Shown: positions 1 to 64,000, numbered from the stretch's first letter. The stretch: DNA of 64,000 nucleotides from Bacteroidales bacterium (GCA_024413595.1 JAKSUC010000003.1:12307-76306); one strand, 5' to 3'. Program-made: numbers and translations. Notes: generated from the sequence alone by a model not told the origin.

Positions 1-1300
1 CACGTTTGTTTTCATTAACTTTTCGTTGATTGTAATAAATGCCTGAAACAGTGCTTAATGGAAACGCATTACGCATTTTTCTGAACGAACCAAAACCAGT
101 TTGAAATTCGTAATCTTCGTCTTTAGGATAAAAACAATCGGGGTCAGTAGAGTCCATCCACCAAGCATCAACGCCCATATCGTGCATTTTTTTAAGATAT
201 TTCCAATAAATATCTTTAGCTTTTTGTTGAAAAGGATTATAAACCTTAACTCCAGAAGGATAATCCATAACAGGAGGCCAAATATGCGAAATACCACTTT
301 GAGGCCATGTGTCAAATGTAAAAAGTAAATTATCTTTTTCAAGTTCTTTAAATTGTTGAGTCATCGGACCAAAACTAGCCCAAATAGAAATCATTAAATG
401 AGCGTCTAAATTGTGAACTTGATCAATCATTTGTTGACCATTTGGAAAATTTTCACTTAAAAAATCCATAGCATTCCATAAGTAATTGTTTCCCCAATAT
501 TGCCAATCTTGAATAATACCATCAAGAGGAACATTTAATTCACGATATTTTTCAACAACTTCAACAGTTTCGAATTGAGTTTTATATCTTTCTTTACTTT
601 GCCAATAACCAAAAGTCCAACGAGGGAACATTGGAACTGAGCCAGAAAGAGTTCTCATACAAGCATTTACGCCGTCTGGAGTTTTGCCGTACATAAAATA
701 ATAATCAATACAAGTTGCTACTTCACCAGAAATTGTCATAATACCATCTTTTTCAGTATAATAACCGCGAGAATAATTATCCCAAAAAATTCCGTAGCCT
801 TTTATTGATTGTATAACGTTCTGAAAATCTTCAAGATTAGATTGTTCTATCAAAGTTTCAGTATTATTTCTTTCAAGTTTTCCATTTTGAATAGTTCCTA
901 AACCATAAACAAATTCATCTTTGTCGAGGTTGAATGATTGAGAAATTTTAAAATCACCTTTGTCAGTGCCGTTTAAAATAGGAGTGAAGTTAAATTCTTT
1001 TTCCGAAAGGAGTTTTTCGTTTTTTGAAGTAAATTCTACATTACCAGTTTTTTTGTTAACTACAACATTTAAAACATTGCTTGAATAGGTTTCAAATTCG
1101 TTGCTAATAGTTTTTTTTACAGCAACATTTTGAGGATTTAGAGTAACCACAAGACTATTTTCTACACCTTTAGAATTTTGTGGTATTTTTGTAACACGCA
1201 CAATTTCAGGAGTGTAAAATTGCACCTTTACGTCAGGAATTTGAGCTATTGCCGTTGAAGTACTCAGCAATAAAATTAAACTAAAAATTTTTGTTTTCAT
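1..1300 (-). CDS. Glycoside hydrolase family 31 (alpha-xylosidase/alpha-glucosidase type), 5' part only; C-terminus lies left of the window
   Basis: Absent from the ORF track because no stop lies in the window. My translation of the minus strand from ATG (complement of 1298-1300) stays open to position 1. It reads MKTKIFSLILLLSTSTAIAQ (signal peptide)...FPRWTFGYWQSKERY...IIQDWQYWG...GVDAWWMDSTDPD (GH31 nucleophile-region motif). Colinear with the GH31 at 17338..19947. Confidence 0.85.
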   Translation of the reverse strand, partial: MKTKIFSLILLLSTSTAIAQIPDVKVQFYTPEIVRVTKIPQNSKGVENSLVVTLNPQNVAVKKTISNEFETYSSNVLNVVVNKKTGNVEFTSKNEKLLSEKEFNFTPILNGTDKGDFKISQSFNLDKDEFVYGLGTIQNGKLERNNTETLIEQSNLEDFQNVIQSIKGYGIFWDNYSRGYYTEKDGIMTISGEVATCIDYYFMYGKTPDGVNACMRTLSGSVPMFPRWTFGYWQSKERYKTQFETVEVVEKYRELNVPLDGIIQDWQYWGNNYLWNAMDFLSENFPNGQQMIDQVHNLDAHLMISIWASFGPMTQQFKELEKDNLLFTFDTWPQSGISHIWPPVMDYPSGVKVYNPFQQKAKDIYWKYLKKMHDMGVDAWWMDSTDPDCFYPKDEDYEFQTGFGSFRKMRNAFPLSTVSGIYYNQRKVNENKR

Positions 1301-1348
1301 AAATCGTTGAATTTAAATTGATTAAGTTTTAGTATTAAAGTTATAAAA

Positions 1349-1385
1349 ATATATTTAGCGTAAGAAAAACTTACGCTAAATATAT
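1349..1385 (-). terminator. Rho-independent terminator downstream of the GH97 gene
   Basis: Inverted repeat atatatttagcgtaag / cttacgctaaatatat with a 5-nt loop. On the minus-strand RNA it is followed by a U-run (plus-strand aaaaat at 1343-1348). Confidence 0.7.
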
Positions 1386-1394
1386 AAATTATTG

Positions 1395-3278
1395 TTATTC
1401 AATTACAATAACAAAACCACCTCTTTCTTTGCAATTGATAGATTTAGGTAGATTGTTAATGTCAGAATTAGAAATATTCCAAGGATTTTCAGCATTTTCG
1501 CCATCAAGGAAAATAGTTGATTTAGAGCAATTTCCAAGATTGATTTTAGACCAATCAATGTTGATTTCTTGAGCATTGTCTAAACCATTGATACCAGCAA
1601 CAAACCATTTACCTTCAAATTGTCTTGCCATTACAACAAATTTAGCAGGATAACCATCTAAAAGTTTGGTTTCGTCCCAAACAGTAGGAAGATTAGTGAA
1701 GAAATCTTGAACTTGTTGAGGTTGAGAAAGATAAGAAGAAGGACGGTCGGCAAGATGAAGCAATCCCGACTCAAACAAAACTGTCAACGCAAGTTCATGA
1801 GCGTGAGAAGTTATGTGAGGATGTTGAGAGTCGGTAAAAGTACAAGGAGTATAATCCATAGAACCAACAACGCCACGAGTAAAAGGAATTGTTGCGTTAT
1901 GAGCAGCAGCTTTGTTAGTTAAAAATGGAGCATTGTTATACCATTCAGCACCTAAAATAGCTTCAGTACTTAACAAATTAGGATAAGTACGTTGCCAACC
2001 ACGAGGCATTGTTGCACCGTGAAAATTAACTGTAAGATTGTGTTTTGAAGCACTTTCCATCAAATCGATGCAATATTCCATTGCAGATTGTTTATCACCT
2101 TCAAAAAAGTCGATTTTAGCACCTGCAATTCCATTATCTTGAAGCCATTGAAATTCTTTTTCACGGTCTTCAGGTTTGTTTAATTTGTATTTAGGAGTTG
2201 GAGCCCAATCAATCCAATTTGTTGTTGAATTATACCAAATTAGTAGTTTTACACCTTTTTCGTTAGCATATTTTATAGCATCGTTGATGTCGCCACCATT
2301 TTTCATTTCGTCCCATTCTGCATCAATAAGCATGTAAGGAAGTTTTAAAGTTGATGCCATATCAATATATTGCTTAACAATTTGAAAATCATTACTTCCG
2401 TGATTATAAGCCCAATAAATCCAAGAAACAACACCAGGTTTAATCCAATCAGTATTTTCAACTTTGCAAGGTTCAGAAACGTCTGTAACTAATGTTGCCT
2501 CAACGATATCCGCTAAATTTCCGATAATTGCTACACGCCATGGAGAAACCCAACCGTTAAAAGTTGTGGTTTTGTTTTCACCATTACAAATTTCGTATTC
2601 ATTTGCTTTTTCAGAAGTTTTAATCCATGAAGCACTGTTATATTTTTTAACATCAGCTTCGGTTAAAAGAACAAAAATACTATCAGAATATTCAAACAAA
2701 GAAGGGAAAGCCCAAGGTTTTCCTGCTTTTTGTTCTGCATTTAAAGGAAAGAATTTTTCGTAAGAAACGTCATAATCTTGTAGCCAATTGTTGATTGAAT
2801 TAGACATATTGAAAATAGTATTTTCACTAGTAGAACAACCATTTTCAAAACCTTCAACGGTTACATATCTGAAAACTACACCATTGTTATAAGCACGAAA
2901 AACAATGTCAAATTTATTTCCATTGCTATTGCTAAAATGATAAGTTCGTTCGTTTGCAGCGTTTGAACAATTTCTGCGTTTACCCATAATCATTGAATAA
3001 TTGTCGGTTATGGGTTTAGTTTCAGACACATTTTCTAATTTAATGTCACCAGCTTTAGCTGAGTCTGGAAAAATTGCAGATTTTGTAATATCGATAACTT
3101 TAGTATTGTTGTAAGTAACAGAAAATAAGTTGTTTCCGTCATTATTTTGACAAAAATCAACAGAAATTTTTCCGTTTGGTGCAGTAACTAAATTTGCATT
3201 TTTGTTTGAACAACTTATCAATAAAAATGCAGACAAACATATAGTTGCACCAGAAATTTTTAATAAGTTAGCATTCAT
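1395..3278 (-). CDS. Glycoside hydrolase family 97 (SusB-like alpha-glycosidase), lipoprotein
   Basis: 627-aa ORF with lipoprotein signal (FLLISC). Motifs YMLIDAEWDE, GAKIDFFEGDKQ and VNFHGATMPRGWQRTYPN resemble the GH97 catalytic domain. Recognised by recall only. Confidence 0.7.
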   Translation of the reverse strand: MNANLLKISGATICLSAFLLISCSNKNANLVTAPNGKISVDFCQNNDGNNLFSVTYNNTKVIDITKSAIFPDSAKAGDIKLENVSETKPITDNYSMIMGKRRNCSNAANERTYHFSNSNGNKFDIVFRAYNNGVVFRYVTVEGFENGCSTSENTIFNMSNSINNWLQDYDVSYEKFFPLNAEQKAGKPWAFPSLFEYSDSIFVLLTEADVKKYNSASWIKTSEKANEYEICNGENKTTTFNGWVSPWRVAIIGNLADIVEATLVTDVSEPCKVENTDWIKPGVVSWIYWAYNHGSNDFQIVKQYIDMASTLKLPYMLIDAEWDEMKNGGDINDAIKYANEKGVKLLIWYNSTTNWIDWAPTPKYKLNKPEDREKEFQWLQDNGIAGAKIDFFEGDKQSAMEYCIDLMESASKHNLTVNFHGATMPRGWQRTYPNLLSTEAILGAEWYNNAPFLTNKAAAHNATIPFTRGVVGSMDYTPCTFTDSQHPHITSHAHELALTVLFESGLLHLADRPSSYLSQPQQVQDFFTNLPTVWDETKLLDGYPAKFVVMARQFEGKWFVAGINGLDNAQEINIDWSKINLGNCSKSTIFLDGENAENPWNISNSDINNLPKSINCKERGGFVIVIE

Positions 3279-3295
3279 AATATTTTAAAATTCAA

Positions 3296-4324
3296 TTATT
3301 TAACGCCTTCTTTTGTTTGATTAACAAATTGCATAGTACCATCTTCGTTGTATTTAATTTCGTCAACGCAAACCGAACGACGACCAATAGCACCGTTAAT
3401 TCCATCGATAGAAAGAGTTGCATTGTGATAAAATAAAAGCCATTTGCCATTAAATTCTATGATACCAGGGTGAATAGTAAAACTATTTTCAGCTTCGCCA
3501 GTTAATTGACCTTGAGGAGTCCAAGGACCAAAAATTGAATTAGAAGTTGCATAGTCGATAGCTTCTTGCATATTTCCATGAGAAGCGTAAGTTAAATAAT
3601 AAATAGAGTCTTTTTTGTGAAGCCATGGACCTTCAGTATATTTAGGAACGTCTACAATCATAATACTATCAGCAAGTTCAATCATGTTAGGATTAAGTTT
3701 TGCCATAAAACAAGTACCATTTCCCCAACATAACCAATTGTCTTCACCATCAATAAGAATTGTAGGATCAATGTCGTTCCACCAACCACGAGGACCGTTA
3801 ACAGTCATTGTATCGCAGATTAATGGTTTTCCAATAGCATCTTTAAAAGGACCAGTTGGCGAGTCACTTACAGCAACACCTACGCAATATCCAGAATAAG
3901 GAGCTTGACCTTGACAAGTTACAAAATAATAATATTTACCATTTTTTTCAACAGCTTGAGCAGCCCAAGCTGTACCAACTTTAGGAGTAATAGTGTCAGC
4001 CCAAGCAAAATTTCCAGGACGAAAAACAGAACCGTGATCTGTCCAAGTTTTCATGTCGCTTGTAGAATAGCAAAGCCATTCTGTTATGTTAAATTCTTTA
4101 CCACCAGAAGCAGAGTCTTGACCTTGATAATATTCGTCATGACCTACATATAAATAAAGTTTTCCATTAGAAACCATTGGTGCAGGATCTGCTGTAAATT
4201 TATCTTTTACAATAGGATTTCCTGTAAATTCAAAAGTTTTTTCTGTTGAAGTTTGTTGTTGAGGTGTATTATTACAACTAGCAACAACTGCACATAATGC
4301 TATTAAAAAAAGATTTTTTTTCAT
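3296..4324 (-). CDS. Glycoside hydrolase family 43 (arabinofuranosidase/xylosidase type), lipoprotein
   Basis: 342 aa with lipoprotein signal (VVASC). FTADPAPMVSNGKLYLYVGHDE (GH43 N-terminal Asp motif), EGPWLHKKDSIYYLTY, WLLFYHN. Only 17 nt from the GH97 gene, so probably co-transcribed. Confidence 0.85.
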   Translation of the reverse strand: MKKNLFLIALCAVVASCNNTPQQQTSTEKTFEFTGNPIVKDKFTADPAPMVSNGKLYLYVGHDEYYQGQDSASGGKEFNITEWLCYSTSDMKTWTDHGSVFRPGNFAWADTITPKVGTAWAAQAVEKNGKYYYFVTCQGQAPYSGYCVGVAVSDSPTGPFKDAIGKPLICDTMTVNGPRGWWNDIDPTILIDGEDNWLCWGNGTCFMAKLNPNMIELADSIMIVDVPKYTEGPWLHKKDSIYYLTYASHGNMQEAIDYATSNSIFGPWTPQGQLTGEAENSFTIHPGIIEFNGKWLLFYHNATLSIDGINGAIGRRSVCVDEIKYNEDGTMQFVNQTKEGVK

Positions 4325-4548
4325 TGTATGAATATGTTTTAAATAATAGAATTTTCAACTTTGGATTGAGTTAGCTGATTTTAGGTTATAAAAATATAAA
4401 AAATCGTTTAAAAGTATGTTGATTTAAGTATTTAAAATGTTTTCATATCTATAATACAAACAATTAAATAAGTAATAAATAAATCGTAAAATATAAAAAT
4501 AATATTAAGTGTATTTTTTTGAAAAAAGTCTAAATTGTTCTAAAAAAT

Positions 4549-4577
4549 GTTGTCGAGAAAATTTTATTCTCGACAAC
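4549..4577 (-). terminator. Rho-independent terminator downstream of GH43-CBM6 gene
   Basis: Perfect 11-bp inverted repeat gttgtcgagaa / ttctcgacaac with a 7-nt loop. The minus-strand RNA continues AUUUUUUA. Confidence 0.8.
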
Positions 4578-4589
4578 AAATATAAATAT

Positions 4590-5966
4590 TTATTTAAATG
4601 AAATCCAATCTATTTCAATATCTTGAGTTTGAGCTGTAATCTTTAAATCACAAATTCCTTTAGGTGAATTTTTTACTGGGAAAGTTTGTTCTGTAAATTG
4701 ATTATTTCCTTTAAGTTTTACTTCTGTAATCACATTACCTTTTAAGTCACTGATAGTAACCTTACCACCTTTAGCAGATTTGTAATTGATAATAACTTTA
4801 GCAGCTCCTTGTTCAAAATCAACACGATTATATTGAACATAACTACCAGCTTTAGCAAAAGTAGTTTTCCAACCTTCAAAACGTTTTGTAGTATCAGCAT
4901 TGTTTTCGTATAGATAACTGATTGAAGCACCGTCTGATATAGAAGAATAACGGTCGATTTGAATTTTTTCAGTAGCTTTGTTTATGCCAACACCACGAAG
5001 AGTTGGTTTAACTTGTTGAATTGTTCCATCAGGATTAAAAAACAAACTGTCAACGCATGCCGAACGACTTTTGTCGAAGTTTGGAGAATAATTATTGTGA
5101 TGATAGAACAAATACCATTGACCTTTGTAATTAACAACAGATTGGTGAATTGTCCAGCAATCAGGCCATTCTTCCAAAATTAAACCTTTATATTCGTAAG
5201 GTCCCATTGGATTTTTGCTCATTGCATAACCAATAACTTCGGTGTTGTTTCTTACGTAAGGATAAGTAAGATAGTAATTTCCGTTGTATTCAAAAGCGAA
5301 AGGACCTTCAGCTTGACGAGAAGGCAATCCATTAAGACAGTTAACACCAGTCATTTTGAATTCACGATCTCCAAATTTTACAATTTCAGTAGGTGTATCT
5401 TCAGCAAGTTCAATCATATTATCTTTTAATTTAGCACATCGACCAGCTCCCCAAAAGATATAGCTATTTCCATCGCTTGCTTGTAAAACACAAGGATCAA
5501 TACCAGAAATTCCTTCTATGTTTTTATCTAAAACGGTGTATGGACCTTCAGGATTGTCGGCAACTGCAACGCCAATACCGAAACCAAAACCAGTTTTTGG
5601 AGCATCTGGAAAATAAAAATAATATTTACCATCTTTTTCGATGCAATCTGGAGCCCACATACTATAAGCGTCTGGTTTTCCCCATGGTACTTGTTTTTGG
5701 TCAAAGATTTTGCCATGGTCTGTCCATTCGGTCATGTTTTCTGAAGAAAAAACATGATAATCTTCCATACAAAACCAATCTTTACGAGGAAAATCTTCTG
5801 CAGAAGCAGGAGGAATATCATGAGATGGGTAAAGATAAATTTTACCATTAAAAACTCTTGCCGTTGGATCGGCAGAAAATTGGTTACGAATAATTGGATT
5901 TTGTGCAAAAGTTGGCATTGTTGCCATTGCCAAACCAATCATCATAAGCTTTTTAAAATTAATCAT
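4590..5966 (-). CDS. Glycoside hydrolase family 43 with C-terminal CBM6-like module
   Basis: 458 aa with signal peptide. NQFSADPTARVFNGKIYLYPSHD, EGPFAFEYNGNYYLTY and GQWYLFYHH indicate GH43. The last ~130 aa (IQIDRYSSIS...VQYNRVDF...IDWISFK) look CBM6-like. Confidence 0.85.
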   Translation of the reverse strand: MINFKKLMMIGLAMATMPTFAQNPIIRNQFSADPTARVFNGKIYLYPSHDIPPASAEDFPRKDWFCMEDYHVFSSENMTEWTDHGKIFDQKQVPWGKPDAYSMWAPDCIEKDGKYYFYFPDAPKTGFGFGIGVAVADNPEGPYTVLDKNIEGISGIDPCVLQASDGNSYIFWGAGRCAKLKDNMIELAEDTPTEIVKFGDREFKMTGVNCLNGLPSRQAEGPFAFEYNGNYYLTYPYVRNNTEVIGYAMSKNPMGPYEYKGLILEEWPDCWTIHQSVVNYKGQWYLFYHHNNYSPNFDKSRSACVDSLFFNPDGTIQQVKPTLRGVGINKATEKIQIDRYSSISDGASISYLYENNADTTKRFEGWKTTFAKAGSYVQYNRVDFEQGAAKVIINYKSAKGGKVTISDLKGNVITEVKLKGNNQFTEQTFPVKNSPKGICDLKITAQTQDIEIDWISFK

Positions 5967-6142
5967 AGTAGTTGTATTTTTTTTATTAAATAAGTGTGGA
6001 ACAAATTAATTAAAACTTTTATGTCAAGTTGACCATTCGTGAGCAGAACCTTGCTTAAAAAAAGCATAGTTTTTACTCTTTGAAAGAGTCTTATAAATCG
6101 TTTACAAAAAAAATGGTTTGAGATATGTTGAACTAATTTTAT

Positions 6143-6171
6143 TGTTACATGTTATTTTGCTGATGTTACAT
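6143..6171. promoter_or_regulatory. Direct repeat TGTTACAT-N13-TGTTACAT in the promoter region of the GH43-CBM6 gene (candidate operator)
   Basis: tgttacat at 6143-6150 and 6164-6171, a 21-bp period. It lies between the HTCS terminator and the GH43 start at 5966. Confidence 0.35.
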
Positions 6172-6260
6172 TTTTGACTTTTTTAATTCTGTAACTATTT
6201 TGAAACGAATTTATAAAAAAGGTTGATATCTGTTTTTAACAAGTAAGTTATGAAGCAAAA

Positions 6261-6290
6261 AAAAATCTGCATAATAAAATGCAGATTTTT
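6261..6290 (-). terminator. Rho-independent terminator downstream of the HTCS gene
   Basis: aaaaatctgcat / atgcagattttt perfect 12-bp arms with a 6-nt loop. A U-run follows on the minus-strand RNA. Confidence 0.8.
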
Positions 6291-6311
6291 TTGTATAAAA
6301 TTATTTACAAA

Positions 6312-9300
6312 TTATTCACTTTTTTTTGTTTCGCTATTTTCATTGTTGTTAGAATTATTAGCATTTTCAGAATTATTTTCATGTTCTTCGCTAATTTGGC
6401 TTTCTTTCCATTTACTAGGAGTTGTTCCGTAAAGGTTTTTAAATGCAGTACAGAAATAAGCAGTATTAGGAAAACCAACCATATCAGCAATTTGAGCCAC
6501 CGAAAAACTTTTATTAAGAATTAATTCAGAAGCACGTTTTAATCTAATATTTCTAATAAATTCAGAACCTGTTTGGTTTGTTAATTCTTTAAGTTTTCTG
6601 TATAAATGAACTCGACTTAATCCCACTTCTAACGCTAAAGTTTCTGTAGAAAATTCAGTATTTCCTAAATTCTTTTCAATAGCTTTTAAAATTTTGTTCA
6701 TCAATTTTTCGTCTGGATCAGAACGAGATTGAAGTTCGGTACTAAACGCATTTTCAGGAGATTGTCCACCTTTATAATTTACTTTGAGTTGATGACGAAT
6801 ACTAATCAAATTTTTAATAGTTTGTTTTAAAACGTCTATATTAAAAGGTTTAGTAATAAACGCATCAGCACCACTTTGAAGACTAGAAATATTAGCTTCA
6901 TCATCAGTTTTAGCAGAAATTACAATAACAGGAATATCGTTAAGATTAATGTTTTGTTTAATTTTTTTACACAAAGCTAAACCATCCATTCCAGGCATCA
7001 TTAAATCAGTGATAACAGCTTCAGGTTGAGAATTAAATATTTCGTCAAGAGCTTTTTCTCCATTATTACAGAATGTTGTAATATATTCATTATCAAGTTC
7101 TTGAATAATTAATTCTGCAATTTCAGGTTCATCTTCAACAAGAATAATTTTCTTTTTAACAGCAACAGATTTAATGTTAGGAGTATCATTATCTTGATGC
7201 TGATTAATAATATCTTGAATAGCCTCAATGTCATCTTCTTTGTTAGGTTTAGGTTTTTCGTTATTTGTTTTGATAATAGGTTCAACTTCTGCAATTAAAT
7301 TCATAGGAAGTTCTAATTTAAAAATAGCACCAGTTCTGTCTGTTCTATTTTGAGCAGAAAGTGAACCATGAAGTAATTCTGCCAAAGATTTAGAAAGATC
7401 AAGTCCAATTCCTGTACCTTGTTGAACATTAGAAGAGTTAGCTTGATAAAAACGTTCAAAAATATGGCTAATATCATTAGCATTAATTCCGCAACCTTGA
7501 TCAATTACTGAAATTGATAATTTATCATCGTTAGTTACTGTAATAATTTCAATTTCGGAGTTTGAAGGTGAAAATTTAACTGCATTTGATAATAAATTGG
7601 TAATAATTTTTTCTAAAGCCGACGAGTCGGTTACCATAAAAAATTCTTTAGGCAATTGGTTATTAAATGTAAGTTTTATTTTTTTAGACTCACATTTTGA
7701 ATTAAAAATATCAATATTATCTTGAATAATTTTTTCAATATTATAATTTTTTAAATGGAGAACCATTTTACCATTATCAATTTTTCTAATATCTAATAAA
7801 CTATTAACTAAATTGTGCATTCTATCAACACCTTTACAAATAGTAATTAAATCTTTTTTGTTGTTTTTGTCGGAGTTTGTAGCTACAATTTTTTGCAACG
7901 GACCTACAATCAAAGATAATGGAGTTCTTATTTCGTGAATAACATTTGTAAAAAATCTTAGTTTTGCTTTATCAGACTCTTGTGTGTGTATATGTTTTAA
8001 AATCTGTTGTTTAGTTAAAATATGACGATGAATTAAAACAATAATTAATAATATTATTGATAAAATTACAATAGTATAAATAATTTTAGCTAGCGTTGTT
8101 GAATACCAAGCAGGATGTATTGTTACTTTTATAGTATATTTATCAGACGCAATTCCATTTGTTGAACTATAAATACTAATATTATAAACGTCAGGATTTA
8201 ATCTAGGAAATATTAATTGTCTATTATGTTGAGCAATCATACATGGTTGTTCGTTATTAACTTGATAATAATATTCTGTGTTTGGTGATGAAAAAAAGTC
8301 AATTGGTGTAAATTCTAAAGAAAAAGAATTTTGATTATATAACAAATCATATTCTTTTGATTTCCAAGTAGGAAGTTTGGTTATTTGATTAGAAAAAGTA
8401 GTATCAATTGGATTTACAGAACGATTTCTAAGATAAAATCTAGTAATTTTTACACCATTGTTTTCTCTAAGATTTTTTCTAGTATCTTCTGGTTTAAAAT
8501 AAGTAATACCATCAAAACCACCAAAAAACAAAAATCCATTTTCTGATTTACAAACTGCGTTTTTAGTAAATTCTTCATTTACAGTGCCATCAATAACAGA
8601 ATAATTTTTGATTTTATAATCATTATTTCCAAACAAAGTGATGCAATAAATACCATCATCTGTGCCAGCCCAAATATTATTAAGATTATCTTTTTCAAGA
8701 GAATAAATAGCAGAAGTTGTTGGTAAATCGATATGTAACGACTCGTAAGTATTTGTAATATTATTATTTTTAATAATAAATAATCCTTCAGAAGTTCCAG
8801 CAACAATTTTATCTTTGCTTATTGTTAGAAGAGAGAAAATTATAGTTCTTTCAAACATGTGTTTAAAAACTTGTTTAGCATTATAATTTTCAACAAAATA
8901 AATTCCATTGTAAGTACCAGTTGCAAATCCAGTTGTTCCAAGAGGCGTAATACATCCTGCCCAATGATTTGTACTTGTATTAATATTTTTGTAAAATTCT
9001 TGTTTATCGTTATTTATATTTAAAAATCCAACTCCACCTCCCATAGTAGAAAAAATCAATCTATCATTTGTAAGTTGTTTAATTTGAGAAACTCTACTAT
9101 AATCAGTATCAGAATTTTCGTTAATAAGAGGAATATTATGATAATCAAAATTTTGAGCATCAATTTTCCATAAACCTCTTCCATAAGTTCCTACATAAAC
9201 ATATTTGTTGTCGATAGGAAATAATGACATTATTAATTCAGGAAAATTATTTCCATTTAAATGTTTTATTTGTTGTTTTGTTTTAGGATCAATAATATAT

Positions 9301-10406
9301 ATTCCATCATTATCTGTTGCAACCCATAACAAATTGTTACAAAAGCAAATAGCGCTAACTCCACTTTGTCCAATAATATTGTTAGTTGCAGATTTATGTC
9401 CAATATAATTAAAAATTGTTTTGTATGTTGGTAATACTAAAACTCCTTTTTGAAATAATCCCAACCACAAATTTTTGCTTTTGTCAATAAAAATAGAGTG
9501 AACTTTTATCTTTTGATCGTCTAATTCTGGAATAGACAAAGAATAATGTTCGATAGTACCTTTTTCTAAATTAATAAGTTTTAAGCCATTTCCATCAGTA
9601 CCAGCAAGAATTTTGTTATTTCCAAACGAACTGCAACAAAAATAAGAAGCTTCGCTTTTAATTTGAGGTCTTATGATGTAAGTAAAAGTATCTAATTTGT
9701 TGTCATATTTTAAAATACTATTATCAAGAGAGCATGCTAATAAAGTACCTAAACTATCAAGAAAAAAAGTTCGAGATGCAATTTTGTTTTCATCGTTGTT
9801 ATATCTACGAACAGAACTTTCTGTTATTTTCATTATTGAAGCAGTAATATCCGAAGCAAAAAGATTATGAGAACTATCTTCAATAAGATAATCTAAATTA
9901 GCCACTTTATTATTTCCAGGCAAAATAAAAGGCATTGAAATAGGATTACCTAAACTATCAATTTTTATAGAACAAGGAGAGTCGCCTAATGCTAATATAG
10001 TTCCATCATGAAGTTCTGTAAAACTCATAATAGAATAATTATAATTAGTACCATCTAATCTAGTTGCAGGTTTTGAAAAACTATCAGTTAAAGGATTATA
10101 AATTTGAAAACCGTTATAAGTTCCAACATATATAATACCTTTACTATCAACAAAAACATCTCTTATAAAATTGTGCGCCAAAGAGTTAATATTTCCATTT
10201 TCGTGACGATATACTTTTATTTTGTTTCCATCAAAACAATTTAATCCATTTTCAGTAGCAATCCATATTAAACCGTCTTTATCTTGAGTTACTTTATTAA
10301 TTAAGCTACTTGAAAGGCCTTCATTGGTTGTTAATAATTTGTATGATTGCGCATAACTTACTACACTAAATATAATTAATGATAGTATTGCAAAAATCTT
10401 TTTCAT
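6312..10406 (-). CDS. Hybrid two-component system sensor kinase/response regulator with AraC-type output (HTCS, PUL regulator type)
   Basis: 1364 aa. Signal-like N-terminus, long periplasmic propeller/Y_Y_Y-type repeats, TM helix (IIYTIVILSIILLIIVLI). H-box FFTNVIHEIRTPLS; ATPase boxes LLSNAVKFSP, DQGCGI, GTGIGL. Receiver ILVEDEPEIA...DLMMPGMDG. AraC HTH LSRVHLYRKLK...GFPNTAYFCTAFK. Confidence 0.92.
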   Translation of the reverse strand: MKKIFAILSLIIFSVVSYAQSYKLLTTNEGLSSSLINKVTQDKDGLIWIATENGLNCFDGNKIKVYRHENGNINSLAHNFIRDVFVDSKGIIYVGTYNGFQIYNPLTDSFSKPATRLDGTNYNYSIMSFTELHDGTILALGDSPCSIKIDSLGNPISMPFILPGNNKVANLDYLIEDSSHNLFASDITASIMKITESSVRRYNNDENKIASRTFFLDSLGTLLACSLDNSILKYDNKLDTFTYIIRPQIKSEASYFCCSSFGNNKILAGTDGNGLKLINLEKGTIEHYSLSIPELDDQKIKVHSIFIDKSKNLWLGLFQKGVLVLPTYKTIFNYIGHKSATNNIIGQSGVSAICFCNNLLWVATDNDGIYIIDPKTKQQIKHLNGNNFPELIMSLFPIDNKYVYVGTYGRGLWKIDAQNFDYHNIPLINENSDTDYSRVSQIKQLTNDRLIFSTMGGGVGFLNINNDKQEFYKNINTSTNHWAGCITPLGTTGFATGTYNGIYFVENYNAKQVFKHMFERTIIFSLLTISKDKIVAGTSEGLFIIKNNNITNTYESLHIDLPTTSAIYSLEKDNLNNIWAGTDDGIYCITLFGNNDYKIKNYSVIDGTVNEEFTKNAVCKSENGFLFFGGFDGITYFKPEDTRKNLRENNGVKITRFYLRNRSVNPIDTTFSNQITKLPTWKSKEYDLLYNQNSFSLEFTPIDFFSSPNTEYYYQVNNEQPCMIAQHNRQLIFPRLNPDVYNISIYSSTNGIASDKYTIKVTIHPAWYSTTLAKIIYTIVILSIILLIIVLIHRHILTKQQILKHIHTQESDKAKLRFFTNVIHEIRTPLSLIVGPLQKIVATNSDKNNKKDLITICKGVDRMHNLVNSLLDIRKIDNGKMVLHLKNYNIEKIIQDNIDIFNSKCESKKIKLTFNNQLPKEFFMVTDSSALEKIITNLLSNAVKFSPSNSEIEIITVTNDDKLSISVIDQGCGINANDISHIFERFYQANSSNVQQGTGIGLDLSKSLAELLHGSLSAQNRTDRTGAIFKLELPMNLIAEVEPIIKTNNEKPKPNKEDDIEAIQDIINQHQDNDTPNIKSVAVKKKIILVEDEPEIAELIIQELDNEYITTFCNNGEKALDEIFNSQPEAVITDLMMPGMDGLALCKKIKQNINLNDIPVIVISAKTDDEANISSLQSGADAFITKPFNIDVLKQTIKNLISIRHQLKVNYKGGQSPENAFSTELQSRSDPDEKLMNKILKAIEKNLGNTEFSTETLALEVGLSRVHLYRKLKELTNQTGSEFIRNIRLKRASELILNKSFSVAQIADMVGFPNTAYFCTAFKNLYGTTPSKWKESQISEEHENNSENANNSNNNENSETKKSE

Positions 10407-10437
10407 TATCTTCGAATTGGTTAATCAAAATTCTTTA

Positions 10438-10445
10438 CAAAGATA
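10438..10445 (-). promoter_or_regulatory. Bacteroidota -7 promoter motif (TAnnTTTG) for the HTCS gene
   Basis: Plus-strand caaagata is TATCTTTG on the minus strand, 32 nt upstream of the ATG at 10406. Confidence 0.45.
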
Positions 10446-10450
10446 AATTA

Positions 10451-10518
10451 TTTTTTTTTTTTAATTTTAATTTGAAAATAAAATTTTATTATTTTTTTTT
10501 ATTATTTTTTTTTTTTTT
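10451..10518. repeat. Cluster of long homopolymeric T tracts (T12, T9, T14)
   Basis: T12 at 10451-10462, T9 at 10492-10500, T14 at 10505-10518, inside the 568-bp divergent intergenic region between the HTCS and the esterase operon. Confidence 0.9.
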
Positions 10519-10676
10519 ATTTATTTTATATTCTTTTTTGTATAAAAAAATAGCATTTTTATAGATATAATAATATATTTTATTTTTAATTTATGGGTGG
10601 TTTTATTATCTATTATTTCATTATTTTCACATTTTTATATTTAATAAACTATTGATATATAATAATATATAAAATT

Positions 10677-10699
10677 AATGTTACATTATTTGTAACATT
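10677..10699. promoter_or_regulatory. Perfect palindrome AATGTTACA-N5-TGTAACATT (candidate operator)
   Basis: 9-bp arms read directly from the sequence. Shares the TGTTACA core with the 6143-6171 repeat. Another TGTAACA lies at 10745-10751. Confidence 0.35.
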
Positions 10700-10974
10700 A
10701 AAAAAAAGCTATTTTTTTATTCTTGAAACATTTTCAAAGAGTTGTGTAACAATTTTCTTAAAGTATTAAAAAAATAAGTGTTAAAATTGCACAAAAGAAA
10801 CCGCAGGCTATTTGAGTTTTTTTTTGCAAGATTTTAAGTTGTATTATTAAGTATTACATTGTTAAATAAGTTGAATTTTTTTTAAAAGGTGGATAAGCGC
10901 TATTTTTTTATTTACAGATAGTTTCGCGGTTCTTTTTTCTTTTTTAATGAAAACAATTTTATTCAATAATTAAT

Positions 10975-12087
10975 ATGACACTTAAAAATTTATCATTAGT
11001 TGCTATACTTTCGCTTGGATTTTCACAAGCATTGATGGCGCAAGTTCCAGCAACAACAAACATTGCAGGTTCAAAATACCCTGCCATTTTTCCAGACAAC
11101 AAAATTGAATTTCGTTTAAAAGCTCCTGAAGCTCAAAAAGTTCAAGTAGACATTTGTGGAAAAAAATATGATATGTCTAAAAATGCAGAAGGTGAATGGT
11201 CGGCAGTTTCAGATCCAATAGTTTCAGGTATTCAATATTATTCTTTAATTGTTGACGGAGTTTCAGTAAACGACCCAGCTAGTGAAACATTTTATGGTTG
11301 TGGCAGAATGATGAGTTGTGTTGAAGTTCCATATCTTGAAGGTGGTCAACAATATCAAATTAAAGACGTACCTCATGGTTGTGTTCGTACAGAAAATTAT
11401 TTTTCTAAAGTAACAAATTCTTGGAGAACAATGTATGTTTATACACCTGCAGGTTATGACACAGATGTAACAAAAAAATATCCAGTATTTTACATAATTC
11501 ACGGTGGTGGTGAAGATTGTCGTGGTTGGGTTAATCAAGGTCGTGGAAATATTATTTTAGATAATTTATCAGCTGAGAAAAAAGCTGTTCCAATGATTTT
11601 GGTTAGTCTTGATGCAAATGTTGGAGATTACGACAATGTTGAAAAAGAAATAATGGACAATATTGTTCCATTTGTAGAAAAAAATTATCGTGTAGACGCA
11701 CGTCTAGAAAAACGTGCATTAGGAGGACTTTCAATGGGAGGTCTTTACACAATGTATGTAGGTTTTCCTCATAATGATTTCTTTGCATATTTTGGCGTTT
11801 TCAGTTCAGGATGGTTTGCTAATATGCCAGCAAATACAGACAATCCTGGTGCAAAATGTTATTCTTATTTAGAAAAAAATGCCAAAACATTCAACAAAAA
11901 TGTAAAACTTTTGTGGATGGGTCAAGGAAGTCCAACAGATATTGCTTGGAACAATTGTCAAGTTATGATGAAAAAATTTGACGAAATGAACATCAAATAT
12001 AAATATTTCGAGTCTAAAGAAGGTGGACATACTTGGCCTGTTTGGCGCGAAGATTTATATCTTTTTGCACAAGAAATTTTTAAATAG
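10975..12087 (+). CDS. CE1-type esterase (feruloyl/acetyl-xylan esterase-like alpha/beta hydrolase) with N-terminal Ig-like module
   Basis: 370 aa with signal peptide. N-terminal E-set-like segment (IEFRLKAPEAQKVQVD...GEWSAV). HGGGED and the GLSMGG nucleophile elbow. Confidence 0.75.
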   Translation: MTLKNLSLVAILSLGFSQALMAQVPATTNIAGSKYPAIFPDNKIEFRLKAPEAQKVQVDICGKKYDMSKNAEGEWSAVSDPIVSGIQYYSLIVDGVSVNDPASETFYGCGRMMSCVEVPYLEGGQQYQIKDVPHGCVRTENYFSKVTNSWRTMYVYTPAGYDTDVTKKYPVFYIIHGGGEDCRGWVNQGRGNIILDNLSAEKKAVPMILVSLDANVGDYDNVEKEIMDNIVPFVEKNYRVDARLEKRALGGLSMGGLYTMYVGFPHNDFFAYFGVFSSGWFANMPANTDNPGAKCYSYLEKNAKTFNKNVKLLWMGQGSPTDIAWNNCQVMMKKFDEMNIKYKYFESKEGGHTWPVWREDLYLFAQEIFK

Positions 12088-12112
12088 TATATTTTGTTTA
12101 ATATTTTTTATG

Positions 12113-12146
12113 AAATTCCCTTTCAAAAAGAAAGGGAATTTTTATA
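12113..12146 (+). terminator. Rho-independent terminator after the esterase gene
   Basis: aaattccctttc / gaaagggaattt 12-bp arms with a 5-nt loop, followed by a T-rich tail. Confidence 0.75.
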
Positions 12147-12166
12147 AACTCTAAAAAATCCTATTA

Positions 12167-14794
12167 ATGAAATCAATTTTTAAAACGTTGACAGCATTAT
12201 CATTAGCTGTTGTTCCGGGTTTGTTAAATGCACAACAAAACCCAATTATAAAAACAATCTACACACCAGATCCTGCGCCATACGTTTATGGTGACAAAGT
12301 GTATTTGTTTGTAGATCATGACGAAGACGATGCCACTTACTTTAAAATGAAAGATTGGCTTTTGTTTTCTACCGAAGATATGGCAAATTGGACATATCTT
12401 GGAACTCCAATTTCTACCGAAACATTTTCTTGGGCAAAAAAAGGCGATCGTGCTTGGGCGTCGCAAGCTGTTTGTCGTAATGGAAAATGGTATTGGTATT
12501 TATGTTGCAACACTGAAAAAGGCGAAGATGCTCTTGCTGTGGCTGTTGCCGACAATCCTCAAGGTCCTTATTCTGATCCTCTTGGAAAACCTCTTGCCAT
12601 AGGTTGTTCGTTTATTGATCCTTGTATTTTTATTGACGATAACGAAAAAGCATATCTCGTTTGGGGAAACAAAGGCTGTTGGTATGGTGAATTAAACGAT
12701 GATATGATTTCGTTTAAAAATGGATTTCAAGAAATTCCTGGTTTTCACGATCCAAAATGTTTTGGTCCTGAGTCAACTAAAATGAATTGGTGTAAAGGTA
12801 AAGAAGAAAAAATGACAGGGTATGAAGAAGGTCCATGGTTAATGAAACACAATGGAACTTACTATCTATCATATCCTTCAGGAGGAGTGCCTGAACATAT
12901 GGCTTATTCAACAGCAAAATCTATTGATGGACCTTGGACTTATCAAGGAAGAATTATGGACGAAGCAGAAAATTCGTTTACTATTCATGGTGGAAACATT
13001 GATTTTAAAGGACATAGCTATATGTTTTATCATAATGGAGCTTTGCCAAATGGGGGAGGTTTTCACCGTTCTACATGTGTAGAAGAATTTTCATGGAAAG
13101 CTGACGGTTCAATTCCTTTTATACCTTTTACAAAAACTGGTGTAAAACCAATTTCTACTTTAAATCCATTTAATAGGGTAGAAGCAGAAACAATGAGCGA
13201 CTCTTGGGGTGTTAAACTTGATAGAAATGCAGGTTTCCGTCATTATGTAACTTCAATTCACAATGGCGATTGGATAAAATTATCATCAGTTGATTTTGGT
13301 AAAAATACAGTTCAAATGGCAACCGTAGAAGTATTAAATTGCCAAAATCCTGGAGTTATTGAATTTTATGTTGACAATATGAGTGGAAAACCACTTGCAC
13401 AAGTTACCGTTGGACCAGAAAATGCAGTATTTAACGCATTTACAAACACAGAAGTTAATGGAATTCACGATTTATACCTTTTATTTAGAGGAGGTGACAA
13501 AGAATTATTTGATTTAGATTGGTGGAATTTTAATTCATCTGTAAATCAGCCAATTATCCAAACAAAATATACCGCAGATCCTGCACCATTTGTTTATAAT
13601 GATACCGTTTTTCTTTACACAACACACGATGCAGATACAGCAAATGGTTTTCAAATGTTTGATTGGTTATTATATACGTCAACAGATATGGTAAACTGGA
13701 CAGATCGTGGAGCTGTTGCATCTCTTGACGATTTTAAATATTATGATGGAAAAAATGGAGCTTGGGCAGAATGTGTTGTAGAGCGAAACGGAAAATTTTA
13801 CATGTATTGTCCAATTCACGGACATGGAATAGGCGTTTTAGTTTCAAATTCACCATACGGACCTTTTAAAGATCCTCTTGGACATCCTTTAGTTTGGCAA
13901 AAAGAACATTGGTATGATATTGATCCATCTGTATTTATCGATGATGATGGTCAAGCATACATGTATTGGGGAAATCCATACGTATATTATGTTAAATTAA
14001 ATGAAGATATGATTTCTTATTCTGGAGAAATTGTTCAATTACCAAAAATTACTGATTACCAAGAAGGTCCATGGTTTTATAAACGTAATGGAAAATATTA
14101 TTTAGCATTTGCATCAACTTGTTGTCCAGAAGGTATTGGCTATGCCATGAGCGACAATCCAACAGGACCTTGGACTTATAAAGGTCACATAATGAACCAT
14201 ACACAACGTACTCGTGGAAATCATCCAGGAATTATTGATTATAAAGGAAAATCATATGTTTTTGGTTTAAATTATGATATTATGCACCTTGAAACATATC
14301 ATCATCACGAACGTCGTTCGGTTTCGGCTGCTGAAATGACATATAATTCTGATGGAACAATTGTAGAATTGCCATATTTTCATGATGCAACTCTCAATCA
14401 GATAGAAAGTTTTAACCCATTCCAAAAACGTATCGAAGCTGAAACTATGGCTTGGGGATTTGGTTTAAAAACACGTGTTGATAATTCAAAAGGCATTATT
14501 ATTAATAATATCGACGAAGGAGAATATCTATTAATAAAAGGTGTTGATTTTAAGAAAGGTGCAAAAAGTTTTTCTGCAAGTATTTCAAACTCAGGTAAAA
14601 ACGCAATTCTTGAAATTCATATTGATAGTGTTGATGGTCCTCTTTGTGGTACTTTAAACATAACTAAAACTTCTGGTTTTAAAACACTTACTTGTGCTTT
14701 AAAAAATGCAGTAGGTGTTCATGATTTATATTTTACATTCAAAGGAGAACAAAAAACAAATCTTTTTGAATGGGATTATTGGAATATGAAATAA
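12167..14794 (+). CDS. Tandem GH43-CBM6-GH43-CBM6 multidomain glycosidase
   Basis: 875 aa with one signal peptide. First GH43 shows IYTPDPAPYVYGDKVYLFVDHDE...EGPWLMKHNGTYYLSY...YMFYHN. A CBM6-like module follows (VEAETMSD...WIKLSSVDFG). The second GH43 starts near nt 13544 (KYTADPAPFVYNDTVFLYTTHD...EGPWFYKRNGKYYLAF). A second CBM6-like module follows (IEAETMAWG...YLLIKGVDF). Confidence 0.88.
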   Translation: MKSIFKTLTALSLAVVPGLLNAQQNPIIKTIYTPDPAPYVYGDKVYLFVDHDEDDATYFKMKDWLLFSTEDMANWTYLGTPISTETFSWAKKGDRAWASQAVCRNGKWYWYLCCNTEKGEDALAVAVADNPQGPYSDPLGKPLAIGCSFIDPCIFIDDNEKAYLVWGNKGCWYGELNDDMISFKNGFQEIPGFHDPKCFGPESTKMNWCKGKEEKMTGYEEGPWLMKHNGTYYLSYPSGGVPEHMAYSTAKSIDGPWTYQGRIMDEAENSFTIHGGNIDFKGHSYMFYHNGALPNGGGFHRSTCVEEFSWKADGSIPFIPFTKTGVKPISTLNPFNRVEAETMSDSWGVKLDRNAGFRHYVTSIHNGDWIKLSSVDFGKNTVQMATVEVLNCQNPGVIEFYVDNMSGKPLAQVTVGPENAVFNAFTNTEVNGIHDLYLLFRGGDKELFDLDWWNFNSSVNQPIIQTKYTADPAPFVYNDTVFLYTTHDADTANGFQMFDWLLYTSTDMVNWTDRGAVASLDDFKYYDGKNGAWAECVVERNGKFYMYCPIHGHGIGVLVSNSPYGPFKDPLGHPLVWQKEHWYDIDPSVFIDDDGQAYMYWGNPYVYYVKLNEDMISYSGEIVQLPKITDYQEGPWFYKRNGKYYLAFASTCCPEGIGYAMSDNPTGPWTYKGHIMNHTQRTRGNHPGIIDYKGKSYVFGLNYDIMHLETYHHHERRSVSAAEMTYNSDGTIVELPYFHDATLNQIESFNPFQKRIEAETMAWGFGLKTRVDNSKGIIINNIDEGEYLLIKGVDFKKGAKSFSASISNSGKNAILEIHIDSVDGPLCGTLNITKTSGFKTLTCALKNAVGVHDLYFTFKGEQKTNLFEWDYWNMK

Positions 14795-14817
14795 TAAAAT
14801 AAAGTAAATAAATAAAA

Positions 14818-17202
14818 ATGAGATACTTATCATTACTTTTGATAACAGGAGGAATTTTGGCTACAAATTTAGCCTATTCACAAGACAAACTATATCCAAA
14901 TGAATTTCCTCTTGGCGATGTTCAATTATTAGAAAGTCCTTTAAAATATGCTCAAAATCTTAATATTGAGACACTTTTAAAATATAGTCCAGACCGATTA
15001 TTAGCACCTTATCGCAAAGAAGCAGGTCTTGAACCATTAGACAAACCATATCCAAATTGGGATGGTCTTGATGGACATGTTGGTGGGCATTATTTGTCGG
15101 CAATGGCCATGAATTATGCTTCTACTGGAAATCATGAATGTAAAAAGCGTATGGAATATATGATAGCTCAACTCAAAGAATGTGAGCAAGCTAACATAAA
15201 AAATCATCCTGATTGGGGTAATAAATATATAGGTGGTGTTCCTAATAGTGAAAAAATTTGGTCTGCTTTTAAAGAAGGTAATTTTGGACCTTATTTTGGT
15301 GCTTGGGTTCCATTTTACAACATTCACAAAATGTATGCTGGACTTCGCGATGCTTGGTTGTATTGTGGAAATGAAGATGCAAAACAAATGTTTCTTGATT
15401 TTTGTGATTGGGGAATTGATATTACCTCAAAACTGTCTGATGCTCATATGGAAACAATGTTAAATAACGAACATGGTGGTATGAATGAAATGTTTGCTGA
15501 CGCTTTCGCAATAACTGGAGATAAAAAGTATATTGAAGCTGGCAAAAGATATTCTCATCATATGTTGTTAGATCCAATGTCAAAAGGTAATGATAATTTG
15601 GATAATTTACACGCCAATACTCAAATTCCTAAAGTTATTGGATTTCAACGTATTGGAGAATTAACTGGAGACCAAAATTATTTATCTGCAAGTAAATATT
15701 TTTGGAATAATGTTGTTTATCAACGTTCACTTGCATTTGGAGGAAATAGTCGTAGAGAACATTTTCCATCGGCAGAAGCTTGTACCGATTATACAAGTGA
15801 TGTTGACGGTCCAGAGTCTTGTAATTCTTACAATATGTTAAAACTTACAGAAGACCTTTTCCGCCTTGATCAAAGAGCTGAATATGCCGATTTTTATGAA
15901 CGTACAATATTTAATCATATTTTGTCTACACAACATCCACAACATGGTGGATATGTGTATTTTACATCTGCACGTCCTCGTCATTATCGAGTTTATTCTG
16001 CACCAAACGAAGCAATGTGGTGTTGTGTAGGTTCTGGTATGGAAAATCATGGAAAATATGCTCAATTTATTTATACTCATAACGATAACTCGTTGTATGT
16101 TAATTTGTTTGTAGCTTCAACTCTTGATTGGAAACAACGTGGAATTTCTCTTAAACAAGAAACTCAATTTCCATTTGCAGAAACTTCAAAAATTTCTATT
16201 ACAAAAGGAAATTCTCAATTTAAAATGATGATACGTTTTCCTAAATGGGTGGCTGATAATCAGTTAAAAATTATTATCAATGGAAAACCATATCAATTTA
16301 GTGCAAAACCTCAGTCTTATGTTGAAATTGATAGAAAGTGGAAAAAAGGTGATGTTGTTGAAATCTCTTTCCCAATGCATAATTCTGTAGAACACATGCC
16401 AAATGTTCCTAATTATGTTGCAATTATGCACGGACCAATTGTTTTAGGTATGAAAACTGGAACTGAAGATTTACGAGGTATAATAGCTGACGATAGCCGT
16501 TTTGGTCAATATCCAGGTGGTGAACTTTTCCCTATCGATAAAGCTCCTATTTTAATTGATGACAATATCGATAATATTGAAAATAAATTAGTTGCTGTTG
16601 AAGGAAAACCTCTACATTTTAAATTAAATGTTGAAATGAAAAATGCTATCGACGGTGAATTAGTTCCTTTTTATCAAATTCACGACTCAAGATATATGCT
16701 TTATTGGTTAGCACTTTCAAAAAATGGTTATCAATCTTATATTGACTCATTGTCTGCTATTGAAAATCAGAAGATTATATTAAGTCAACGTTCAACAGAT
16801 TTTGTTTCTCCTGGCGAACAACAACCTGAAGCTGACCATTTTATGCAATCTGAAAAATCAAATTCTGGTAATGATCATAATGAATTTTTCCGTAATGCTT
16901 CTAATGGCGGATTTTTTAGTTATGAACTTAAAACTCAAGGAGTTGAAAAACTTTCTGTTTATGTAAAATATTGGGGGGTTAATCATTGGGGAACTAAAAT
17001 TTTTGATATTTTAGTTGATGATGTAAAAATTGCAACTGTAAATAATACAAATCGTTGGAACCAATCTCAATTTAAAACAATTGAATATCCAATTCCTGAA
17101 GAATTGTTAAAAGATAAAAAATCTGTTCGCATTAAATTTCAAACTTCTCAAGGAACTGAAGTTGGTGGAATTTATGACTTACGTTTAGTTAAAGAACTAT
17201 AA
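14818..17202 (+). CDS. Glycoside hydrolase family 127/146 type (DUF1680, beta-L-arabinofuranosidase-like)
   Basis: 794 aa with signal peptide. HVGGHYLSAM, ESCNSYNMLKL and WCCVGSGMENHGKY match the Glu/Cys zinc-site and catalytic Cys region known from HypBA1-type GH127. Lies 23 nt after the previous gene. Confidence 0.75.
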   Translation: MRYLSLLLITGGILATNLAYSQDKLYPNEFPLGDVQLLESPLKYAQNLNIETLLKYSPDRLLAPYRKEAGLEPLDKPYPNWDGLDGHVGGHYLSAMAMNYASTGNHECKKRMEYMIAQLKECEQANIKNHPDWGNKYIGGVPNSEKIWSAFKEGNFGPYFGAWVPFYNIHKMYAGLRDAWLYCGNEDAKQMFLDFCDWGIDITSKLSDAHMETMLNNEHGGMNEMFADAFAITGDKKYIEAGKRYSHHMLLDPMSKGNDNLDNLHANTQIPKVIGFQRIGELTGDQNYLSASKYFWNNVVYQRSLAFGGNSRREHFPSAEACTDYTSDVDGPESCNSYNMLKLTEDLFRLDQRAEYADFYERTIFNHILSTQHPQHGGYVYFTSARPRHYRVYSAPNEAMWCCVGSGMENHGKYAQFIYTHNDNSLYVNLFVASTLDWKQRGISLKQETQFPFAETSKISITKGNSQFKMMIRFPKWVADNQLKIIINGKPYQFSAKPQSYVEIDRKWKKGDVVEISFPMHNSVEHMPNVPNYVAIMHGPIVLGMKTGTEDLRGIIADDSRFGQYPGGELFPIDKAPILIDDNIDNIENKLVAVEGKPLHFKLNVEMKNAIDGELVPFYQIHDSRYMLYWLALSKNGYQSYIDSLSAIENQKIILSQRSTDFVSPGEQQPEADHFMQSEKSNSGNDHNEFFRNASNGGFFSYELKTQGVEKLSVYVKYWGVNHWGTKIFDILVDDVKIATVNNTNRWNQSQFKTIEYPIPEELLKDKKSVRIKFQTSQGTEVGGIYDLRLVKEL

Positions 17203-17233
17203 TTCAATGATTAATATTTGTTAACTTTTTAAA

Positions 17234-17280
17234 ATTCAAATCACAAAAAAAAATTTTGTGGTTTGAATATTTTATTGTTT
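17234..17280 (+). terminator. Rho-independent terminator after GH127 gene
   Basis: attcaaatcacaaaa / ttttgtggtttgaat 15-bp arms with one G-U pair, followed by a T-rich tail. Confidence 0.7.
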
Positions 17281-17300
17281 TAGACTATTTGAATATTTTG

Positions 17301-17308
17301 TAAATTTG
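17301..17308 (+). promoter_or_regulatory. Bacteroidota -7 promoter motif (TAnnTTTG) for the GH31 gene
   Basis: TAAATTTG, 30 nt upstream of the ATG at 17338. Confidence 0.45.
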
Positions 17309-17337
17309 CTCCAATTTATTAATACTTAATTATTGTT

Positions 17338-19947
17338 ATGAATACTGCTAACTTATTTAAAATTAACACTTTATCTCTTTTAGCCTTTACATTATTAGGT
17401 TTTTCAAATTGTGCTGATAATAATAATGTAAAATCTTGGCAGAAAGAAGATAAATTAGTGAATATCAATACTAAAGATGGAAAATTAAAATTATGTCCTT
17501 TAAATGACAATTCAGTAAGAGTGATTTTTCAAAAAAAAGAAGAACCTATTGTTGCTGATTTAATTTATTTAGACAATATTTCCGCACCAAAATTTAACGT
17601 TTCTGAAAACGACTCTCAAATTGTAGTTTATCTTCCTAAATTGACAGCAAAAGTCAATAAATCAGATGCTTGTATAAACTATTATACCGAAAATGATGAA
17701 CTAATTTTGTCAGAATTAGGTCGTAGTGTTGTTGACGACTCTGTACAAAATTTAACTACATATCAATCTCGTCAAAGTTTCTATTCTCCTGAAGATGAGT
17801 ATCTTTATGGATTAGGACAATTTCAAGATGGTAATTTAAATGTTCGTGGACTTTCAAGACGTTTAACACAGGTAAATACCCAAATATCAATACCTTTTGT
17901 AATTTCTAACAAAGGTTATGCACTTTTGTGGAACAATTGCGGGTTAACCGATTTTAATCCTGCTGATAGTTGTATTTGTCTTGATAGAGTTTCTGAAAAT
18001 GGTGAAACTGAAGAAGTTAATGTTACTTCAACAGAAGGAGGCAAAAAAGAAATTCGTCAAAGTAATAATTTTGAAGCTCAATTAAATATAACCGAAAAAG
18101 GTGAATATTCAATTTTGCTTGACGTAGGTAATAAAATGGCGCGTCGTCATAATCTTGAAATTGACAACGAAAAAGTTGTTGATATTTTTAATGTTTGGTT
18201 GCCTCCAACTACTTCTACAATTGTTTCATTATCAGAAGGAAATCATAGTTTAAAAGCTTCGTTAACTTCTGAAGATAAACCAAAAGTATTTTATAGAAAA
18301 GTAGACAATTCTACAACTTTTTCATCTCCAGTTTCTAATGGCGTTGATTATACTGTTTTTGCAGGTTCGGCTGACGAGGCTATTGCTTCTTATAGAGCTG
18401 TTTCTGGAAAAACACCATTACTTCCTAAATGGGCTTTTGGCTATATTCATTGTCGTGAACGTTTTCATTCTCAAGACGAAATTATAAATACAGCAAAACG
18501 TTTTCAAAAAGAGCAATTGCCTGTTGATGTGATAGTTCAAGATTGGCAATATTGGGGAAAATACGGTTGGAATGCAATGAAATTTGACGAACAATTTTAT
18601 CCAAATCCAAAAACTTTGGTTGATGAACTTCACAAAATGAATTTACGTTTTATGCTTTCTGTTTGGGCAAAAGTTGATGAAAATTCAGAAGTAGGTCGCA
18701 TGGCAAAAGATAGTTCGTATTATATTCCAAATACAACATGGATTGACTTTTTTAATCAAAAGGCTTCAGATTATTATTGGAACAATTTCAGCGACAGACT
18801 TTTAAAACCATACAATATAGATGCTTGGTGGCAAGATGCAACCGAACCTGAAAATGATGATTTAGAAGGTCGTTTAATTGGTGAAAATTCTGAACCTGGT
18901 GAAATTTACAGAAATGCTTTTCCATTTTTTGTAAATAAAACTGTATATTCAGGACTACGTAAAGATGATCCAAATAAACGAAATTTAATATTAACACGTA
19001 GCGCATTTCCTGGAATTCAACGTTTTGGAGTTGTTACATGGTCTGGCGACGTTGGAAATGATTTTACAACATTAAAAAATCAAATTATTGGTGGACTTGG
19101 ATATATGGCTTCAGGAATGCCTTGGTGGACATATGATGCTGGTGGATTTTTCCGTCCTCGTGAACAATATTCAAGTAAAGAATATCATGAATGTTTCTTA
19201 AGATGGTTGCAAGTGTCTGTATTTTTGCCACTTATGCGTGTTCATGGTTATATGACAGATACTGAATTTTGGAATTACGGAAACGATGTTGTTAATGCCT
19301 CCAGAAAATGTTTAAATCTTCGTTATAGTTTAATTCCATACATCTATTCTCAAGCTTCACAAGTTTCTAAAAACGGCTATACTCTTATGAGACCGTTAGT
19401 TATGGATTTTCCAAAAGATACAGCTTCTTTAAAAAACAATTGTCAATATATGTTTGGAAAAAGTTTGATGATTGTACCTATATTAGAAGCTGGCGCTACA
19501 ACAACAGACGTTTATCTTCCTGAAAACAAAGGAGGTTGGTTTGATTTTTATTCACAAGATAAAGTTACTTCTGGAAAAATTATTGTTTCAGTTTTACCAG
19601 ATGAAATACCCGTATATGTACGTGCAGGAAGTATAATTCCATTTGCAAAACCAGCACAAAACACAGCTTCTATTGATGATACTAAACTTGATTTAATAAT
19701 TTATCCTGGTCAAGATGCTGAATTTGTTTTATATAATGATAATGGTGTAAATTATGATTATGAAAAAGGTTTATATACAGAAATTAACCTTAATTGGAAT
19801 GATGCAAAACAAAAACTTGTAATAGGCTCGTGTAAAGGAACTTATCCAGAAATGAAATCAGATATTAAAATAACAATAAAAATTGCAGGAAGTTCAATAA
19901 CCAAAAATATTGATTATCACGGAAAAGAATTAGAAATTGAGTTTTAG
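17338..19947 (+). CDS. Glycoside hydrolase family 31 (alpha-xylosidase/alpha-glucosidase type), lipoprotein
   Basis: 869 aa with lipoprotein signal (LLGFSNC). LPKWAFGYIHCRERF, VIVQDWQYWG, NIDAWWQDATEPE (nucleophile region), LTRSAFPGIQRF, WSGDV. Confidence 0.88.
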   Translation: MNTANLFKINTLSLLAFTLLGFSNCADNNNVKSWQKEDKLVNINTKDGKLKLCPLNDNSVRVIFQKKEEPIVADLIYLDNISAPKFNVSENDSQIVVYLPKLTAKVNKSDACINYYTENDELILSELGRSVVDDSVQNLTTYQSRQSFYSPEDEYLYGLGQFQDGNLNVRGLSRRLTQVNTQISIPFVISNKGYALLWNNCGLTDFNPADSCICLDRVSENGETEEVNVTSTEGGKKEIRQSNNFEAQLNITEKGEYSILLDVGNKMARRHNLEIDNEKVVDIFNVWLPPTTSTIVSLSEGNHSLKASLTSEDKPKVFYRKVDNSTTFSSPVSNGVDYTVFAGSADEAIASYRAVSGKTPLLPKWAFGYIHCRERFHSQDEIINTAKRFQKEQLPVDVIVQDWQYWGKYGWNAMKFDEQFYPNPKTLVDELHKMNLRFMLSVWAKVDENSEVGRMAKDSSYYIPNTTWIDFFNQKASDYYWNNFSDRLLKPYNIDAWWQDATEPENDDLEGRLIGENSEPGEIYRNAFPFFVNKTVYSGLRKDDPNKRNLILTRSAFPGIQRFGVVTWSGDVGNDFTTLKNQIIGGLGYMASGMPWWTYDAGGFFRPREQYSSKEYHECFLRWLQVSVFLPLMRVHGYMTDTEFWNYGNDVVNASRKCLNLRYSLIPYIYSQASQVSKNGYTLMRPLVMDFPKDTASLKNNCQYMFGKSLMIVPILEAGATTTDVYLPENKGGWFDFYSQDKVTSGKIIVSVLPDEIPVYVRAGSIIPFAKPAQNTASIDDTKLDLIIYPGQDAEFVLYNDNGVNYDYEKGLYTEINLNWNDAKQKLVIGSCKGTYPEMKSDIKITIKIAGSSITKNIDYHGKELEIEF

Positions 19948-19960
19948 TTATTGATTATAA

Positions 19961-20013
19961 AACAAGTAGTAAGTTTTGTTTTTGATTAAAATTTCTTACT
20001 ACTTGTTTTTTTT
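19961..20013. terminator. Hairpin terminator between convergent GH31 and FGE-like genes
   Basis: aacaagtagtaag / cttactacttgtt 13-bp arms with a 21-nt loop, then T8 on the plus strand. Confidence 0.65.
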
Positions 20014-20022
20014 AAAACAAAA

Positions 20023-20730
20023 TTAATTACACTTTTCAGTATACAAAATTAATCTAAAACCAATATAATCAAAATTATTATTATCAGGATGAGTTCTGCC
20101 ATTATAAGTTATTTCACTATTTTCTTTACTACAGTGCCAACTACCACCTTTAAAACCTCCTTCGTAATTTGAATGATATTCCCACACATTACCAGTCATA
20201 TCATAAATACCAAAAGCATTAGGTTTTTTTTGACCAACAGAATGCGTCTTTTTTTCAGAATTATCTACATACCAACCAACTTCGTCGATATTATTGCTTC
20301 CGCTATATAATTTCCAATCTTCCGAAACACCTTCTTTAGCAACATATTCCCATTCTTCAGCAGTTGGTAAACAATATTGTTTTCCTGTTAATTGGTTTAA
20401 TTTAGTTATAAAATTATTTACTTCATTCCAAGAAACATTTTCAACAGGTAAATCTTTACCTTTAAAAAAAGATGGATTATAACCCATTACAGTTTCCCAT
20501 AATTTTTGAGTAGTTTCGTATTTTGCCATATAAAAACTTGGAACAGTAACTTCTCGTAAATGGCGTTCACCTGTAATATTGTCGTATTCTCCATCACCAT
20601 AATTAAAAGTACCTCCTTGAATATAAACCATTTCAAGTTCGCAATCAATCACAAATTCAGAATAATTTTTTTGACAAAAACTTTGTGTATAAAAAATACA
20701 CAAAAAAAACATTAAGCATAAGTGTTTCAT
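20023..20730 (-). CDS. Secreted FGE/SUMF1-family domain protein
   Basis: 235 aa with signal peptide. VSWNEVNNFITKLN, LPTAEEWEYVAKEG, NAFGIYDMTGNVWEY, GGSWH and IGFRL are typical of the formylglycine-generating-enzyme fold (DUF323). Confidence 0.75.
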   Translation of the reverse strand: MKHLCLMFFLCIFYTQSFCQKNYSEFVIDCELEMVYIQGGTFNYGDGEYDNITGERHLREVTVPSFYMAKYETTQKLWETVMGYNPSFFKGKDLPVENVSWNEVNNFITKLNQLTGKQYCLPTAEEWEYVAKEGVSEDWKLYSGSNNIDEVGWYVDNSEKKTHSVGQKKPNAFGIYDMTGNVWEYHSNYEGGFKGGSWHCSKENSEITYNGRTHPDNNNFDYIGFRLILYTEKCN

Positions 20731-20763
20731 ATTTATTGATTTTTAGTTTATGTTTAAATATTA

Positions 20764-22086
20764 TTATTCAAAAAAACGCTTAATTAAAGGTTCTATTTTT
20801 TTGAGCCACAAGTCAGTAGCTTCTGGAGTTGGGTGAAGCCAATCTTCCATCATATCATGATTTATAGAAAGATCTGAATTTAAAAAAGTTGAATTAACAT
20901 TTACATAAAATATATTTCTATTATCAGAAATTTGTTTAATAATATTATTAGTTTTTTCAAGAATAAGTCTGTGTGAAGTAGGATATTGACCATCATAACT
21001 TCCAGGAAAACAAGCCAATAAAATAATTTTTGCACTAGGAATTCTTTGACGCAACAACCTAACAATTCTCATAATACCATTTGCAACCTCAGTTGCAGTG
21101 CAACGATATGGATAATTTTTGCGATCTACATTATTTGTCCCAACTTCAAGAATACAAACCTTAGCTCTTTGAGTATTAAAATTATAATGTTCTATTTCCC
21201 AAATAATATTTTCAGTTCTGTAACCACTTGTAGCTAAATTAATTGTCATATAATTTCCAAAATATTTTCTATTAACCTCTTTATATTCAGGTTTTTCTAA
21301 GTTATGTAAAATTGAATTTCCAATCAAAATAATATCATATTTATATTCTTTAAGATAATAATTTTTATCATTATGACGATTTTTGTCATAACCTTCGATT
21401 GATAATTCCGCGGGATTAGGATTTTTCTGAGTAGGATTTACTACCGAATTCATAAATTTTGGAATTTCATAAATTATTTCACCATTTTCGGAGAATATTT
21501 TTTTATGATCTTTGGTTGGGTCAGTAAAAAATTTTGCCGTTCCTCCATCATAACCAACCCAAGTTAAATAATATTCTTGAGCTGAATTAAATTGAATTTT
21601 ATTATCACTATTTGCAGAAATAAAAAGTCTACAACCAGTTGGATTTAAGGGAGGTATAGCAATTGGATATGCACTATCGCTTTCTCTTTTATTAAAATCT
21701 TCAACATTTAATAAAAATACATTTTGAGGTAATTCGTTGTTTTTTAAAGTTTTAATCATCTTTGCAACATAAATAGCAGATTTTCCATCCGCAGCAATAG
21801 AATAAGAACGATTGCTAAGATTATTAGCATAATTGCCATTTTTTAATGATAAAAAAATATTATTTAATGAGTCTGTAATATTTAAATTTAGACCTTTTAT
21901 ACAAATTTGGCAAACGTCGTAACCTAAAGTTAAAAACATATCACTTATTGGCGAAATCTTTGATTTATTGTGCGTTATAGTTAAAACCGTGCCTAACGAA
22001 ACATCATTTTTTAAAATTGTTATTTTTTGCGAAAAAACATTTGATATCGTAAAAAATAGTATAATAAAAGCGAATATTTTTTTCAT
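20764..22086 (-). CDS. SGNH/GDSL-type hydrolase with N-terminal domain of unknown function
   Basis: The ORF track starts at a TTG (22095); the ATG at 22084-22086 giving MKKIFAFIILFF is more plausible. The C-terminal half has SGNH blocks: ILIGNSILHN (block I Ser), GTNN (block III), DWLHPT (block V Asp/His). Confidence 0.7.
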   Translation of the reverse strand: MKKIFAFIILFFTISNVFSQKITILKNDVSLGTVLTITHNKSKISPISDMFLTLGYDVCQICIKGLNLNITDSLNNIFLSLKNGNYANNLSNRSYSIAADGKSAIYVAKMIKTLKNNELPQNVFLLNVEDFNKRESDSAYPIAIPPLNPTGCRLFISANSDNKIQFNSAQEYYLTWVGYDGGTAKFFTDPTKDHKKIFSENGEIIYEIPKFMNSVVNPTQKNPNPAELSIEGYDKNRHNDKNYYLKEYKYDIILIGNSILHNLEKPEYKEVNRKYFGNYMTINLATSGYRTENIIWEIEHYNFNTQRAKVCILEVGTNNVDRKNYPYRCTATEVANGIMRIVRLLRQRIPSAKIILLACFPGSYDGQYPTSHRLILEKTNNIIKQISDNRNIFYVNVNSTFLNSDLSINHDMMEDWLHPTPEATDLWLKKIEPLIKRFFE

Positions 22087-22197
22087 GATTAACAATTTAT
22101 TTTAAGCAAAAATATTAAAAAAAATCTGAATTTTATGATTATAAAATGTATAAATCTTTTTTTAGTATAACATTTTAATTTTTAAGATTTTATTTTA

Positions 22198-22205
22198 TAA
22201 TTTTG
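22198..22205 (+). promoter_or_regulatory. Bacteroidota -7 promoter motif (TAnnTTTG)
   Basis: TAATTTTG, 22 nt upstream of the ATG at 22227. Confidence 0.5.
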
Positions 22206-22226
22206 CAAACGAATATTTGAAAAGTT

Positions 22227-22829
22227 ATGAAACAAAATTTAGTAGCTATATTATTAATTATATTAACATTAGTTGTTTCTTGTGGTGGAAAATATGACCA
22301 TTTAGAAATTACAGAAGATGAATTTGATGCTTATATTTCAGTTTATAAAGATTTTCATATAAACAATAAAGATTTTTTATTAACCATAAAAGATAAATCA
22401 GAATTTGACTCATTAAAAATAAAAAATAGCCACAAAATAAAACAAATTTTATATGATGCAGGATTTGAAGATCCTGATTTTTTTGTTTCTATCAACAATA
22501 AAATATCTCCAATATTAGAAACAATAGGTGAAAATTCAGAATTTGAATGTTTCCCGGGATTAGGCTCGGCAGATTTAAGTTTTTTGGATCAAGCAGAAGA
22601 ACAATATTCTAAATTTTTGACAGATAGTTCGTTATCATCAAGAAAAAAAGAAAATTATGAGGCAAATATACAACAAATACAATCAACAAAACGTGATTTG
22701 TTAGATAAACAAGCAAAAAATGAAGCTTGGATAAAATTTATTCGTTCTGAATGTAGAGCCTGCAAAGAACTTTCTGATAATCAAATTATGCAATTAACCA
22801 TTTTAGAAAGAGAACTATCTGAAATATAG
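22227..22829 (+). CDS. Hypothetical lipoprotein
   Basis: 200 aa with lipoprotein signal (LVVSCGG). No recognisable motif. First gene of a three-gene plus-strand operon. Confidence 0.55.
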   Translation: MKQNLVAILLIILTLVVSCGGKYDHLEITEDEFDAYISVYKDFHINNKDFLLTIKDKSEFDSLKIKNSHKIKQILYDAGFEDPDFFVSINNKISPILETIGENSEFECFPGLGSADLSFLDQAEEQYSKFLTDSSLSSRKKENYEANIQQIQSTKRDLLDKQAKNEAWIKFIRSECRACKELSDNQIMQLTILERELSEI

Positions 22830-22841
22830 TTTATTATCAAT

Positions 22842-23576
22842 ATGAATAAGAAAAACATTTTATTTTTATTATTACTATTGTTTAATGGTTGTGACAATAG
22901 CAATGCACCTGATTTTTTTAAATCTGTAGGAAAAGAAGTCTCAAAAACAATTTATTTCGACAATTTGATTACATTATTAAACGTTAAAGACGCGTTTGAT
23001 GTTTATTTAGTAAAAGATACAATTGATTATATTACAATTACTTGTGGTGAAAATTTGATTGATAAAATAGATGCAAAATTATCTGACGAACACACAATAG
23101 AATTAACAAATGAAAATGAATTTAGAATAGTAAGAAATTACAATGGAATACCACAAGCCGAAGTACATTATAAAACCATAACAAATGTTTATGCCTACGG
23201 TTCGGCAAAAGTTGTGTCAAAAGATACAATTGATATTGAAAGATATGTATTTACAGAGCGAGTTGGTGAATTAGACGTAATAGTAAAATCTCCCCAAATA
23301 ATAGTAAATGTTTGGTTTGGAACAGGAAATTATAAAGTGAGAGGTGTTTGTAATGATTTTTATACCGAACCTCGCTATTCGTCGATAATAAATGCAGAAG
23401 AATTAATAGTAAACAACGCACATATAGATACATATAGTTCAGGAAATGTGTATGTAAATCCTCAAGACTCATTAATAGCAAATATTTATTGGACAGGAGA
23501 TATAATTTATCAAGGCAATCCATTTGTAAAACTAATTGAAAAACAGGGTAAAGGTAAAATAATCAATAAACAATGA
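22842..23576 (+). CDS. GIN-domain (DUF2807, adhesin-head-like) protein
   Basis: 244 aa with signal peptide (LLLFNGC). Repetitive beta-solenoid-like pattern ending ...WTGDIIYQGNP, as in DUF2807 proteins. Recall only. Confidence 0.5.
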   Translation: MNKKNILFLLLLLFNGCDNSNAPDFFKSVGKEVSKTIYFDNLITLLNVKDAFDVYLVKDTIDYITITCGENLIDKIDAKLSDEHTIELTNENEFRIVRNYNGIPQAEVHYKTITNVYAYGSAKVVSKDTIDIERYVFTERVGELDVIVKSPQIIVNVWFGTGNYKVRGVCNDFYTEPRYSSIINAEELIVNNAHIDTYSSGNVYVNPQDSLIANIYWTGDIIYQGNPFVKLIEKQGKGKIINKQ

Positions 23577-24682
23577 AACGCATTTCAATATACATTATAT
23601 TAAATATTTTGTTGTTGACATTCTCTAATAGAGTATTTTCATCAGATACATTAAAAACAAAATTACCACGAAATCATTATTTATCAGTTCGTTATTTACA
23701 TGGACCAGTATATGATCATCGAGATTTGTCAGGAGTATTAAATTTTAAACAAGGCGATGGAATATCAGTAGAATATCTTGTTGAAACAAACGGAGTTAGA
23801 GAATGGGAAACACAATATAATTTACCACGAGTAGGAGTTGCATTTTATTATGAAGATTTTCATTATAATGTGTTGGGAAAAGCATTTTCAACAGCAATAG
23901 TTTCAGAATTTCCCTGTGTAAAAAATAATTTTTTTGGATTAGATTTAAGATTTTTGGCAGGCGTTGCGTATGTAACAAAAAAATTTGATACCGACGATAA
24001 TCCATTAAATTTGTTGGTAGGTTCACGATTTTCAGCCTTTTTTTGTTTTGGACCACAAATACAATTGTTTAAAAATCAGTCTACAAAATTAATTTTAGGA
24101 GGAAATTTTGTACATTATTCAAATGGTTGTATGCAGTTGCCAAATTTGGGATTAAATCTTTTGCAATGGCATATAGGAGTTGAAAGTAGAATTGGCGAAA
24201 TAGCACCCAAATATCAAGGCGAACCAATAAAAACCACAATAGAACGAAAATGGACTAAAAGTATAGTATTTTCGATGGGTGCTCGCGAGTCTGGACAACC
24301 AGAAGGACCAAAATATTGTATAACTTCATTAACATCAGAAATTTCGCACAAAGCAGGAAAAAGAACTAAATTTGGATTTGGAGTTGACTTGTTTAGAGAT
24401 CCGTCAGACCAATATTTTTTTAATAGAGATAATATAGAATATTCTAAAAAAGATTTTATATCAGGAGGAATACACGCTTCATATGGATTTAACTTTGGAA
24501 AAACTTCAGCAACATTACATTTTGGAAGTTATATGTTTTCAAAAGCAAATTCATTTGGTTCTATGTACCATCGAGTAGCTGTTAATTATTTGATAACTAA
24601 TAATATAATAGCGAATTTAGGATTAAGAACATATTTTATGAAAGCAGAATATATAGAGTGGGGCATAGGTTATCAATTTTAA
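23573..24682 (+). CDS. Outer-membrane beta-barrel protein, PagL-like acyloxyacyl hydrolase (lipid A deacylase family) candidate
   Basis: 369 aa with signal peptide. HYSNG motif (the His-x-Ser catalytic pair arrangement of PagL-type enzymes). Alternating beta-strand pattern with a C-terminal ...GIGYQF aromatic end. The start overlaps the previous stop (ATGA at 23573-23576). Confidence 0.5.
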   Translation: MKRISIYIILNILLLTFSNRVFSSDTLKTKLPRNHYLSVRYLHGPVYDHRDLSGVLNFKQGDGISVEYLVETNGVREWETQYNLPRVGVAFYYEDFHYNVLGKAFSTAIVSEFPCVKNNFFGLDLRFLAGVAYVTKKFDTDDNPLNLLVGSRFSAFFCFGPQIQLFKNQSTKLILGGNFVHYSNGCMQLPNLGLNLLQWHIGVESRIGEIAPKYQGEPIKTTIERKWTKSIVFSMGARESGQPEGPKYCITSLTSEISHKAGKRTKFGFGVDLFRDPSDQYFFNRDNIEYSKKDFISGGIHASYGFNFGKTSATLHFGSYMFSKANSFGSMYHRVAVNYLITNNIIANLGLRTYFMKAEYIEWGIGYQF

Positions 24683-24852
24683 ATAATTGTTAAAAGTGAT
24701 TTTTTTTAATTTTTTTTTATGGAATTTGATATGTTTTTGCATCTATATAGTAGAAATTAGATGATTAAAAAATCTAAAAAATGTTAAATTAAAATTTAAC
24801 AAATAACAATATAAAAAAATTGACGTTTAACCAATGATAATAATTTTGAAAG

Positions 24853-25209
24853 ATGAAGAATATGAAGCGAATATTATTAAGTTTGATTTTAACCTTGTTT
24901 ATTAAAGTATCTGTAGCACAACAAATTGATTCATTAGATTCTGCGTCGTTTGTAACAGAAATCATAATTACAGAAATGGCAGAAAACGAAAATATAATAG
25001 AAGAATTAAAAGTTTGGCCTGCAGAAACATCATTTAAAGTTTCAATAGATATTGATCATCTTGAGACTGTAGAAATAAAAAATTGTGTAGGACGTACAGT
25101 TAAAACATTAAAAGTAGACAAAGGTCAATGTATTAATGTAGAAACTTTAATTCCAGGTAGTTACACCATAAAAGCAGGAAATAAAGTAGGTAAATTTATA
25201 AAAAAGTGA
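24853..25209 (+). CDS. Small secreted protein consisting mainly of a T9SS type-A C-terminal sorting domain
   Basis: 118 aa with signal peptide. The last ~70 aa (LKVWPAETSFKVSIDIDHLETVEIKNCVGRTVKTL...LIPGSYTIKAGNKVGKFIKK) fit the Por/T9SS CTD pattern. Confidence 0.6.
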   Translation: MKNMKRILLSLILTLFIKVSVAQQIDSLDSASFVTEIIITEMAENENIIEELKVWPAETSFKVSIDIDHLETVEIKNCVGRTVKTLKVDKGQCINVETLIPGSYTIKAGNKVGKFIKK

Positions 25210-25287
25210 TTTATAAAAATCACTAATATCTTTAAAAGTTAAGATACTCATATTCTTTATCTTTTTTGAATTTTATATTAAACTTTA

Positions 25288-28152
25288 CTAATTATTATTG
25301 AAAATACCATTGTATATTGCTTGACTAATCTTTTTTCTGACTTTAAACTTGTTAATATTTTGATTATCAGCATTAGGATGAACTCTGTTGCTTAAAAACA
25401 CAATAACAATTTCGTTTTCAGGGTCAATCCAAGCGCAAGTACCAGTAAACCCAGTATGACCAAAAGTTTTGTTAGAAGCATTATTAGCAGTGTAAGCATT
25501 AGGTCCCATGTCAAAACCAAGCGCTCTACCAGAGTCTTTTTGTTTAGTAGTGAATTTTTTAATAGCCGAAGAGTCAATATATTGACAACCACCATAATAA
25601 CCTTTATTTAAAACCATTTGAAAAAGAATACCTAAATCTTTAGCACACGAGAAAATGCCCGCATTTCCAGAAACACCACCCAAAACAGCCGCCGAAGGAT
25701 CGTGAACATCGCCTTGAAGCATTGTTCCCCCCCAAGTAGAATTGGCAGTTGGCGCAAAACAGCTATAATGATAATAATTTGTTGGATTATAATGAGTTCT
25801 ATACATACCAAGCGGTTTATAAAAGTTTTTTTCTAAAAAATCGTCGGCTTTGCAATCAATAATATTTTCAGCCATTTGTTGCAATAATATCATATTGATA
25901 TCACTATATTTATAATTTTTTTTGTCGTCAACAGCTAATCTACGAGTATTAATATCAATAGAGTCTCTCCATTTGTTTTTTAGCCATAAATTTTGATGAA
26001 TTTTGGTTTCAGCTACATTTTTAATATATTTTTCACTAAAAAATTCATCAAAAGCAAGTTGATTAATTTCATCCTTGGTCATTTTATCAATTTTAACCCC
26101 TTCTTCTTTTAGCATTTTTCGTTTTGTAGAAACGTAATAAGTAATTTTTGTGAAAGGTAAATAAGGATAAATACCACTTTTGTGAAGTAATAATAGTTTT
26201 ATAGGAACACCAAAAATGGTATTTTGAGGAATATTTTTTCTAATTAAAGTTGTATCGTTAAAAGTAACTTGATTATCATTAATTTCAACCAATTTTAAAG
26301 GAATATTTTTGTCTAATTTTTTAAAATCAGACATAGAAATAGTCTTTTTTTCAATAATAGTATCAGCTGGAAGATTAGACCAATCAATAATAGTGTCTTT
26401 AAAATATTTGCCAATATTGTCTTCGATATTAAGTAATTTTTTGCCATACAAATACATAAGAATAATAGTAGGAGCTGTAATTTTAGTTAACGAAGCAATG
26501 TCGTACATTGTGTTTTGAGAAACATTTCGAGAAGAAGAGTCATAACTAAATTTTCCAAACCCTTTGTTAATTAATACATTACCTTTATACGAAGCAAAAA
26601 TTTGACATCCCGGAAAACAATTTTGTTTAATAGCCATATTAACAATAGAGTCGATAGTATCGCAATAGTTTTTGTTAAAACCTACTTCTTCTAAAGGTTT
26701 GAATTGAAGACGATTAGGTTTAATTATCTTGCCAGTTTCTTGTTTAATATCAAACGAAATATCAGTTGGAGTTTTTGCATTAACAAAATTACTTCCGAAA
26801 ACAGTTTGCGCAGCATATTTAGCAGATTCATAGTCATTTCCGTATATTTGAAGTAAAGAATAACTTTTAATACGAGAAAGATTAGAAATATTGTTAAAAT
26901 TAATAACACAAGAGTTTTTGTTTCTTGTTTTAGAATTGATTTTTGTTATTGTTTTTAAATCAGTAATACTATCGTTAATTAAGATAATCAAAGATTTATT
27001 AGAAAAATTATTTAAATTATTTAAAATAGAATTATAATTATTAGGAACATATTTATAATTAGCTTTGCAATAATTTTTAATTTCAGAAGCAAAACCATAT
27101 AATCTAAGCCCACCAATTTGCAAAATTTGTAAATTATTAATATCTTTTAAAGGTAAAAACGACGATTTGTTAGCAATACACGTTGTAGATAGAGAAAGAG
27201 TTTTCCAAGAAAAATAATCTTTATTAAAATTAAAACAAATGTTATTATTAAAATCTTTAGTATCTATTTTTAGTTTAATAATATTATAAACTTTATTATC
27301 AATAATTTTACGTAATTTTTTATTTTTTTTGATAGAAATAAGCATGTATTTCATAAAAATTTCAGGAGATAAATTACTATAAATAATATCAAAATCATTG
27401 TTTTTTAAAGTCAAAAAATCTTTAAAATTATTTATCTTTTTAAAATTTAATGAGTTATGTTTATAAATTAAGTTGTTTCCTAAACAATAAAGAGAGTCGA
27501 CATAATTTTGAAAAAAAGTTTTTCTTTTTTCGTCTTTAATATTCGAGAAGTCAGATTTAATAAAAGTAATAATTCCTTTTTTTAGAAAAGCGTTAATAGT
27601 GATTTTGGCAATATTAATTTTTTCTAAGAATTTTTTGTCCGAAATATTTTGTTTAATATCCGAAAAATCAGCAAAAAAACCTTTAACCGCCATAATACCA
27701 ATAGAATTTAAAGAGTCAGCCATTTGTTCAGCCCAATTTTTATAAATAGCAGTATCTCTACAAGTTCTAACAGCATAAGAGTTTAAATAGCATGGAACAT
27801 CAGAAAAAGGTTCAGTAATATCAGTGATTATAAATTTAGGAATTAAAATACTGTCTTTTAATTTATTACAATCTTTTTTTAATTGTTTAAAATTATCTCT
27901 ATTTAAAATAATACCTTGAGGAATAGTTTTGTTTATAGATAATTTATGATTTTGAATATCATATAAATATAATTGCAAAATTTTGTCTCTTAACGACAAT
28001 TTATTAAAAATAGAGTCAATATTATTTAAAACAAGTTTATTATTATTATTGTTATTATTATCATTATTACAACCCAAAACAGAAGTTGTTATAAAAAAGT
28101 ATAAAATAGAAATTGTTAAAACTTTGAGTTTTAGAGTTTTGTTATTTATCAT
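25288..28152 (-). CDS. Fusion protein: divergent GH3 (NagZ-like) N-terminal region + class C/PBP4*-type serine beta-lactamase-fold hydrolase
   Basis: 954 aa with lipoprotein-like signal (TSVLGC) followed by a poly-Asn stretch. The N-terminus has LSLRDKILQL, FIITDITEP and NSIGIMAV, colinear with GH3, but KGFFADFSD stands where GH3 has KHFPGHG. The C-terminal half has the beta-lactamase motifs ASLTK (SxxK), YSD (YxN position) and HTGFTG (KTG position). Confidence 0.7.
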   Translation of the reverse strand: MINNKTLKLKVLTISILYFFITTSVLGCNNDNNNNNNNKLVLNNIDSIFNKLSLRDKILQLYLYDIQNHKLSINKTIPQGIILNRDNFKQLKKDCNKLKDSILIPKFIITDITEPFSDVPCYLNSYAVRTCRDTAIYKNWAEQMADSLNSIGIMAVKGFFADFSDIKQNISDKKFLEKINIAKITINAFLKKGIITFIKSDFSNIKDEKRKTFFQNYVDSLYCLGNNLIYKHNSLNFKKINNFKDFLTLKNNDFDIIYSNLSPEIFMKYMLISIKKNKKLRKIIDNKVYNIIKLKIDTKDFNNNICFNFNKDYFSWKTLSLSTTCIANKSSFLPLKDINNLQILQIGGLRLYGFASEIKNYCKANYKYVPNNYNSILNNLNNFSNKSLIILINDSITDLKTITKINSKTRNKNSCVINFNNISNLSRIKSYSLLQIYGNDYESAKYAAQTVFGSNFVNAKTPTDISFDIKQETGKIIKPNRLQFKPLEEVGFNKNYCDTIDSIVNMAIKQNCFPGCQIFASYKGNVLINKGFGKFSYDSSSRNVSQNTMYDIASLTKITAPTIILMYLYGKKLLNIEDNIGKYFKDTIIDWSNLPADTIIEKKTISMSDFKKLDKNIPLKLVEINDNQVTFNDTTLIRKNIPQNTIFGVPIKLLLLHKSGIYPYLPFTKITYYVSTKRKMLKEEGVKIDKMTKDEINQLAFDEFFSEKYIKNVAETKIHQNLWLKNKWRDSIDINTRRLAVDDKKNYKYSDINMILLQQMAENIIDCKADDFLEKNFYKPLGMYRTHYNPTNYYHYSCFAPTANSTWGGTMLQGDVHDPSAAVLGGVSGNAGIFSCAKDLGILFQMVLNKGYYGGCQYIDSSAIKKFTTKQKDSGRALGFDMGPNAYTANNASNKTFGHTGFTGTCAWIDPENEIVIVFLSNRVHPNADNQNINKFKVRKKISQAIYNGIFNNN

Positions 28153-28171
28153 ATTTTTAAAATTGTAAAAA

Positions 28172-28208
28172 AATCACTAAATCTTATCAAGAGATAAAAT
28201 TAGTGATT
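28172..28208 (-). terminator. Rho-independent terminator downstream of queA
   Basis: aatcactaa / ttagtgatt arms with a 19-nt loop. The minus-strand RNA is followed by U7 (plus-strand A-run at 28165-28171). Confidence 0.55.
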
Positions 28209-28241
28209 AATTTTACAAAAAGAAAGTAAAAATAAAGAATT

Positions 28242-29441
28242 TTATTTATTAATTTGAAGAAAACTTCCGTCGCCGTAGCTCAAAAACCTGAAATTGTTTT
28301 CGATAGCGTATTTATAAATATTTTTCCAATCATCACCAACCGCAGCTGCAACTAATAATAAAAGAGTACTTTCAGGTTGATGAAAGTTGGTAATAATATT
28401 GTCAACAACACGATATTTATAAGTAGGACAAATCATAATACCAGTTGAAGCTTTAAAATTTTCTTCATTATTTTTGTCTAAATAATTAATAATCTGTTGA
28501 AAAGATTCATTAAGCGAAATATCATCTCTCATATCATAACAATCCCATTGAGGAAGGAAGTCAGTAGTTTGATTATCAATCATTTTAACACCTAACCAAT
28601 ATAAACTTTCGAGAGTTCGAACCGAAGTTGTTCCCACAGCAGTAATTTTACCTTGATGATCTAAAATATCTTTTAAAAGCGATTTAGAAACAGAAAAAAA
28701 TTCACGGTGCATTTCATGTTCGCCAATAGTTTCTGTTTTAACAGGTTTAAAAGTACCAGCACCAACATGTAAAGTTAATTGTCCAATTTTAGTATTTAAA
28801 CTATTCATAAGTTCATCACTAAAATGTAAACCAGCAGTTGGCGCAGCAACAGAACCTTTATAATGAGAATATACAGTTTGATAATCAATATTATCAGATT
28901 CTTCCGCTTTTCTATTTAAATAAGGAGGAATAGGAATACTACCAATAGCATCAATAATTTCAGAAAAAGAGAAATCACCATTCCATAAAAATTGAGCAAT
29001 AATTTCACCACCAATAACTTGCATCTTTTTAACAGTAAGCGTGACCTCTTGATTTTTGCAAACAATAGTTCTAGAAAGGTCAAAATTTTTCCATCTTTTA
29101 AGATTTCCTGCTAAGCATTTCCATTCACAAGTATTTTTAGAAGCAAAATTTCTGTCGTAATCAGTTGGAGAATAAGGTTCTAAACAGAAAATTTCGATTC
29201 TAGCTCCATTGCTATTAAAAAATTCAAGACGAGCCGGAATAACTTTTGTGTTGTTAACAATCATTAAACCATCTTCAGGTAATAAAGATCCAATATTATT
29301 GAAAATAGATTCAGAAATTTGTTTATCTTTATAAATCAACAATTTGCATTTATCTCTTTCTTTTAAAGGAAATTTTGCGATTCTGTTTTCATCAAGTTCG
29401 TAATTAAAATCAGAAATTGATATGTTAATTGGCGCTTTCAT
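28242..29441 (-). CDS. queA: S-adenosylmethionine:tRNA ribosyltransferase-isomerase
   Basis: 399 aa. SDFNYELDENRIAKFPLKERDKCKLL, PTAGLHF, HVGAGTFKPV, HEMHREFF and AVGTTSVRTLES are classic QueA motifs. Confidence 0.93.
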   Translation of the reverse strand: MKAPINISISDFNYELDENRIAKFPLKERDKCKLLIYKDKQISESIFNNIGSLLPEDGLMIVNNTKVIPARLEFFNSNGARIEIFCLEPYSPTDYDRNFASKNTCEWKCLAGNLKRWKNFDLSRTIVCKNQEVTLTVKKMQVIGGEIIAQFLWNGDFSFSEIIDAIGSIPIPPYLNRKAEESDNIDYQTVYSHYKGSVAAPTAGLHFSDELMNSLNTKIGQLTLHVGAGTFKPVKTETIGEHEMHREFFSVSKSLLKDILDHQGKITAVGTTSVRTLESLYWLGVKMIDNQTTDFLPQWDCYDMRDDISLNESFQQIINYLDKNNEENFKASTGIMICPTYKYRVVDNIITNFHQPESTLLLLVAAAVGDDWKNIYKYAIENNFRFLSYGDGSFLQINK

Positions 29442-29590
29442 TTATATTTTTTTTAATAATTTCTAAATAATAAGTAATTAAAAATCAGAAATTTAAATAT
29501 TTTTTTAAAAAATATTCATCTTTCTGAATATGAGTTTGCTATATTTTTTGCAAAATTAATTAACTTTGACGCATCTTAAAATAAAAAGTG

Positions 29591-30664
29591 ATGAAATTCA
29601 AAAAAGGAGATAAAGTTAAGTTTCTTAACGAAGATGATAAAGGAACCGTTACCCGAGTTTTGGAAAACGGAACCATAATGGTTTTGAATAGTGATGATTT
29701 TGAAGTTCCAGCAAAAGCGAGTGAATTAATAATTGACCCGACAGAACAACCAATTGAAATTAAAGAAGTAACAAAAAATTCATATCAAAATTCATCCGAA
29801 AAATCAAATAAAAGTGAAGTTTCACAAAAATCAGAACCTATTGAAGAAGAGGAAGAAGAATATGTGAAACCAAATAATACAATCGAAATATTTTCAGGAT
29901 TTGTTCCAGAAAATGCAAATAAGCCAGAAGAAAGTAATCTAGATTTTTATTTGATAAATGATAGTAATTATAAAGTGTGTTATAATTACATAAAACCAGT
30001 AGGGAAAGTATTTTCCATGAAAGTAGGAGTTTTAGAACCCAATACCAAAGAATATATTGAAAATATATCTAGAATGGATTTAACTCAAATACCATTTATG
30101 AAATTTCAATTTTTATTTGCTGAAAATGGACATATATCCATAAAAACTCCAGTAGAAAAAGAAATAAAAATACATGCGCCAAAATTTTTTCAAGAATTAT
30201 CATATAAAACCAATGATTTTTTTGAAGAAAAAGCAATAATAAGCGAAATTTATAATGATTCAGACATAGCGGAAGCCAAAGAAAAATTAATAAAATCATT
30301 AGAAAATAAAGATATAAACAAAATAGTAAGAGAAAAAGAGCAAAAATCACACGTAAATAAGTCGATAAAACCAGAAAGTGATAAATTAATTATTGATTTA
30401 CATATCACCGAACTAATTGATGATGAACGTGGAATGAGTGCCAAAGAAATCTTAGATTTGCAAATGAAAACCTTTAGAGAAAAAATGGACGCGAGTATAA
30501 AAAATCCACATATCAAAAAAGTAGTTTTTATTCATGGCAAAGGAAATGGAACATTAAAATTAGAAGTACGTAAAGAATTAGACCGTAAGTATCGGAAATA
30601 TAGCTATCAAGACGCATCTTTTGAAGAATATGGAGGAGGCGCAACATTAGTTTATGTTAAATAA
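29591..30664 (+). CDS. Smr-domain protein (DUF2027-type N-terminus + C-terminal Smr/MutS2-like nuclease domain)
   Basis: The ORF track begins at GTG 29588; an ATG follows immediately at 29591. The C-terminus has DLHITEL...AKEILDLQMKTFREKMD...VVFIHGKGNGTLKLEVRKEL, the Smr signature. Confidence 0.72.
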   Translation: MKFKKGDKVKFLNEDDKGTVTRVLENGTIMVLNSDDFEVPAKASELIIDPTEQPIEIKEVTKNSYQNSSEKSNKSEVSQKSEPIEEEEEEYVKPNNTIEIFSGFVPENANKPEESNLDFYLINDSNYKVCYNYIKPVGKVFSMKVGVLEPNTKEYIENISRMDLTQIPFMKFQFLFAENGHISIKTPVEKEIKIHAPKFFQELSYKTNDFFEEKAIISEIYNDSDIAEAKEKLIKSLENKDINKIVREKEQKSHVNKSIKPESDKLIIDLHITELIDDERGMSAKEILDLQMKTFREKMDASIKNPHIKKVVFIHGKGNGTLKLEVRKELDRKYRKYSYQDASFEEYGGGATLVYVK

Positions 30665-30765
30665 AAATAGTAATCAACTAAAATAAAATGTTTGGTTTGA
30701 AAATTGTTGCACAAAAAAAAATAAAAATAATAACAAATAATGTTTATTTATAGCAAATAAAAAAC

Positions 30766-30773
30766 TATATTTG
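30766..30773 (+). promoter_or_regulatory. Bacteroidota -7 promoter motif (TAnnTTTG)
   Basis: TATATTTG, 48 nt upstream of the ATG at 30822. Confidence 0.45.
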
Positions 30774-30821
30774 TGAAATAAAGCAAATCAAACAGAATTT
30801 AACAAAGATAATAACAATAAG

Positions 30822-31748
30822 ATGAAAAACTTATTTATTAGCATTTTATCAGTATCAGTATTAGCATGCACAGTATTAAGCAGTTGTACAAGTGGAGACA
30901 CCAACAATCAGCAAAATACACAACAGCCAAAAGATTCTTCACAAAAAGAAGAAATATTAGATCCGAATAGAGGAGCATTAGTAAAAGTAAATAATCGTCT
31001 ATTTAATGTGCCATCACCTATTCAATTGGCATCAGTGATAAAGAAAATAGATCTTCCTTATAATCAGGAACTTTTAAATAGAGTAGATAAACGACAAAAT
31101 TATACTACAAGTTTTAAACAAGCCTTAAACATAGGAATTTATGGAGCCAATCTAGGTTATATCAATGTATTTGAACAATTGCCCGATGCTGCAGCCTATT
31201 TTGCCGCAATAAGAACATTGAGTCAAGATTTAGGCATAATGAATTCATTTAATGAAGAAACCATGAAACGTATAGAGCGTAACAATGGAAATAAAGATTC
31301 ATTATTATATATAGCTTCAATAATGTATAGAGAGTCAGATTCATATTTAATGAATTCTGACCGAAACGAAGTAGGCGCATTAATAATAGCAGGAGGATGG
31401 GTAGAAGGATTATATTTATTAACCCACATAGCACCCGCCAAAGATTTAAATCCAGAAATAATAGAAATGATAGGACAACAAAAATGTCCATTAAATAATT
31501 TGATAGATTTATTGCGACCATATTATGGGAAATTGACAACAGAATATGATTCATTTGTAGAAGAATTGTCAGACTTGGCAGCAATATTTGATGATATTCA
31601 AATCAAATATACATTTAAACCATCAGTAACAGAAGAAGATAAAAAAATTACATATATAAATAGTGAAACAGAAGCTGTTATTGATGTTCAACATATTGAA
31701 ACAATATCCAAAAAAATAGAAAAACTAAGAAATAAGATAACAGATTAA
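30822..31748 (+). CDS. Hypothetical lipoprotein
   Basis: 308 aa with lipoprotein signal (VLSSCTSG). Mostly helical-looking, no recognised motif. First gene of the 30822-35411 plus-strand module. Confidence 0.6.
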   Translation: MKNLFISILSVSVLACTVLSSCTSGDTNNQQNTQQPKDSSQKEEILDPNRGALVKVNNRLFNVPSPIQLASVIKKIDLPYNQELLNRVDKRQNYTTSFKQALNIGIYGANLGYINVFEQLPDAAAYFAAIRTLSQDLGIMNSFNEETMKRIERNNGNKDSLLYIASIMYRESDSYLMNSDRNEVGALIIAGGWVEGLYLLTHIAPAKDLNPEIIEMIGQQKCPLNNLIDLLRPYYGKLTTEYDSFVEELSDLAAIFDDIQIKYTFKPSVTEEDKKITYINSETEAVIDVQHIETISKKIEKLRNKITD

Positions 31749-31789
31749 AAATCAATATCAACACTATTATTAATCATAATAATTAAAAG

Positions 31790-32209
31790 ATGAAAAATAT
31801 TATTTTTGTATCGATATTATTGATTTCGCTTTTTACAGCAACAAAGTCAAATGCACAAGCCGACACTTTGTTAAATTTTTGTGCTCAACATTTACCATCA
31901 TCATATATAAGTGATGGACAAGTATATCAAACCCCAATATCAAAAGAAGAAACGGCAGAATTTAGTGTAACCTTTTATGGAGGAAGCACATATAGAATAG
32001 CCGCATGTAGCGGATTAACAGATGGCAATTTGATATTTACAATAAAAGATAGAGAACAAAATGAATTGTTTTGTAGTAAAGATCATAAAAATACGCCATT
32101 TTGGGATTTTAAATTTTCATCCACAGTAGATTGTGTAATAGAAGCAAGTCTAGATGAATATGCATCAGATTCAGGATTTGCAATTTTATTAATAGGTTTT
32201 AAAAATTAA
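31790..32209 (+). CDS. Hypothetical small secreted protein
   Basis: 139 aa with signal peptide (ATKSNAQ). Several Cys residues. No recognised motif. Confidence 0.55.
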   Translation: MKNIIFVSILLISLFTATKSNAQADTLLNFCAQHLPSSYISDGQVYQTPISKEETAEFSVTFYGGSTYRIAACSGLTDGNLIFTIKDREQNELFCSKDHKNTPFWDFKFSSTVDCVIEASLDEYASDSGFAILLIGFKN

Positions 32210-32243
32210 TAACTAATAAAAGATAAATTAATATTTCCGCGAA

Positions 32244-35200
32244 ATGAGTGAAAGCATCCTTCAAGCGCTTATGCAGTTGTTTGCAATAGTCGCCGCATCA
32301 AAAGCGCAGGCGGAAAAAAACAATATTGTTGAAACTTTTCTACGTCATGAACTCAGTCAAGAATTAGTTGAAGAGTACATGAATATTTACTTGCAAAATC
32401 TTAATGAGATTAAAGGTAAACAAAAAAACGATAGTAAAAGGAAAAAAGTTGTTTCGGCAAGTAGTACAAAAATTTTAGTAATTTGTGAAGCAATCAATAA
32501 AGAACTAGTTCAGCGACAAAAAATTATAGTATTAGTTCGTTTACTAGAATTTATAAGTTCTGATTTTAACGAAGAAGTATCAGAACAAGAATTAGAATTT
32601 GTAAAAACAGTAGCAGAAAGTTTTTTTATACCAGAAGACGAATACAAATTATTAATGGAATTTGTATTTCATTCATCAACAACAATTCTAGATAGCGAAC
32701 GAGTTTTATTAATAGATAGTGATTATGGCTTTCATCACGAAAGAATAAAACATATTTATTGTGAAAATATGAGTGGACAAATAATCGTGTTTGCTGTTAA
32801 ATCAGTAAACATGTTGTTATTTGTATTTCAAGGAGAAAAAGAATTGATGCTAAATGGACAAGTTTTGAATTCAAATCGTGTTCATGTACTTTCGCCAGGC
32901 TCTTCTATAAGAGGTGGAAAAATGAAACCTATATATTATAGTGATATTTTTTCTACTTATAATTATGATAAAACCAAATCACGAATAACATTTGAAGTAA
33001 ATCGTCTAGAATATAAATTTAATAATGGAACGATAGGACTTCATAATATGAGTTTTCTTGAACGAAGTGGCAAAATGGTAGGAATTATGGGAGCAAGTGG
33101 CGCCGGAAAAACTACATTGCTAAACGTTTTAAATGGAAATCTCAAACCATCGTCAGGAGAAATATTTGTTAATGGAATAGATGTCCATAACAATAATGGA
33201 GAATTAGATGGTTTAATTGGTTATGTTTCTCAAGATGACCTTTTGATAGAAGAACTTACAGTATTTCAAAATCTATATTATAGTGCAAAACAATGTTTCG
33301 ATAATTATTCAAGATTTCAGTTATATAGAACAGTATTAAAATTATTAAAAAGTCTTGGATTGTATGAAATAAGAAATATGCGAGTTGGCAATCCATTAAA
33401 TAAACGAATAAGTGGAGGACAACGAAAACGTTTAAATATAGCACTAGAATTAATAAGACAACCATCGATATTGTTTCTTGATGAACCAACATCAGGATTA
33501 TCATCAAGAGACTCCGAAAATATCCTCGATTTATTAAAAGATTTAACAATCAAAGGAAAATTAGTATTTGTGGTAATTCATCAACCATCAAGCGACATTT
33601 TCAAAATGTTTGATAGATTAATAATATTAGATACAGGAGGATATTTAATATATACAGGCGACCCAGTAGAAAGTATAACATATTTTAAATCAAAAATTCG
33701 TCAAGCCAATTGGAACGATAGTGAATGTCCAACTTGTGGAAATGTAAATCCAGAACAGATATTCAATATAGTTGAAAGTAGAATAGTAGACGAATTTGGA
33801 AATTCGACACAAACTCGCAAAATTTCGCCCAAAGAGTGGAACGAATATTTTCTTAAAGAAGCAACAAAAGACAAAAAGCATTCAATATTAGTAAAACATT
33901 TGCCCGAAATAAATTTTAAAATTCCGGGTTTTATAAAACAATTTGGAATATTTGTAAAGCGTGATGTTCTTGCAAAATTAAGCAATACACAGTATATGCT
34001 CATTAATTTGTTAGAAGCTCCGCTTTTAGCAATGTTGCTTACATTTATAATAAAATATAGAAATATATCAAAAGATAATCTTGATGGCTATGTTTTCTTA
34101 AACAACAGCAATTTGCCAGTGTATTTATTTATGGCAGTGATAGTTGCATTGTTTGTAGGATTAACAGTAAGTGCCCAAGAAATAATCAAAGATCGGAAAA
34201 TATTAAAACGAGAGGCGTTTTTAAATTTAAATAAAGGCGCGTATTTATTGTCGAAAGTTGTAATATTGTTGTTTTTATCAGCATTTCAAGCATTTACATT
34301 TGTAATAATAGGAAATTCCATTTTAGAAATTCACGATCAATATTTTAAATATTGGTTAATGTTATTTACAGTATGGGTAAATGCTAATATATTGGGACTT
34401 AATATATCTGATGGGTTTAAAACAACAGTAACCATTTATATATTAATACCATTTTTAATAATCCCTCAAATTATTTTAAGTGGAGTATTGGTAAGTTTTG
34501 ATAAATTAAATCCCACAATATCGACACAGGGTAAAATTCCATTATATGGAGAAATATTTACGGCACGATGGGCATACGAAGGACTTGCAGTAGAGCAATT
34601 TATCAATAATGCTTACGAAAAAAATCTATATCCTTACGAAAAATCAATGCAAACAGCATTAATAAAACGAGATTTTTGGTTAACAATACTTGATAATAAA
34701 GTAAATGCTTACGAACGTAATAAAAATAATCCAGATAGGATAGAGGACGTTAAAAGTGATTTGTTGACACTTCAAAACGAAATAATGAACGAAATGGAAG
34801 ATAATAATTCAATTCGTCCAGAATTTAATGTAGAAGATTTAACAATCGAAAAGATGAATGACGCCACCTTAAAACTTATTAGGTCGTATTTTGAAAAACT
34901 TAGGGCATTTTATATATCAAAATTTAAAAATGCTTGTCGAGATAAAGATAATTATATTTCGGAACAGCAAAGTACACCAGAATTGAAAGAAAAATATCTA
35001 GAATTAAAACGCAATTTTCATAATGAGTCGTTGTCAGATTTTGTAACAAACAATCGAGAAACCGAGCGAGTTATAGAATATAACAATCATTTGTATCAAA
35101 AAGCTTGTCCTATATATTTAGATCCACGATCAAAAATATTAAGAGCACATTTTTATGCACCCCGAAAACGTTTAGGTAATTTTTATATCGAAACATATTG

Positions 35201-35411
35201 GTTAAATCTAGTTGTAATTTGGGGTATGAGTATTTTTCTTTATATAATGTTGTATTTTGGAGTTTTGAGAAGAATACTTAATAGAAGTGAAAGAATATCA
35301 AGAGATTATAAAGATAAACAAGAAGCCAAAATAAAACAGAAAGGCGAAGAAGCCTCTGTTACAACTCATAAACGCAGAAGATCTTTCCAAGATTTAAGCA
35401 TTTGGAGATAA
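32244..35411 (+). CDS. ABCG/ABC-2-type fused ATPase-permease with ~270-aa N-terminal regulatory extension
   Basis: 1055 aa. Walker A GASGAGKTT, signature SGGQRKR, Walker B ILFLDEPTSGL, then several TM helices (NBD-TMD order). The N-terminal extension has TerB-like helical repeats (KIIVLVRLLEFISSDFNEEVSEQELEFVKTVAESF). Confidence 0.85.
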   Translation: MSESILQALMQLFAIVAASKAQAEKNNIVETFLRHELSQELVEEYMNIYLQNLNEIKGKQKNDSKRKKVVSASSTKILVICEAINKELVQRQKIIVLVRLLEFISSDFNEEVSEQELEFVKTVAESFFIPEDEYKLLMEFVFHSSTTILDSERVLLIDSDYGFHHERIKHIYCENMSGQIIVFAVKSVNMLLFVFQGEKELMLNGQVLNSNRVHVLSPGSSIRGGKMKPIYYSDIFSTYNYDKTKSRITFEVNRLEYKFNNGTIGLHNMSFLERSGKMVGIMGASGAGKTTLLNVLNGNLKPSSGEIFVNGIDVHNNNGELDGLIGYVSQDDLLIEELTVFQNLYYSAKQCFDNYSRFQLYRTVLKLLKSLGLYEIRNMRVGNPLNKRISGGQRKRLNIALELIRQPSILFLDEPTSGLSSRDSENILDLLKDLTIKGKLVFVVIHQPSSDIFKMFDRLIILDTGGYLIYTGDPVESITYFKSKIRQANWNDSECPTCGNVNPEQIFNIVESRIVDEFGNSTQTRKISPKEWNEYFLKEATKDKKHSILVKHLPEINFKIPGFIKQFGIFVKRDVLAKLSNTQYMLINLLEAPLLAMLLTFIIKYRNISKDNLDGYVFLNNSNLPVYLFMAVIVALFVGLTVSAQEIIKDRKILKREAFLNLNKGAYLLSKVVILLFLSAFQAFTFVIIGNSILEIHDQYFKYWLMLFTVWVNANILGLNISDGFKTTVTIYILIPFLIIPQIILSGVLVSFDKLNPTISTQGKIPLYGEIFTARWAYEGLAVEQFINNAYEKNLYPYEKSMQTALIKRDFWLTILDNKVNAYERNKNNPDRIEDVKSDLLTLQNEIMNEMEDNNSIRPEFNVEDLTIEKMNDATLKLIRSYFEKLRAFYISKFKNACRDKDNYISEQQSTPELKEKYLELKRNFHNESLSDFVTNNRETERVIEYNNHLYQKACPIYLDPRSKILRAHFYAPRKRLGNFYIETYWLNLVVIWGMSIFLYIMLYFGVLRRILNRSERISRDYKDKQEAKIKQKGEEASVTTHKRRRSFQDLSIWR

Positions 35412-35460
35412 AAAAACATTTTGAAATTTTATAGGTATTTGTTAAGAATAATTAAGAGCG

Positions 35461-35490
35461 AGTAGCAAGTTTTAAAACTTGCTACTTTTT
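35461..35490 (+). terminator. Rho-independent terminator after the ABC transporter gene
   Basis: agtagcaagtt / aacttgctact 11-bp arms with a 4-nt loop, then TTTTATT. Confidence 0.8.
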
Positions 35491-35502
35491 ATTAGTAAAA
35501 CC

Positions 35503-36024
35503 ATGACTTACGAAAATTTAGAAATAACACTTGAAGACGTTATCAATGAAGAAGATGTAGCCAAAATGCGAGTTTGGTTAGCAGAATTGTGCAATTGTAG
35601 ATTTCAATTGATGAGCGATCATCCAGATTATGGAAAACCAACATGTGAATATTTTGTTTTAGCAGAAAAACTAAACGAAATGATACGTCATTTACGTGGA
35701 AAAATAAAAGAATGGAACAAAAATCAAAGTGCAATGCAACGTATCGAAGCCAAAGCACGACGAGAACAAAAAAGATTAGAATTAATACAAAAAAATAATA
35801 GCAATAAAGCAGAGCGAGCTGAAAATGACGAAAAAATGATGGCATTACGTTTAGAAGCCAAAAAAATAAAACAGCAAAATATGCTATCATTTGTTTTTAT
35901 GGAAGCCGCAAAACATTTGCTAGATAAACACACCTATAACTTTATATTAGAAGAAGCGCAAACTGTTGTTCAAGAGCGATTAAAAAATTCTAATAATTCA
36001 GAAGAAGATATTGAAATAGAATAA
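35503..36024 (+). CDS. Hypothetical coiled-coil protein
   Basis: The ORF-track start (TTG 35479) lies inside the upstream terminator hairpin, so I moved the start to ATG 35503 (MTYENLEI...). Lys/Glu/Arg-rich central helix. No motif recognised. Confidence 0.5.
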   Translation: MTYENLEITLEDVINEEDVAKMRVWLAELCNCRFQLMSDHPDYGKPTCEYFVLAEKLNEMIRHLRGKIKEWNKNQSAMQRIEAKARREQKRLELIQKNNSNKAERAENDEKMMALRLEAKKIKQQNMLSFVFMEAAKHLLDKHTYNFILEEAQTVVQERLKNSNNSEEDIEIE

Positions 36025-36025
36025 A

Positions 36026-36056
36026 CAAAGCCCCTAATATTAGGGGCTTGTTTTTT
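36026..36056. terminator. Bidirectional hairpin terminator between convergent genes (hypothetical / metE)
   Basis: caaagccccta / taggggcttg arms with a 4-nt loop, then T6 on the plus strand. Confidence 0.75.
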
Positions 36057-38355
36057 ATTTAATATCAAATTTTTTTCTAAGTTTTTTTGTAGCTTCAACC
36101 ATATTTTTCAGCGAAAGTTCAGTTTCGGACCACCCACGAGTTTTAAGACCACAATCAGGATTAATCCAAATTTTGTTTATATCTAAAACTTTCGATGCTT
36201 TAAAAATTAAATTTTCGATTTCGTCAACACTAGGAACTCTTGGTGAATGAATATCATAAACACCAGGTCCAATTTCGTTTGGATATTTAAATTTGCCAAA
36301 AGCATCTAATAATTCCATTTGCGAACGAGAACATTCAATTGTAATAACATCAGCGTCCATTTTAGCAATATTTTCAATAATGTCGTTAAATTCGCTATAA
36401 CACATGTGGGTATGAATTTGAGTTTTATCTTTAACACTAGAAGATGCTAATTTAAAACAATCGACAGCCCATTTTAAATATTCATTTTTGTATTCGTTTC
36501 TAATAGGAAGACCTTCTCTGATAGCAGGTTCATCAATTTGAATAATTTTAATACCCGCTTTTTCAAGGTCTGTAACTTCGTCACGAATTGCAAGAGCAAT
36601 TTGTTTACAAGTGATTTCTCTAGGTTGATCATTTCTAACAAAAGTCCATTGTAAAATTGTAACAGGACCAGTTAACATACCTTTCACATATTTTTTAGTT
36701 AAACTTTGAGCATATTTAATCCAATCAATAGTCATAGGTTTAGAACGCGACACATCACCGTAAATAATAGGAGGTTTTACGCATCTAGAACCATAACTTT
36801 GTACCCAACCATTTTGAGTAAAAGTAAAACCATCAAGTTGTTCGCCAAAATATTCAACCATGTCATTTCGTTCAAATTCACCATGAACCAAAACGTCGAT
36901 ACCAATTTGTTCTTGAAATTCAATAACATTACGAATTTCATTTTTAATCAAAATATTATATTCTTCAGTTGAAATTTCATTTTTCTTAAATTTTAGTCTA
37001 ATTTCTCTAATATCTTTAGTTTGAGGGAAAGAACCAATTGTTGTAGTTGGAAATAAAGGAAGATTAAGTTCTTTTTTTTGAATTTTAGCACGTTGACAAT
37101 ATTCACTTGTACGTTTATAACCTTTAGGCGAAACATTATTTACTCTATTGATAACATCTTGATTATGAATTAATTTAGATATTTTTCTATTTTCACAATC
37201 TTCATTATTTTTAGCAAGTTTTTCAATAGATATTTTATTTTTATTATCGCCCACTAAATTATTTAAAGTTACAATTTCTTCAACCTTTTGTTTAGCAAAA
37301 GCTAACCATCTTTTAATTTCATGAGTTAAAACATTAGTATTATGTTCATTATCTAGATTTATAGGAACGTGTAAAAGAGAACAACTAGAAGAAATAATAA
37401 TACGATTATCTCCAATTTTTTCTTTTACCTTTTTTATTATATTCAAAGATTTATTAAAATCATTTTTCCAAATATTTCTACCATCAACAATGCCTAGCGA
37501 AAGAATAGAGTTTGGCGAAATAGAAGCAAGAAGTAAATCTAATTGTTGAGGAGCTCTTACTAAATCGATATGAATAGCGTATGTGTTTAATTTATAAGCA
37601 AGTTCTGTGTTTTCGTTTAAACCATCAAAATAAGTTGTAAGAATAATATTTAGTTTTGTGTTTTGTTTAATTTTTTTGAAAACATTCAAATACAACTCTT
37701 TGATATCATCGTCTAAATTTGTACATAAAAACGGTTCATCAATTTGAATATATTCACAACCATGATTTTCAAGAGATTTAAAAATTTCAAAATAAACATT
37801 TAACAAATCATCAATCAAATTTATACGATTAAAACTATCACCTTTAACTTTTCCTAAAAGTAAAAACGAAATAGGACCAATTAAAACAGGTTTAGTAATA
37901 ATTTCATTTTGTTTAGCTTCAAGAAAATCATTAAGAGGTTTGTTAAAAAAAAGACTAAATTTTTGATTAATATAAAACTCAGGAACAATATAATGATAAT
38001 TAGTGTCAAACCATTTAGTCATTTCCATAGCAATAAGGTCAATACCATTTTTTTGATAACCATGAGCCATAGCAAAATATAATTCCAAAATGTTGCATTT
38101 TAAAGAATTATATCTTTCAGGAATTGCCCCCACAGTTAGACACATATCTAAAATTTGGTCGTAAAACGAAAAATCATTACTCGGAATAAAATCAATACCA
38201 GCATTTTTCAAAAAAATCCAATTGCTAATTTTAATTTCCTTAGCAGTTTTGTACAAGCAATCTTGATTAATTTTGCCATTCCAAAAGTTTTCAGTAGCTT
38301 TTTTTAGTTCGCGATTTTCGCCAATTCGTGGAAAACCAAGAATATTTGTCTTCAT
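36055..38355 (-). CDS. metE: Cobalamin-independent methionine synthase (5-methyltetrahydropteroyltriglutamate-homocysteine methyltransferase)
   Basis: 766 aa. MKTNILGFPRIGENRELKKATENFW at the N-terminus, duplicated (beta/alpha)8 architecture, and HTHMCYSEF...IECSRS Zn-site region in the C-terminal half. Confidence 0.95.
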   Translation of the reverse strand: MKTNILGFPRIGENRELKKATENFWNGKINQDCLYKTAKEIKISNWIFLKNAGIDFIPSNDFSFYDQILDMCLTVGAIPERYNSLKCNILELYFAMAHGYQKNGIDLIAMEMTKWFDTNYHYIVPEFYINQKFSLFFNKPLNDFLEAKQNEIITKPVLIGPISFLLLGKVKGDSFNRINLIDDLLNVYFEIFKSLENHGCEYIQIDEPFLCTNLDDDIKELYLNVFKKIKQNTKLNIILTTYFDGLNENTELAYKLNTYAIHIDLVRAPQQLDLLLASISPNSILSLGIVDGRNIWKNDFNKSLNIIKKVKEKIGDNRIIISSSCSLLHVPINLDNEHNTNVLTHEIKRWLAFAKQKVEEIVTLNNLVGDNKNKISIEKLAKNNEDCENRKISKLIHNQDVINRVNNVSPKGYKRTSEYCQRAKIQKKELNLPLFPTTTIGSFPQTKDIREIRLKFKKNEISTEEYNILIKNEIRNVIEFQEQIGIDVLVHGEFERNDMVEYFGEQLDGFTFTQNGWVQSYGSRCVKPPIIYGDVSRSKPMTIDWIKYAQSLTKKYVKGMLTGPVTILQWTFVRNDQPREITCKQIALAIRDEVTDLEKAGIKIIQIDEPAIREGLPIRNEYKNEYLKWAVDCFKLASSSVKDKTQIHTHMCYSEFNDIIENIAKMDADVITIECSRSQMELLDAFGKFKYPNEIGPGVYDIHSPRVPSVDEIENLIFKASKVLDINKIWINPDCGLKTRGWSETELSLKNMVEATKKLRKKFDIK

Positions 38356-38402
38356 ATTTTTGTGTTTTTAGTTATACTTTCTATATTTTAAAAATTCTGT
38401 GG

Positions 38403-38410
38403 CAAAATTA
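38403..38410 (-). promoter_or_regulatory. Bacteroidota -7 promoter motif (TAnnTTTG) for metE
   Basis: Plus-strand caaaatta is TAATTTTG on the minus strand, 48 nt upstream of the ATG at 38355. Confidence 0.45.
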
Positions 38411-38567
38411 TATTTTAGAATTAATATATAATAATAAAATAAAAATATAGATAAAAAAAACAAAAATTATTAAATTTATAGAAAAAATATCTTATATATA
38501 ACAATGATTTGTATATATGAATAGAATTTTATTCTTTTACAAAAAATCTAAAATACCTATATCTAAA

Positions 38568-39029
38568 ATGGAACTTGACGAAATAGACTTAAAAATCTTG
38601 TGGCAATTGCAAGAAAACTCAAATCTTACAACAAAAGAATTAGCTTCAAAAGTAAATTTGTCATCTACACCCGTATTTGAACGAGTAAAACGACTAGAAA
38701 AAGAAGGAATTATCCAAAAATATTCAGCATTAATAGATTTAGAAAAATTAGGAGGTTATTTTCCTGTATTTTGTAATATAAGATTAACGCAACATAATAA
38801 AAATAATGGACTTGCATTTTTAGAAGCCATAAACTCAATACCAGAAGTAACAGAATGTTATAATATAAGTGGAGATTTTGATTTTATGATAAAACTATAT
38901 GTTCGCACAATGAAAGAATATCAAGAATTTGTGATAAATAAATTAGGAGTGCTTGATTTTATAAGTCATCATCATACCACATTTGTATTAGGAACACTCA
39001 AAAATAAAGGATTTGTTCCAATGAAATAA
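38568..39029 (+). CDS. Lrp/AsnC-family transcriptional regulator
   Basis: MELDEIDLKILWQLQENSNLTTKELASKVNLSSTPVFERVKRLEKEGII is the canonical HTH_AsnC N-terminus. I prefer ATG 38568 (153 aa) over the track start 38517, whose 17 extra residues look non-native. Divergent from metE. Confidence 0.85.
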   Translation: MELDEIDLKILWQLQENSNLTTKELASKVNLSSTPVFERVKRLEKEGIIQKYSALIDLEKLGGYFPVFCNIRLTQHNKNNGLAFLEAINSIPEVTECYNISGDFDFMIKLYVRTMKEYQEFVINKLGVLDFISHHHTTFVLGTLKNKGFVPMK

Positions 39030-39216
39030 TTAATAATTAAAAATCATTCAATAATAATTAAGATTATTATAAAATAATATTCTCATTTATTTTATATAAA
39101 AAAAGCAAAATGTATTGAATAATTTTATAATTTTATTACGTCAAAAAAAAACAAAATTAGCTTACAAAAAAACAAAATATAGCCATTTAAAAAGGCAAAA
39201 TAGAATTAACAAAACG

Positions 39217-41925
39217 ATGAAAATTACCTTCAGAATAAACTATCGCACATGTTATGGTCAACAATTACTAGTTGATGGAATTCCCAATCAAGGAAAAAAC
39301 TTGATGACCCCAGTAACTAGTGATGGCGAATGGGAATTAACGGTAGACTTAAAAAATTCTACAAATTTTAAATATAGATACTTAATGAAAGACAATAATG
39401 TTGTATCCACATTATATGAATATGGACAACGAGAATTTGTTTTTCCTAAGTTAAATGTAGAAAGTGTATTTGTACGCGATTTTTGGAAACCTTCAAATTC
39501 TACACAAAATGCGTTACTATCTTCAGCATTTACAAATGTGATTTTTAAAAGAGATACTAAAGAAAAAACTAATTATTTGTCAGAAACACAAGAAGATAGT
39601 TATCCTATAAGAGTATCAATCCCATTTGTAAGAGTTAGTAAAGACGATTATGTATCTGTAAAATTTATTAGTTCAACACCAGGAAACGATGTTATAGTAA
39701 AACTTACAGATGAAAAATTTCCTATATGGACAGGAGAATTGTATTTAAAAAATTTAAGTCAATATATAGGTTATGTTTATTGTATTTGCAGTAAAAAAAC
39801 AGGTAAAATATTAATAGAAGAATATGTAACTCGATATTTACCCAAAATTTCTTTTCCAGATGGTACATTTATAATATTAAACGATGAAGATTTTAAATTG
39901 CCACGTTATCCATGGAAAGGAGTCGGAGTTGCAATTCCAGTTTTTTCACTAAGAAGTAATGAGGGATTTGGAGTAGGAGAATTTTCAGATTTAATCAAGT
40001 TGATTGATTGGTCTAAAAAGGTAGGAATAAGAATGATACAATTATTGCCTATCAACGATACCATCATGACACATACATATAAAGATTCGTATCCTTACGC
40101 ATGTGTTTCAGTTTTTGCCCTTCATCCAATGTATTTGAGAATTAGTGAAATGGGCAATTTGCCATCTAAACTATCACAAGAAATATATGATGAACGTCGT
40201 AACGAGCTAAATAGTTTAGATAAGATTGATTATGAAAGAGTAATGAGTGCAAAGTTTATTTTCTTTAAACAAATATATACCGAAAATAAACGAGAATTTT
40301 TACAAGAACCAGAATATATAGAATTTTTTGAAAAAAATTCAAAATGGTTAAAACCATACGCAGTATTTAGCTATCTACGAGATTTTTATGGAACACCAGA
40401 TTATACACGTTGGGGAACATTTTCGTCTTTTAATCAAGAAAAAGTTGATGAATTGTGTCAAGAGACAAATCCAAATTTTGATGATGTAGCAATACATTTC
40501 TTTTTACAATATCATCTTCATTTACAATTGAGTAAAGTAACCAAATATGCACGAGAAAATGGTATAATATTAAAAGGAGATATTCCAATAGGAATAGCTT
40601 TAAATAGTGTAGATGCTTGGGTAAATCCACAATTATATAATCTTGAAAGTCAAGCAGGAGCACCACCAGACGATTTTTCAGATGATGGACAAAATTGGGG
40701 ATTTCCAACATATAATTGGGACGAAATGGAAAAAGACGGTTTTTCTTGGTGGAAAGAACGTCTACAAAATATGTCAAAATATTTTGATGCCTATCGAATA
40801 GATCATATATTAGGATTTTTTAGAATATGGTCAGTACCAAGAGTACATACTCGAGGTTTGATGGGTGTATTTGACCCAGCAATACCAATAAGTTCTCATG
40901 AATTTTCAGATAAAAATATCAATTTTAATTATGAACGTTTTTGTACACCATATATCCGCGAATATATGTTGCGTCAAATATTTAAAGACCAAGTAGGATA
41001 TGTAAAACATTCATTTTTAGAAGAAATAGAAGGACACGAAGGAGAATATCGATTTAAATCAGAATATGATACACAATCAAAAATAGAAAAAGCCTTTGCA
41101 ACCATAGCAGTACCATCAACAGAAGAGATGCTAATGTTCCAAAAAATAAAGCAAGGGTTGATATATTTGATAAGTGAATTAATGTTTTTCCCAGATCAAA
41201 AACGAGCAGGAGCATTTCATCCACGCCATTCATTGTTTCAAACATATTCTTACAAAGATCTTGATAATCATACAAAACAAGCCATAGCTGAACTATATAA
41301 CGATTATTTTTATAATAGAAATGAGAGTCTTTGGAAAAAACAAGCAGAAATAAAATTACCAGCCTTAACAAGTGCAACAAATATGTTGGTATGTGGCGAA
41401 GATTTAGGAATGATACCAGCCTGTGTTCCCGAAGTGATGAAAAATCTCAATATTTTTAGTTTAGAAATTCAGCGAATGCCAAAAGAAACAAGAGTAGAAT
41501 TTGGAAGAACCGCAGGATATCCATATTTATCAATAGCAACAACCTCAAGTCATGATACATTGCCCATAAGAGGTTGGTGGGAAGAAGATCATGCACGTTC
41601 ACAAAGATTTTATAATAATGTACTTGGCAAAAATGGACAAGCACCATTTTATTGTGAAACAAGTGTTGTTTATGATATTTTGCTTCAACATTTGTATTCG
41701 CCATCAATGTGGGCAATATTCCCAATACAAGATATTTTAGGATTAGACGAAAATTTAAGAAATAAATATCCCGCAGAAGAACGAATAAATGTACCTTCAG
41801 AACCCAATCATTATTGGCGTTATCGTTGTCATGTAACACTTGATCAATTGTTAAACGCAAATAATTTAATTCAAACATTAAAAATAATGCTTACAAAATC
41901 TAGTAGAGATTTAGTATATTATTAA
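39217..41925 (+). CDS. malQ: 4-alpha-glucanotransferase (GH77) with N-terminal CBM20-like module
   Basis: The track start is TTG 39115 followed by Lys-rich junk; ATG 39217 (MKITFRINYRTCYGQQLLV) fits a CBM20 start. GH77 motifs YRIDHILGFFRIW, VCGEDLGMIP, TSSHDT. Confidence 0.88.
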   Translation: MKITFRINYRTCYGQQLLVDGIPNQGKNLMTPVTSDGEWELTVDLKNSTNFKYRYLMKDNNVVSTLYEYGQREFVFPKLNVESVFVRDFWKPSNSTQNALLSSAFTNVIFKRDTKEKTNYLSETQEDSYPIRVSIPFVRVSKDDYVSVKFISSTPGNDVIVKLTDEKFPIWTGELYLKNLSQYIGYVYCICSKKTGKILIEEYVTRYLPKISFPDGTFIILNDEDFKLPRYPWKGVGVAIPVFSLRSNEGFGVGEFSDLIKLIDWSKKVGIRMIQLLPINDTIMTHTYKDSYPYACVSVFALHPMYLRISEMGNLPSKLSQEIYDERRNELNSLDKIDYERVMSAKFIFFKQIYTENKREFLQEPEYIEFFEKNSKWLKPYAVFSYLRDFYGTPDYTRWGTFSSFNQEKVDELCQETNPNFDDVAIHFFLQYHLHLQLSKVTKYARENGIILKGDIPIGIALNSVDAWVNPQLYNLESQAGAPPDDFSDDGQNWGFPTYNWDEMEKDGFSWWKERLQNMSKYFDAYRIDHILGFFRIWSVPRVHTRGLMGVFDPAIPISSHEFSDKNINFNYERFCTPYIREYMLRQIFKDQVGYVKHSFLEEIEGHEGEYRFKSEYDTQSKIEKAFATIAVPSTEEMLMFQKIKQGLIYLISELMFFPDQKRAGAFHPRHSLFQTYSYKDLDNHTKQAIAELYNDYFYNRNESLWKKQAEIKLPALTSATNMLVCGEDLGMIPACVPEVMKNLNIFSLEIQRMPKETRVEFGRTAGYPYLSIATTSSHDTLPIRGWWEEDHARSQRFYNNVLGKNGQAPFYCETSVVYDILLQHLYSPSMWAIFPIQDILGLDENLRNKYPAEERINVPSEPNHYWRYRCHVTLDQLLNANNLIQTLKIMLTKSSRDLVYY

Positions 41926-41944
41926 ACATTAAAAACAAAAAATT

Positions 41945-43216
41945 ATGACATTTCAGACTCCAGAATGGACAAAAAGTTCCAATATTTATGAAGTAAATAT
42001 ACGACAATTTACCCCCGGAGGCAATTTATTGGGATTTCGTCATCATTTGCAACGCTTAAAAGATATGGGCGTTGACATAATTTGGCTTATGCCAATATTT
42101 CCAATAGGCGAAGTAAATAGAAAAGGTTCACTAGGCAGTGCATATAGTGTAAAAGATTATAAAGCAATAAATCCAGATTTTGGAACATACGATGAATTTG
42201 ACAAAACAGTAAAAGAAATACATAAATTAGGCATGCATGTAATTCTTGATTGGGTAGCAAATCATACAGCTTGGGACAATCCATGGATAAAAAATGCACC
42301 ACATAGATATCATCACGATGAAAATGGAAACATCGTTGCGCCAAATTCAGATTGGACAGATGTTGCACATTTAAATTACGAAGAGCCTGATACCGTTAAA
42401 GCTATGATTGATGCAATGAAATTTTGGGTAGAAAAATTTGATATTGACGGATTTCGTTGCGATATGGCAGGATTGGTTCCAAATCATTTTTGGATTGATG
42501 CAAGAAGAGAATTAGATAGATTAAAACCATTATTTTGGTTGGCAGAATGGGAAAAACCAGAAATTCATGAAGCATTTGATATGAGTTATTGTTGGGAAAT
42601 GCACAATTTGATGAAAAAAATAGCTCGTAAAGAACAAAATGTTTATGATTTTGACCATTACAGAAACTACGAAATATTCAATTTTCCACCAGAATGTTAT
42701 AGAATGACCTTTACATCAAATCATGACGAAAGTGCATGGAATGGTACAGAATATCAACGTTTTGGTGATGGAGCAAAAACATTTGCAGTATTATCATATT
42801 GTTTGCCAGGTATGCCATTAATATATAGTGGACAAGAGTCGGCATATAACAATTCTTTACCATTGTTTGATAAAGTTGATATTCAATGGAATGATTATCC
42901 ATTAGAAAGTTTTTATAAACGTTTAAATGTATTAAAAACCAATAATTCCGCACTTTGGAATGGTATTCATGGTGGAAGTTTTACAAAAATTATGACTACT
43001 GACAATTGCAATATTTACGCCTTTGCACGAGTAAAGGGAAGTAATAAAGTTGTTGCAATATTCAATTTAAGTGATCAGCAAATAGAATTTTGGGCAGAAA
43101 GCGAAATCATGTGTGGCAATTATGAAAATTGGTTTGCTAATGCACCTGGAAGTTTATCTTCACGTGAACAATTTTTGCTAAAACCTTGGGAATATAGAAT
43201 TTACGTTTCAATATAA
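41945..43216 (+). CDS. Cytoplasmic GH13 alpha-amylase-family enzyme
   Basis: 423 aa with no signal peptide. GH13 conserved regions DWVANHT, GFRCDMAG, WLAEWE, FTSNHDE. Confidence 0.85.
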   Translation: MTFQTPEWTKSSNIYEVNIRQFTPGGNLLGFRHHLQRLKDMGVDIIWLMPIFPIGEVNRKGSLGSAYSVKDYKAINPDFGTYDEFDKTVKEIHKLGMHVILDWVANHTAWDNPWIKNAPHRYHHDENGNIVAPNSDWTDVAHLNYEEPDTVKAMIDAMKFWVEKFDIDGFRCDMAGLVPNHFWIDARRELDRLKPLFWLAEWEKPEIHEAFDMSYCWEMHNLMKKIARKEQNVYDFDHYRNYEIFNFPPECYRMTFTSNHDESAWNGTEYQRFGDGAKTFAVLSYCLPGMPLIYSGQESAYNNSLPLFDKVDIQWNDYPLESFYKRLNVLKTNNSALWNGIHGGSFTKIMTTDNCNIYAFARVKGSNKVVAIFNLSDQQIEFWAESEIMCGNYENWFANAPGSLSSREQFLLKPWEYRIYVSI

Positions 43217-43225
43217 AATAATTTT

Positions 43226-43259
43226 ATTCAGCTGAAAAAATTTATTTTTTCAGCTGAAT
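43226..43259 (+). terminator. Rho-independent terminator after the GH13 gene
   Basis: attcagctgaaaaaa / ttttttcagctgaat perfect 15-bp arms with a 4-nt loop. Confidence 0.75.
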
Positions 43260-43353
43260 ATTTAATAATTAAAAAATTACGGAAATTAATCTTTGGCATA
43301 TATTAACAATATTTCTTGCAGTATTAAATATATTTTTTGCTGTAATATTATAT

Positions 43354-44916
43354 ATGCGTTATCGAAAATTTAGTAAATCGCAACAATCTGTTATTCAAAA
43401 TATTAACAATAAACTTTCAGAACAAAACGAATTTATTTTTCCAGGAGGAAAAGTTGAAATGTATGAAAAACTTTTTCCTTTTTCAGATGATATATTTTTT
43501 GTTTTAGATAATAATTTAAGATTTGTTTTTGTAGGAAGTAAATTTTGTGAACTTCTTAATATCGAAAATGTATTGTTAGATAATACCCCAATAATGTGTT
43601 ATTTATCAACAGAGTCGTATATCGATTTAAAAAAAATCACCTCCCAAATCAGCGAAAAAGATGAAAATTATACAGAATTATCAGTACAATTATTAAATAA
43701 CGATAGGCAAATAGTACACGTAAAATTTAGATTAAAAAAAGTATTGTTTGAAGAAAAACATAAAACATTTTTTATGGGATTAATTCAAACAGTAAAACTA
43801 AAGCAAGCCGAATTAAATTCAGACAAAAATATTTATTTACAAGCACTAGAAGCAGGAAGTAGTTCCATAATGATAACCGATACATCAGGAATAATAGTTC
43901 ATGTAAATAAAGCATTATGTAAAAAAAGTGGTTATTTGTCAGAAGAACTTATAGGACACAAAGTAAGAAATTTTGGTTCAGGATTGATACCCAATGTAAC
44001 CGATTTGTGGATCACCACAAAAAATGGAAATGTTTGGCATGGAGAAGCCGAAAGTACAACAAAATCAGGAGAAAAATATTGGGAATTAATAACTGTTGCA
44101 CCATTATTTGATAGAGAAGGACAAATATCAAATTATGTGGCATTTAAAGAAGATATTACAACCTTAAAAGACAAATATTTATCACTAGAAAATTCAAGTA
44201 AAAACTTGTCAGAAAAAGTAGCCTTTCGTGATAAATTGTTTTCATTAATAAGTCATGATTTACGAAATAGTGTTGGTAATCTCAAGAATATCAGTATGAT
44301 ATTGAATAATGAAATAGAAGAACAAACCCCATCAACAGAATTAATTCAAAAATATTCTTCTCTTATATTTGATAGTAGTACAACAACTTATAGTATGTTA
44401 GAGAATTTATTATCATGGTCAAAAAGTCAGTTTATAAATTCAAAAACTAAATCAGAAGTTGTTGATATAGAAGATGTTATTAGACATAATATCGAAATGT
44501 TTAATAATCTTGCAGTTCGCAAAGAAATAACATTAGAATGTCAAATTGGAAATTTTACCGAAGTTTTTGCAGATTTGCAAGCTGTGAATTCGGTAGTAAG
44601 AAATTTATTAACCAATGCCATAAAATTTACTTATCCAAATGGAAAAATAGTAATATCAGTAGATGAATACGAACAAGAAGAAAACATGGCTTTGATATCT
44701 GTTGCAGATAATGGTATGGGAATGACCGAAGATCAAAAGATTCATCTATTTGAAAATAATCATCTTAACACAACAATGGGCACTTCCAACGAAAAAGGAA
44801 CAGGTTTAGGACTTATTCTATGTCGCGATTTAGTTGAAAAAAACGGAGGAACCATTTGGGTAGATTCAAATATTCCACAAGGTACAATATTCTATTTTAC
44901 GTTGCCTTTTGCATAG
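43354..44916 (+). CDS. PAS-domain sensor histidine kinase (orphan, no adjacent response regulator)
   Basis: 520 aa. PAS segments, H-box FSLISHDLRNS, N-box LLTNAIKFT, G boxes DNGMGM and GTGLGL. See the finding about a possible upstream membrane anchor. Confidence 0.85.
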   Translation: MRYRKFSKSQQSVIQNINNKLSEQNEFIFPGGKVEMYEKLFPFSDDIFFVLDNNLRFVFVGSKFCELLNIENVLLDNTPIMCYLSTESYIDLKKITSQISEKDENYTELSVQLLNNDRQIVHVKFRLKKVLFEEKHKTFFMGLIQTVKLKQAELNSDKNIYLQALEAGSSSIMITDTSGIIVHVNKALCKKSGYLSEELIGHKVRNFGSGLIPNVTDLWITTKNGNVWHGEAESTTKSGEKYWELITVAPLFDREGQISNYVAFKEDITTLKDKYLSLENSSKNLSEKVAFRDKLFSLISHDLRNSVGNLKNISMILNNEIEEQTPSTELIQKYSSLIFDSSTTTYSMLENLLSWSKSQFINSKTKSEVVDIEDVIRHNIEMFNNLAVRKEITLECQIGNFTEVFADLQAVNSVVRNLLTNAIKFTYPNGKIVISVDEYEQEENMALISVADNGMGMTEDQKIHLFENNHLNTTMGTSNEKGTGLGLILCRDLVEKNGGTIWVDSNIPQGTIFYFTLPFA

Positions 44917-45145
44917 TTTTGATTTGTGATAATGTAAATTTTATTGATTGTTTTGTTTTGAAATATAGTTGTCTAATTTTTCTAAAATAAGGTAACAGCA
45001 CTTTAATATAAAGTTACACGTTAGTCAAAAAAATTACTGCGATTCTTCATTTATTTAAAATTATATAGTTTTTATGAAAAATTTTTATTTGTATGTTTAA
45101 TAAAAAATTATTTTATTTGTGGATAAAAATAACAACTACTCATAA

Positions 45146-47980
45146 ATGAAAATATTAAATATGAGATATTTAAAAACTGCATTACTAATTTTTATATGTT
45201 TGGGAACTTTAGATTCATTAGCCCAAATAAAGATGACCGGTAAAATTACAGATTCAAATAATGAACCTTTAATCGGAGCTATACTTTCAATTGATGGAAC
45301 AGAATTTGGCGGATTATCCGATTTGAATGGAAATTATCGGTTGAATGTTCCGCAAAAATATGAAAACGAGAAAATTGTAATTTCGTATGTTGGATATTCT
45401 AATGATACAATACCAGTAAAAGCAGGTAATCTTGATATTGTATTGCCAATTAAAGCTTTAGAACAACGAAATACAATAACGTATGTAACTACTCAAAAAA
45501 GATTGCAGACCAATTTGGAAGTACCTATCACATTGTCTGTTTTAGAAGATTCAAAACTTGATAAACTTATCATAAACGATCCTCAAGAATTAAGTCTTTT
45601 TACTCCAGGATATCACAATCAAACCCAATCTTGTGTATATTCAGTAAATGTGATTAGAGGAGTAGCTTCTGATGGATCAAATAGTTATTCTTTTTTTCAA
45701 CCAAGAATTTCTGTATTTTTAGATGGAGTTTCGGTAACTCACATGGGAACAGCAAGTTCTGATATTTTTGATATGCAACGTGCTGAAATTGTGAAAGGTC
45801 CACAAGGAACACTTTTTGGTAAAGGTGCAGAATTTGGAGCTGTTAGCTATGTTACAAACAAACCTATTGACAATTTTGAAGCAAATATTCAAATGAGTTA
45901 TGGTTCGTATAAACAGAAAATAGTTCAAGGAATGATTAACACTCCAATAAATGAGAAAATAGCTAATCGTTTTGCTTTTTATTATAATGAAAGAGATGGT
46001 TATAATACTAATCTTTATGATAATAGTGATTTAAGTGGTAAAGGAGCAATTTCAGTAAGAGATATTCTTAAATGGAAACCAAACGAAAATCTAACAATGC
46101 ACTTAAGTGCAGATTATGAGCATAATGACGAACCTTGTGTTTCTTATAAAGGTAATATAATAGGAACTTTAAATAATGAATTAGATATTTCACCATATAC
46201 ATCTGCATATTTTAACGAAGATAATATTTTTTCAAAACGAGATATGGGAGGAATTAATTTTATGATGGAACATAAAATTAATTCAAAGCTAAGTTATTCA
46301 AATACAACAGCTTTTAGAATATATCAACTTAAAGAACGTTATGATTTAGATGGAACATATCGTCCAATATTTAGTGCAGATGAAATACAAAAAGGACTAC
46401 AATTTAGCGAAGAAGTAAGATTTCACTACGACAATAATAATAATTTAAGTGCATTTGTAGGAGCAAGTTATATGTTTGATAGAAATAAACATACAATAGA
46501 AATGAATACCAATTTAAAATATTCATTTCAATATCTTGTACGTCCAACATTACAATCAATAATGAATTCATTACCCGATGAAATAATAAAAGGAGTTGAT
46601 GATGCTTTAGATCAAGTGATGAGTGGATATTACAAAATGTTACCACAATATGCAAATGCAATGATGTCGGTTGTTGACAAAGTAAAAGTTGTGATGTCAG
46701 AAAAAATAAAAACACAACTTGCAGACGAATATTCAAATATGATAAATCAATCACAATGGGAAATAACACCAGATATTTATGGTAAAACCACATCTATTGT
46801 TTATGACATTATGGTTGACGCATTAAAAGATGTGTTTGCAAGTGAACCATCAGCAGATGCTTTTACTCAATATATTGATCCAGTTACAGTAGTAGAAGGT
46901 CTTGGTTTACAGAGAGTATTTTCAAATCTTCAACAATATTCAAATCTTGAAATGAAAGATAATTATCAAGAAAACGAAACAGATGAAAATATTTATCATG
47001 AAGCTGATATTTTTGCAGATGCAACGTATAAAATTACAGATAATTTATCATTTACGTTAGGACTTCGTGGAACAATAGAACAACAACGAACTTCTTATTT
47101 ATCAACAAGTGACGAAGCTCCTCTTGTAGGTGCATTTGTTTATCATGGCACAAATGGCACAAATTATTGGTTACATGATTTAGAAATTTCTTGGGTAGGA
47201 CGTGCAGTTTTGAGTTATTTGTTTGTAAAAAATAATAATGCTTATATTTCATTTTCAAAAGGACGTCGTCCTGGATCTATTTATTATAATTTTAATATAA
47301 AAGAAGCAGTAAAACTTCAACCAGAAACTTCGTTAAATTATGAATTAGGATTTAAAGGAAGTCTTGTTAAAAACCACATAAACTATACAATGGCAGGTTA
47401 TTATTATGATTGGTTGCATTTTCAAAGTTCTGTATCAACAGCAGGAATAAATGGTATAAGAAAATATGTTAATACAGATAAAGGAAAGGCAAACGCAATG
47501 GGTTTTGAAGCATCTATTGAAACATATTTCAATAATTTTGCATTTTTTGCAGATTATTCTTACATAGATGCAAAATTTACAGATAAAGATTCTGATGATA
47601 AACCACAAGAACTTGCAGGTCATAGATTTAGAATGACACCACAAAATACATTAGATTTTGGTTTTGACATTTCTTATCCAATTTTAAATAAGTTTTTATT
47701 ATATTTTAGACCATCATATTCATGGATGTCTGATATGTATTTTTCAACCGATAATACCGAAGAATTATCGCAAAAAGCATATGGCATAGCAAACTTTTCA
47801 TTAGGAGTAAATTGGACATTAAACAGAGTAACATTTGATTTGAGTTTTTATGGCAAAAATGTTTTAGATGAACAATATATAATAGACGCAGGAAATATGG
47901 GTCAAATGTGGGGCTGTCCAACATTTATAGCAGGAGCTCCATCAATGTATGGAGTGTCTCTCAAATTAGGATTCAAATAA
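45146..47980 (+). CDS. TonB-dependent outer-membrane receptor with CarboxypepD_reg-like N-terminal domain
   Basis: 944 aa with signal peptide. GKITDSNNEPLIGAILSIDGT...NGNYRL. Plug region (VNVIRGVAS, ISVFLDGV, AEIVKGPQGTLFGKGA). Long barrel ending YGVSLKLGFK. Confidence 0.85.
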   Translation: MKILNMRYLKTALLIFICLGTLDSLAQIKMTGKITDSNNEPLIGAILSIDGTEFGGLSDLNGNYRLNVPQKYENEKIVISYVGYSNDTIPVKAGNLDIVLPIKALEQRNTITYVTTQKRLQTNLEVPITLSVLEDSKLDKLIINDPQELSLFTPGYHNQTQSCVYSVNVIRGVASDGSNSYSFFQPRISVFLDGVSVTHMGTASSDIFDMQRAEIVKGPQGTLFGKGAEFGAVSYVTNKPIDNFEANIQMSYGSYKQKIVQGMINTPINEKIANRFAFYYNERDGYNTNLYDNSDLSGKGAISVRDILKWKPNENLTMHLSADYEHNDEPCVSYKGNIIGTLNNELDISPYTSAYFNEDNIFSKRDMGGINFMMEHKINSKLSYSNTTAFRIYQLKERYDLDGTYRPIFSADEIQKGLQFSEEVRFHYDNNNNLSAFVGASYMFDRNKHTIEMNTNLKYSFQYLVRPTLQSIMNSLPDEIIKGVDDALDQVMSGYYKMLPQYANAMMSVVDKVKVVMSEKIKTQLADEYSNMINQSQWEITPDIYGKTTSIVYDIMVDALKDVFASEPSADAFTQYIDPVTVVEGLGLQRVFSNLQQYSNLEMKDNYQENETDENIYHEADIFADATYKITDNLSFTLGLRGTIEQQRTSYLSTSDEAPLVGAFVYHGTNGTNYWLHDLEISWVGRAVLSYLFVKNNNAYISFSKGRRPGSIYYNFNIKEAVKLQPETSLNYELGFKGSLVKNHINYTMAGYYYDWLHFQSSVSTAGINGIRKYVNTDKGKANAMGFEASIETYFNNFAFFADYSYIDAKFTDKDSDDKPQELAGHRFRMTPQNTLDFGFDISYPILNKFLLYFRPSYSWMSDMYFSTDNTEELSQKAYGIANFSLGVNWTLNRVTFDLSFYGKNVLDEQYIIDAGNMGQMWGCPTFIAGAPSMYGVSLKLGFK

Positions 47981-48036
47981 CAAAAAACATAAATTATCTT
48001 TTTTTTAAAGATAATCTATGAAAAAAATATACAAAA

Positions 48037-50250
48037 ATGAAGATTAAAACAGTAATATTCGTAATATTTATGATGCTTTTTTCAGTGTCTTGTGAATGGG
48101 ACGACGTGGACGAAGCTAATGAAAGAAATAATAGTACATTACCCAATGGTGATGATATAGAAATAACAGATTCATTACCAGAAATCAAAGTGGCAGTTGT
48201 ATTACCGTTGGATAATAGTTATCGTCCTCGTTTTGAGAGAATTGCAAAATGGGCATTAGATAATATTAAAATAGCAACCAAAGGAATAGAATTTAAAGTT
48301 TCGCCCACAGATTTGTCTGGTATAAAAATCAATATAGAATGGTTTGACGAAAATGTGATAGACGCTGAAGTTTTGGCAAAAGAATTATCATTACGACAAG
48401 ATATTTCTGCAATAATTGGACCTATGTATTCGTCTGATGCACAAATATTTGCTTTAGAATGTGCAAAAACAGAAATGAATATATTATTACCATGTACAAC
48501 ATCTTCAGAAGTTGTAAGAAAATTTTCAAATAAACCTTGGTTTTGGTCTTTTGCAGAAACTGATATTCGACAATGTCAAGTAATGTTAGAAATTGCTAAA
48601 AATTATTGTAATTGCAATAGTATTTCGTTAATAGCGTCAAACTCTTTTTATGGACAAACATTTATGAATTGGTTGCCATTTCAATGTCACGAAAATGGAT
48701 TAAAATTTATTCAAAGTGTTCCGTATGATGGAGATCTTGATAGAGCAACTGCTGAAAAGGTGATGGAACAATCAGTAGATGGACAAGTAATTTTATGTTC
48801 TCCAGGTGAAGTTAGTGATATTCTTACAATTCAAAATGCTGTTAAAAGTAAAAATCCTAAAGGAAAAGTAATTTTTAGTGATATAGCAATGGATCCATCA
48901 TTGCTTGATTATGGAACTCTTTTTGACAATTCGTTAGGAATTGGTATCACAGCAGATGAAAAATCTAATTTCTTAAATGAATATATTTCTAAATATGCAA
49001 CAGAACCAACTGAAGGAGAATTTCAATTTTATGACGCATTAGTTTTAATGTCGTTGGTTGCAGCAGACCTTTATAATCAAGGTTTTTTAGATGCAAAAAC
49101 TGAAAATATTAAAAACTTATCTATCGAAAATTTTTATAATAAAAAAGTTTCTGATGCATTAACAAGAATATTAAAACCAGAAACAATAGACGAATTATTT
49201 TTAACAAAGTGGGAAGATATAAAAAAAATAGTTCAAAATCAAGTTTATAGTATAAGAGGAGCAAGTGGACATCTTGATTTTGATAAACAAAACAATTCAA
49301 CCGTTGCACATTCAACATATCAATTGTGGACAATTAAAGATCGTGGATTTTCTACAATTAAAAGTATAGCCGAAACTCCAATGTCGATTGATGCTTGGGA
49401 ACAAGAAGTAACTAAAATTGAAGAAATTCCAACTTCTGATGTTGATATAACTTATCCAAGTCTTGATGATAAATGGGCACTTTTAATTTCAGGAAGTAAT
49501 CAATGGGTAGACTATCGTTATCAAGCAAATGTTTTGAATGTTTATAATCTTTTAAAAAAACAAGGATATCCTGACGATCACATTATTTTGATTATGGATG
49601 ATAATATTTCAAACAATCCAAACAATATTCATAAAGGAATGATTTTAAGTTATGATGGTGTAAATCTTTATAATAATGTTGAAGTAGATTATAAGTTATC
49701 ATCACTTTCAATATCTGATATTACAAAAATTCTTACAGGTCAAAATTCAGAGCAATTACCAAATGTAATTAATGCAGATAACGATGACAATATTTTTGTA
49801 TATTGGACAGGAAATGGAAGTGAAAACAAACTAAGTTTTGATAAATCATATTTAACAAATCAAGATTTTCTAAATCTTATGACAGAAATGAGTCAAGGTT
49901 CAAAAAAATATCGCAAAATGCTTTGGATGGTAGATGCGTCAAATGCTCAGTCTGTAACCCAAATTCCTGAAAATCAAAATATAGAAGGCGTTCTTTGTGT
50001 AAATTCATCATCAAATAAAGAAACATCTTTGGCAGATCAATGTGATTTTGATGAAACTATGGCAATATATCTATCAACACGTTTTTCAAAAATACTTGTT
50101 GAAGAACTTACAAAATCACCCAACGATACTTATTATAAAATTTATGAAACACTTGCCAAATATACCTCAGGTTCTCATGTAAATATTTCAAATTCAAAGA
50201 ATTTTGACAATTTAAAAAGTGGAACTATTAGTGAGTTTGTGAAATACTAA
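48037..50250 (+). CDS. Lipoprotein: PBP1/ANF-receptor-like ligand-binding domain fused to a legumain-like (peptidase C13 fold) domain lacking the catalytic His and Cys
   Basis: 737 aa with lipoprotein signal (LFSVSC), then acidic EWDDVDE. The N-terminal half shows KVAVVLPLDNS, AIIGPMYSSDAQIFALECA and FAETDIRQ (LivK/ANF-type pattern). The C-terminal half shows WALLISGSNQWVDYRYQANV...NIFVYWTGNGS...YRKMLWMVDASNAQS, colinear with legumain. Confidence 0.72.
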   Translation: MKIKTVIFVIFMMLFSVSCEWDDVDEANERNNSTLPNGDDIEITDSLPEIKVAVVLPLDNSYRPRFERIAKWALDNIKIATKGIEFKVSPTDLSGIKINIEWFDENVIDAEVLAKELSLRQDISAIIGPMYSSDAQIFALECAKTEMNILLPCTTSSEVVRKFSNKPWFWSFAETDIRQCQVMLEIAKNYCNCNSISLIASNSFYGQTFMNWLPFQCHENGLKFIQSVPYDGDLDRATAEKVMEQSVDGQVILCSPGEVSDILTIQNAVKSKNPKGKVIFSDIAMDPSLLDYGTLFDNSLGIGITADEKSNFLNEYISKYATEPTEGEFQFYDALVLMSLVAADLYNQGFLDAKTENIKNLSIENFYNKKVSDALTRILKPETIDELFLTKWEDIKKIVQNQVYSIRGASGHLDFDKQNNSTVAHSTYQLWTIKDRGFSTIKSIAETPMSIDAWEQEVTKIEEIPTSDVDITYPSLDDKWALLISGSNQWVDYRYQANVLNVYNLLKKQGYPDDHIILIMDDNISNNPNNIHKGMILSYDGVNLYNNVEVDYKLSSLSISDITKILTGQNSEQLPNVINADNDDNIFVYWTGNGSENKLSFDKSYLTNQDFLNLMTEMSQGSKKYRKMLWMVDASNAQSVTQIPENQNIEGVLCVNSSSNKETSLADQCDFDETMAIYLSTRFSKILVEELTKSPNDTYYKIYETLAKYTSGSHVNISNSKNFDNLKSGTISEFVKY
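49468..50247 (+). other. Legumain-like (clan CD, C13-type) domain with substituted catalytic dyad
   Basis: Alignment by eye to human legumain. DHVFIYFTDHGS aligns with DNIFVYWTGNGS (His position is the Asn codon 49813-49815). YRKMVFYIEACESGS aligns with YRKMLWMVDASNAQS (Cys position is the Ser codon 49939-49941). Spacing is 42 versus 41 residues. Confidence 0.7.
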
Positions 50251-50251
50251 A

Positions 50252-50291
50252 ATAGTAGTGAGTAGTAAGTAGCAAGTAGTAAGTACGAGTA
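50252..50291. repeat. Five to six tandem heptamers NNAGTAG
   Basis: atagtag tgagtag taagtag caagtag taagtac gagta, immediately after the stop codon at 50248-50250. Confidence 0.8.
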
Positions 50292-50337
50292 TAAATATAC
50301 ATTCTATATGCACCAAATTTGTTATTTCTAACAAAGT

Positions 50338-50384
50338 GAGAAATCTCGGGTTTGATTAATATTCTTATCGGTCCGAGATTTCTC
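50338..50384. terminator. Strong hairpin between convergent genes (possible bidirectional terminator or structured element)
   Basis: gagaaatctcgg (50338-50349) / ccgagatttctc (50373-50384), perfect 12-bp arms with a 23-nt loop. There is no clean U-run, so the terminator role is uncertain. Confidence 0.45.
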
Positions 50385-50444
50385 TTAATTCTTAATTGCC
50401 AAATATTTGTTCCGCTCTTAATTCTTAATTCTTAATTGTTAATT
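50384..50444. repeat. Two blocks of tandem heptamers CTTAATT (x2 and x3 plus GTTAATT)
   Basis: cttaatt at 50384-50390 and 50391-50397. cttaatt at 50417-50423, 50424-50430 and 50431-50437, then gttaatt at 50438-50444, overlapping the stop codon of the flavodoxin-like gene. Confidence 0.8.
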
Positions 50445-51146
50445 ATTTATGCTTTTCCCTAATTCGTAAGCCATTGTCATATATTCAGTACCAGCAACAG
50501 CGCCAGGACGTCCCATAGAAATTGCGGAAATATAACCGCGTTCTGTAGGATTTTCTGTACACATAACAAAACCTCTAAATCCGTTAATACACCATTCGGC
50601 AGTTTCGGTGCTATTTTGGGCACAAGCTGTTATGTAGTAATATTCTTTGTTTCCCATTTTAGGATCGCCCCAAGCAAGAAAAGTTGCATCAATAAAAGTT
50701 TTCATACGGTCGTTTACATTCATGTAATATGTTGGAGAGGCAAGACAAACAACGTCGGCGTCTAAAAATTTGTTGATAATTCTGCCAATTTCGCTTGAGT
50801 CGCGGTTAATTTCTTTAGGTTGATTAGCACCTTGTTCTGAAAGAAAATCAAGATTGTAATCTGCCAAGAAAATCTTTTCTACATTGCCACCAGCTTCGGT
50901 AGCACCTTTAACAAATTCATCGCAAAGTAAGTCGGTATTTCCGCCTTTACGAGGACTTGAACTGATAACAAGAACACGTTTTCCTTCTTTTTTGTTGGTG
51001 GTAGTTTTGCTAATCTTGATACCAGATTGAACAGCTAACGAAGCTGTAATAGATTTACTATCAACATTTTGAGCGTTTTCGCAATTGTTTGCGCATGATG
51101 CCAACAATAATGATGCTGACATAACTAAAAAGAAAATTTTTTTCAT
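50439..51146 (-). CDS. Flavodoxin-like/NADPH-dependent FMN reductase-fold protein with lipoprotein signal peptide
   Basis: 235 aa. N-terminus MKKIFFLVMSASLLLASC (lipobox). KRVLVISSSPRKGGNTDLL and LASPTYYMNV are typical of the FMN_red/flavodoxin_2 fold. Confidence 0.7.
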   Translation of the reverse strand: MKKIFFLVMSASLLLASCANNCENAQNVDSKSITASLAVQSGIKISKTTTNKKEGKRVLVISSSPRKGGNTDLLCDEFVKGATEAGGNVEKIFLADYNLDFLSEQGANQPKEINRDSSEIGRIINKFLDADVVCLASPTYYMNVNDRMKTFIDATFLAWGDPKMGNKEYYYITACAQNSTETAEWCINGFRGFVMCTENPTERGYISAISMGRPGAVAGTEYMTMAYELGKSINN

Positions 51147-51199
51147 GATAAATTATTGAGTTTTTGTTTGTTAGATGGAAGAGTGGAATGATGGTTTAA

Positions 51200-52168
51200 T
51201 TATTTTCTCCTCAAAAAATTAAGTCTTTGTTGATAAGCTCTTAAATATATTTTTTGACATTTTTTTGATAGTAAAGAGTTATTAATAATAGTCTCAATTT
51301 CAATGTAATCTAATAAAAAAGGTTGTATTATTTTGTTGATTTGTTTGTCTGTTAGTCCACATTCTTTTCCAAATATTATGAAATCTTCGGCTGTACTATG
51401 TCCTGTTTTTTCAAAATATTCAGAATGTATAGTTGTTCCAAGACCATTATTCATTGCAAAATCACTATCTTTAATATGCAAAGAAGTACAAAGTAAATCG
51501 TAGGCAGGTGAAAGCGTAATCGAACCGTCTAATTTTCTGATAATTGAAAAATTCTTAGAATGAGCATCTCCATTTGAGAATAAATAATTGAAAATTATAA
51601 TTGATAAAAATTTTTGAATTTCAAAATGCCAAGTAGGTAATATATTTTTCAAACATTTTGCCATATCTAAATATGAACCTTGGTATTTAAAATCACTACC
51701 ATCTTTTTGAGCTGTTTTTCCTAATAAAGAACAAATATCTTCTTGCTGTAATTTTATAAAATCTCCGTTTGTATTATTTTGAATATCAAAACGTTTTACA
51801 ATTAATGCTGGTCTTTTGTCTTGTAATCGAATTAAAGCACAAGGTGCAGTTTTTATACCGAAAATCTTATTAGCAATTTGCATTGTAAGATATTCATTTA
51901 TAGACATTTCATCTCTATATGCTAAATAATCATTTATTGGAGTTGGTTTGATAATAAACGTACTTTGTTCTCCATCTTTAGCAAGTCTCAAAATACCATT
52001 GTCTTCAACTGCAAACATTTTTTCTTGAACACCAGAAATTGAAAAATGTTTTACATGTTGATTAAAATCATTGGGTTTAAAACAGATTTCAGTGTCTGCA
52101 CTTACAAATTTACCATTGAATAAATTTTGTAATTCATCCTTGCTAAATTCTATATGTTCAAGTTTCAT
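51200..52168 (-). CDS. hipT: HipT-like toxin kinase (HipA kinase core lacking N-subdomain 1)
   Basis: 322 aa. FSISGVQEKMF (Gly-rich loop with Ser-Ile-Ser), GNGDAHSKNFSII (catalytic loop), SPAYDLL (Mg-binding Asp). Begins where the preceding 108-aa ORF's homology to HipA ends. Confidence 0.85.
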   Translation of the reverse strand: MKLEHIEFSKDELQNLFNGKFVSADTEICFKPNDFNQHVKHFSISGVQEKMFAVEDNGILRLAKDGEQSTFIIKPTPINDYLAYRDEMSINEYLTMQIANKIFGIKTAPCALIRLQDKRPALIVKRFDIQNNTNGDFIKLQQEDICSLLGKTAQKDGSDFKYQGSYLDMAKCLKNILPTWHFEIQKFLSIIIFNYLFSNGDAHSKNFSIIRKLDGSITLSPAYDLLCTSLHIKDSDFAMNNGLGTTIHSEYFEKTGHSTAEDFIIFGKECGLTDKQINKIIQPFLLDYIEIETIINNSLLSKKCQKIYLRAYQQRLNFLRRK

Positions 52169-52173
52169 AATTA

Positions 52174-52500
52174 TTATTCATTTATAGGAGTAAACGTCAG
52201 AAAACCAATAGTATCATATTGTGCAGTGGCTAGTAAAAGTCCAAAATAATCATCGGGTTCAATGTGAAGAACTTTACATTGTGCTTTTTTGTTACCACCT
52301 TCGCTCAATAAATTAAAAAAACAGGGAAAAAGAACGTCGCAAGTGTATATTTTGTCGCTTAAAGGTAAAGTAAGCGATACAGGCAAAGCGTTCTTTTTTT
52401 CGAGATGCTCTTTGCAATATTCAAAAGTGTACATATTACTTGAAACTTCTTTTAAAATTCCAGCTTTTTGTTTGTTGATATTTACAAATGCTTGTCTCAT
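52174..52500 (-). CDS. hipS: HipS-like protein (stand-alone HipA N-terminal subdomain 1; antitoxin in HipBST systems)
   Basis: 108 aa. NINKQKAGIL...FEY...LPVSLTLPL...FFNLLSEG...DYFGLL...DTIGFLTF is colinear with residues 1-110 of E. coli HipA (NNQRVGEL...FKY...PLSLSLPL...FFDNLLPD...FDLL...DSVGAVTL). Confidence 0.8.
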   Translation of the reverse strand: MRQAFVNINKQKAGILKEVSSNMYTFEYCKEHLEKKNALPVSLTLPLSDKIYTCDVLFPCFFNLLSEGGNKKAQCKVLHIEPDDYFGLLLATAQYDTIGFLTFTPINE

Positions 52501-52501
52501 A

Positions 52502-52729
52502 TTAATTGTTTTTATACATATTTAAATTAGGTTGTTTCTGATTTACAATAATTTCCATACCTAAACAATCCATAATTAAATCAAACATTTGAACAGTAGG
52601 ATTCATTTTTCCTTGTTCAATAAGTTTGATAGAATTGATGCTAACACCAGCAACGTCTGCAAGTTCTTCTTGTGTTACGCCAATTTTTTTTCTTGTTTCT
52701 TTCAATATTTTTCCGCAATCAATAGCCAT
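52502..52729 (-). CDS. hipB: XRE-family HTH protein (HipB-like)
   Basis: 75 aa. ILKETRKKIGVTQEELADVAGVSINSIKLIEQGKMNP is an HTH_3/XRE motif. Its stop codon lies 1 nt from the hipS start. Confidence 0.75.
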   Translation of the reverse strand: MAIDCGKILKETRKKIGVTQEELADVAGVSINSIKLIEQGKMNPTVQMFDLIMDCLGMEIIVNQKQPNLNMYKNN

Positions 52730-52749
52730 TATATTGTTCTTTTTTTATG

Positions 52750-52757
52750 CAAATATA
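52750..52757 (-). promoter_or_regulatory. Bacteroidota -7 promoter motif (TAnnTTTG) for the hipBST operon
   Basis: Plus-strand caaatata is TATATTTG on the minus strand, 21 nt upstream of the ATG at 52729. Confidence 0.45.
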
Positions 52758-52823
52758 CGTTTTTTTGTTTAAAAACAATAAAAAGAATAATATATTGTTC
52801 TTTTATAAAATATTACCAATTTT

Positions 52824-52990
52824 AGCAACTTATAATTAAAATATTGATATATAAGTATATAATATATTCTATTAATAAATATTAATAGAATTAATTTAAA
52901 AAGTTTTTTATATTTTTACTTGTTAATTTATTGATTTTTTGTTTGTTTAAAACAAAAAACGCAATTTAAGACTCCTTAAATTGCGTTTTT
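52824..52990. repeat. Direct repeat copy 1 (about 170 bp, ends in a terminator hairpin)
   Basis: Shares these blocks with copy 2 at 53233-53427, in the same order: agcaacttataattaaaatat, tgatata, attctattaa, acttgttaa, ttattga, aaaaacgcaatttaa and ttaaattgcgttttt. By eye roughly three quarters of positions match, with indels. Confidence 0.75.
52955..52990 (-). terminator. Rho-independent terminator (perfect 16-bp stem)
   Basis: aaaaacgcaatttaag / cttaaattgcgttttt with a 4-nt loop. A- and T-runs on both sides make it potentially bidirectional. It lies downstream of the gene remnant at 53012-53107. Confidence 0.8.
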
Positions 52991-53011
52991 ATTTATTAAT
53001 ATTTATTGGAA

Positions 53012-53107
53012 TTAATTTACAAAAGGGTTAAAACTTTCAAGTTCTTCAATTTCTTTTGCAGTAAGATTTGTTGCTTTTCCTGGTAATTTGTTTTCGTATT
53101 GTTGAAT
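53012..53107 (-). pseudogene. Possible 3' remnant of a lost gene (31 open codons, no start)
   Basis: The minus-strand frame reads IQQYENKLPGKATNLTAKEIEELESFNPFVN then stop (53012-53014), preceded by an in-frame stop at 53108-53110. The composition is less AT-biased than its surroundings, and its own terminator copy follows. Confidence 0.3.
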
Positions 53108-53164
53108 TTATTTTTATCATTATTAAGTATCCTTATCTTATTGACAATCATGATGAAATATAGA

Positions 53165-53237
53165 AAAAACTATTCATTTCAGCAATAAATAAAATTATAA
53201 ATTGCTGAAAACATCTAAAAACTATTCATTTCAGCAA
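53165..53237. repeat. Exact 21-bp direct repeat flanking a 10-bp-stem hairpin
   Basis: aaaaactattcatttcagcaa at 53165-53185 and 53217-53237. Hairpin tttcagcaat (53178-53187) / attgctgaaa (53201-53210). Confidence 0.85.
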
Positions 53238-53427
53238 CTTATAATTAAAATATCGATTATTAAAATATTGATATACAAATAATTAATAAATTCTATTAAC
53301 AAAAATTAACATAGTTTTTCTTGTAATATTTTTAATAAAATTACTTGTTAAATTATTGAATACTTGTTATTTAAATTGATTATTTTAAATAAAAAACGCA
53401 ATTTAATAAATCTTAAATTGCGTTTTT
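53233..53427. repeat. Direct repeat copy 2 (about 195 bp, ends in a terminator hairpin)
   Basis: See copy 1. Contains an internal duplication (taaaatat...taaaatat) relative to copy 1. Confidence 0.75.
53392..53427 (-). terminator. Rho-independent terminator of the 56934-53445 operon
   Basis: aaaaacgcaatttaa / ttaaattgcgttttt 15-bp stem with a 6-nt loop, 18 nt after the stop at 53445. A U-run follows on the minus-strand RNA. Confidence 0.8.
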
Positions 53428-53444
53428 GTTATTAGTTTTGAAAG

Positions 53445-54365
53445 TTACAATTTGGTTATTTGCCCTTCGTAACAATCTATTTTATAGAGTATTTTGTTGT
53501 TTTTAATTCGTTTTAAAAGTTGAAGCATTATAAAATGGTTGTCAAAGTTTTCAGGGTTGGTAATTTCACTCCATAATCCAGTACAACAATTATTATTTAT
53601 AGTATCTTTGTTGATTGTAAAGATTGGAAATTCAGGATATGTAATTCCATTTTCGTCAACAAATTTTAGTAAATATTGTTCGCAATTGTTTGATTGTGAA
53701 ATATTAACTGAATTTATATATATATATTCATAGGTAGTATTTGTAACAGATTTATTAGGTATTTTATCGCATATAGAAAATGATAATATACCATTTCCTT
53801 GATATTGATTAATTTCTATTGGTTCATTTTCTTTAATTCCTGTAGACAAAAATTCTTGTAAATATACAGTTAAACTAAAATCAGAAAAAATAAAACCTAA
53901 AACAACAATTAATATAGCACCTAAAGTAGAATATTTAAAAATATTTTCAGCTTTTTCTAAAATATTATTTTTTTCGTTAGCAGTTTTAGAAACTAACGAA
54001 ACCATATCTTTACAATATTGTTGAACGTCAGGATAATCTTTAGATTTTATGTCTAAATTTTCTAATTTTTGATTAATAATATTTTTTTCGCTTTGGATAT
54101 CCGGTTCATCTAAATCATTATTTATAGCTTTTTTAAAACCAATAATAATTAGAGCAGGACCACCAAACCATCCCACCAAAAGCGATGCGTCTGAAATCAA
54201 AAATGCAGGTAATCCTAAAAATAATATGCCTACAATAATTATTATGACTGAAATTTTATGTTGTACAATTTCGCCCCAATTGTTTGGATACAAATTTGTA
54301 AATTTTGAAATCAAATTTGTAATATTTATTGAAATATCTTGAAATTCTTTTTTAGTTAAAGCCAT
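53445..54365 (-). CDS. Hypothetical membrane protein (three predicted TM helices, C-terminal extracytoplasmic domain)
   Basis: 306 aa. Hydrophobic segments ISVIIIIVGILFLGLPAFLI, LLVGWFGGPALIIIGF and LGAILIVVLGFIF. Cys-rich C-terminal ~140 aa. No recognised motif. Third gene of the operon (5-nt gap). Confidence 0.6.
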   Translation of the reverse strand: MALTKKEFQDISINITNLISKFTNLYPNNWGEIVQHKISVIIIIVGILFLGLPAFLISDASLLVGWFGGPALIIIGFKKAINNDLDEPDIQSEKNIINQKLENLDIKSKDYPDVQQYCKDMVSLVSKTANEKNNILEKAENIFKYSTLGAILIVVLGFIFSDFSLTVYLQEFLSTGIKENEPIEINQYQGNGILSFSICDKIPNKSVTNTTYEYIYINSVNISQSNNCEQYLLKFVDENGITYPEFPIFTINKDTINNNCCTGLWSEITNPENFDNHFIMLQLLKRIKNNKILYKIDCYEGQITKL

Positions 54366-54370
54366 GATTA

Positions 54371-55786
54371 TTAATTTTTAGAATTATTATTATCGTTTTC
54401 TTCATTATATCTATATACTCCATAATATTTAGCATTTCGTAATACAGACCATATATAATCAGTTAGTTTAAAATCAATTAATTGACCATTGTATAGTGTA
54501 TTATTATTTGAGTCAACATAAAGAACTGCTATTGATTTATAATCTTTGTCGTAAACAACAATTCCTTTATTAAATGGAAGAGTGTCGTTTACAATAATGT
54601 TATTCATGCTAAATTGCAATTGATCAGGAGTTTGATTGGTTAAATCTATATATTTATTATCATTATAATATTTTTTTAGTTTTACTTGTAAATAAGCATT
54701 ACCTTCAATTTTTATAGCGTCCGAAGTGTTTTTTACATAAGGAGTTACTGTAACTAAAGTGTCTAATAATTTCCATTCATTTTCGTATTCTGACATTGAG
54801 TTGTTGTAAGATTGTTGCATTGAAGGACTTGTTATTAACTGAATAACACTTAATAATAAAGGTATTATAAAAAAACTATATAAAATAATATTTTTTTTCC
54901 GTCTATTATTTTTTAGATTAATTATTTGATTATTAAAAGTATTTAATAGATTTTTTACTTCGCTGTTTTCACCGTAAAAATTATTAAATTCAAAAACAAA
55001 CATTTGATAAATTGATAACGACTCTCTATAAGCTAATTGATTAATATAAACAGGACTATCACTAGCATATTTTGTGTTAACATCTTGTAATAAAATTCCA
55101 GTTACAATGTTTTGATATATAGAACCTTTGTTTATTATAAAGAAACTAAAAATCATTATAATAAATCCAAATGTTGTAATATTAATTTCATTAGTAGCTC
55201 TTCCTATAAAAAACAACCATAATGCAAAATAAATAGGAATAAGGTATAATCTAAATTTAATAATGTCAAAAATTCCAACTTTTGGAAGATTAATTAGTGA
55301 ATTGATTGATTTATTGATATTTTCAATTAATTTTTTAACAGCCAATTCGTTATTGTTGTGTAATACATGTTTACAAGCAGGGCAAATATTTGAAATTAAA
55401 GGGTAGGGGTGACCGCAATTTGGACAATTTGAAATATTGATACGTTCTGTTTCTGTATTTTCATTTTCTTGTTCAATAATTTTACCAGCGGTACCTAAAT
55501 TGTCTGAAATTTCAATATTTCTATTGCTTTGATATTTATGTGAACAATAAGGACATTCGTCAGCAATAATAGGAATTTGAGCTCCGCAGCTAGGACACGA
55601 TTTTAATAATTCTTTTGGACGATTTTTTAATACAATATCTAATCTTTGATTGATATAATAGTTAACTTCTTCTTCTGTACAACCTAATTTAATAGCTTCA
55701 TTTACAATAACAGAGCGTTCTTTATTTGTAATTGTAGCATCTTTTAGGGCAAGTTCAGTAAGTTTTATAATTTTATCAGGTATCAT
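54371..55786 (-). CDS. Hypothetical membrane protein with N-terminal TerB-like module and two CxxC-N11-CxxC zinc ribbons
   Basis: 471 aa. ITNKERSVIVNEAIKLGCTEEEVNYYI (TerB-like). CPSCGAQIPIIADECPYC and CPNCGHPYPLISNICPAC. Three hydrophobic segments, then a ~150-aa C-terminal domain. Asn-rich tail. Confidence 0.6.
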   Translation of the reverse strand: MIPDKIIKLTELALKDATITNKERSVIVNEAIKLGCTEEEVNYYINQRLDIVLKNRPKELLKSCPSCGAQIPIIADECPYCSHKYQSNRNIEISDNLGTAGKIIEQENENTETERINISNCPNCGHPYPLISNICPACKHVLHNNNELAVKKLIENINKSINSLINLPKVGIFDIIKFRLYLIPIYFALWLFFIGRATNEINITTFGFIIMIFSFFIINKGSIYQNIVTGILLQDVNTKYASDSPVYINQLAYRESLSIYQMFVFEFNNFYGENSEVKNLLNTFNNQIINLKNNRRKKNIILYSFFIIPLLLSVIQLITSPSMQQSYNNSMSEYENEWKLLDTLVTVTPYVKNTSDAIKIEGNAYLQVKLKKYYNDNKYIDLTNQTPDQLQFSMNNIIVNDTLPFNKGIVVYDKDYKSIAVLYVDSNNNTLYNGQLIDFKLTDYIWSVLRNAKYYGVYRYNEENDNNNSKN

Positions 55787-55794
55787 AGTTTTTT

Positions 55795-56934
55795 TTATTT
55801 TATGTAATCAAAAGTTAATCCGTTAAATTTTAAAGTATGAATTTCTTCATTTTCAGTGTTTTCTGAATTATGCTGGTGAATTTTAATATCTTTACCTTGA
55901 CGTGGAAGTTCTAAAAACATAAAATCGTCAGTTTTAGGAATATTATTATAAGGAGGATTTTTCATAGGTTCAAGTTTTTGATTTGTAGGATTGTAGAGGT
56001 ATGCAATACTTCCAATTTCTTCAAAATCTTTATAACCATTGTGTCCAGAGTCGGCAACACGAATTTTGTACCATTCAGAGTTTTCGTTAGATTGATCAAA
56101 ATAAATATTATCATGTTCGTATTTTCTATAACTTATAATAAACATTTTTTTTCCATCAGTACGATTCCAATAAACCCCGTAATATTCAATTATACCATCA
56201 CCTTCTTCAGCATAATTAAAAAATCCATTTACTTTGTCAAAAATAGGATCAGTTGACCATCCATATTCACCTTCTAAACCAGTTGCTTCTACAAAAGATT
56301 CTATGTTTATACCATTGTTAACTTTCAATGAATGATTAAGTTGATAAAAAATATTGGGGTATCCTGAATATTCATTATCAGTTTCTAATCCATGCATAAG
56401 AGTGTTAAGGCAAACATTGCATGCTTCTGTCCAACCTTCGTATTTGCCATCTTTTGTTTTTAAATAGATGTAATTATTTTTTAGTTTTATAGGTCTAAGA
56501 GTTACAGAATGACTAACTTCGTATTTGATAGCAGAAGAATTATCAGGTTTTTCTCGTAAAATTATGCCATCGTTTAAACTATTAAGTTTAAGAACAGAAT
56601 TGTGGATCCAATAACCAGATGTAGAACCTGAAAATTTTACTTCAAAATAACTAGTAGGTTTATCATTAGCGTCTTGCTCAAATTTGTAAACTTTACCATT
56701 TTTTATCCAAACCCACCCGTTGTTGTCTTCTTTCCCATCGGTTAATTCAAATCTGTATTCTGTTTGAGTAGGAATTTTATCAACAATGGCTCCACCAGCA
56801 CCATTTCTGATATTAGTAAAATCTCCGTCAGTGTCATAAATTTCAACTACACAACCGTTTGTATAGTTTTCATCTTGAGCCATAGAACATAAAGATAATG
56901 TTCCTAATGTTAAAGTTAATATTGTTTTTTTCAT
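55795..56934 (-). CDS. Hypothetical secreted protein with two SH3b-like segments
   Basis: 379 aa with signal peptide (LSLCSMAQ). FTNIRNGAGGAIVDKIP...NGWVWI and ILREKPDNSSAIKYEVS...YEGWTE resemble bacterial SH3 modules. The C-terminal half is unknown. First gene of the operon. Confidence 0.6.
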   Translation of the reverse strand: MKKTILTLTLGTLSLCSMAQDENYTNGCVVEIYDTDGDFTNIRNGAGGAIVDKIPTQTEYRFELTDGKEDNNGWVWIKNGKVYKFEQDANDKPTSYFEVKFSGSTSGYWIHNSVLKLNSLNDGIILREKPDNSSAIKYEVSHSVTLRPIKLKNNYIYLKTKDGKYEGWTEACNVCLNTLMHGLETDNEYSGYPNIFYQLNHSLKVNNGINIESFVEATGLEGEYGWSTDPIFDKVNGFFNYAEEGDGIIEYYGVYWNRTDGKKMFIISYRKYEHDNIYFDQSNENSEWYKIRVADSGHNGYKDFEEIGSIAYLYNPTNQKLEPMKNPPYNNIPKTDDFMFLELPRQGKDIKIHQHNSENTENEEIHTLKFNGLTFDYIK

Positions 56935-57284
56935 TATTTATAAGTTTAGTTTATTAATTTAGAATGTTACAAATATCTGTATTTTTTATGATTAATACAA
57001 GATTTTTATGCATTTGTATATATGATTATGTGTAAAATTAATTTATTTCAAAAATGATTCATAATAGTATATTTGTATATAAATATTAATGTATTCTTTA
57101 AAAAAATATTCATTTATTTTAAAACATTAGAAATTCCATTCCAAAAATAATTAATTGTTAAAAATACACTTAATCTGTTTAAAAAACTCATTTTTTGTTA
57201 ACGCATACTTAATATTTTTTGCTTGACATTGGCTGTAAAAAGTTTTTACTTTGCAACAAATTTCGGTAGAGTTTAGAAAATACT

Positions 57285-57312
57285 AATTAGTTCGGAATTT
57301 ATCGAACCAATT
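57285..57312. promoter_or_regulatory. Near-perfect palindrome AATTAGTTCG-N8-CGAACCAATT upstream of the MarR/GbsR-type regulator (candidate operator)
   Basis: 9 of 10 arm positions are complementary. It ends 27 nt before the ATG at 57339. Confidence 0.4.
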
Positions 57313-57338
57313 AACAAATTAAAACGTATTAAGAAGCG

Positions 57339-57845
57339 ATGGCAGAATTTATCACCGATAATGATAGAGTTTTAAGACAAAAAGAGCTTATAGAACATAT
57401 GGGTAGACTATTTTCTAAAAAAGGATTTCAAAGTTTACCAGGCAGAGTAATAGGTCTTCTTATCTTTTCAGATAAGGATGAATTTACTTTTGAAGAAATT
57501 ATCAATGAGTTACAAATTAGTAAAAGTAGTGCCAGTGTGGCAATAAATAGTCTTACTTTATTAAACAAAATAGAATATATCACACATTCTGGCGATCGAA
57601 GAAGATATTTTCGAATAAAACAATCTACATACAGTGAAATTATAGAAGATACACGAAAAAATATGGAGGAAATATATAATCTTGTTCGTGAAGGATTAGA
57701 ACTCAAACAAGATAAAAATTCTTCAACTTATAATTTTATGAGTAAATATATGAAAGTAAGTGAATATTGGATAAAACAGATTGAACAATTTGATACAATG
57801 TGCAAAAATGGAACATTCACCTTTGACGATAATAAAGAAAAATAA
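57339..57845 (+). CDS. MarR/GbsR-type winged-helix transcriptional regulator
   Basis: 168 aa. LPGRVIGLLIFSDKDEFTFEEIINELQISKSSASVAINSLTLLNKIEY...GDRRRYFRI. First gene ahead of the efflux operon. Confidence 0.65.
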   Translation: MAEFITDNDRVLRQKELIEHMGRLFSKKGFQSLPGRVIGLLIFSDKDEFTFEEIINELQISKSSASVAINSLTLLNKIEYITHSGDRRRYFRIKQSTYSEIIEDTRKNMEEIYNLVREGLELKQDKNSSTYNFMSKYMKVSEYWIKQIEQFDTMCKNGTFTFDDNKEK

Positions 57846-57852
57846 ACATAAA

Positions 57853-59178
57853 ATGAATTTAAAAAAAGTAGTTTTAATGCTATCAGCAATATTGGCTGTA
57901 AATATAACATCAGCTCAAATTGCTAACGATTCCGTAAGAACTGTTTCTGATACGGCATCACCTATACAATTAACCTTAGAATCAGCAAAACAATACGCTT
58001 TGGAACATAATCGTACAATGCAAACAGCTGATTTGAATATTAAAAAAGCCGAAAAAGCTAGATGGGAAGCTATTTCTAATATGTTAGTTAATGTTAGTGC
58101 TACTTTACAATATCAAAACATGTTAGGATATGAGATGAATTTTGGAGGACAATCAATAGAAATGCCCCCATCAGGAACACTTGGGATAACAGCTTCAGTA
58201 ACTATCAATGGTCAAATAATTGTTGGAGTGCAACTTTCTAAGATGGCCATTGAAATGCAACAACTTTCTCAATCTAACGATGAATTATCTGTAAAAGCAA
58301 ATGCAACAACAGCTTATCTTACAGTTTTGATTGCAGAAGAAAGTTATAAAATTTTAGAAGAAAGTAGAAATAATCTTGAAAAAACGTATCGTAGTATTGA
58401 GCAAATGGCACAAGTTGGTATGACAGAACAAACTGATGCTGACCAACTCAAAGTTCAACTTATGACAATGGACAATTCGTTGCGCTCTGCAAAACGTAAT
58501 ATTGAATTGGCTTATAATGCTTTACGATTGGTTTTAGGAACAGATGTAGATGCAAAAATAATTATTACAGAAAATCTTGACTATTATTTTGAAACACAAG
58601 ATGCTTCAATTGCTCTTGACGGTACATTTGATGTTAACAACAATACAAATATTAAATTGCTAGACAAAAATATAGAACTATCACAAAAACAAGTTACCCT
58701 AAAGAGATGGGCATACGCACCAACATTAACATTTGCTTATCAGTATTCAGGAAAAACATATTTTGGTAAAAAAGAAGGATTTAATATGCAACCTCCACAT
58801 ACTTTGGTAGCTACATTAAATATTCCTATTTTTTCAAGTGGAAACCGTTGGGCTGCAGTTCAACAAGCTAAAATAGATGTTGACATAGCACAAACACAAC
58901 GAGAACAAACAGTAGATCAATTGTTAGTTCAAGATGCACAATTAAGATATAATTTGTCTAATGCTCTTGAAACATATCAAACCAACAAAGAAACTGTAGA
59001 TTTGAACCAAAAAATATTTAAAAATTATTTACAAAAATATGAACAAGGCATGGTTTCAAGTACAGATTTGATTTCTATAAATAATACATTATTACAAGCA
59101 CAAGGCAATTATATTCAAAGTTTATATGATGTAATATCTGCACAAACTGCATTGTTACAACTATATAACACATTATAA
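57853..59178 (+). CDS. TolC-family outer-membrane efflux protein
   Basis: The track start TTG 57781 overlaps the regulator gene. ATG 57853 gives a signal peptide (MNLKKVVLMLSAILAVNITSAQ). Two-repeat OEP pattern of long helices. Confidence 0.85.
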   Translation: MNLKKVVLMLSAILAVNITSAQIANDSVRTVSDTASPIQLTLESAKQYALEHNRTMQTADLNIKKAEKARWEAISNMLVNVSATLQYQNMLGYEMNFGGQSIEMPPSGTLGITASVTINGQIIVGVQLSKMAIEMQQLSQSNDELSVKANATTAYLTVLIAEESYKILEESRNNLEKTYRSIEQMAQVGMTEQTDADQLKVQLMTMDNSLRSAKRNIELAYNALRLVLGTDVDAKIIITENLDYYFETQDASIALDGTFDVNNNTNIKLLDKNIELSQKQVTLKRWAYAPTLTFAYQYSGKTYFGKKEGFNMQPPHTLVATLNIPIFSSGNRWAAVQQAKIDVDIAQTQREQTVDQLLVQDAQLRYNLSNALETYQTNKETVDLNQKIFKNYLQKYEQGMVSSTDLISINNTLLQAQGNYIQSLYDVISAQTALLQLYNTL

Positions 59179-59190
59179 TAAGAAATTAAA

Positions 59191-60240
59191 GTGAATAAAA
59201 AAATGATAAAAAATCTCAAGTATTCAGTATTAGCTTTTGCAATGGCGTTAACATTGCCATCTTGCAGTAGCTCAGATTCTTCAAAATCAGGAAATGTTGA
59301 TTCTGTTAAATCAGAAGTGGTTGCAACCAAAAAACTACAAAGTGAAGATATTGTTAGAGTTCTTACTTTTTCAGCAGTACTAGAACCATACGAAAAAGTT
59401 TCTATTGCGCCTGCACTTCAAGGTCGTATTGTTAATATCAATGCAGAAGTTGGAGATCATGTTCAAAAAGGACAACTTCTTGCAAAAATGGATGAAGCTC
59501 AATATATTCAAGCAAAAGTAAATTTCGAAAATAAAAAAGTAGATTATAATCGTATCAAAGTTCTTAACGATAGTAATAATATTTCGAAACAAACTTTTGA
59601 TCAAACCAAAGCAGGTATTGAAGTTCTTGAAAGTCAATTAAAAAATCTTGAAACAAACACATATTTACGAGCTCCATTTGCAGGTGTTATTTCAGCAAAA
59701 AATTATGAACCAGGAGAATTGTTTGGAGGTCAAGCAATTTTTGAACTTGTTCAAATTTATAATCTTAAAGCATTAATTGAAATACCAGAAACTTATTTTC
59801 CATTAATAAAACAAGGTATGAAATTGAATATCAATTCAGAAACATATCCAGGAGAAACATTCCCTGCAACAATAGAAATTGTATATCCAACAATTGACTC
59901 AAAATCTCATACATTTTCATGTAAGATTAAAATTCCTAATGCAAAAGGAACTCTTCGTCCTGGTATGTATGTTAATACAACTCTTGAAATGGGGCATGAT
60001 CGTGCAATTATTGCTCCTTATGGTGCCGTTCAAAAACAACAAGGTGCAGAAGAACGTTTTGTATTCCTTAACGAAAATGGCAAAGCTAAACGTGTTGTTG
60101 TTAAATTTGGACAACGTTTTGATGATAATATCGAAATAATTGCTCCTGAAATTGTTGACGGAGTTGAAATGGTTATTCAAGGTGGTCAAAAACTACATGA
60201 AGGTACACCCATTGTTATTAAACAGCTAACAGCTGAATAA
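59191..60240 (+). CDS. RND efflux periplasmic adaptor (MFP/HlyD family), lipoprotein
   Basis: 349 aa. GTG start at 59191, with an alternative ATG at 59203. Lipobox LTLPSC. VSIAPALQGRIVNINAEVGDHVQKGQLLAKMD (lipoyl-like) ... YLRAPFAGVIS. Confidence 0.85.
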   Translation: MNKKMIKNLKYSVLAFAMALTLPSCSSSDSSKSGNVDSVKSEVVATKKLQSEDIVRVLTFSAVLEPYEKVSIAPALQGRIVNINAEVGDHVQKGQLLAKMDEAQYIQAKVNFENKKVDYNRIKVLNDSNNISKQTFDQTKAGIEVLESQLKNLETNTYLRAPFAGVISAKNYEPGELFGGQAIFELVQIYNLKALIEIPETYFPLIKQGMKLNINSETYPGETFPATIEIVYPTIDSKSHTFSCKIKIPNAKGTLRPGMYVNTTLEMGHDRAIIAPYGAVQKQQGAEERFVFLNENGKAKRVVVKFGQRFDDNIEIIAPEIVDGVEMVIQGGQKLHEGTPIVIKQLTAE

Positions 60241-60278
60241 TTGTGGTAAATATTTAGTAATAAATAAATTATAAGAAA

Positions 60279-63200
60279 ATGAGTATTTACAAAACGGCGA
60301 TAGAGAAACCTGTTACAACTGCGTTAATTTTTATAGCGCTGATTATTCTTGGTATTTTCTCGTTGGTTAAATTGCCGATAGACCAATATCCTGAAATTGA
60401 AGCTCCATACGTTTCGGTAATGACTTCTTATTCAGGTAATAGTAGTGAAATTGAAACTAATATTACAAAGTATATTGAAAACACTTTAAACTCTATTGAA
60501 GGACTTGACGAAATGACTTCTACTTCTAAAGATAATATTTCGTTAGTATCTTTAAAATTTCAATGGGGTTATAATATTGATGAGGCTGTTAACGATATTC
60601 GTTCTGCCTTAGACATGGTAACAACTTCTTTACCTGATGGATGTTCGCGTCCTATGGTGTTTAAATTCAACACTAGTATGATGCCTATTTTGATGTACGC
60701 TATCACTGCTGAAGAAAGTTATCAAGGTCTAGAAAAAATTCTTACAGATAATGTTACCAACGTTTTAAACCGTGTTGATGGTATTGGTAACTTGTCTATT
60801 TCTGGTGCTCCAGAACGTTATGTTTACGTTGATGTTGACCAAGAAAAAATTGATGCTTTTGGAATTTCTCTAGAAACTGTGGCTAATGCTGTTTCTAGCA
60901 ACAATATGGACTTAGCTTCTGGTTCTATCAAAGTTGGTAAAGAACAATATCAACTTCGTGTTAAGAGTGAATATGTTGAAAGTTCTGAAATTAACAACAT
61001 TGTTGTTACAACAACACCTCAAGGCAAAAAAGTTTTTGTTAAAGATATTGCAGTTGTTAAAGATACAATCAAAGATTTAACTCTTGATGAAAAAATCAAA
61101 GGTAAAGACGGATGTCGTTTAATTATTATGAAACAAACTGGTGCTAATACTGCTCAAGTTTGTGCTGACGTTCAAAAAATGTTAGTCGAAGAAATTATTC
61201 CAACACTTCCTCCTGATATCAAATTTCAATTAATCAACGATAGTTCTGACGTTATCAGAAGTTCTGTTAATGGTTTGGCAGAAAGTATTTTCTACGCTTT
61301 GTTGTTTGTGGTTTTAGTTGTGTTGTTCTTCTTAGGACAATGGCGTGCCTCAATCATCATTGGTGTTTGTATCCCGATTTCTTTGGTGGTTTCGTTTATT
61401 TATTTGTTAGCTACAGGTAGTTCTTTAAACGTAATTTCGCTTTCGTCTTTAACTGTTGCTATTGGTATGGTTGTGGACGATGCTATTGTGGTTTTGGAAA
61501 ATATTGATAAACACTTACAACGTGGTTCTTCGCCTCGTGAAGCTGCAATTTATGCAACAAACGAAGTTTGGGTTTCGGTTATTGCAACCACTTTAGTTAT
61601 TGTTGCTGTGTTTGTTCCGTTAACTATGTTAACTGGTATGGCGGGTATATTGTTTAAAGAATTAGGATGGATTGTTACAATTTGTGTTTGTACCTCTACT
61701 ACTGTGGCTATTTCTTTAACTCCTATGATGGCTTCTAAAATGATGAAAACTAGAGATGTTATCATGGAAAAACTAGGTAAAGGAAAAACCAAACAAGAAG
61801 GCGCAATTTCTAAACTTTATAAAAGAACAGTTATCAAAGGTCTTGACTGGCTCGACGATAAATATGCAATGGTATTACGTTGGTGTTTAAAACACAAAGC
61901 AATTACAATTCTTTCTATTGTAATATTCTTTGGTATTTCGTTAATTCCATTAGCTATGGACAAAATTGGTATGGACTTTATGCCAGTTTCTGACCAAGGT
62001 CGTTTAACTGTAAACTTTGAACTTCAACGTGGTACACGTATTGAAGAGTCTGCAAAAATAGCTCGTGAAATTGAAAAAGAGATGGTTAAAAACAATCCTG
62101 AAATCATTATGTTCTCTACAACAATGGGTAGTAACGATGATGCTGGTTTAACTTCTCTTATGAGTAGTACTTCTAACTACAAAGGTCAGATGAACATTCG
62201 TACAACCAAAAAATACGAACGTGAAACTACAATTCAAGACATTGCTAAACGTATTAGAACTCAATTAGAAAATACTCCTGAAGTTACCACATTCCAAGTT
62301 TCTACAAGTTCTGGTGGTGGTGGTATGGGTAGCAACTCTGTTGATGTTGAAATTTATGGATATGATTTTGACGTAACAAGTAATCTAGCTCAACAATATG
62401 CTGATATGTTAAGAACAGTTGAAGGTGCTAAAGATATTAAAATTAGCCGTGAAGCCGATCGTGCTGAACTTCAAATTGTTTTTGACAAAGAAAAATTATC
62501 TTCTCATGGTTTAACTTCTTCGGCAGTAGCTGCTTATGTAAGATACAGAATTTACGGTTACACTGCTGGTTACTTAAAAGAAGATGGAGATGAATATGAC
62601 ATTCGTGTTCGTCTTAAAGAAGATAACAGAAATTCTTTAACAAAACTAGAAGAACTTACAATTCCTACTGCAACTGGAAATGTAAAAATTAAAGAGCTTG
62701 CTGAAATCAAAGAATATTGGTGTCCTCCTACTATTGAACGTAAGAGTCGTCAACGTATCGTTACAATTAGTGTTACTCCTGTTGATGTGTCTTTGTCAGA
62801 ATTGGCTGAAAACATTCAAACTCGTATCGATGGCGTTAAACTTCCAGAAGGTGTTAAAGTTGTTCTTGCGGGTGACTACAAAGAACAACAAGAGTCTTTC
62901 TCTGATATGGCAATGTTGTTTGCCTTAATAGTTTTGTTGGTTTACGTTGTGATGGCTTCTCAGTTTGAGTCGCTTTCTAAACCATTCATTATTATGATGA
63001 GTATTCCGTTTGCTTTCTCTGGAGTTATTTTCGCTCTATTGATTACGGGTGCTACTCTTAATATTATTGGTGCGTTAGGTGTTATTCTTTTGGTCGGTAT
63101 CGTTGTTAAAAACGGTATTGTGCTTATCGACTATATCAACCTTATGCGTGACCGTGATTATGAACTTAACGAAGCTATTGCATTATCAGGAAAAAGTCGT

Positions 63201-63491
63201 TTACGCCCTGTATTAATGACTGCTGCTACCACTATTCTTGGTATGATACCTATGGCGTTGAGTACTAGTGAAGGTAGTGAAATGTGGGTTTCAATGGGTA
63301 TTGTAGTTATCGGTGGTTTAACTGTTTCTACAATTATCACTTTGTTAATTGTTCCTGTGCTTTACGCTATTTTCTCTAAACACGGTGAACGTGATAATGA
63401 AACTCAACTTCGTAAAAATTTCATATTCTTTGATATGGCTGACGACGTTGTTTTCGATAGTCGTAAACCTATCGAAGAACATAATGATTAA
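60279..63491 (+). CDS. RND-family efflux transporter permease (AcrB/CzcA-type)
   Basis: 1070 aa. 12-TM, two-large-loop organisation. VVDDAIVVLENI and GIVVKNGIVLIDY motifs. Confidence 0.93.
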   Translation: MSIYKTAIEKPVTTALIFIALIILGIFSLVKLPIDQYPEIEAPYVSVMTSYSGNSSEIETNITKYIENTLNSIEGLDEMTSTSKDNISLVSLKFQWGYNIDEAVNDIRSALDMVTTSLPDGCSRPMVFKFNTSMMPILMYAITAEESYQGLEKILTDNVTNVLNRVDGIGNLSISGAPERYVYVDVDQEKIDAFGISLETVANAVSSNNMDLASGSIKVGKEQYQLRVKSEYVESSEINNIVVTTTPQGKKVFVKDIAVVKDTIKDLTLDEKIKGKDGCRLIIMKQTGANTAQVCADVQKMLVEEIIPTLPPDIKFQLINDSSDVIRSSVNGLAESIFYALLFVVLVVLFFLGQWRASIIIGVCIPISLVVSFIYLLATGSSLNVISLSSLTVAIGMVVDDAIVVLENIDKHLQRGSSPREAAIYATNEVWVSVIATTLVIVAVFVPLTMLTGMAGILFKELGWIVTICVCTSTTVAISLTPMMASKMMKTRDVIMEKLGKGKTKQEGAISKLYKRTVIKGLDWLDDKYAMVLRWCLKHKAITILSIVIFFGISLIPLAMDKIGMDFMPVSDQGRLTVNFELQRGTRIEESAKIAREIEKEMVKNNPEIIMFSTTMGSNDDAGLTSLMSSTSNYKGQMNIRTTKKYERETTIQDIAKRIRTQLENTPEVTTFQVSTSSGGGGMGSNSVDVEIYGYDFDVTSNLAQQYADMLRTVEGAKDIKISREADRAELQIVFDKEKLSSHGLTSSAVAAYVRYRIYGYTAGYLKEDGDEYDIRVRLKEDNRNSLTKLEELTIPTATGNVKIKELAEIKEYWCPPTIERKSRQRIVTISVTPVDVSLSELAENIQTRIDGVKLPEGVKVVLAGDYKEQQESFSDMAMLFALIVLLVYVVMASQFESLSKPFIIMMSIPFAFSGVIFALLITGATLNIIGALGVILLVGIVVKNGIVLIDYINLMRDRDYELNEAIALSGKSRLRPVLMTAATTILGMIPMALSTSEGSEMWVSMGIVVIGGLTVSTIITLLIVPVLYAIFSKHGERDNETQLRKNFIFFDMADDVVFDSRKPIEEHND

Positions 63492-63520
63492 TTATTAATG
63501 AATTTTTAAATTATCTAAAT

Positions 63521-63814
63521 ATGAAAGCAGTTTTCATAGCATTCAACCAAGGAAATACCGAGCGTATGGAATATTTGCTCGATAGATTAGAAATTAGAGG
63601 ATATACAATGTGGGAACAAGTTCATGGTCGTGGCACTAACGATGGTGAACCTCGTCATGGTTCGCACACTTGGCCTGAAATGAACAACTCTATGTTAGTT
63701 GTGGTTGAAGATGAGAAAGTTCCTGAATTATTAGCTAAACTTCGTCTTTTAGATCATCGTAATCTAGAAATGGGAGTTCGTGCTTTTGTATGGAACATTG
63801 AACAGACCGTGTAA
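63521..63814 (+). CDS. Small PII-fold-like protein associated with the RND pump
   Basis: 97 aa, no signal peptide. Beta-alpha-beta pattern (KAVFIAF...LLDRLEIRGYTMWEQVHGRG...MLVVVEDEKVPELLAKL...GVRAFVWNIE). From memory, similar small proteins follow RND genes in Porphyromonas/Bacteroides. Not verified. Confidence 0.45.
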   Translation: MKAVFIAFNQGNTERMEYLLDRLEIRGYTMWEQVHGRGTNDGEPRHGSHTWPEMNNSMLVVVEDEKVPELLAKLRLLDHRNLEMGVRAFVWNIEQTV

Positions 63815-63835
63815 AGTTATCATTTATAGTTATTA

Positions 63836-63870
63836 GGGTGTCTTTGCTTTGGCAGAGATGCCCTTTTTTT
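63836..63870 (+). terminator. Rho-independent terminator of the efflux operon
   Basis: gggtgtctttgc / gcagagatgccc stem (includes G-U pairs) with a 4-nt loop, then T7. Confidence 0.7.
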
Positions 63871-63926
63871 ATTATTTATCTCTTCATATTTCTTTTTTTC
63901 GTATATTTATAAAAAAATAATTTCAA

Positions 63927-64000
63927 ATGAAAGAGATGAATAATTACCCATTAATTAACTCACAATTAGGTATTTACTTTTATCAAATTAATAATACTCA
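63927..64000 (+). CDS. 5' end of an ORF running off the window (function unknown)
   Basis: ATG at 63927, then MKEMNNYPLINSQLGIYFYQINNT with no stop before the window end. Too short to assign. Confidence 0.3.
   Translation, partial: MKEMNNYPLINSQLGIYFYQINNT

Follow-up and report, generated by a model that had tools for sequence, protein, structure and literature searches.

Bacteroidota take up scarce nutrients mainly through TonB-dependent transporters (TBDTs) in complex with surface lipoproteins (SLPs). BtuG is a beta-propeller, and to our knowledge the lipoprotein partners of TBDTs characterised so far are SusD-like, beta-propellers (BtuG and XusB) or of the HmuY type. The locus studied here raises the question whether a lipoprotein built from other domains can take this place. 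It lies in a window of 64,000 nucleotides, the whole stretch of Bacteroidales DNA that we analysed, and consists of a complete TBDT gene of 944 aa (45146..47980, + strand) and a lipoprotein gene of 737 aa (48037..50250, + strand), the latter combining a type-1 periplasmic-binding-protein (PBP1) domain with a legumain-type peptidase (C13) domain.

The preliminary description of this DNA had reported two reading frames separated by 56 nt, and we find their coordinates, strand and lengths exactly as claimed. The TBDT and the lipoprotein each have orthologues, at about 53-66% identity. We regard both as real genes and not chance reading frames, because orthologues are found at 56-66% identity and because such long reading frames are improbable at 29% GC. 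The spacer (47981..48036, + strand) is AT-rich with no predicted terminator, and the two genes are probably co-transcribed across it. The lipoprotein and FMN-reductase genes converge on an inverted repeat with 12-bp arms (GAGAAATCTCGG / CCGAGATTTCTC, 50338..50384), possibly the end of transcription, which was missed by the terminator scan because its loop is 23 nt long. The sigma-70 and terminator scans gave no signal over the background level, and the search for a shared regulatory motif in five TBDT upstream regions returned T-rich low-complexity words only. At the gathering threshold Rfam matched neither the window nor any of six related loci, and at E<=1 it had no match in the region upstream of the pair. 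No clue to the ligand was found in a regulator, riboswitch or metabolic gene near the pair.

The first gene had been described as a TonB-dependent receptor, and this identity is borne out by Pfam and by the AF2 model (pLDDT 87, plug present). A signal peptide (aa 1-26, 45146..45223, + strand) is predicted to be cleaved at SLA|Q, and the AQ motif in this region is conserved in the TBDT family consensus. It is followed by a carboxypeptidase-regulatory-like beta-sandwich (aa 30-96, 45233..45433, + strand; CarbopepD_reg_2, PF13715, matched at aa 31-96 with E 2.5e-13), which the model shows as beta strands at 27-90, and by the plug (aa 124-231, 45515..45838, + strand; PF07715). Both the Plug match and the TonB_dep_Rec_b-barrel match (aa 606-906) are above their cut-offs. 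We infer that the stretch NTITYVTTQKR (aa 108-118) ahead of the plug is TonB-box-like; 69 homologues all share its Q117 and K118. DSSP assignment of the model gives a barrel of 22 strands (aa 245-943, 45878..47974, + strand) in which short turns alternate with long loops.

The best Foldseek match of this barrel is FyuA (TM 0.89 normalised to the target, E 1e-53), together with FoxA and FptA, and PqqU is also matched. Going by its modelled fold, the TBDT is an intact transporter of the small-molecule or siderophore class and not a SusC. The models of the known classes do not claim it as a member: TIGR04056 (SusC/RagA) scores 52.4 bits against a cut-off of 368.25, TIGR01779 (BtuB) 41.6 against 599.7 and TIGR01783 (TonB-dependent siderophore receptor) 129.4 against 223.5. 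The model thus supports a likeness in fold to siderophore receptors and not membership of TIGR01783. Strands 9 and 10 are joined by extracellular loop 5, which carries an all-helical insertion of ~150 aa (aa 457-598, 46514..46939, + strand), with helices at 457-498, 500-533 and 544-566 and further short helices, modelled at pLDDT 84-92. No relative of this insert was found in Pfam or the PDB, and the solved TBDTs matched by Foldseek are at most 772 aa long. The insertion is common to the whole ~940-aa TBDT family, and we see it as the mark of an uncharacterised and abundant family of TBDTs. Loop insertions specific to the paired clade were considered as a docking signature and rejected, since the homologue alignment holds no clade-specific indel or loop insertion of at least 4 aa. 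The three closest non-orthologous TBDTs checked (~40% identity) have no lipoprotein partner gene. Because these relatives are without a partner and no loop changes set the clade of the paired TBDT apart, the transporter may be able to work without a lid.

The lipoprotein begins with a signal peptide and lipobox (aa 1-19, 48037..48093, + strand) whose Cys19 (48091-48093) is invariant in an alignment of 21 homologues. Then come the acidic motif EWDDVDE (aa 20-26) and a disordered tether reaching to aa 48 (48094..48180, + strand), with pLDDT below 50 for aa 11-42 in the AF2 model. This acidic stretch, whose resemblance to the Bacteroidota surface-export signal was noted earlier, is conserved: S18-C19-E20-x-D22-D23-V24 is invariant in the close clade, where the motif takes the form EWDDV(D/E). 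Published definitions of the lipoprotein export signal (LES) are CS(D/E)2, K-(D/E)2 and Q-A-(D/E)2 (PMC6222051). In C-E-W-D-D-V-D-E the acidic residues stand at +2, +4, +5, +7 and +8, a spacing that agrees with Q-A-(D/E)2 and deviates from the tested CS(D/E)2 motif. It is plausible from these residues that the lipoprotein is exposed at the cell surface. The model as a whole has pLDDT 86.5 and pTM 0.83, the latter indicating that the PBP1 and C13 domains are packed in a defined arrangement.

The Venus-flytrap fold proposed for the N-terminal half is supported by three kinds of search in agreement. ANF_receptor matches aa 89-434 with 54.6 bits (cut-off 25.4, E 1.2e-14) and spans profile positions 16-351 of 353, and the related Peripla_BP_6 reaches 26.4 bits, under its cut-off of 31.7. 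A single-sequence PDB search gave chance matches only and a profile was required; the profile of 43 flytrap sequences matches the branched-chain amino acid-binding protein 3td9 (E 1e-13) as well as 4gnr, T1R3, mGluR8 and CaSR. Foldseek places the model near LivK-type binding proteins (3td9 at TM 0.75, 4mlc at TM 0.78). Going by its sequence profile, the domain (aa 49-445, 48181..49371, + strand) belongs to the amino-acid-binding superfamily. Like LivJ/LivK and the class-C GPCR flytraps, with which it shares fold and superfamily, it carries Ser, Thr/Ser, Tyr and Asp at the ligand-contact positions: where the canonical amino-acid contacts of LivJ/LivK align, the clade has Ser132/133, Thr155/Ser156, Tyr205 and Asp282 without exception. 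In the family at large the serines of the beta3 loop are not constant, and binding of amino acids is thus not assured. The ligand that we propose would be amino-acid-like or peptide-like. Unlike LivJ/LivK, the flytrap shares its chain with a C13 domain, is anchored by lipid and has no adjoining ABC importer; no importer permease or ATPase gene adjoins the pair in any of the seven loci.

The C-terminal 260 residues had been aligned with eukaryotic legumain, and the homology and fold hold up while the protease does not. Peptidase_C13 matches aa 479-724 with 142.7 bits (cut-off 22.8, E 2e-41), PDB sequence searches find GPI8 and legumain at E 1e-27 to 1e-26, and Foldseek aligns the model to human legumain with TM 0.87-0.91 normalised to the target and an rmsd of ~2 A. 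The domain (aa 478-737, 49468..50247, + strand) resembles legumain and the GPI8 transamidase (MEROPS family C13) in sequence and fold, but has Asn and Ser where the catalytic His and Cys would stand, altered S1 and oxyanion residues, and its place in a bacterial lipoprotein. It further differs from legumain by the absence of the C-terminal LSAM prodomain and by the presence of the N-terminal PBP1 domain. In legumain numbering, Asn593 (49813..49815, + strand) replaces His148, as seen in the HMMER alignment to GPI8 (YWTGNG vs YMTGHG, the 'TGHG' motif holding the catalytic His), and Ser635 (49939..49941, + strand) replaces Cys189. The alignment also has Asp492 (49510..49512, + strand) at Asn42 of the human enzyme, Asp633 near Ser635 at Glu187, and Thr681 (50077-50079, + strand) at the equivalent of the S1 residue Asp231. 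The equivalents of Asn593 and Ser635 are found in 8/8 members of the clade, and the catalytic His-Cys dyad is absent. As His has become Asn, Cys has become Ser and three further active-site or S1 positions have changed, the domain is by its residues a catalytically dead pseudo-peptidase, a homologue and not an active C13 peptidase. Within the clade the C13 domain is 59% identical vs 67% for PBP1, and the active site contains 5 of the 14 positions that discriminate the clade. The alignments describe a domain that is dead, yet under constraint.

The two-domain PBP1-C13 family is large: Bacteroidales have ~200 clusters of it at 50% identity, and reference genomes contain 377 stretches. His and Cys are retained by nearly all members, about 95% of the family, and by 153/169 aligned sequences, comprising the 21 lipoprotein homologues and 148 representatives. 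The dead-protease clade, which we call clade A, consists of 8 sequence clusters in 7 loci. An orthologous TBDT lies upstream on the same strand at a distance of 18-69 nt in all seven, and the pairing is present in every clade A member for which upstream DNA is available. The seven loci range in GC from 0.29 to 0.51 and their flanks differ (kinase, ABC exporter, two ClpP genes, rhodanese, GH9 or LrgAB); in L001 and L091 hairpins followed by T-runs part the pair from the upstream genes. Across the loci compared, the pair is the only conserved unit. None of the six other loci has the PAS histidine kinase found upstream here, and this kinase, which the preliminary description had allowed as a possible component, is excluded from the system on that ground. 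In L001 and L092 an ABC gene lies upstream of the pair; it was rejected as an inner-membrane partner, because it encodes an exporter-type fused protein, is found in these two closely syntenic loci only and is separated by a terminator hairpin.

Co-conservation of the two genes had been proposed as a check, and they do recur as a tight same-strand pair in seven loci, but this is confined to the dead-protease clade. None of the 78 loci examined with an active (His + Cys) PBP1-C13 gene has an adjoining TBDT, and so the pairing is, from these neighbourhoods, restricted to one small derived clade and not a property of the two-domain architecture. The active clade B, with examples in Phocaeicola sartorii DSM 21941 and Paraprevotella xylaniphila YIT 11841, has other surroundings: a conserved ~350-aa lipoprotein precedes the PBP1-C13 gene in 62/78 loci examined, and MACPF proteins and a lipase-like lipoprotein are also found. 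Clade B proteins (28-37% identity) share the two-domain architecture, the lipobox and acidic residues after the Cys, with at least two D/E within six residues in 61/75 proteins. Unlike them, clade A lacks the catalytic dyad and has the TBDT next to it. The idea that dyad loss always goes with TBDT pairing is weakened by P0272, a second, independent dead-dyad lineage (D/N/T) without a TBDT upstream; catalysis can thus be lost independently of the pairing. No further clade A members were found in JGI metagenome contigs, and a profile re-search of a 5.8-billion-protein set returned the same 21 proteins and no more. An assigned function unrelated to transport would have spoken against the earlier proposal, but the lipoprotein family has no model in NCBIfam, and our literature search found no publication on PBP1-C13 lipoproteins.

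Taken by their sequences, the two genes most likely encode an undescribed nutrient-capture pair. We consider it on balance probable that this is a self-contained outer-membrane TBDT-SLP unit made from a former surface protease. The lipoprotein would be lipidated at Cys19, flipped to the cell surface by means of the acidic motif and left hanging on a tether of ~30 residues. A small amino-acid-like or peptide-like ligand would be captured in the LIVBP-type flytrap cleft, and the non-cleaving legumain fold may be kept as a rigidly packed scaffold, a docking surface or a second binding surface. The loaded lipoprotein would deliver its ligand to the 22-strand TBDT of the siderophore class, and the TBDT would move it into the periplasm with TonB energy. 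Such a unit could have arisen when a member of the widespread family of active surface PBP1-C13 proteases came to lie downstream of a TBDT until then without a partner, with loss of the catalytic machinery. The more specific proposal of a new TBDT-SLP class, in which a flytrap with an exapted dead legumain lid docks on the helical-loop-5 barrel and an amino-acid-derived or peptide nutrient is imported, is possible and can be offered only tentatively.

Two rival readings concern the side of the membrane on which the lipoprotein works and its cooperation with the TBDT. PBP1/LIVBP domains are the classical periplasmic partners of transporters, and the relatives of this TBDT function without a surface partner. 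The lipoprotein might thus face the periplasm from the inner leaflet of the outer membrane and receive the ligand after import, like FhuD or BtuF, without any extracellular lid. We hold this to be unlikely, as exported Bacteroidota lipoproteins typically have a strongly acidic motif after the Cys, here invariant, surface lipoproteins typically have a long disordered tether like this one, and ABC importer genes adjoin the pair in no locus, the ABC genes of L001 and L092 being exporter-type and terminator-separated. The pair could also be operonic without cooperating in transport, the TBDT acting alone and the lipoprotein being a sensory, inhibitory or adhesive surface pseudo-protease, for instance a decoy or regulator of active paralogues. 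The lack of partner-specific adaptation in the TBDT, the quite different gene context of the active relatives and the second dead-dyad lineage without a TBDT would all fit. The two genes have stayed tightly linked while their sequences diverged by 34-47% and the flanks were completely reshuffled, and they are paired wherever upstream DNA is available, which makes this reading rather improbable too.

Two further readings concern single components. Cys to Ser is a conservative change for a nucleophile and the C13 domain is well conserved, raising the question whether Ser635 still serves a hydrolase that processes peptide at the surface before import, as in utilisomes. This is very unlikely, given that the general base His is Asn in 8/8 members, that the equivalents of Asn42, Glu187 and Asp231 have changed too, and that the alignment offers no alternative His near the catalytic motifs. 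The TBDT might even work outward, helping to secrete or display the lipoprotein, by analogy with Oar of Myxococcus, an outward-working TBDT-like receptor. Oar-type receptors share the N-terminal carboxypeptidase-regulatory-like domain, but importing Bacteroidota TBDTs, XusA among them, commonly have it as well, the Oar-like barrel is unmatched in Pfam and the lipoprotein has a lipobox and export-signal route of its own, which leaves this the least probable of the alternatives.

A capture unit of the kind that we favour has precedent outside SusC/SusD, because XusAB and BtuBG are known. XusA/XusB of Bacteroides thetaiotaomicron is a xenosiderophore system of a non-SusC, 22-strand siderophore-class TBDT and a surface-exposed lipoprotein that binds the ligand and covers the barrel as a lid (PMC13142918). 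XusA has an N-terminal carboxypeptidase-like domain and a short, disordered beta9-beta10 loop, and XusB is a seven-bladed beta-propeller (DUF4374) (PMC13142918). Our pair likewise has a siderophore-class 22-strand TBDT with this N-terminal domain, encoded with a lipoprotein. It differs in that the beta9-beta10 loop carries a helical domain of ~150 aa in the AF2 model and that the partner is a Venus flytrap with a dead legumain domain, unlike the XusB propeller. The ligand of XusAB is a siderophore; nothing points to one here. BtuB/BtuG of Bacteroides is the vitamin B12 TBDT with its cognate surface lipoprotein for capture (PMC10404256, PMC6143338). The adjacent TBDT and lipoprotein genes are alike, but the BtuB model falls far short of its cut-off, no cobalamin riboswitch is matched and the partner has a PBP1 + C13 fold. 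Like SusC/SusD and RagA/RagB, the pair has the TBDT gene before the lipoprotein gene and a carboxypeptidase-like domain at the N-terminus of the TBDT, and it may share the 'pedal-bin' logic of the lid. It differs from them in that TIGR04056 is under its cut-off, that the closest solved barrels are siderophore receptors and that the partner has no SusD-family Pfam match. The lipoprotein had been called a non-SusD partner, and its only Pfam matches are indeed ANF_receptor, Peripla_BP_6 and Peptidase_C13; it is not BtuG- or HmuY-like either.

If the proposal is true, a partner of flytrap and pseudo-legumain would widen the structural repertoire of TBDT partners, and a domain family of inner-membrane ABC import and of eukaryotic receptors would enter outer-membrane capture. 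A surface protease would then have been turned into a transporter accessory through loss of its active site. With active relatives in one gene context and dead ones in another, the family also offers a natural experiment in the evolution of pseudo-enzymes. Beyond the pair, these sequences bring to light a large unstudied family of legumain-type proteases in gut Bacteroidales, apparently surface-exposed and apparently active. The legumain-type family includes cultured species from the human gut and the mouse gut.

The TonB-dependent transporter (TBDT; 45146-47980, + strand, 944 aa) is followed after 56 nt by the lipoprotein gene (48037-50250, + strand, 737 aa). Pfam recognises in the transporter a TonB-dependent-receptor barrel, a Plug and, at the N-terminus, a domain of the carboxypeptidase-regulatory-like kind. 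In the lipoprotein it recognises ANF_receptor/Peripla_BP_6 (aa 89-434, E 1.2e-14) together with Peptidase_C13 (aa 479-724, E 2e-41); no NCBIfam model matches the lipoprotein. Its N-terminus reads MKIKTVIFVIFMMLFSVSC-EWDDVDE, and Cys19 is unchanged in all 21 homologues found. The AlphaFold2 model of the lipoprotein is confident (pLDDT 86.5, pTM 0.83) and consists of two folded domains and a disordered tether at aa 11-42. In Foldseek searches with this model, the N-terminal domain resembles the LivK-type binding proteins 3td9 and 4mlc, and the C-terminal domain superposes on human legumain with an rmsd of about 2 A and a target-normalised TM of 0.87-0.91. Since both reading frames, the domains and the folds are recovered, everything that the preliminary description reported here, including the PBP1 (flytrap) pattern of the N-terminal half and the legumain likeness of the C-terminal part, exists where it was placed.

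We found an orthologous transporter directly upstream of the lipoprotein gene in every locus of clade A, the group of close relatives to which the window's lipoprotein belongs: the window, L001, L004, L005, L090, L091 and L092. L004 and L006 are one contig, and the transporter gene is cut by the contig end in L004 and L005. The two genes are separated by 18-69 nt, and identity among the five complete loci is 53-66% for the transporters and 54-66% for the lipoproteins. The flanking genes differ: upstream and downstream lie a PAS kinase and an FMN reductase in the window, an ABC exporter-type gene and GH9 in L001, and a rhodanese and LrgAB in L090, while an ABC exporter-type gene precedes the pair in L092 and two ClpP genes in L091, both contigs ending downstream. 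The conserved unit is therefore exactly the two genes, which bears out the co-conservation that the preliminary description had suggested looking for. A hairpin with a T-run behind it lies between the pair and its upstream neighbour in L001 and L091. The window has a GC content of 0.29, the other loci with the orthologous pair one of 0.47-0.51. The cytoplasmic PAS-histidine kinase (43354-44916, + strand), which has neither a receiver domain nor an adjacent response regulator, had been mentioned as a possible part of the system; we reject it as a component, because it is next to the pair in no other locus.

The C13 domain has lost its catalytic residues. HMMER alignments show YWTGNG in the lipoprotein against the His motif YMTGHG of GPI8, and MVDASNA against the Cys motif MIDTCQA. 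In a 21-sequence alignment, Asn and Ser occupy these two sites in all eight clade-A sequences (58-100% identity), and FWSGHG and E-x-C are kept in the 13 more distant sequences (28-33% identity), which belong to clade B, the relatives with an intact dyad. The two clades differ by fixed residues at fourteen positions. Five belong to the C13 active site, where clade A has N492D, H593N, E633D, C635S and S637A; positions 492, 593, 633 and 635 correspond to Asn42, His148, Glu187 and Cys189 of legumain. At the site equivalent to the S1 residue Asp231 of legumain, clade A has Thr681 and clade B has Asn or Asp. Judged by these replacements, which the preliminary description overlooked although it was right about the homology, the legumain-fold domain of clade A is catalytically dead. 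Clade-A sequences are on average 59% identical in this domain and 67% in the flytrap domain. As the dead domain is still conserved, we conclude that it has been kept for a function other than catalysis.

When 1.84 billion cluster representatives were searched exhaustively with HMMER, 209 proteins reached E<=1e-30. A single one of them stands for the whole of clade A (58% identity), and the next match is 37% identical. Both His and Cys are present in 153 of the 169 sequences aligned to the family profile; the D/N/S combination occurs in eight, which are clade A, and a few singletons carry other substitutions. Scanning one genome per GTDB species gave 377 confirmed stretches, mostly with Bacteroidales titles; several titles point to unrelated groups (Fibrobacter, Firmicutes and an archaeon), which probably reflects MAG binning. 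Among the named genomes are Phocaeicola sartorii DSM 21941, Paraprevotella xylaniphila YIT 11841, Phocaeicola plebeius and Alistipes ihumii. A neighbour-joining tree with midpoint rooting recovers clade A as monophyletic on a long branch and places it inside the diversity of clade B, which is weak evidence for an origin within clade B. Independently of the tree, the loss of the dyad is derived, because His and Cys are also found in eukaryotic C13 enzymes. A distant member, P0272 (L094:8001-10169, 27% identity), has a second, independently degenerate site with Asp/Asn/Thr at the Asn42/His148/Cys189 positions. No TBDT lies upstream of its gene, just past which the contig stops, so catalytic loss alone does not imply pairing.

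The clade-B loci, 78 of the 84 analysed for context, all keep W[ST]GHG, and in none does a TBDT adjoin the gene. Directly upstream on the same strand, 62 of them encode a conserved protein of ~350 aa, with a recognisable lipobox in 38, which has no Pfam family except for a weak Bmp match in one case and occurs neither in the window nor in any other clade-A locus. A lipase-like (PF03583) lipoprotein lies downstream in 21 loci, and MACPF-domain proteins are found 2-3 genes upstream in some. Clade B, exemplified by Paraprevotella xylaniphila (L073:5878-8037) and Phocaeicola sartorii (L071:5851-8019), is a widespread and unstudied Bacteroidales family, apparently active to judge from its intact dyad.

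Members of the flytrap superfamily typically bind amino acids. Run against the PDB, a profile of 43 N-terminal domains matches the branched-chain amino-acid binding proteins 3td9 from Thermotoga (E 1e-13) and 4gnr (E 5e-10), and also the taste receptor T1R3, metabotropic glutamate receptors and the calcium-sensing receptor. Four sites in the profile alignment, Ser132/133 (GPMYSS), Thr155/Ser156 (CTTSSE), Tyr205 (YGQTF) and Asp282 (FSDIAM), are what we take to be the amino-acid contacts of LivJ (beta3-loop Ser, beta4-loop Thr, Tyr and an acidic residue). They are invariant in clade A and some vary in clade B. These sites favour an amino-acid-like ligand, without proving one.

The transporter has seven orthologues at 56-66% identity; the next level of similarity, about 42%, is that to a large Bacteroidales family of TBDTs ~940 aa long. 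None of three relatives examined from that family (about 40% identity) has a downstream lipoprotein; in two, on independent contigs (L088:4305-7001 and L093:1344-5861), a TPR-SpoIIE (PP2C phosphatase) gene directly precedes the TBDT, and a regulatory link is possible. The AlphaFold2 model (pLDDT 87) combines a plug and 22 strands with a beta-sandwich at the N-terminus. An insertion of ~150 aa (aa 457-598; 46514-46939), a confidently predicted three-helix domain (457-498, 500-533, 544-566), separates strands 9 and 10; from the way short turns and long loops alternate in the model, it lies in extracellular loop 5. We found no Pfam or PDB relative of this insertion, and are aware of no solved TBDT structure that has a comparable one. 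It is common to the whole ~940-aa family, including partner-less members and the relatives P0030-P0119, and the transporter has no clade-A-specific indels. The solved structures closest to the model are FyuA (TM 0.89 normalised to target), FoxA, FptA, PiuA, FhuE, FhuA and PqqU, the siderophore and small-molecule class. The transporter falls far under the cut-offs of the SusC/RagA, BtuB and siderophore-receptor NCBIfam models, and Rfam finds no riboswitch in the window, the upstream region or related loci.

In XusAB (PMC13142918) and BtuBG (PMC10404256, PMC6143338) a lipoprotein at the cell surface binds the ligand and forms a lid on the barrel, and we therefore propose a capture pair. The lipoprotein would be exported to the cell surface, capture a ligand in its flytrap cleft and deliver it to the transporter, with the dead legumain domain as scaffold or docking module. 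We infer complex formation, orientation, ligand and direction of transport by analogy. The beta9-beta10 loop of XusA is the sole extracellular loop without lid contact and has been discussed as a possible lateral gate (PMC13142918); the corresponding loop of the window transporter bears the helical domain.

The invariant acidic motif after the Cys, compared with published export signals, suggests surface exposure, as does the same feature in clade B, where 61 of 75 proteins have at least two acidic residues within six after the Cys; a periplasmic shuttle role for the lipoprotein appears unlikely. Independent functions for two proteins whose genes stay together while their flanks change are to our minds similarly improbable. 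A Ser-based hydrolase in the C13 domain, where clade A has Ser at the Cys site and Asn at the His site, is very doubtful indeed, and an outward-acting transporter is scarcely credible. The capture pair remains our preferred reading. Pairs of a TBDT and a surface lipoprotein are already known as a kind of system; what is new is the loop-5 helical domain and, in the partner, both the architecture and the fact that it is a pseudo-enzyme. Full-text searches turned up no publication on PBP1-C13 proteins of bacteria, nor on a partner of this architecture for a TBDT. The significance is limited by the rarity of clade A, which consists of uncultured Bacteroidales.

The window carries genes typical of a free-living glycan degrader (GH13, GH77 with CBM20, GH31-like, a hybrid two-component system, RND efflux and MetE). 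A split HipA-like kinase is encoded on the - strand by a 108-aa Couple_hipA frame (52174-52500) lying 5 nt upstream of a 322-aa HipA_C frame (51200-52168). The FMN-reductase/flavodoxin-like protein with a lipoprotein-like N-terminus (50439-51146, - strand) is convergent to the pair; such a gene also occurs two genes downstream in L004 (5295-5996, - strand), and not in L001 or L090, and is residual synteny only. Between the convergent lipoprotein and FMN-reductase genes lies an inverted repeat with 12-bp arms and a 23-nt loop (50338-50384), followed by short 'TTAATTCTTAAT' repeats (50385-50440).
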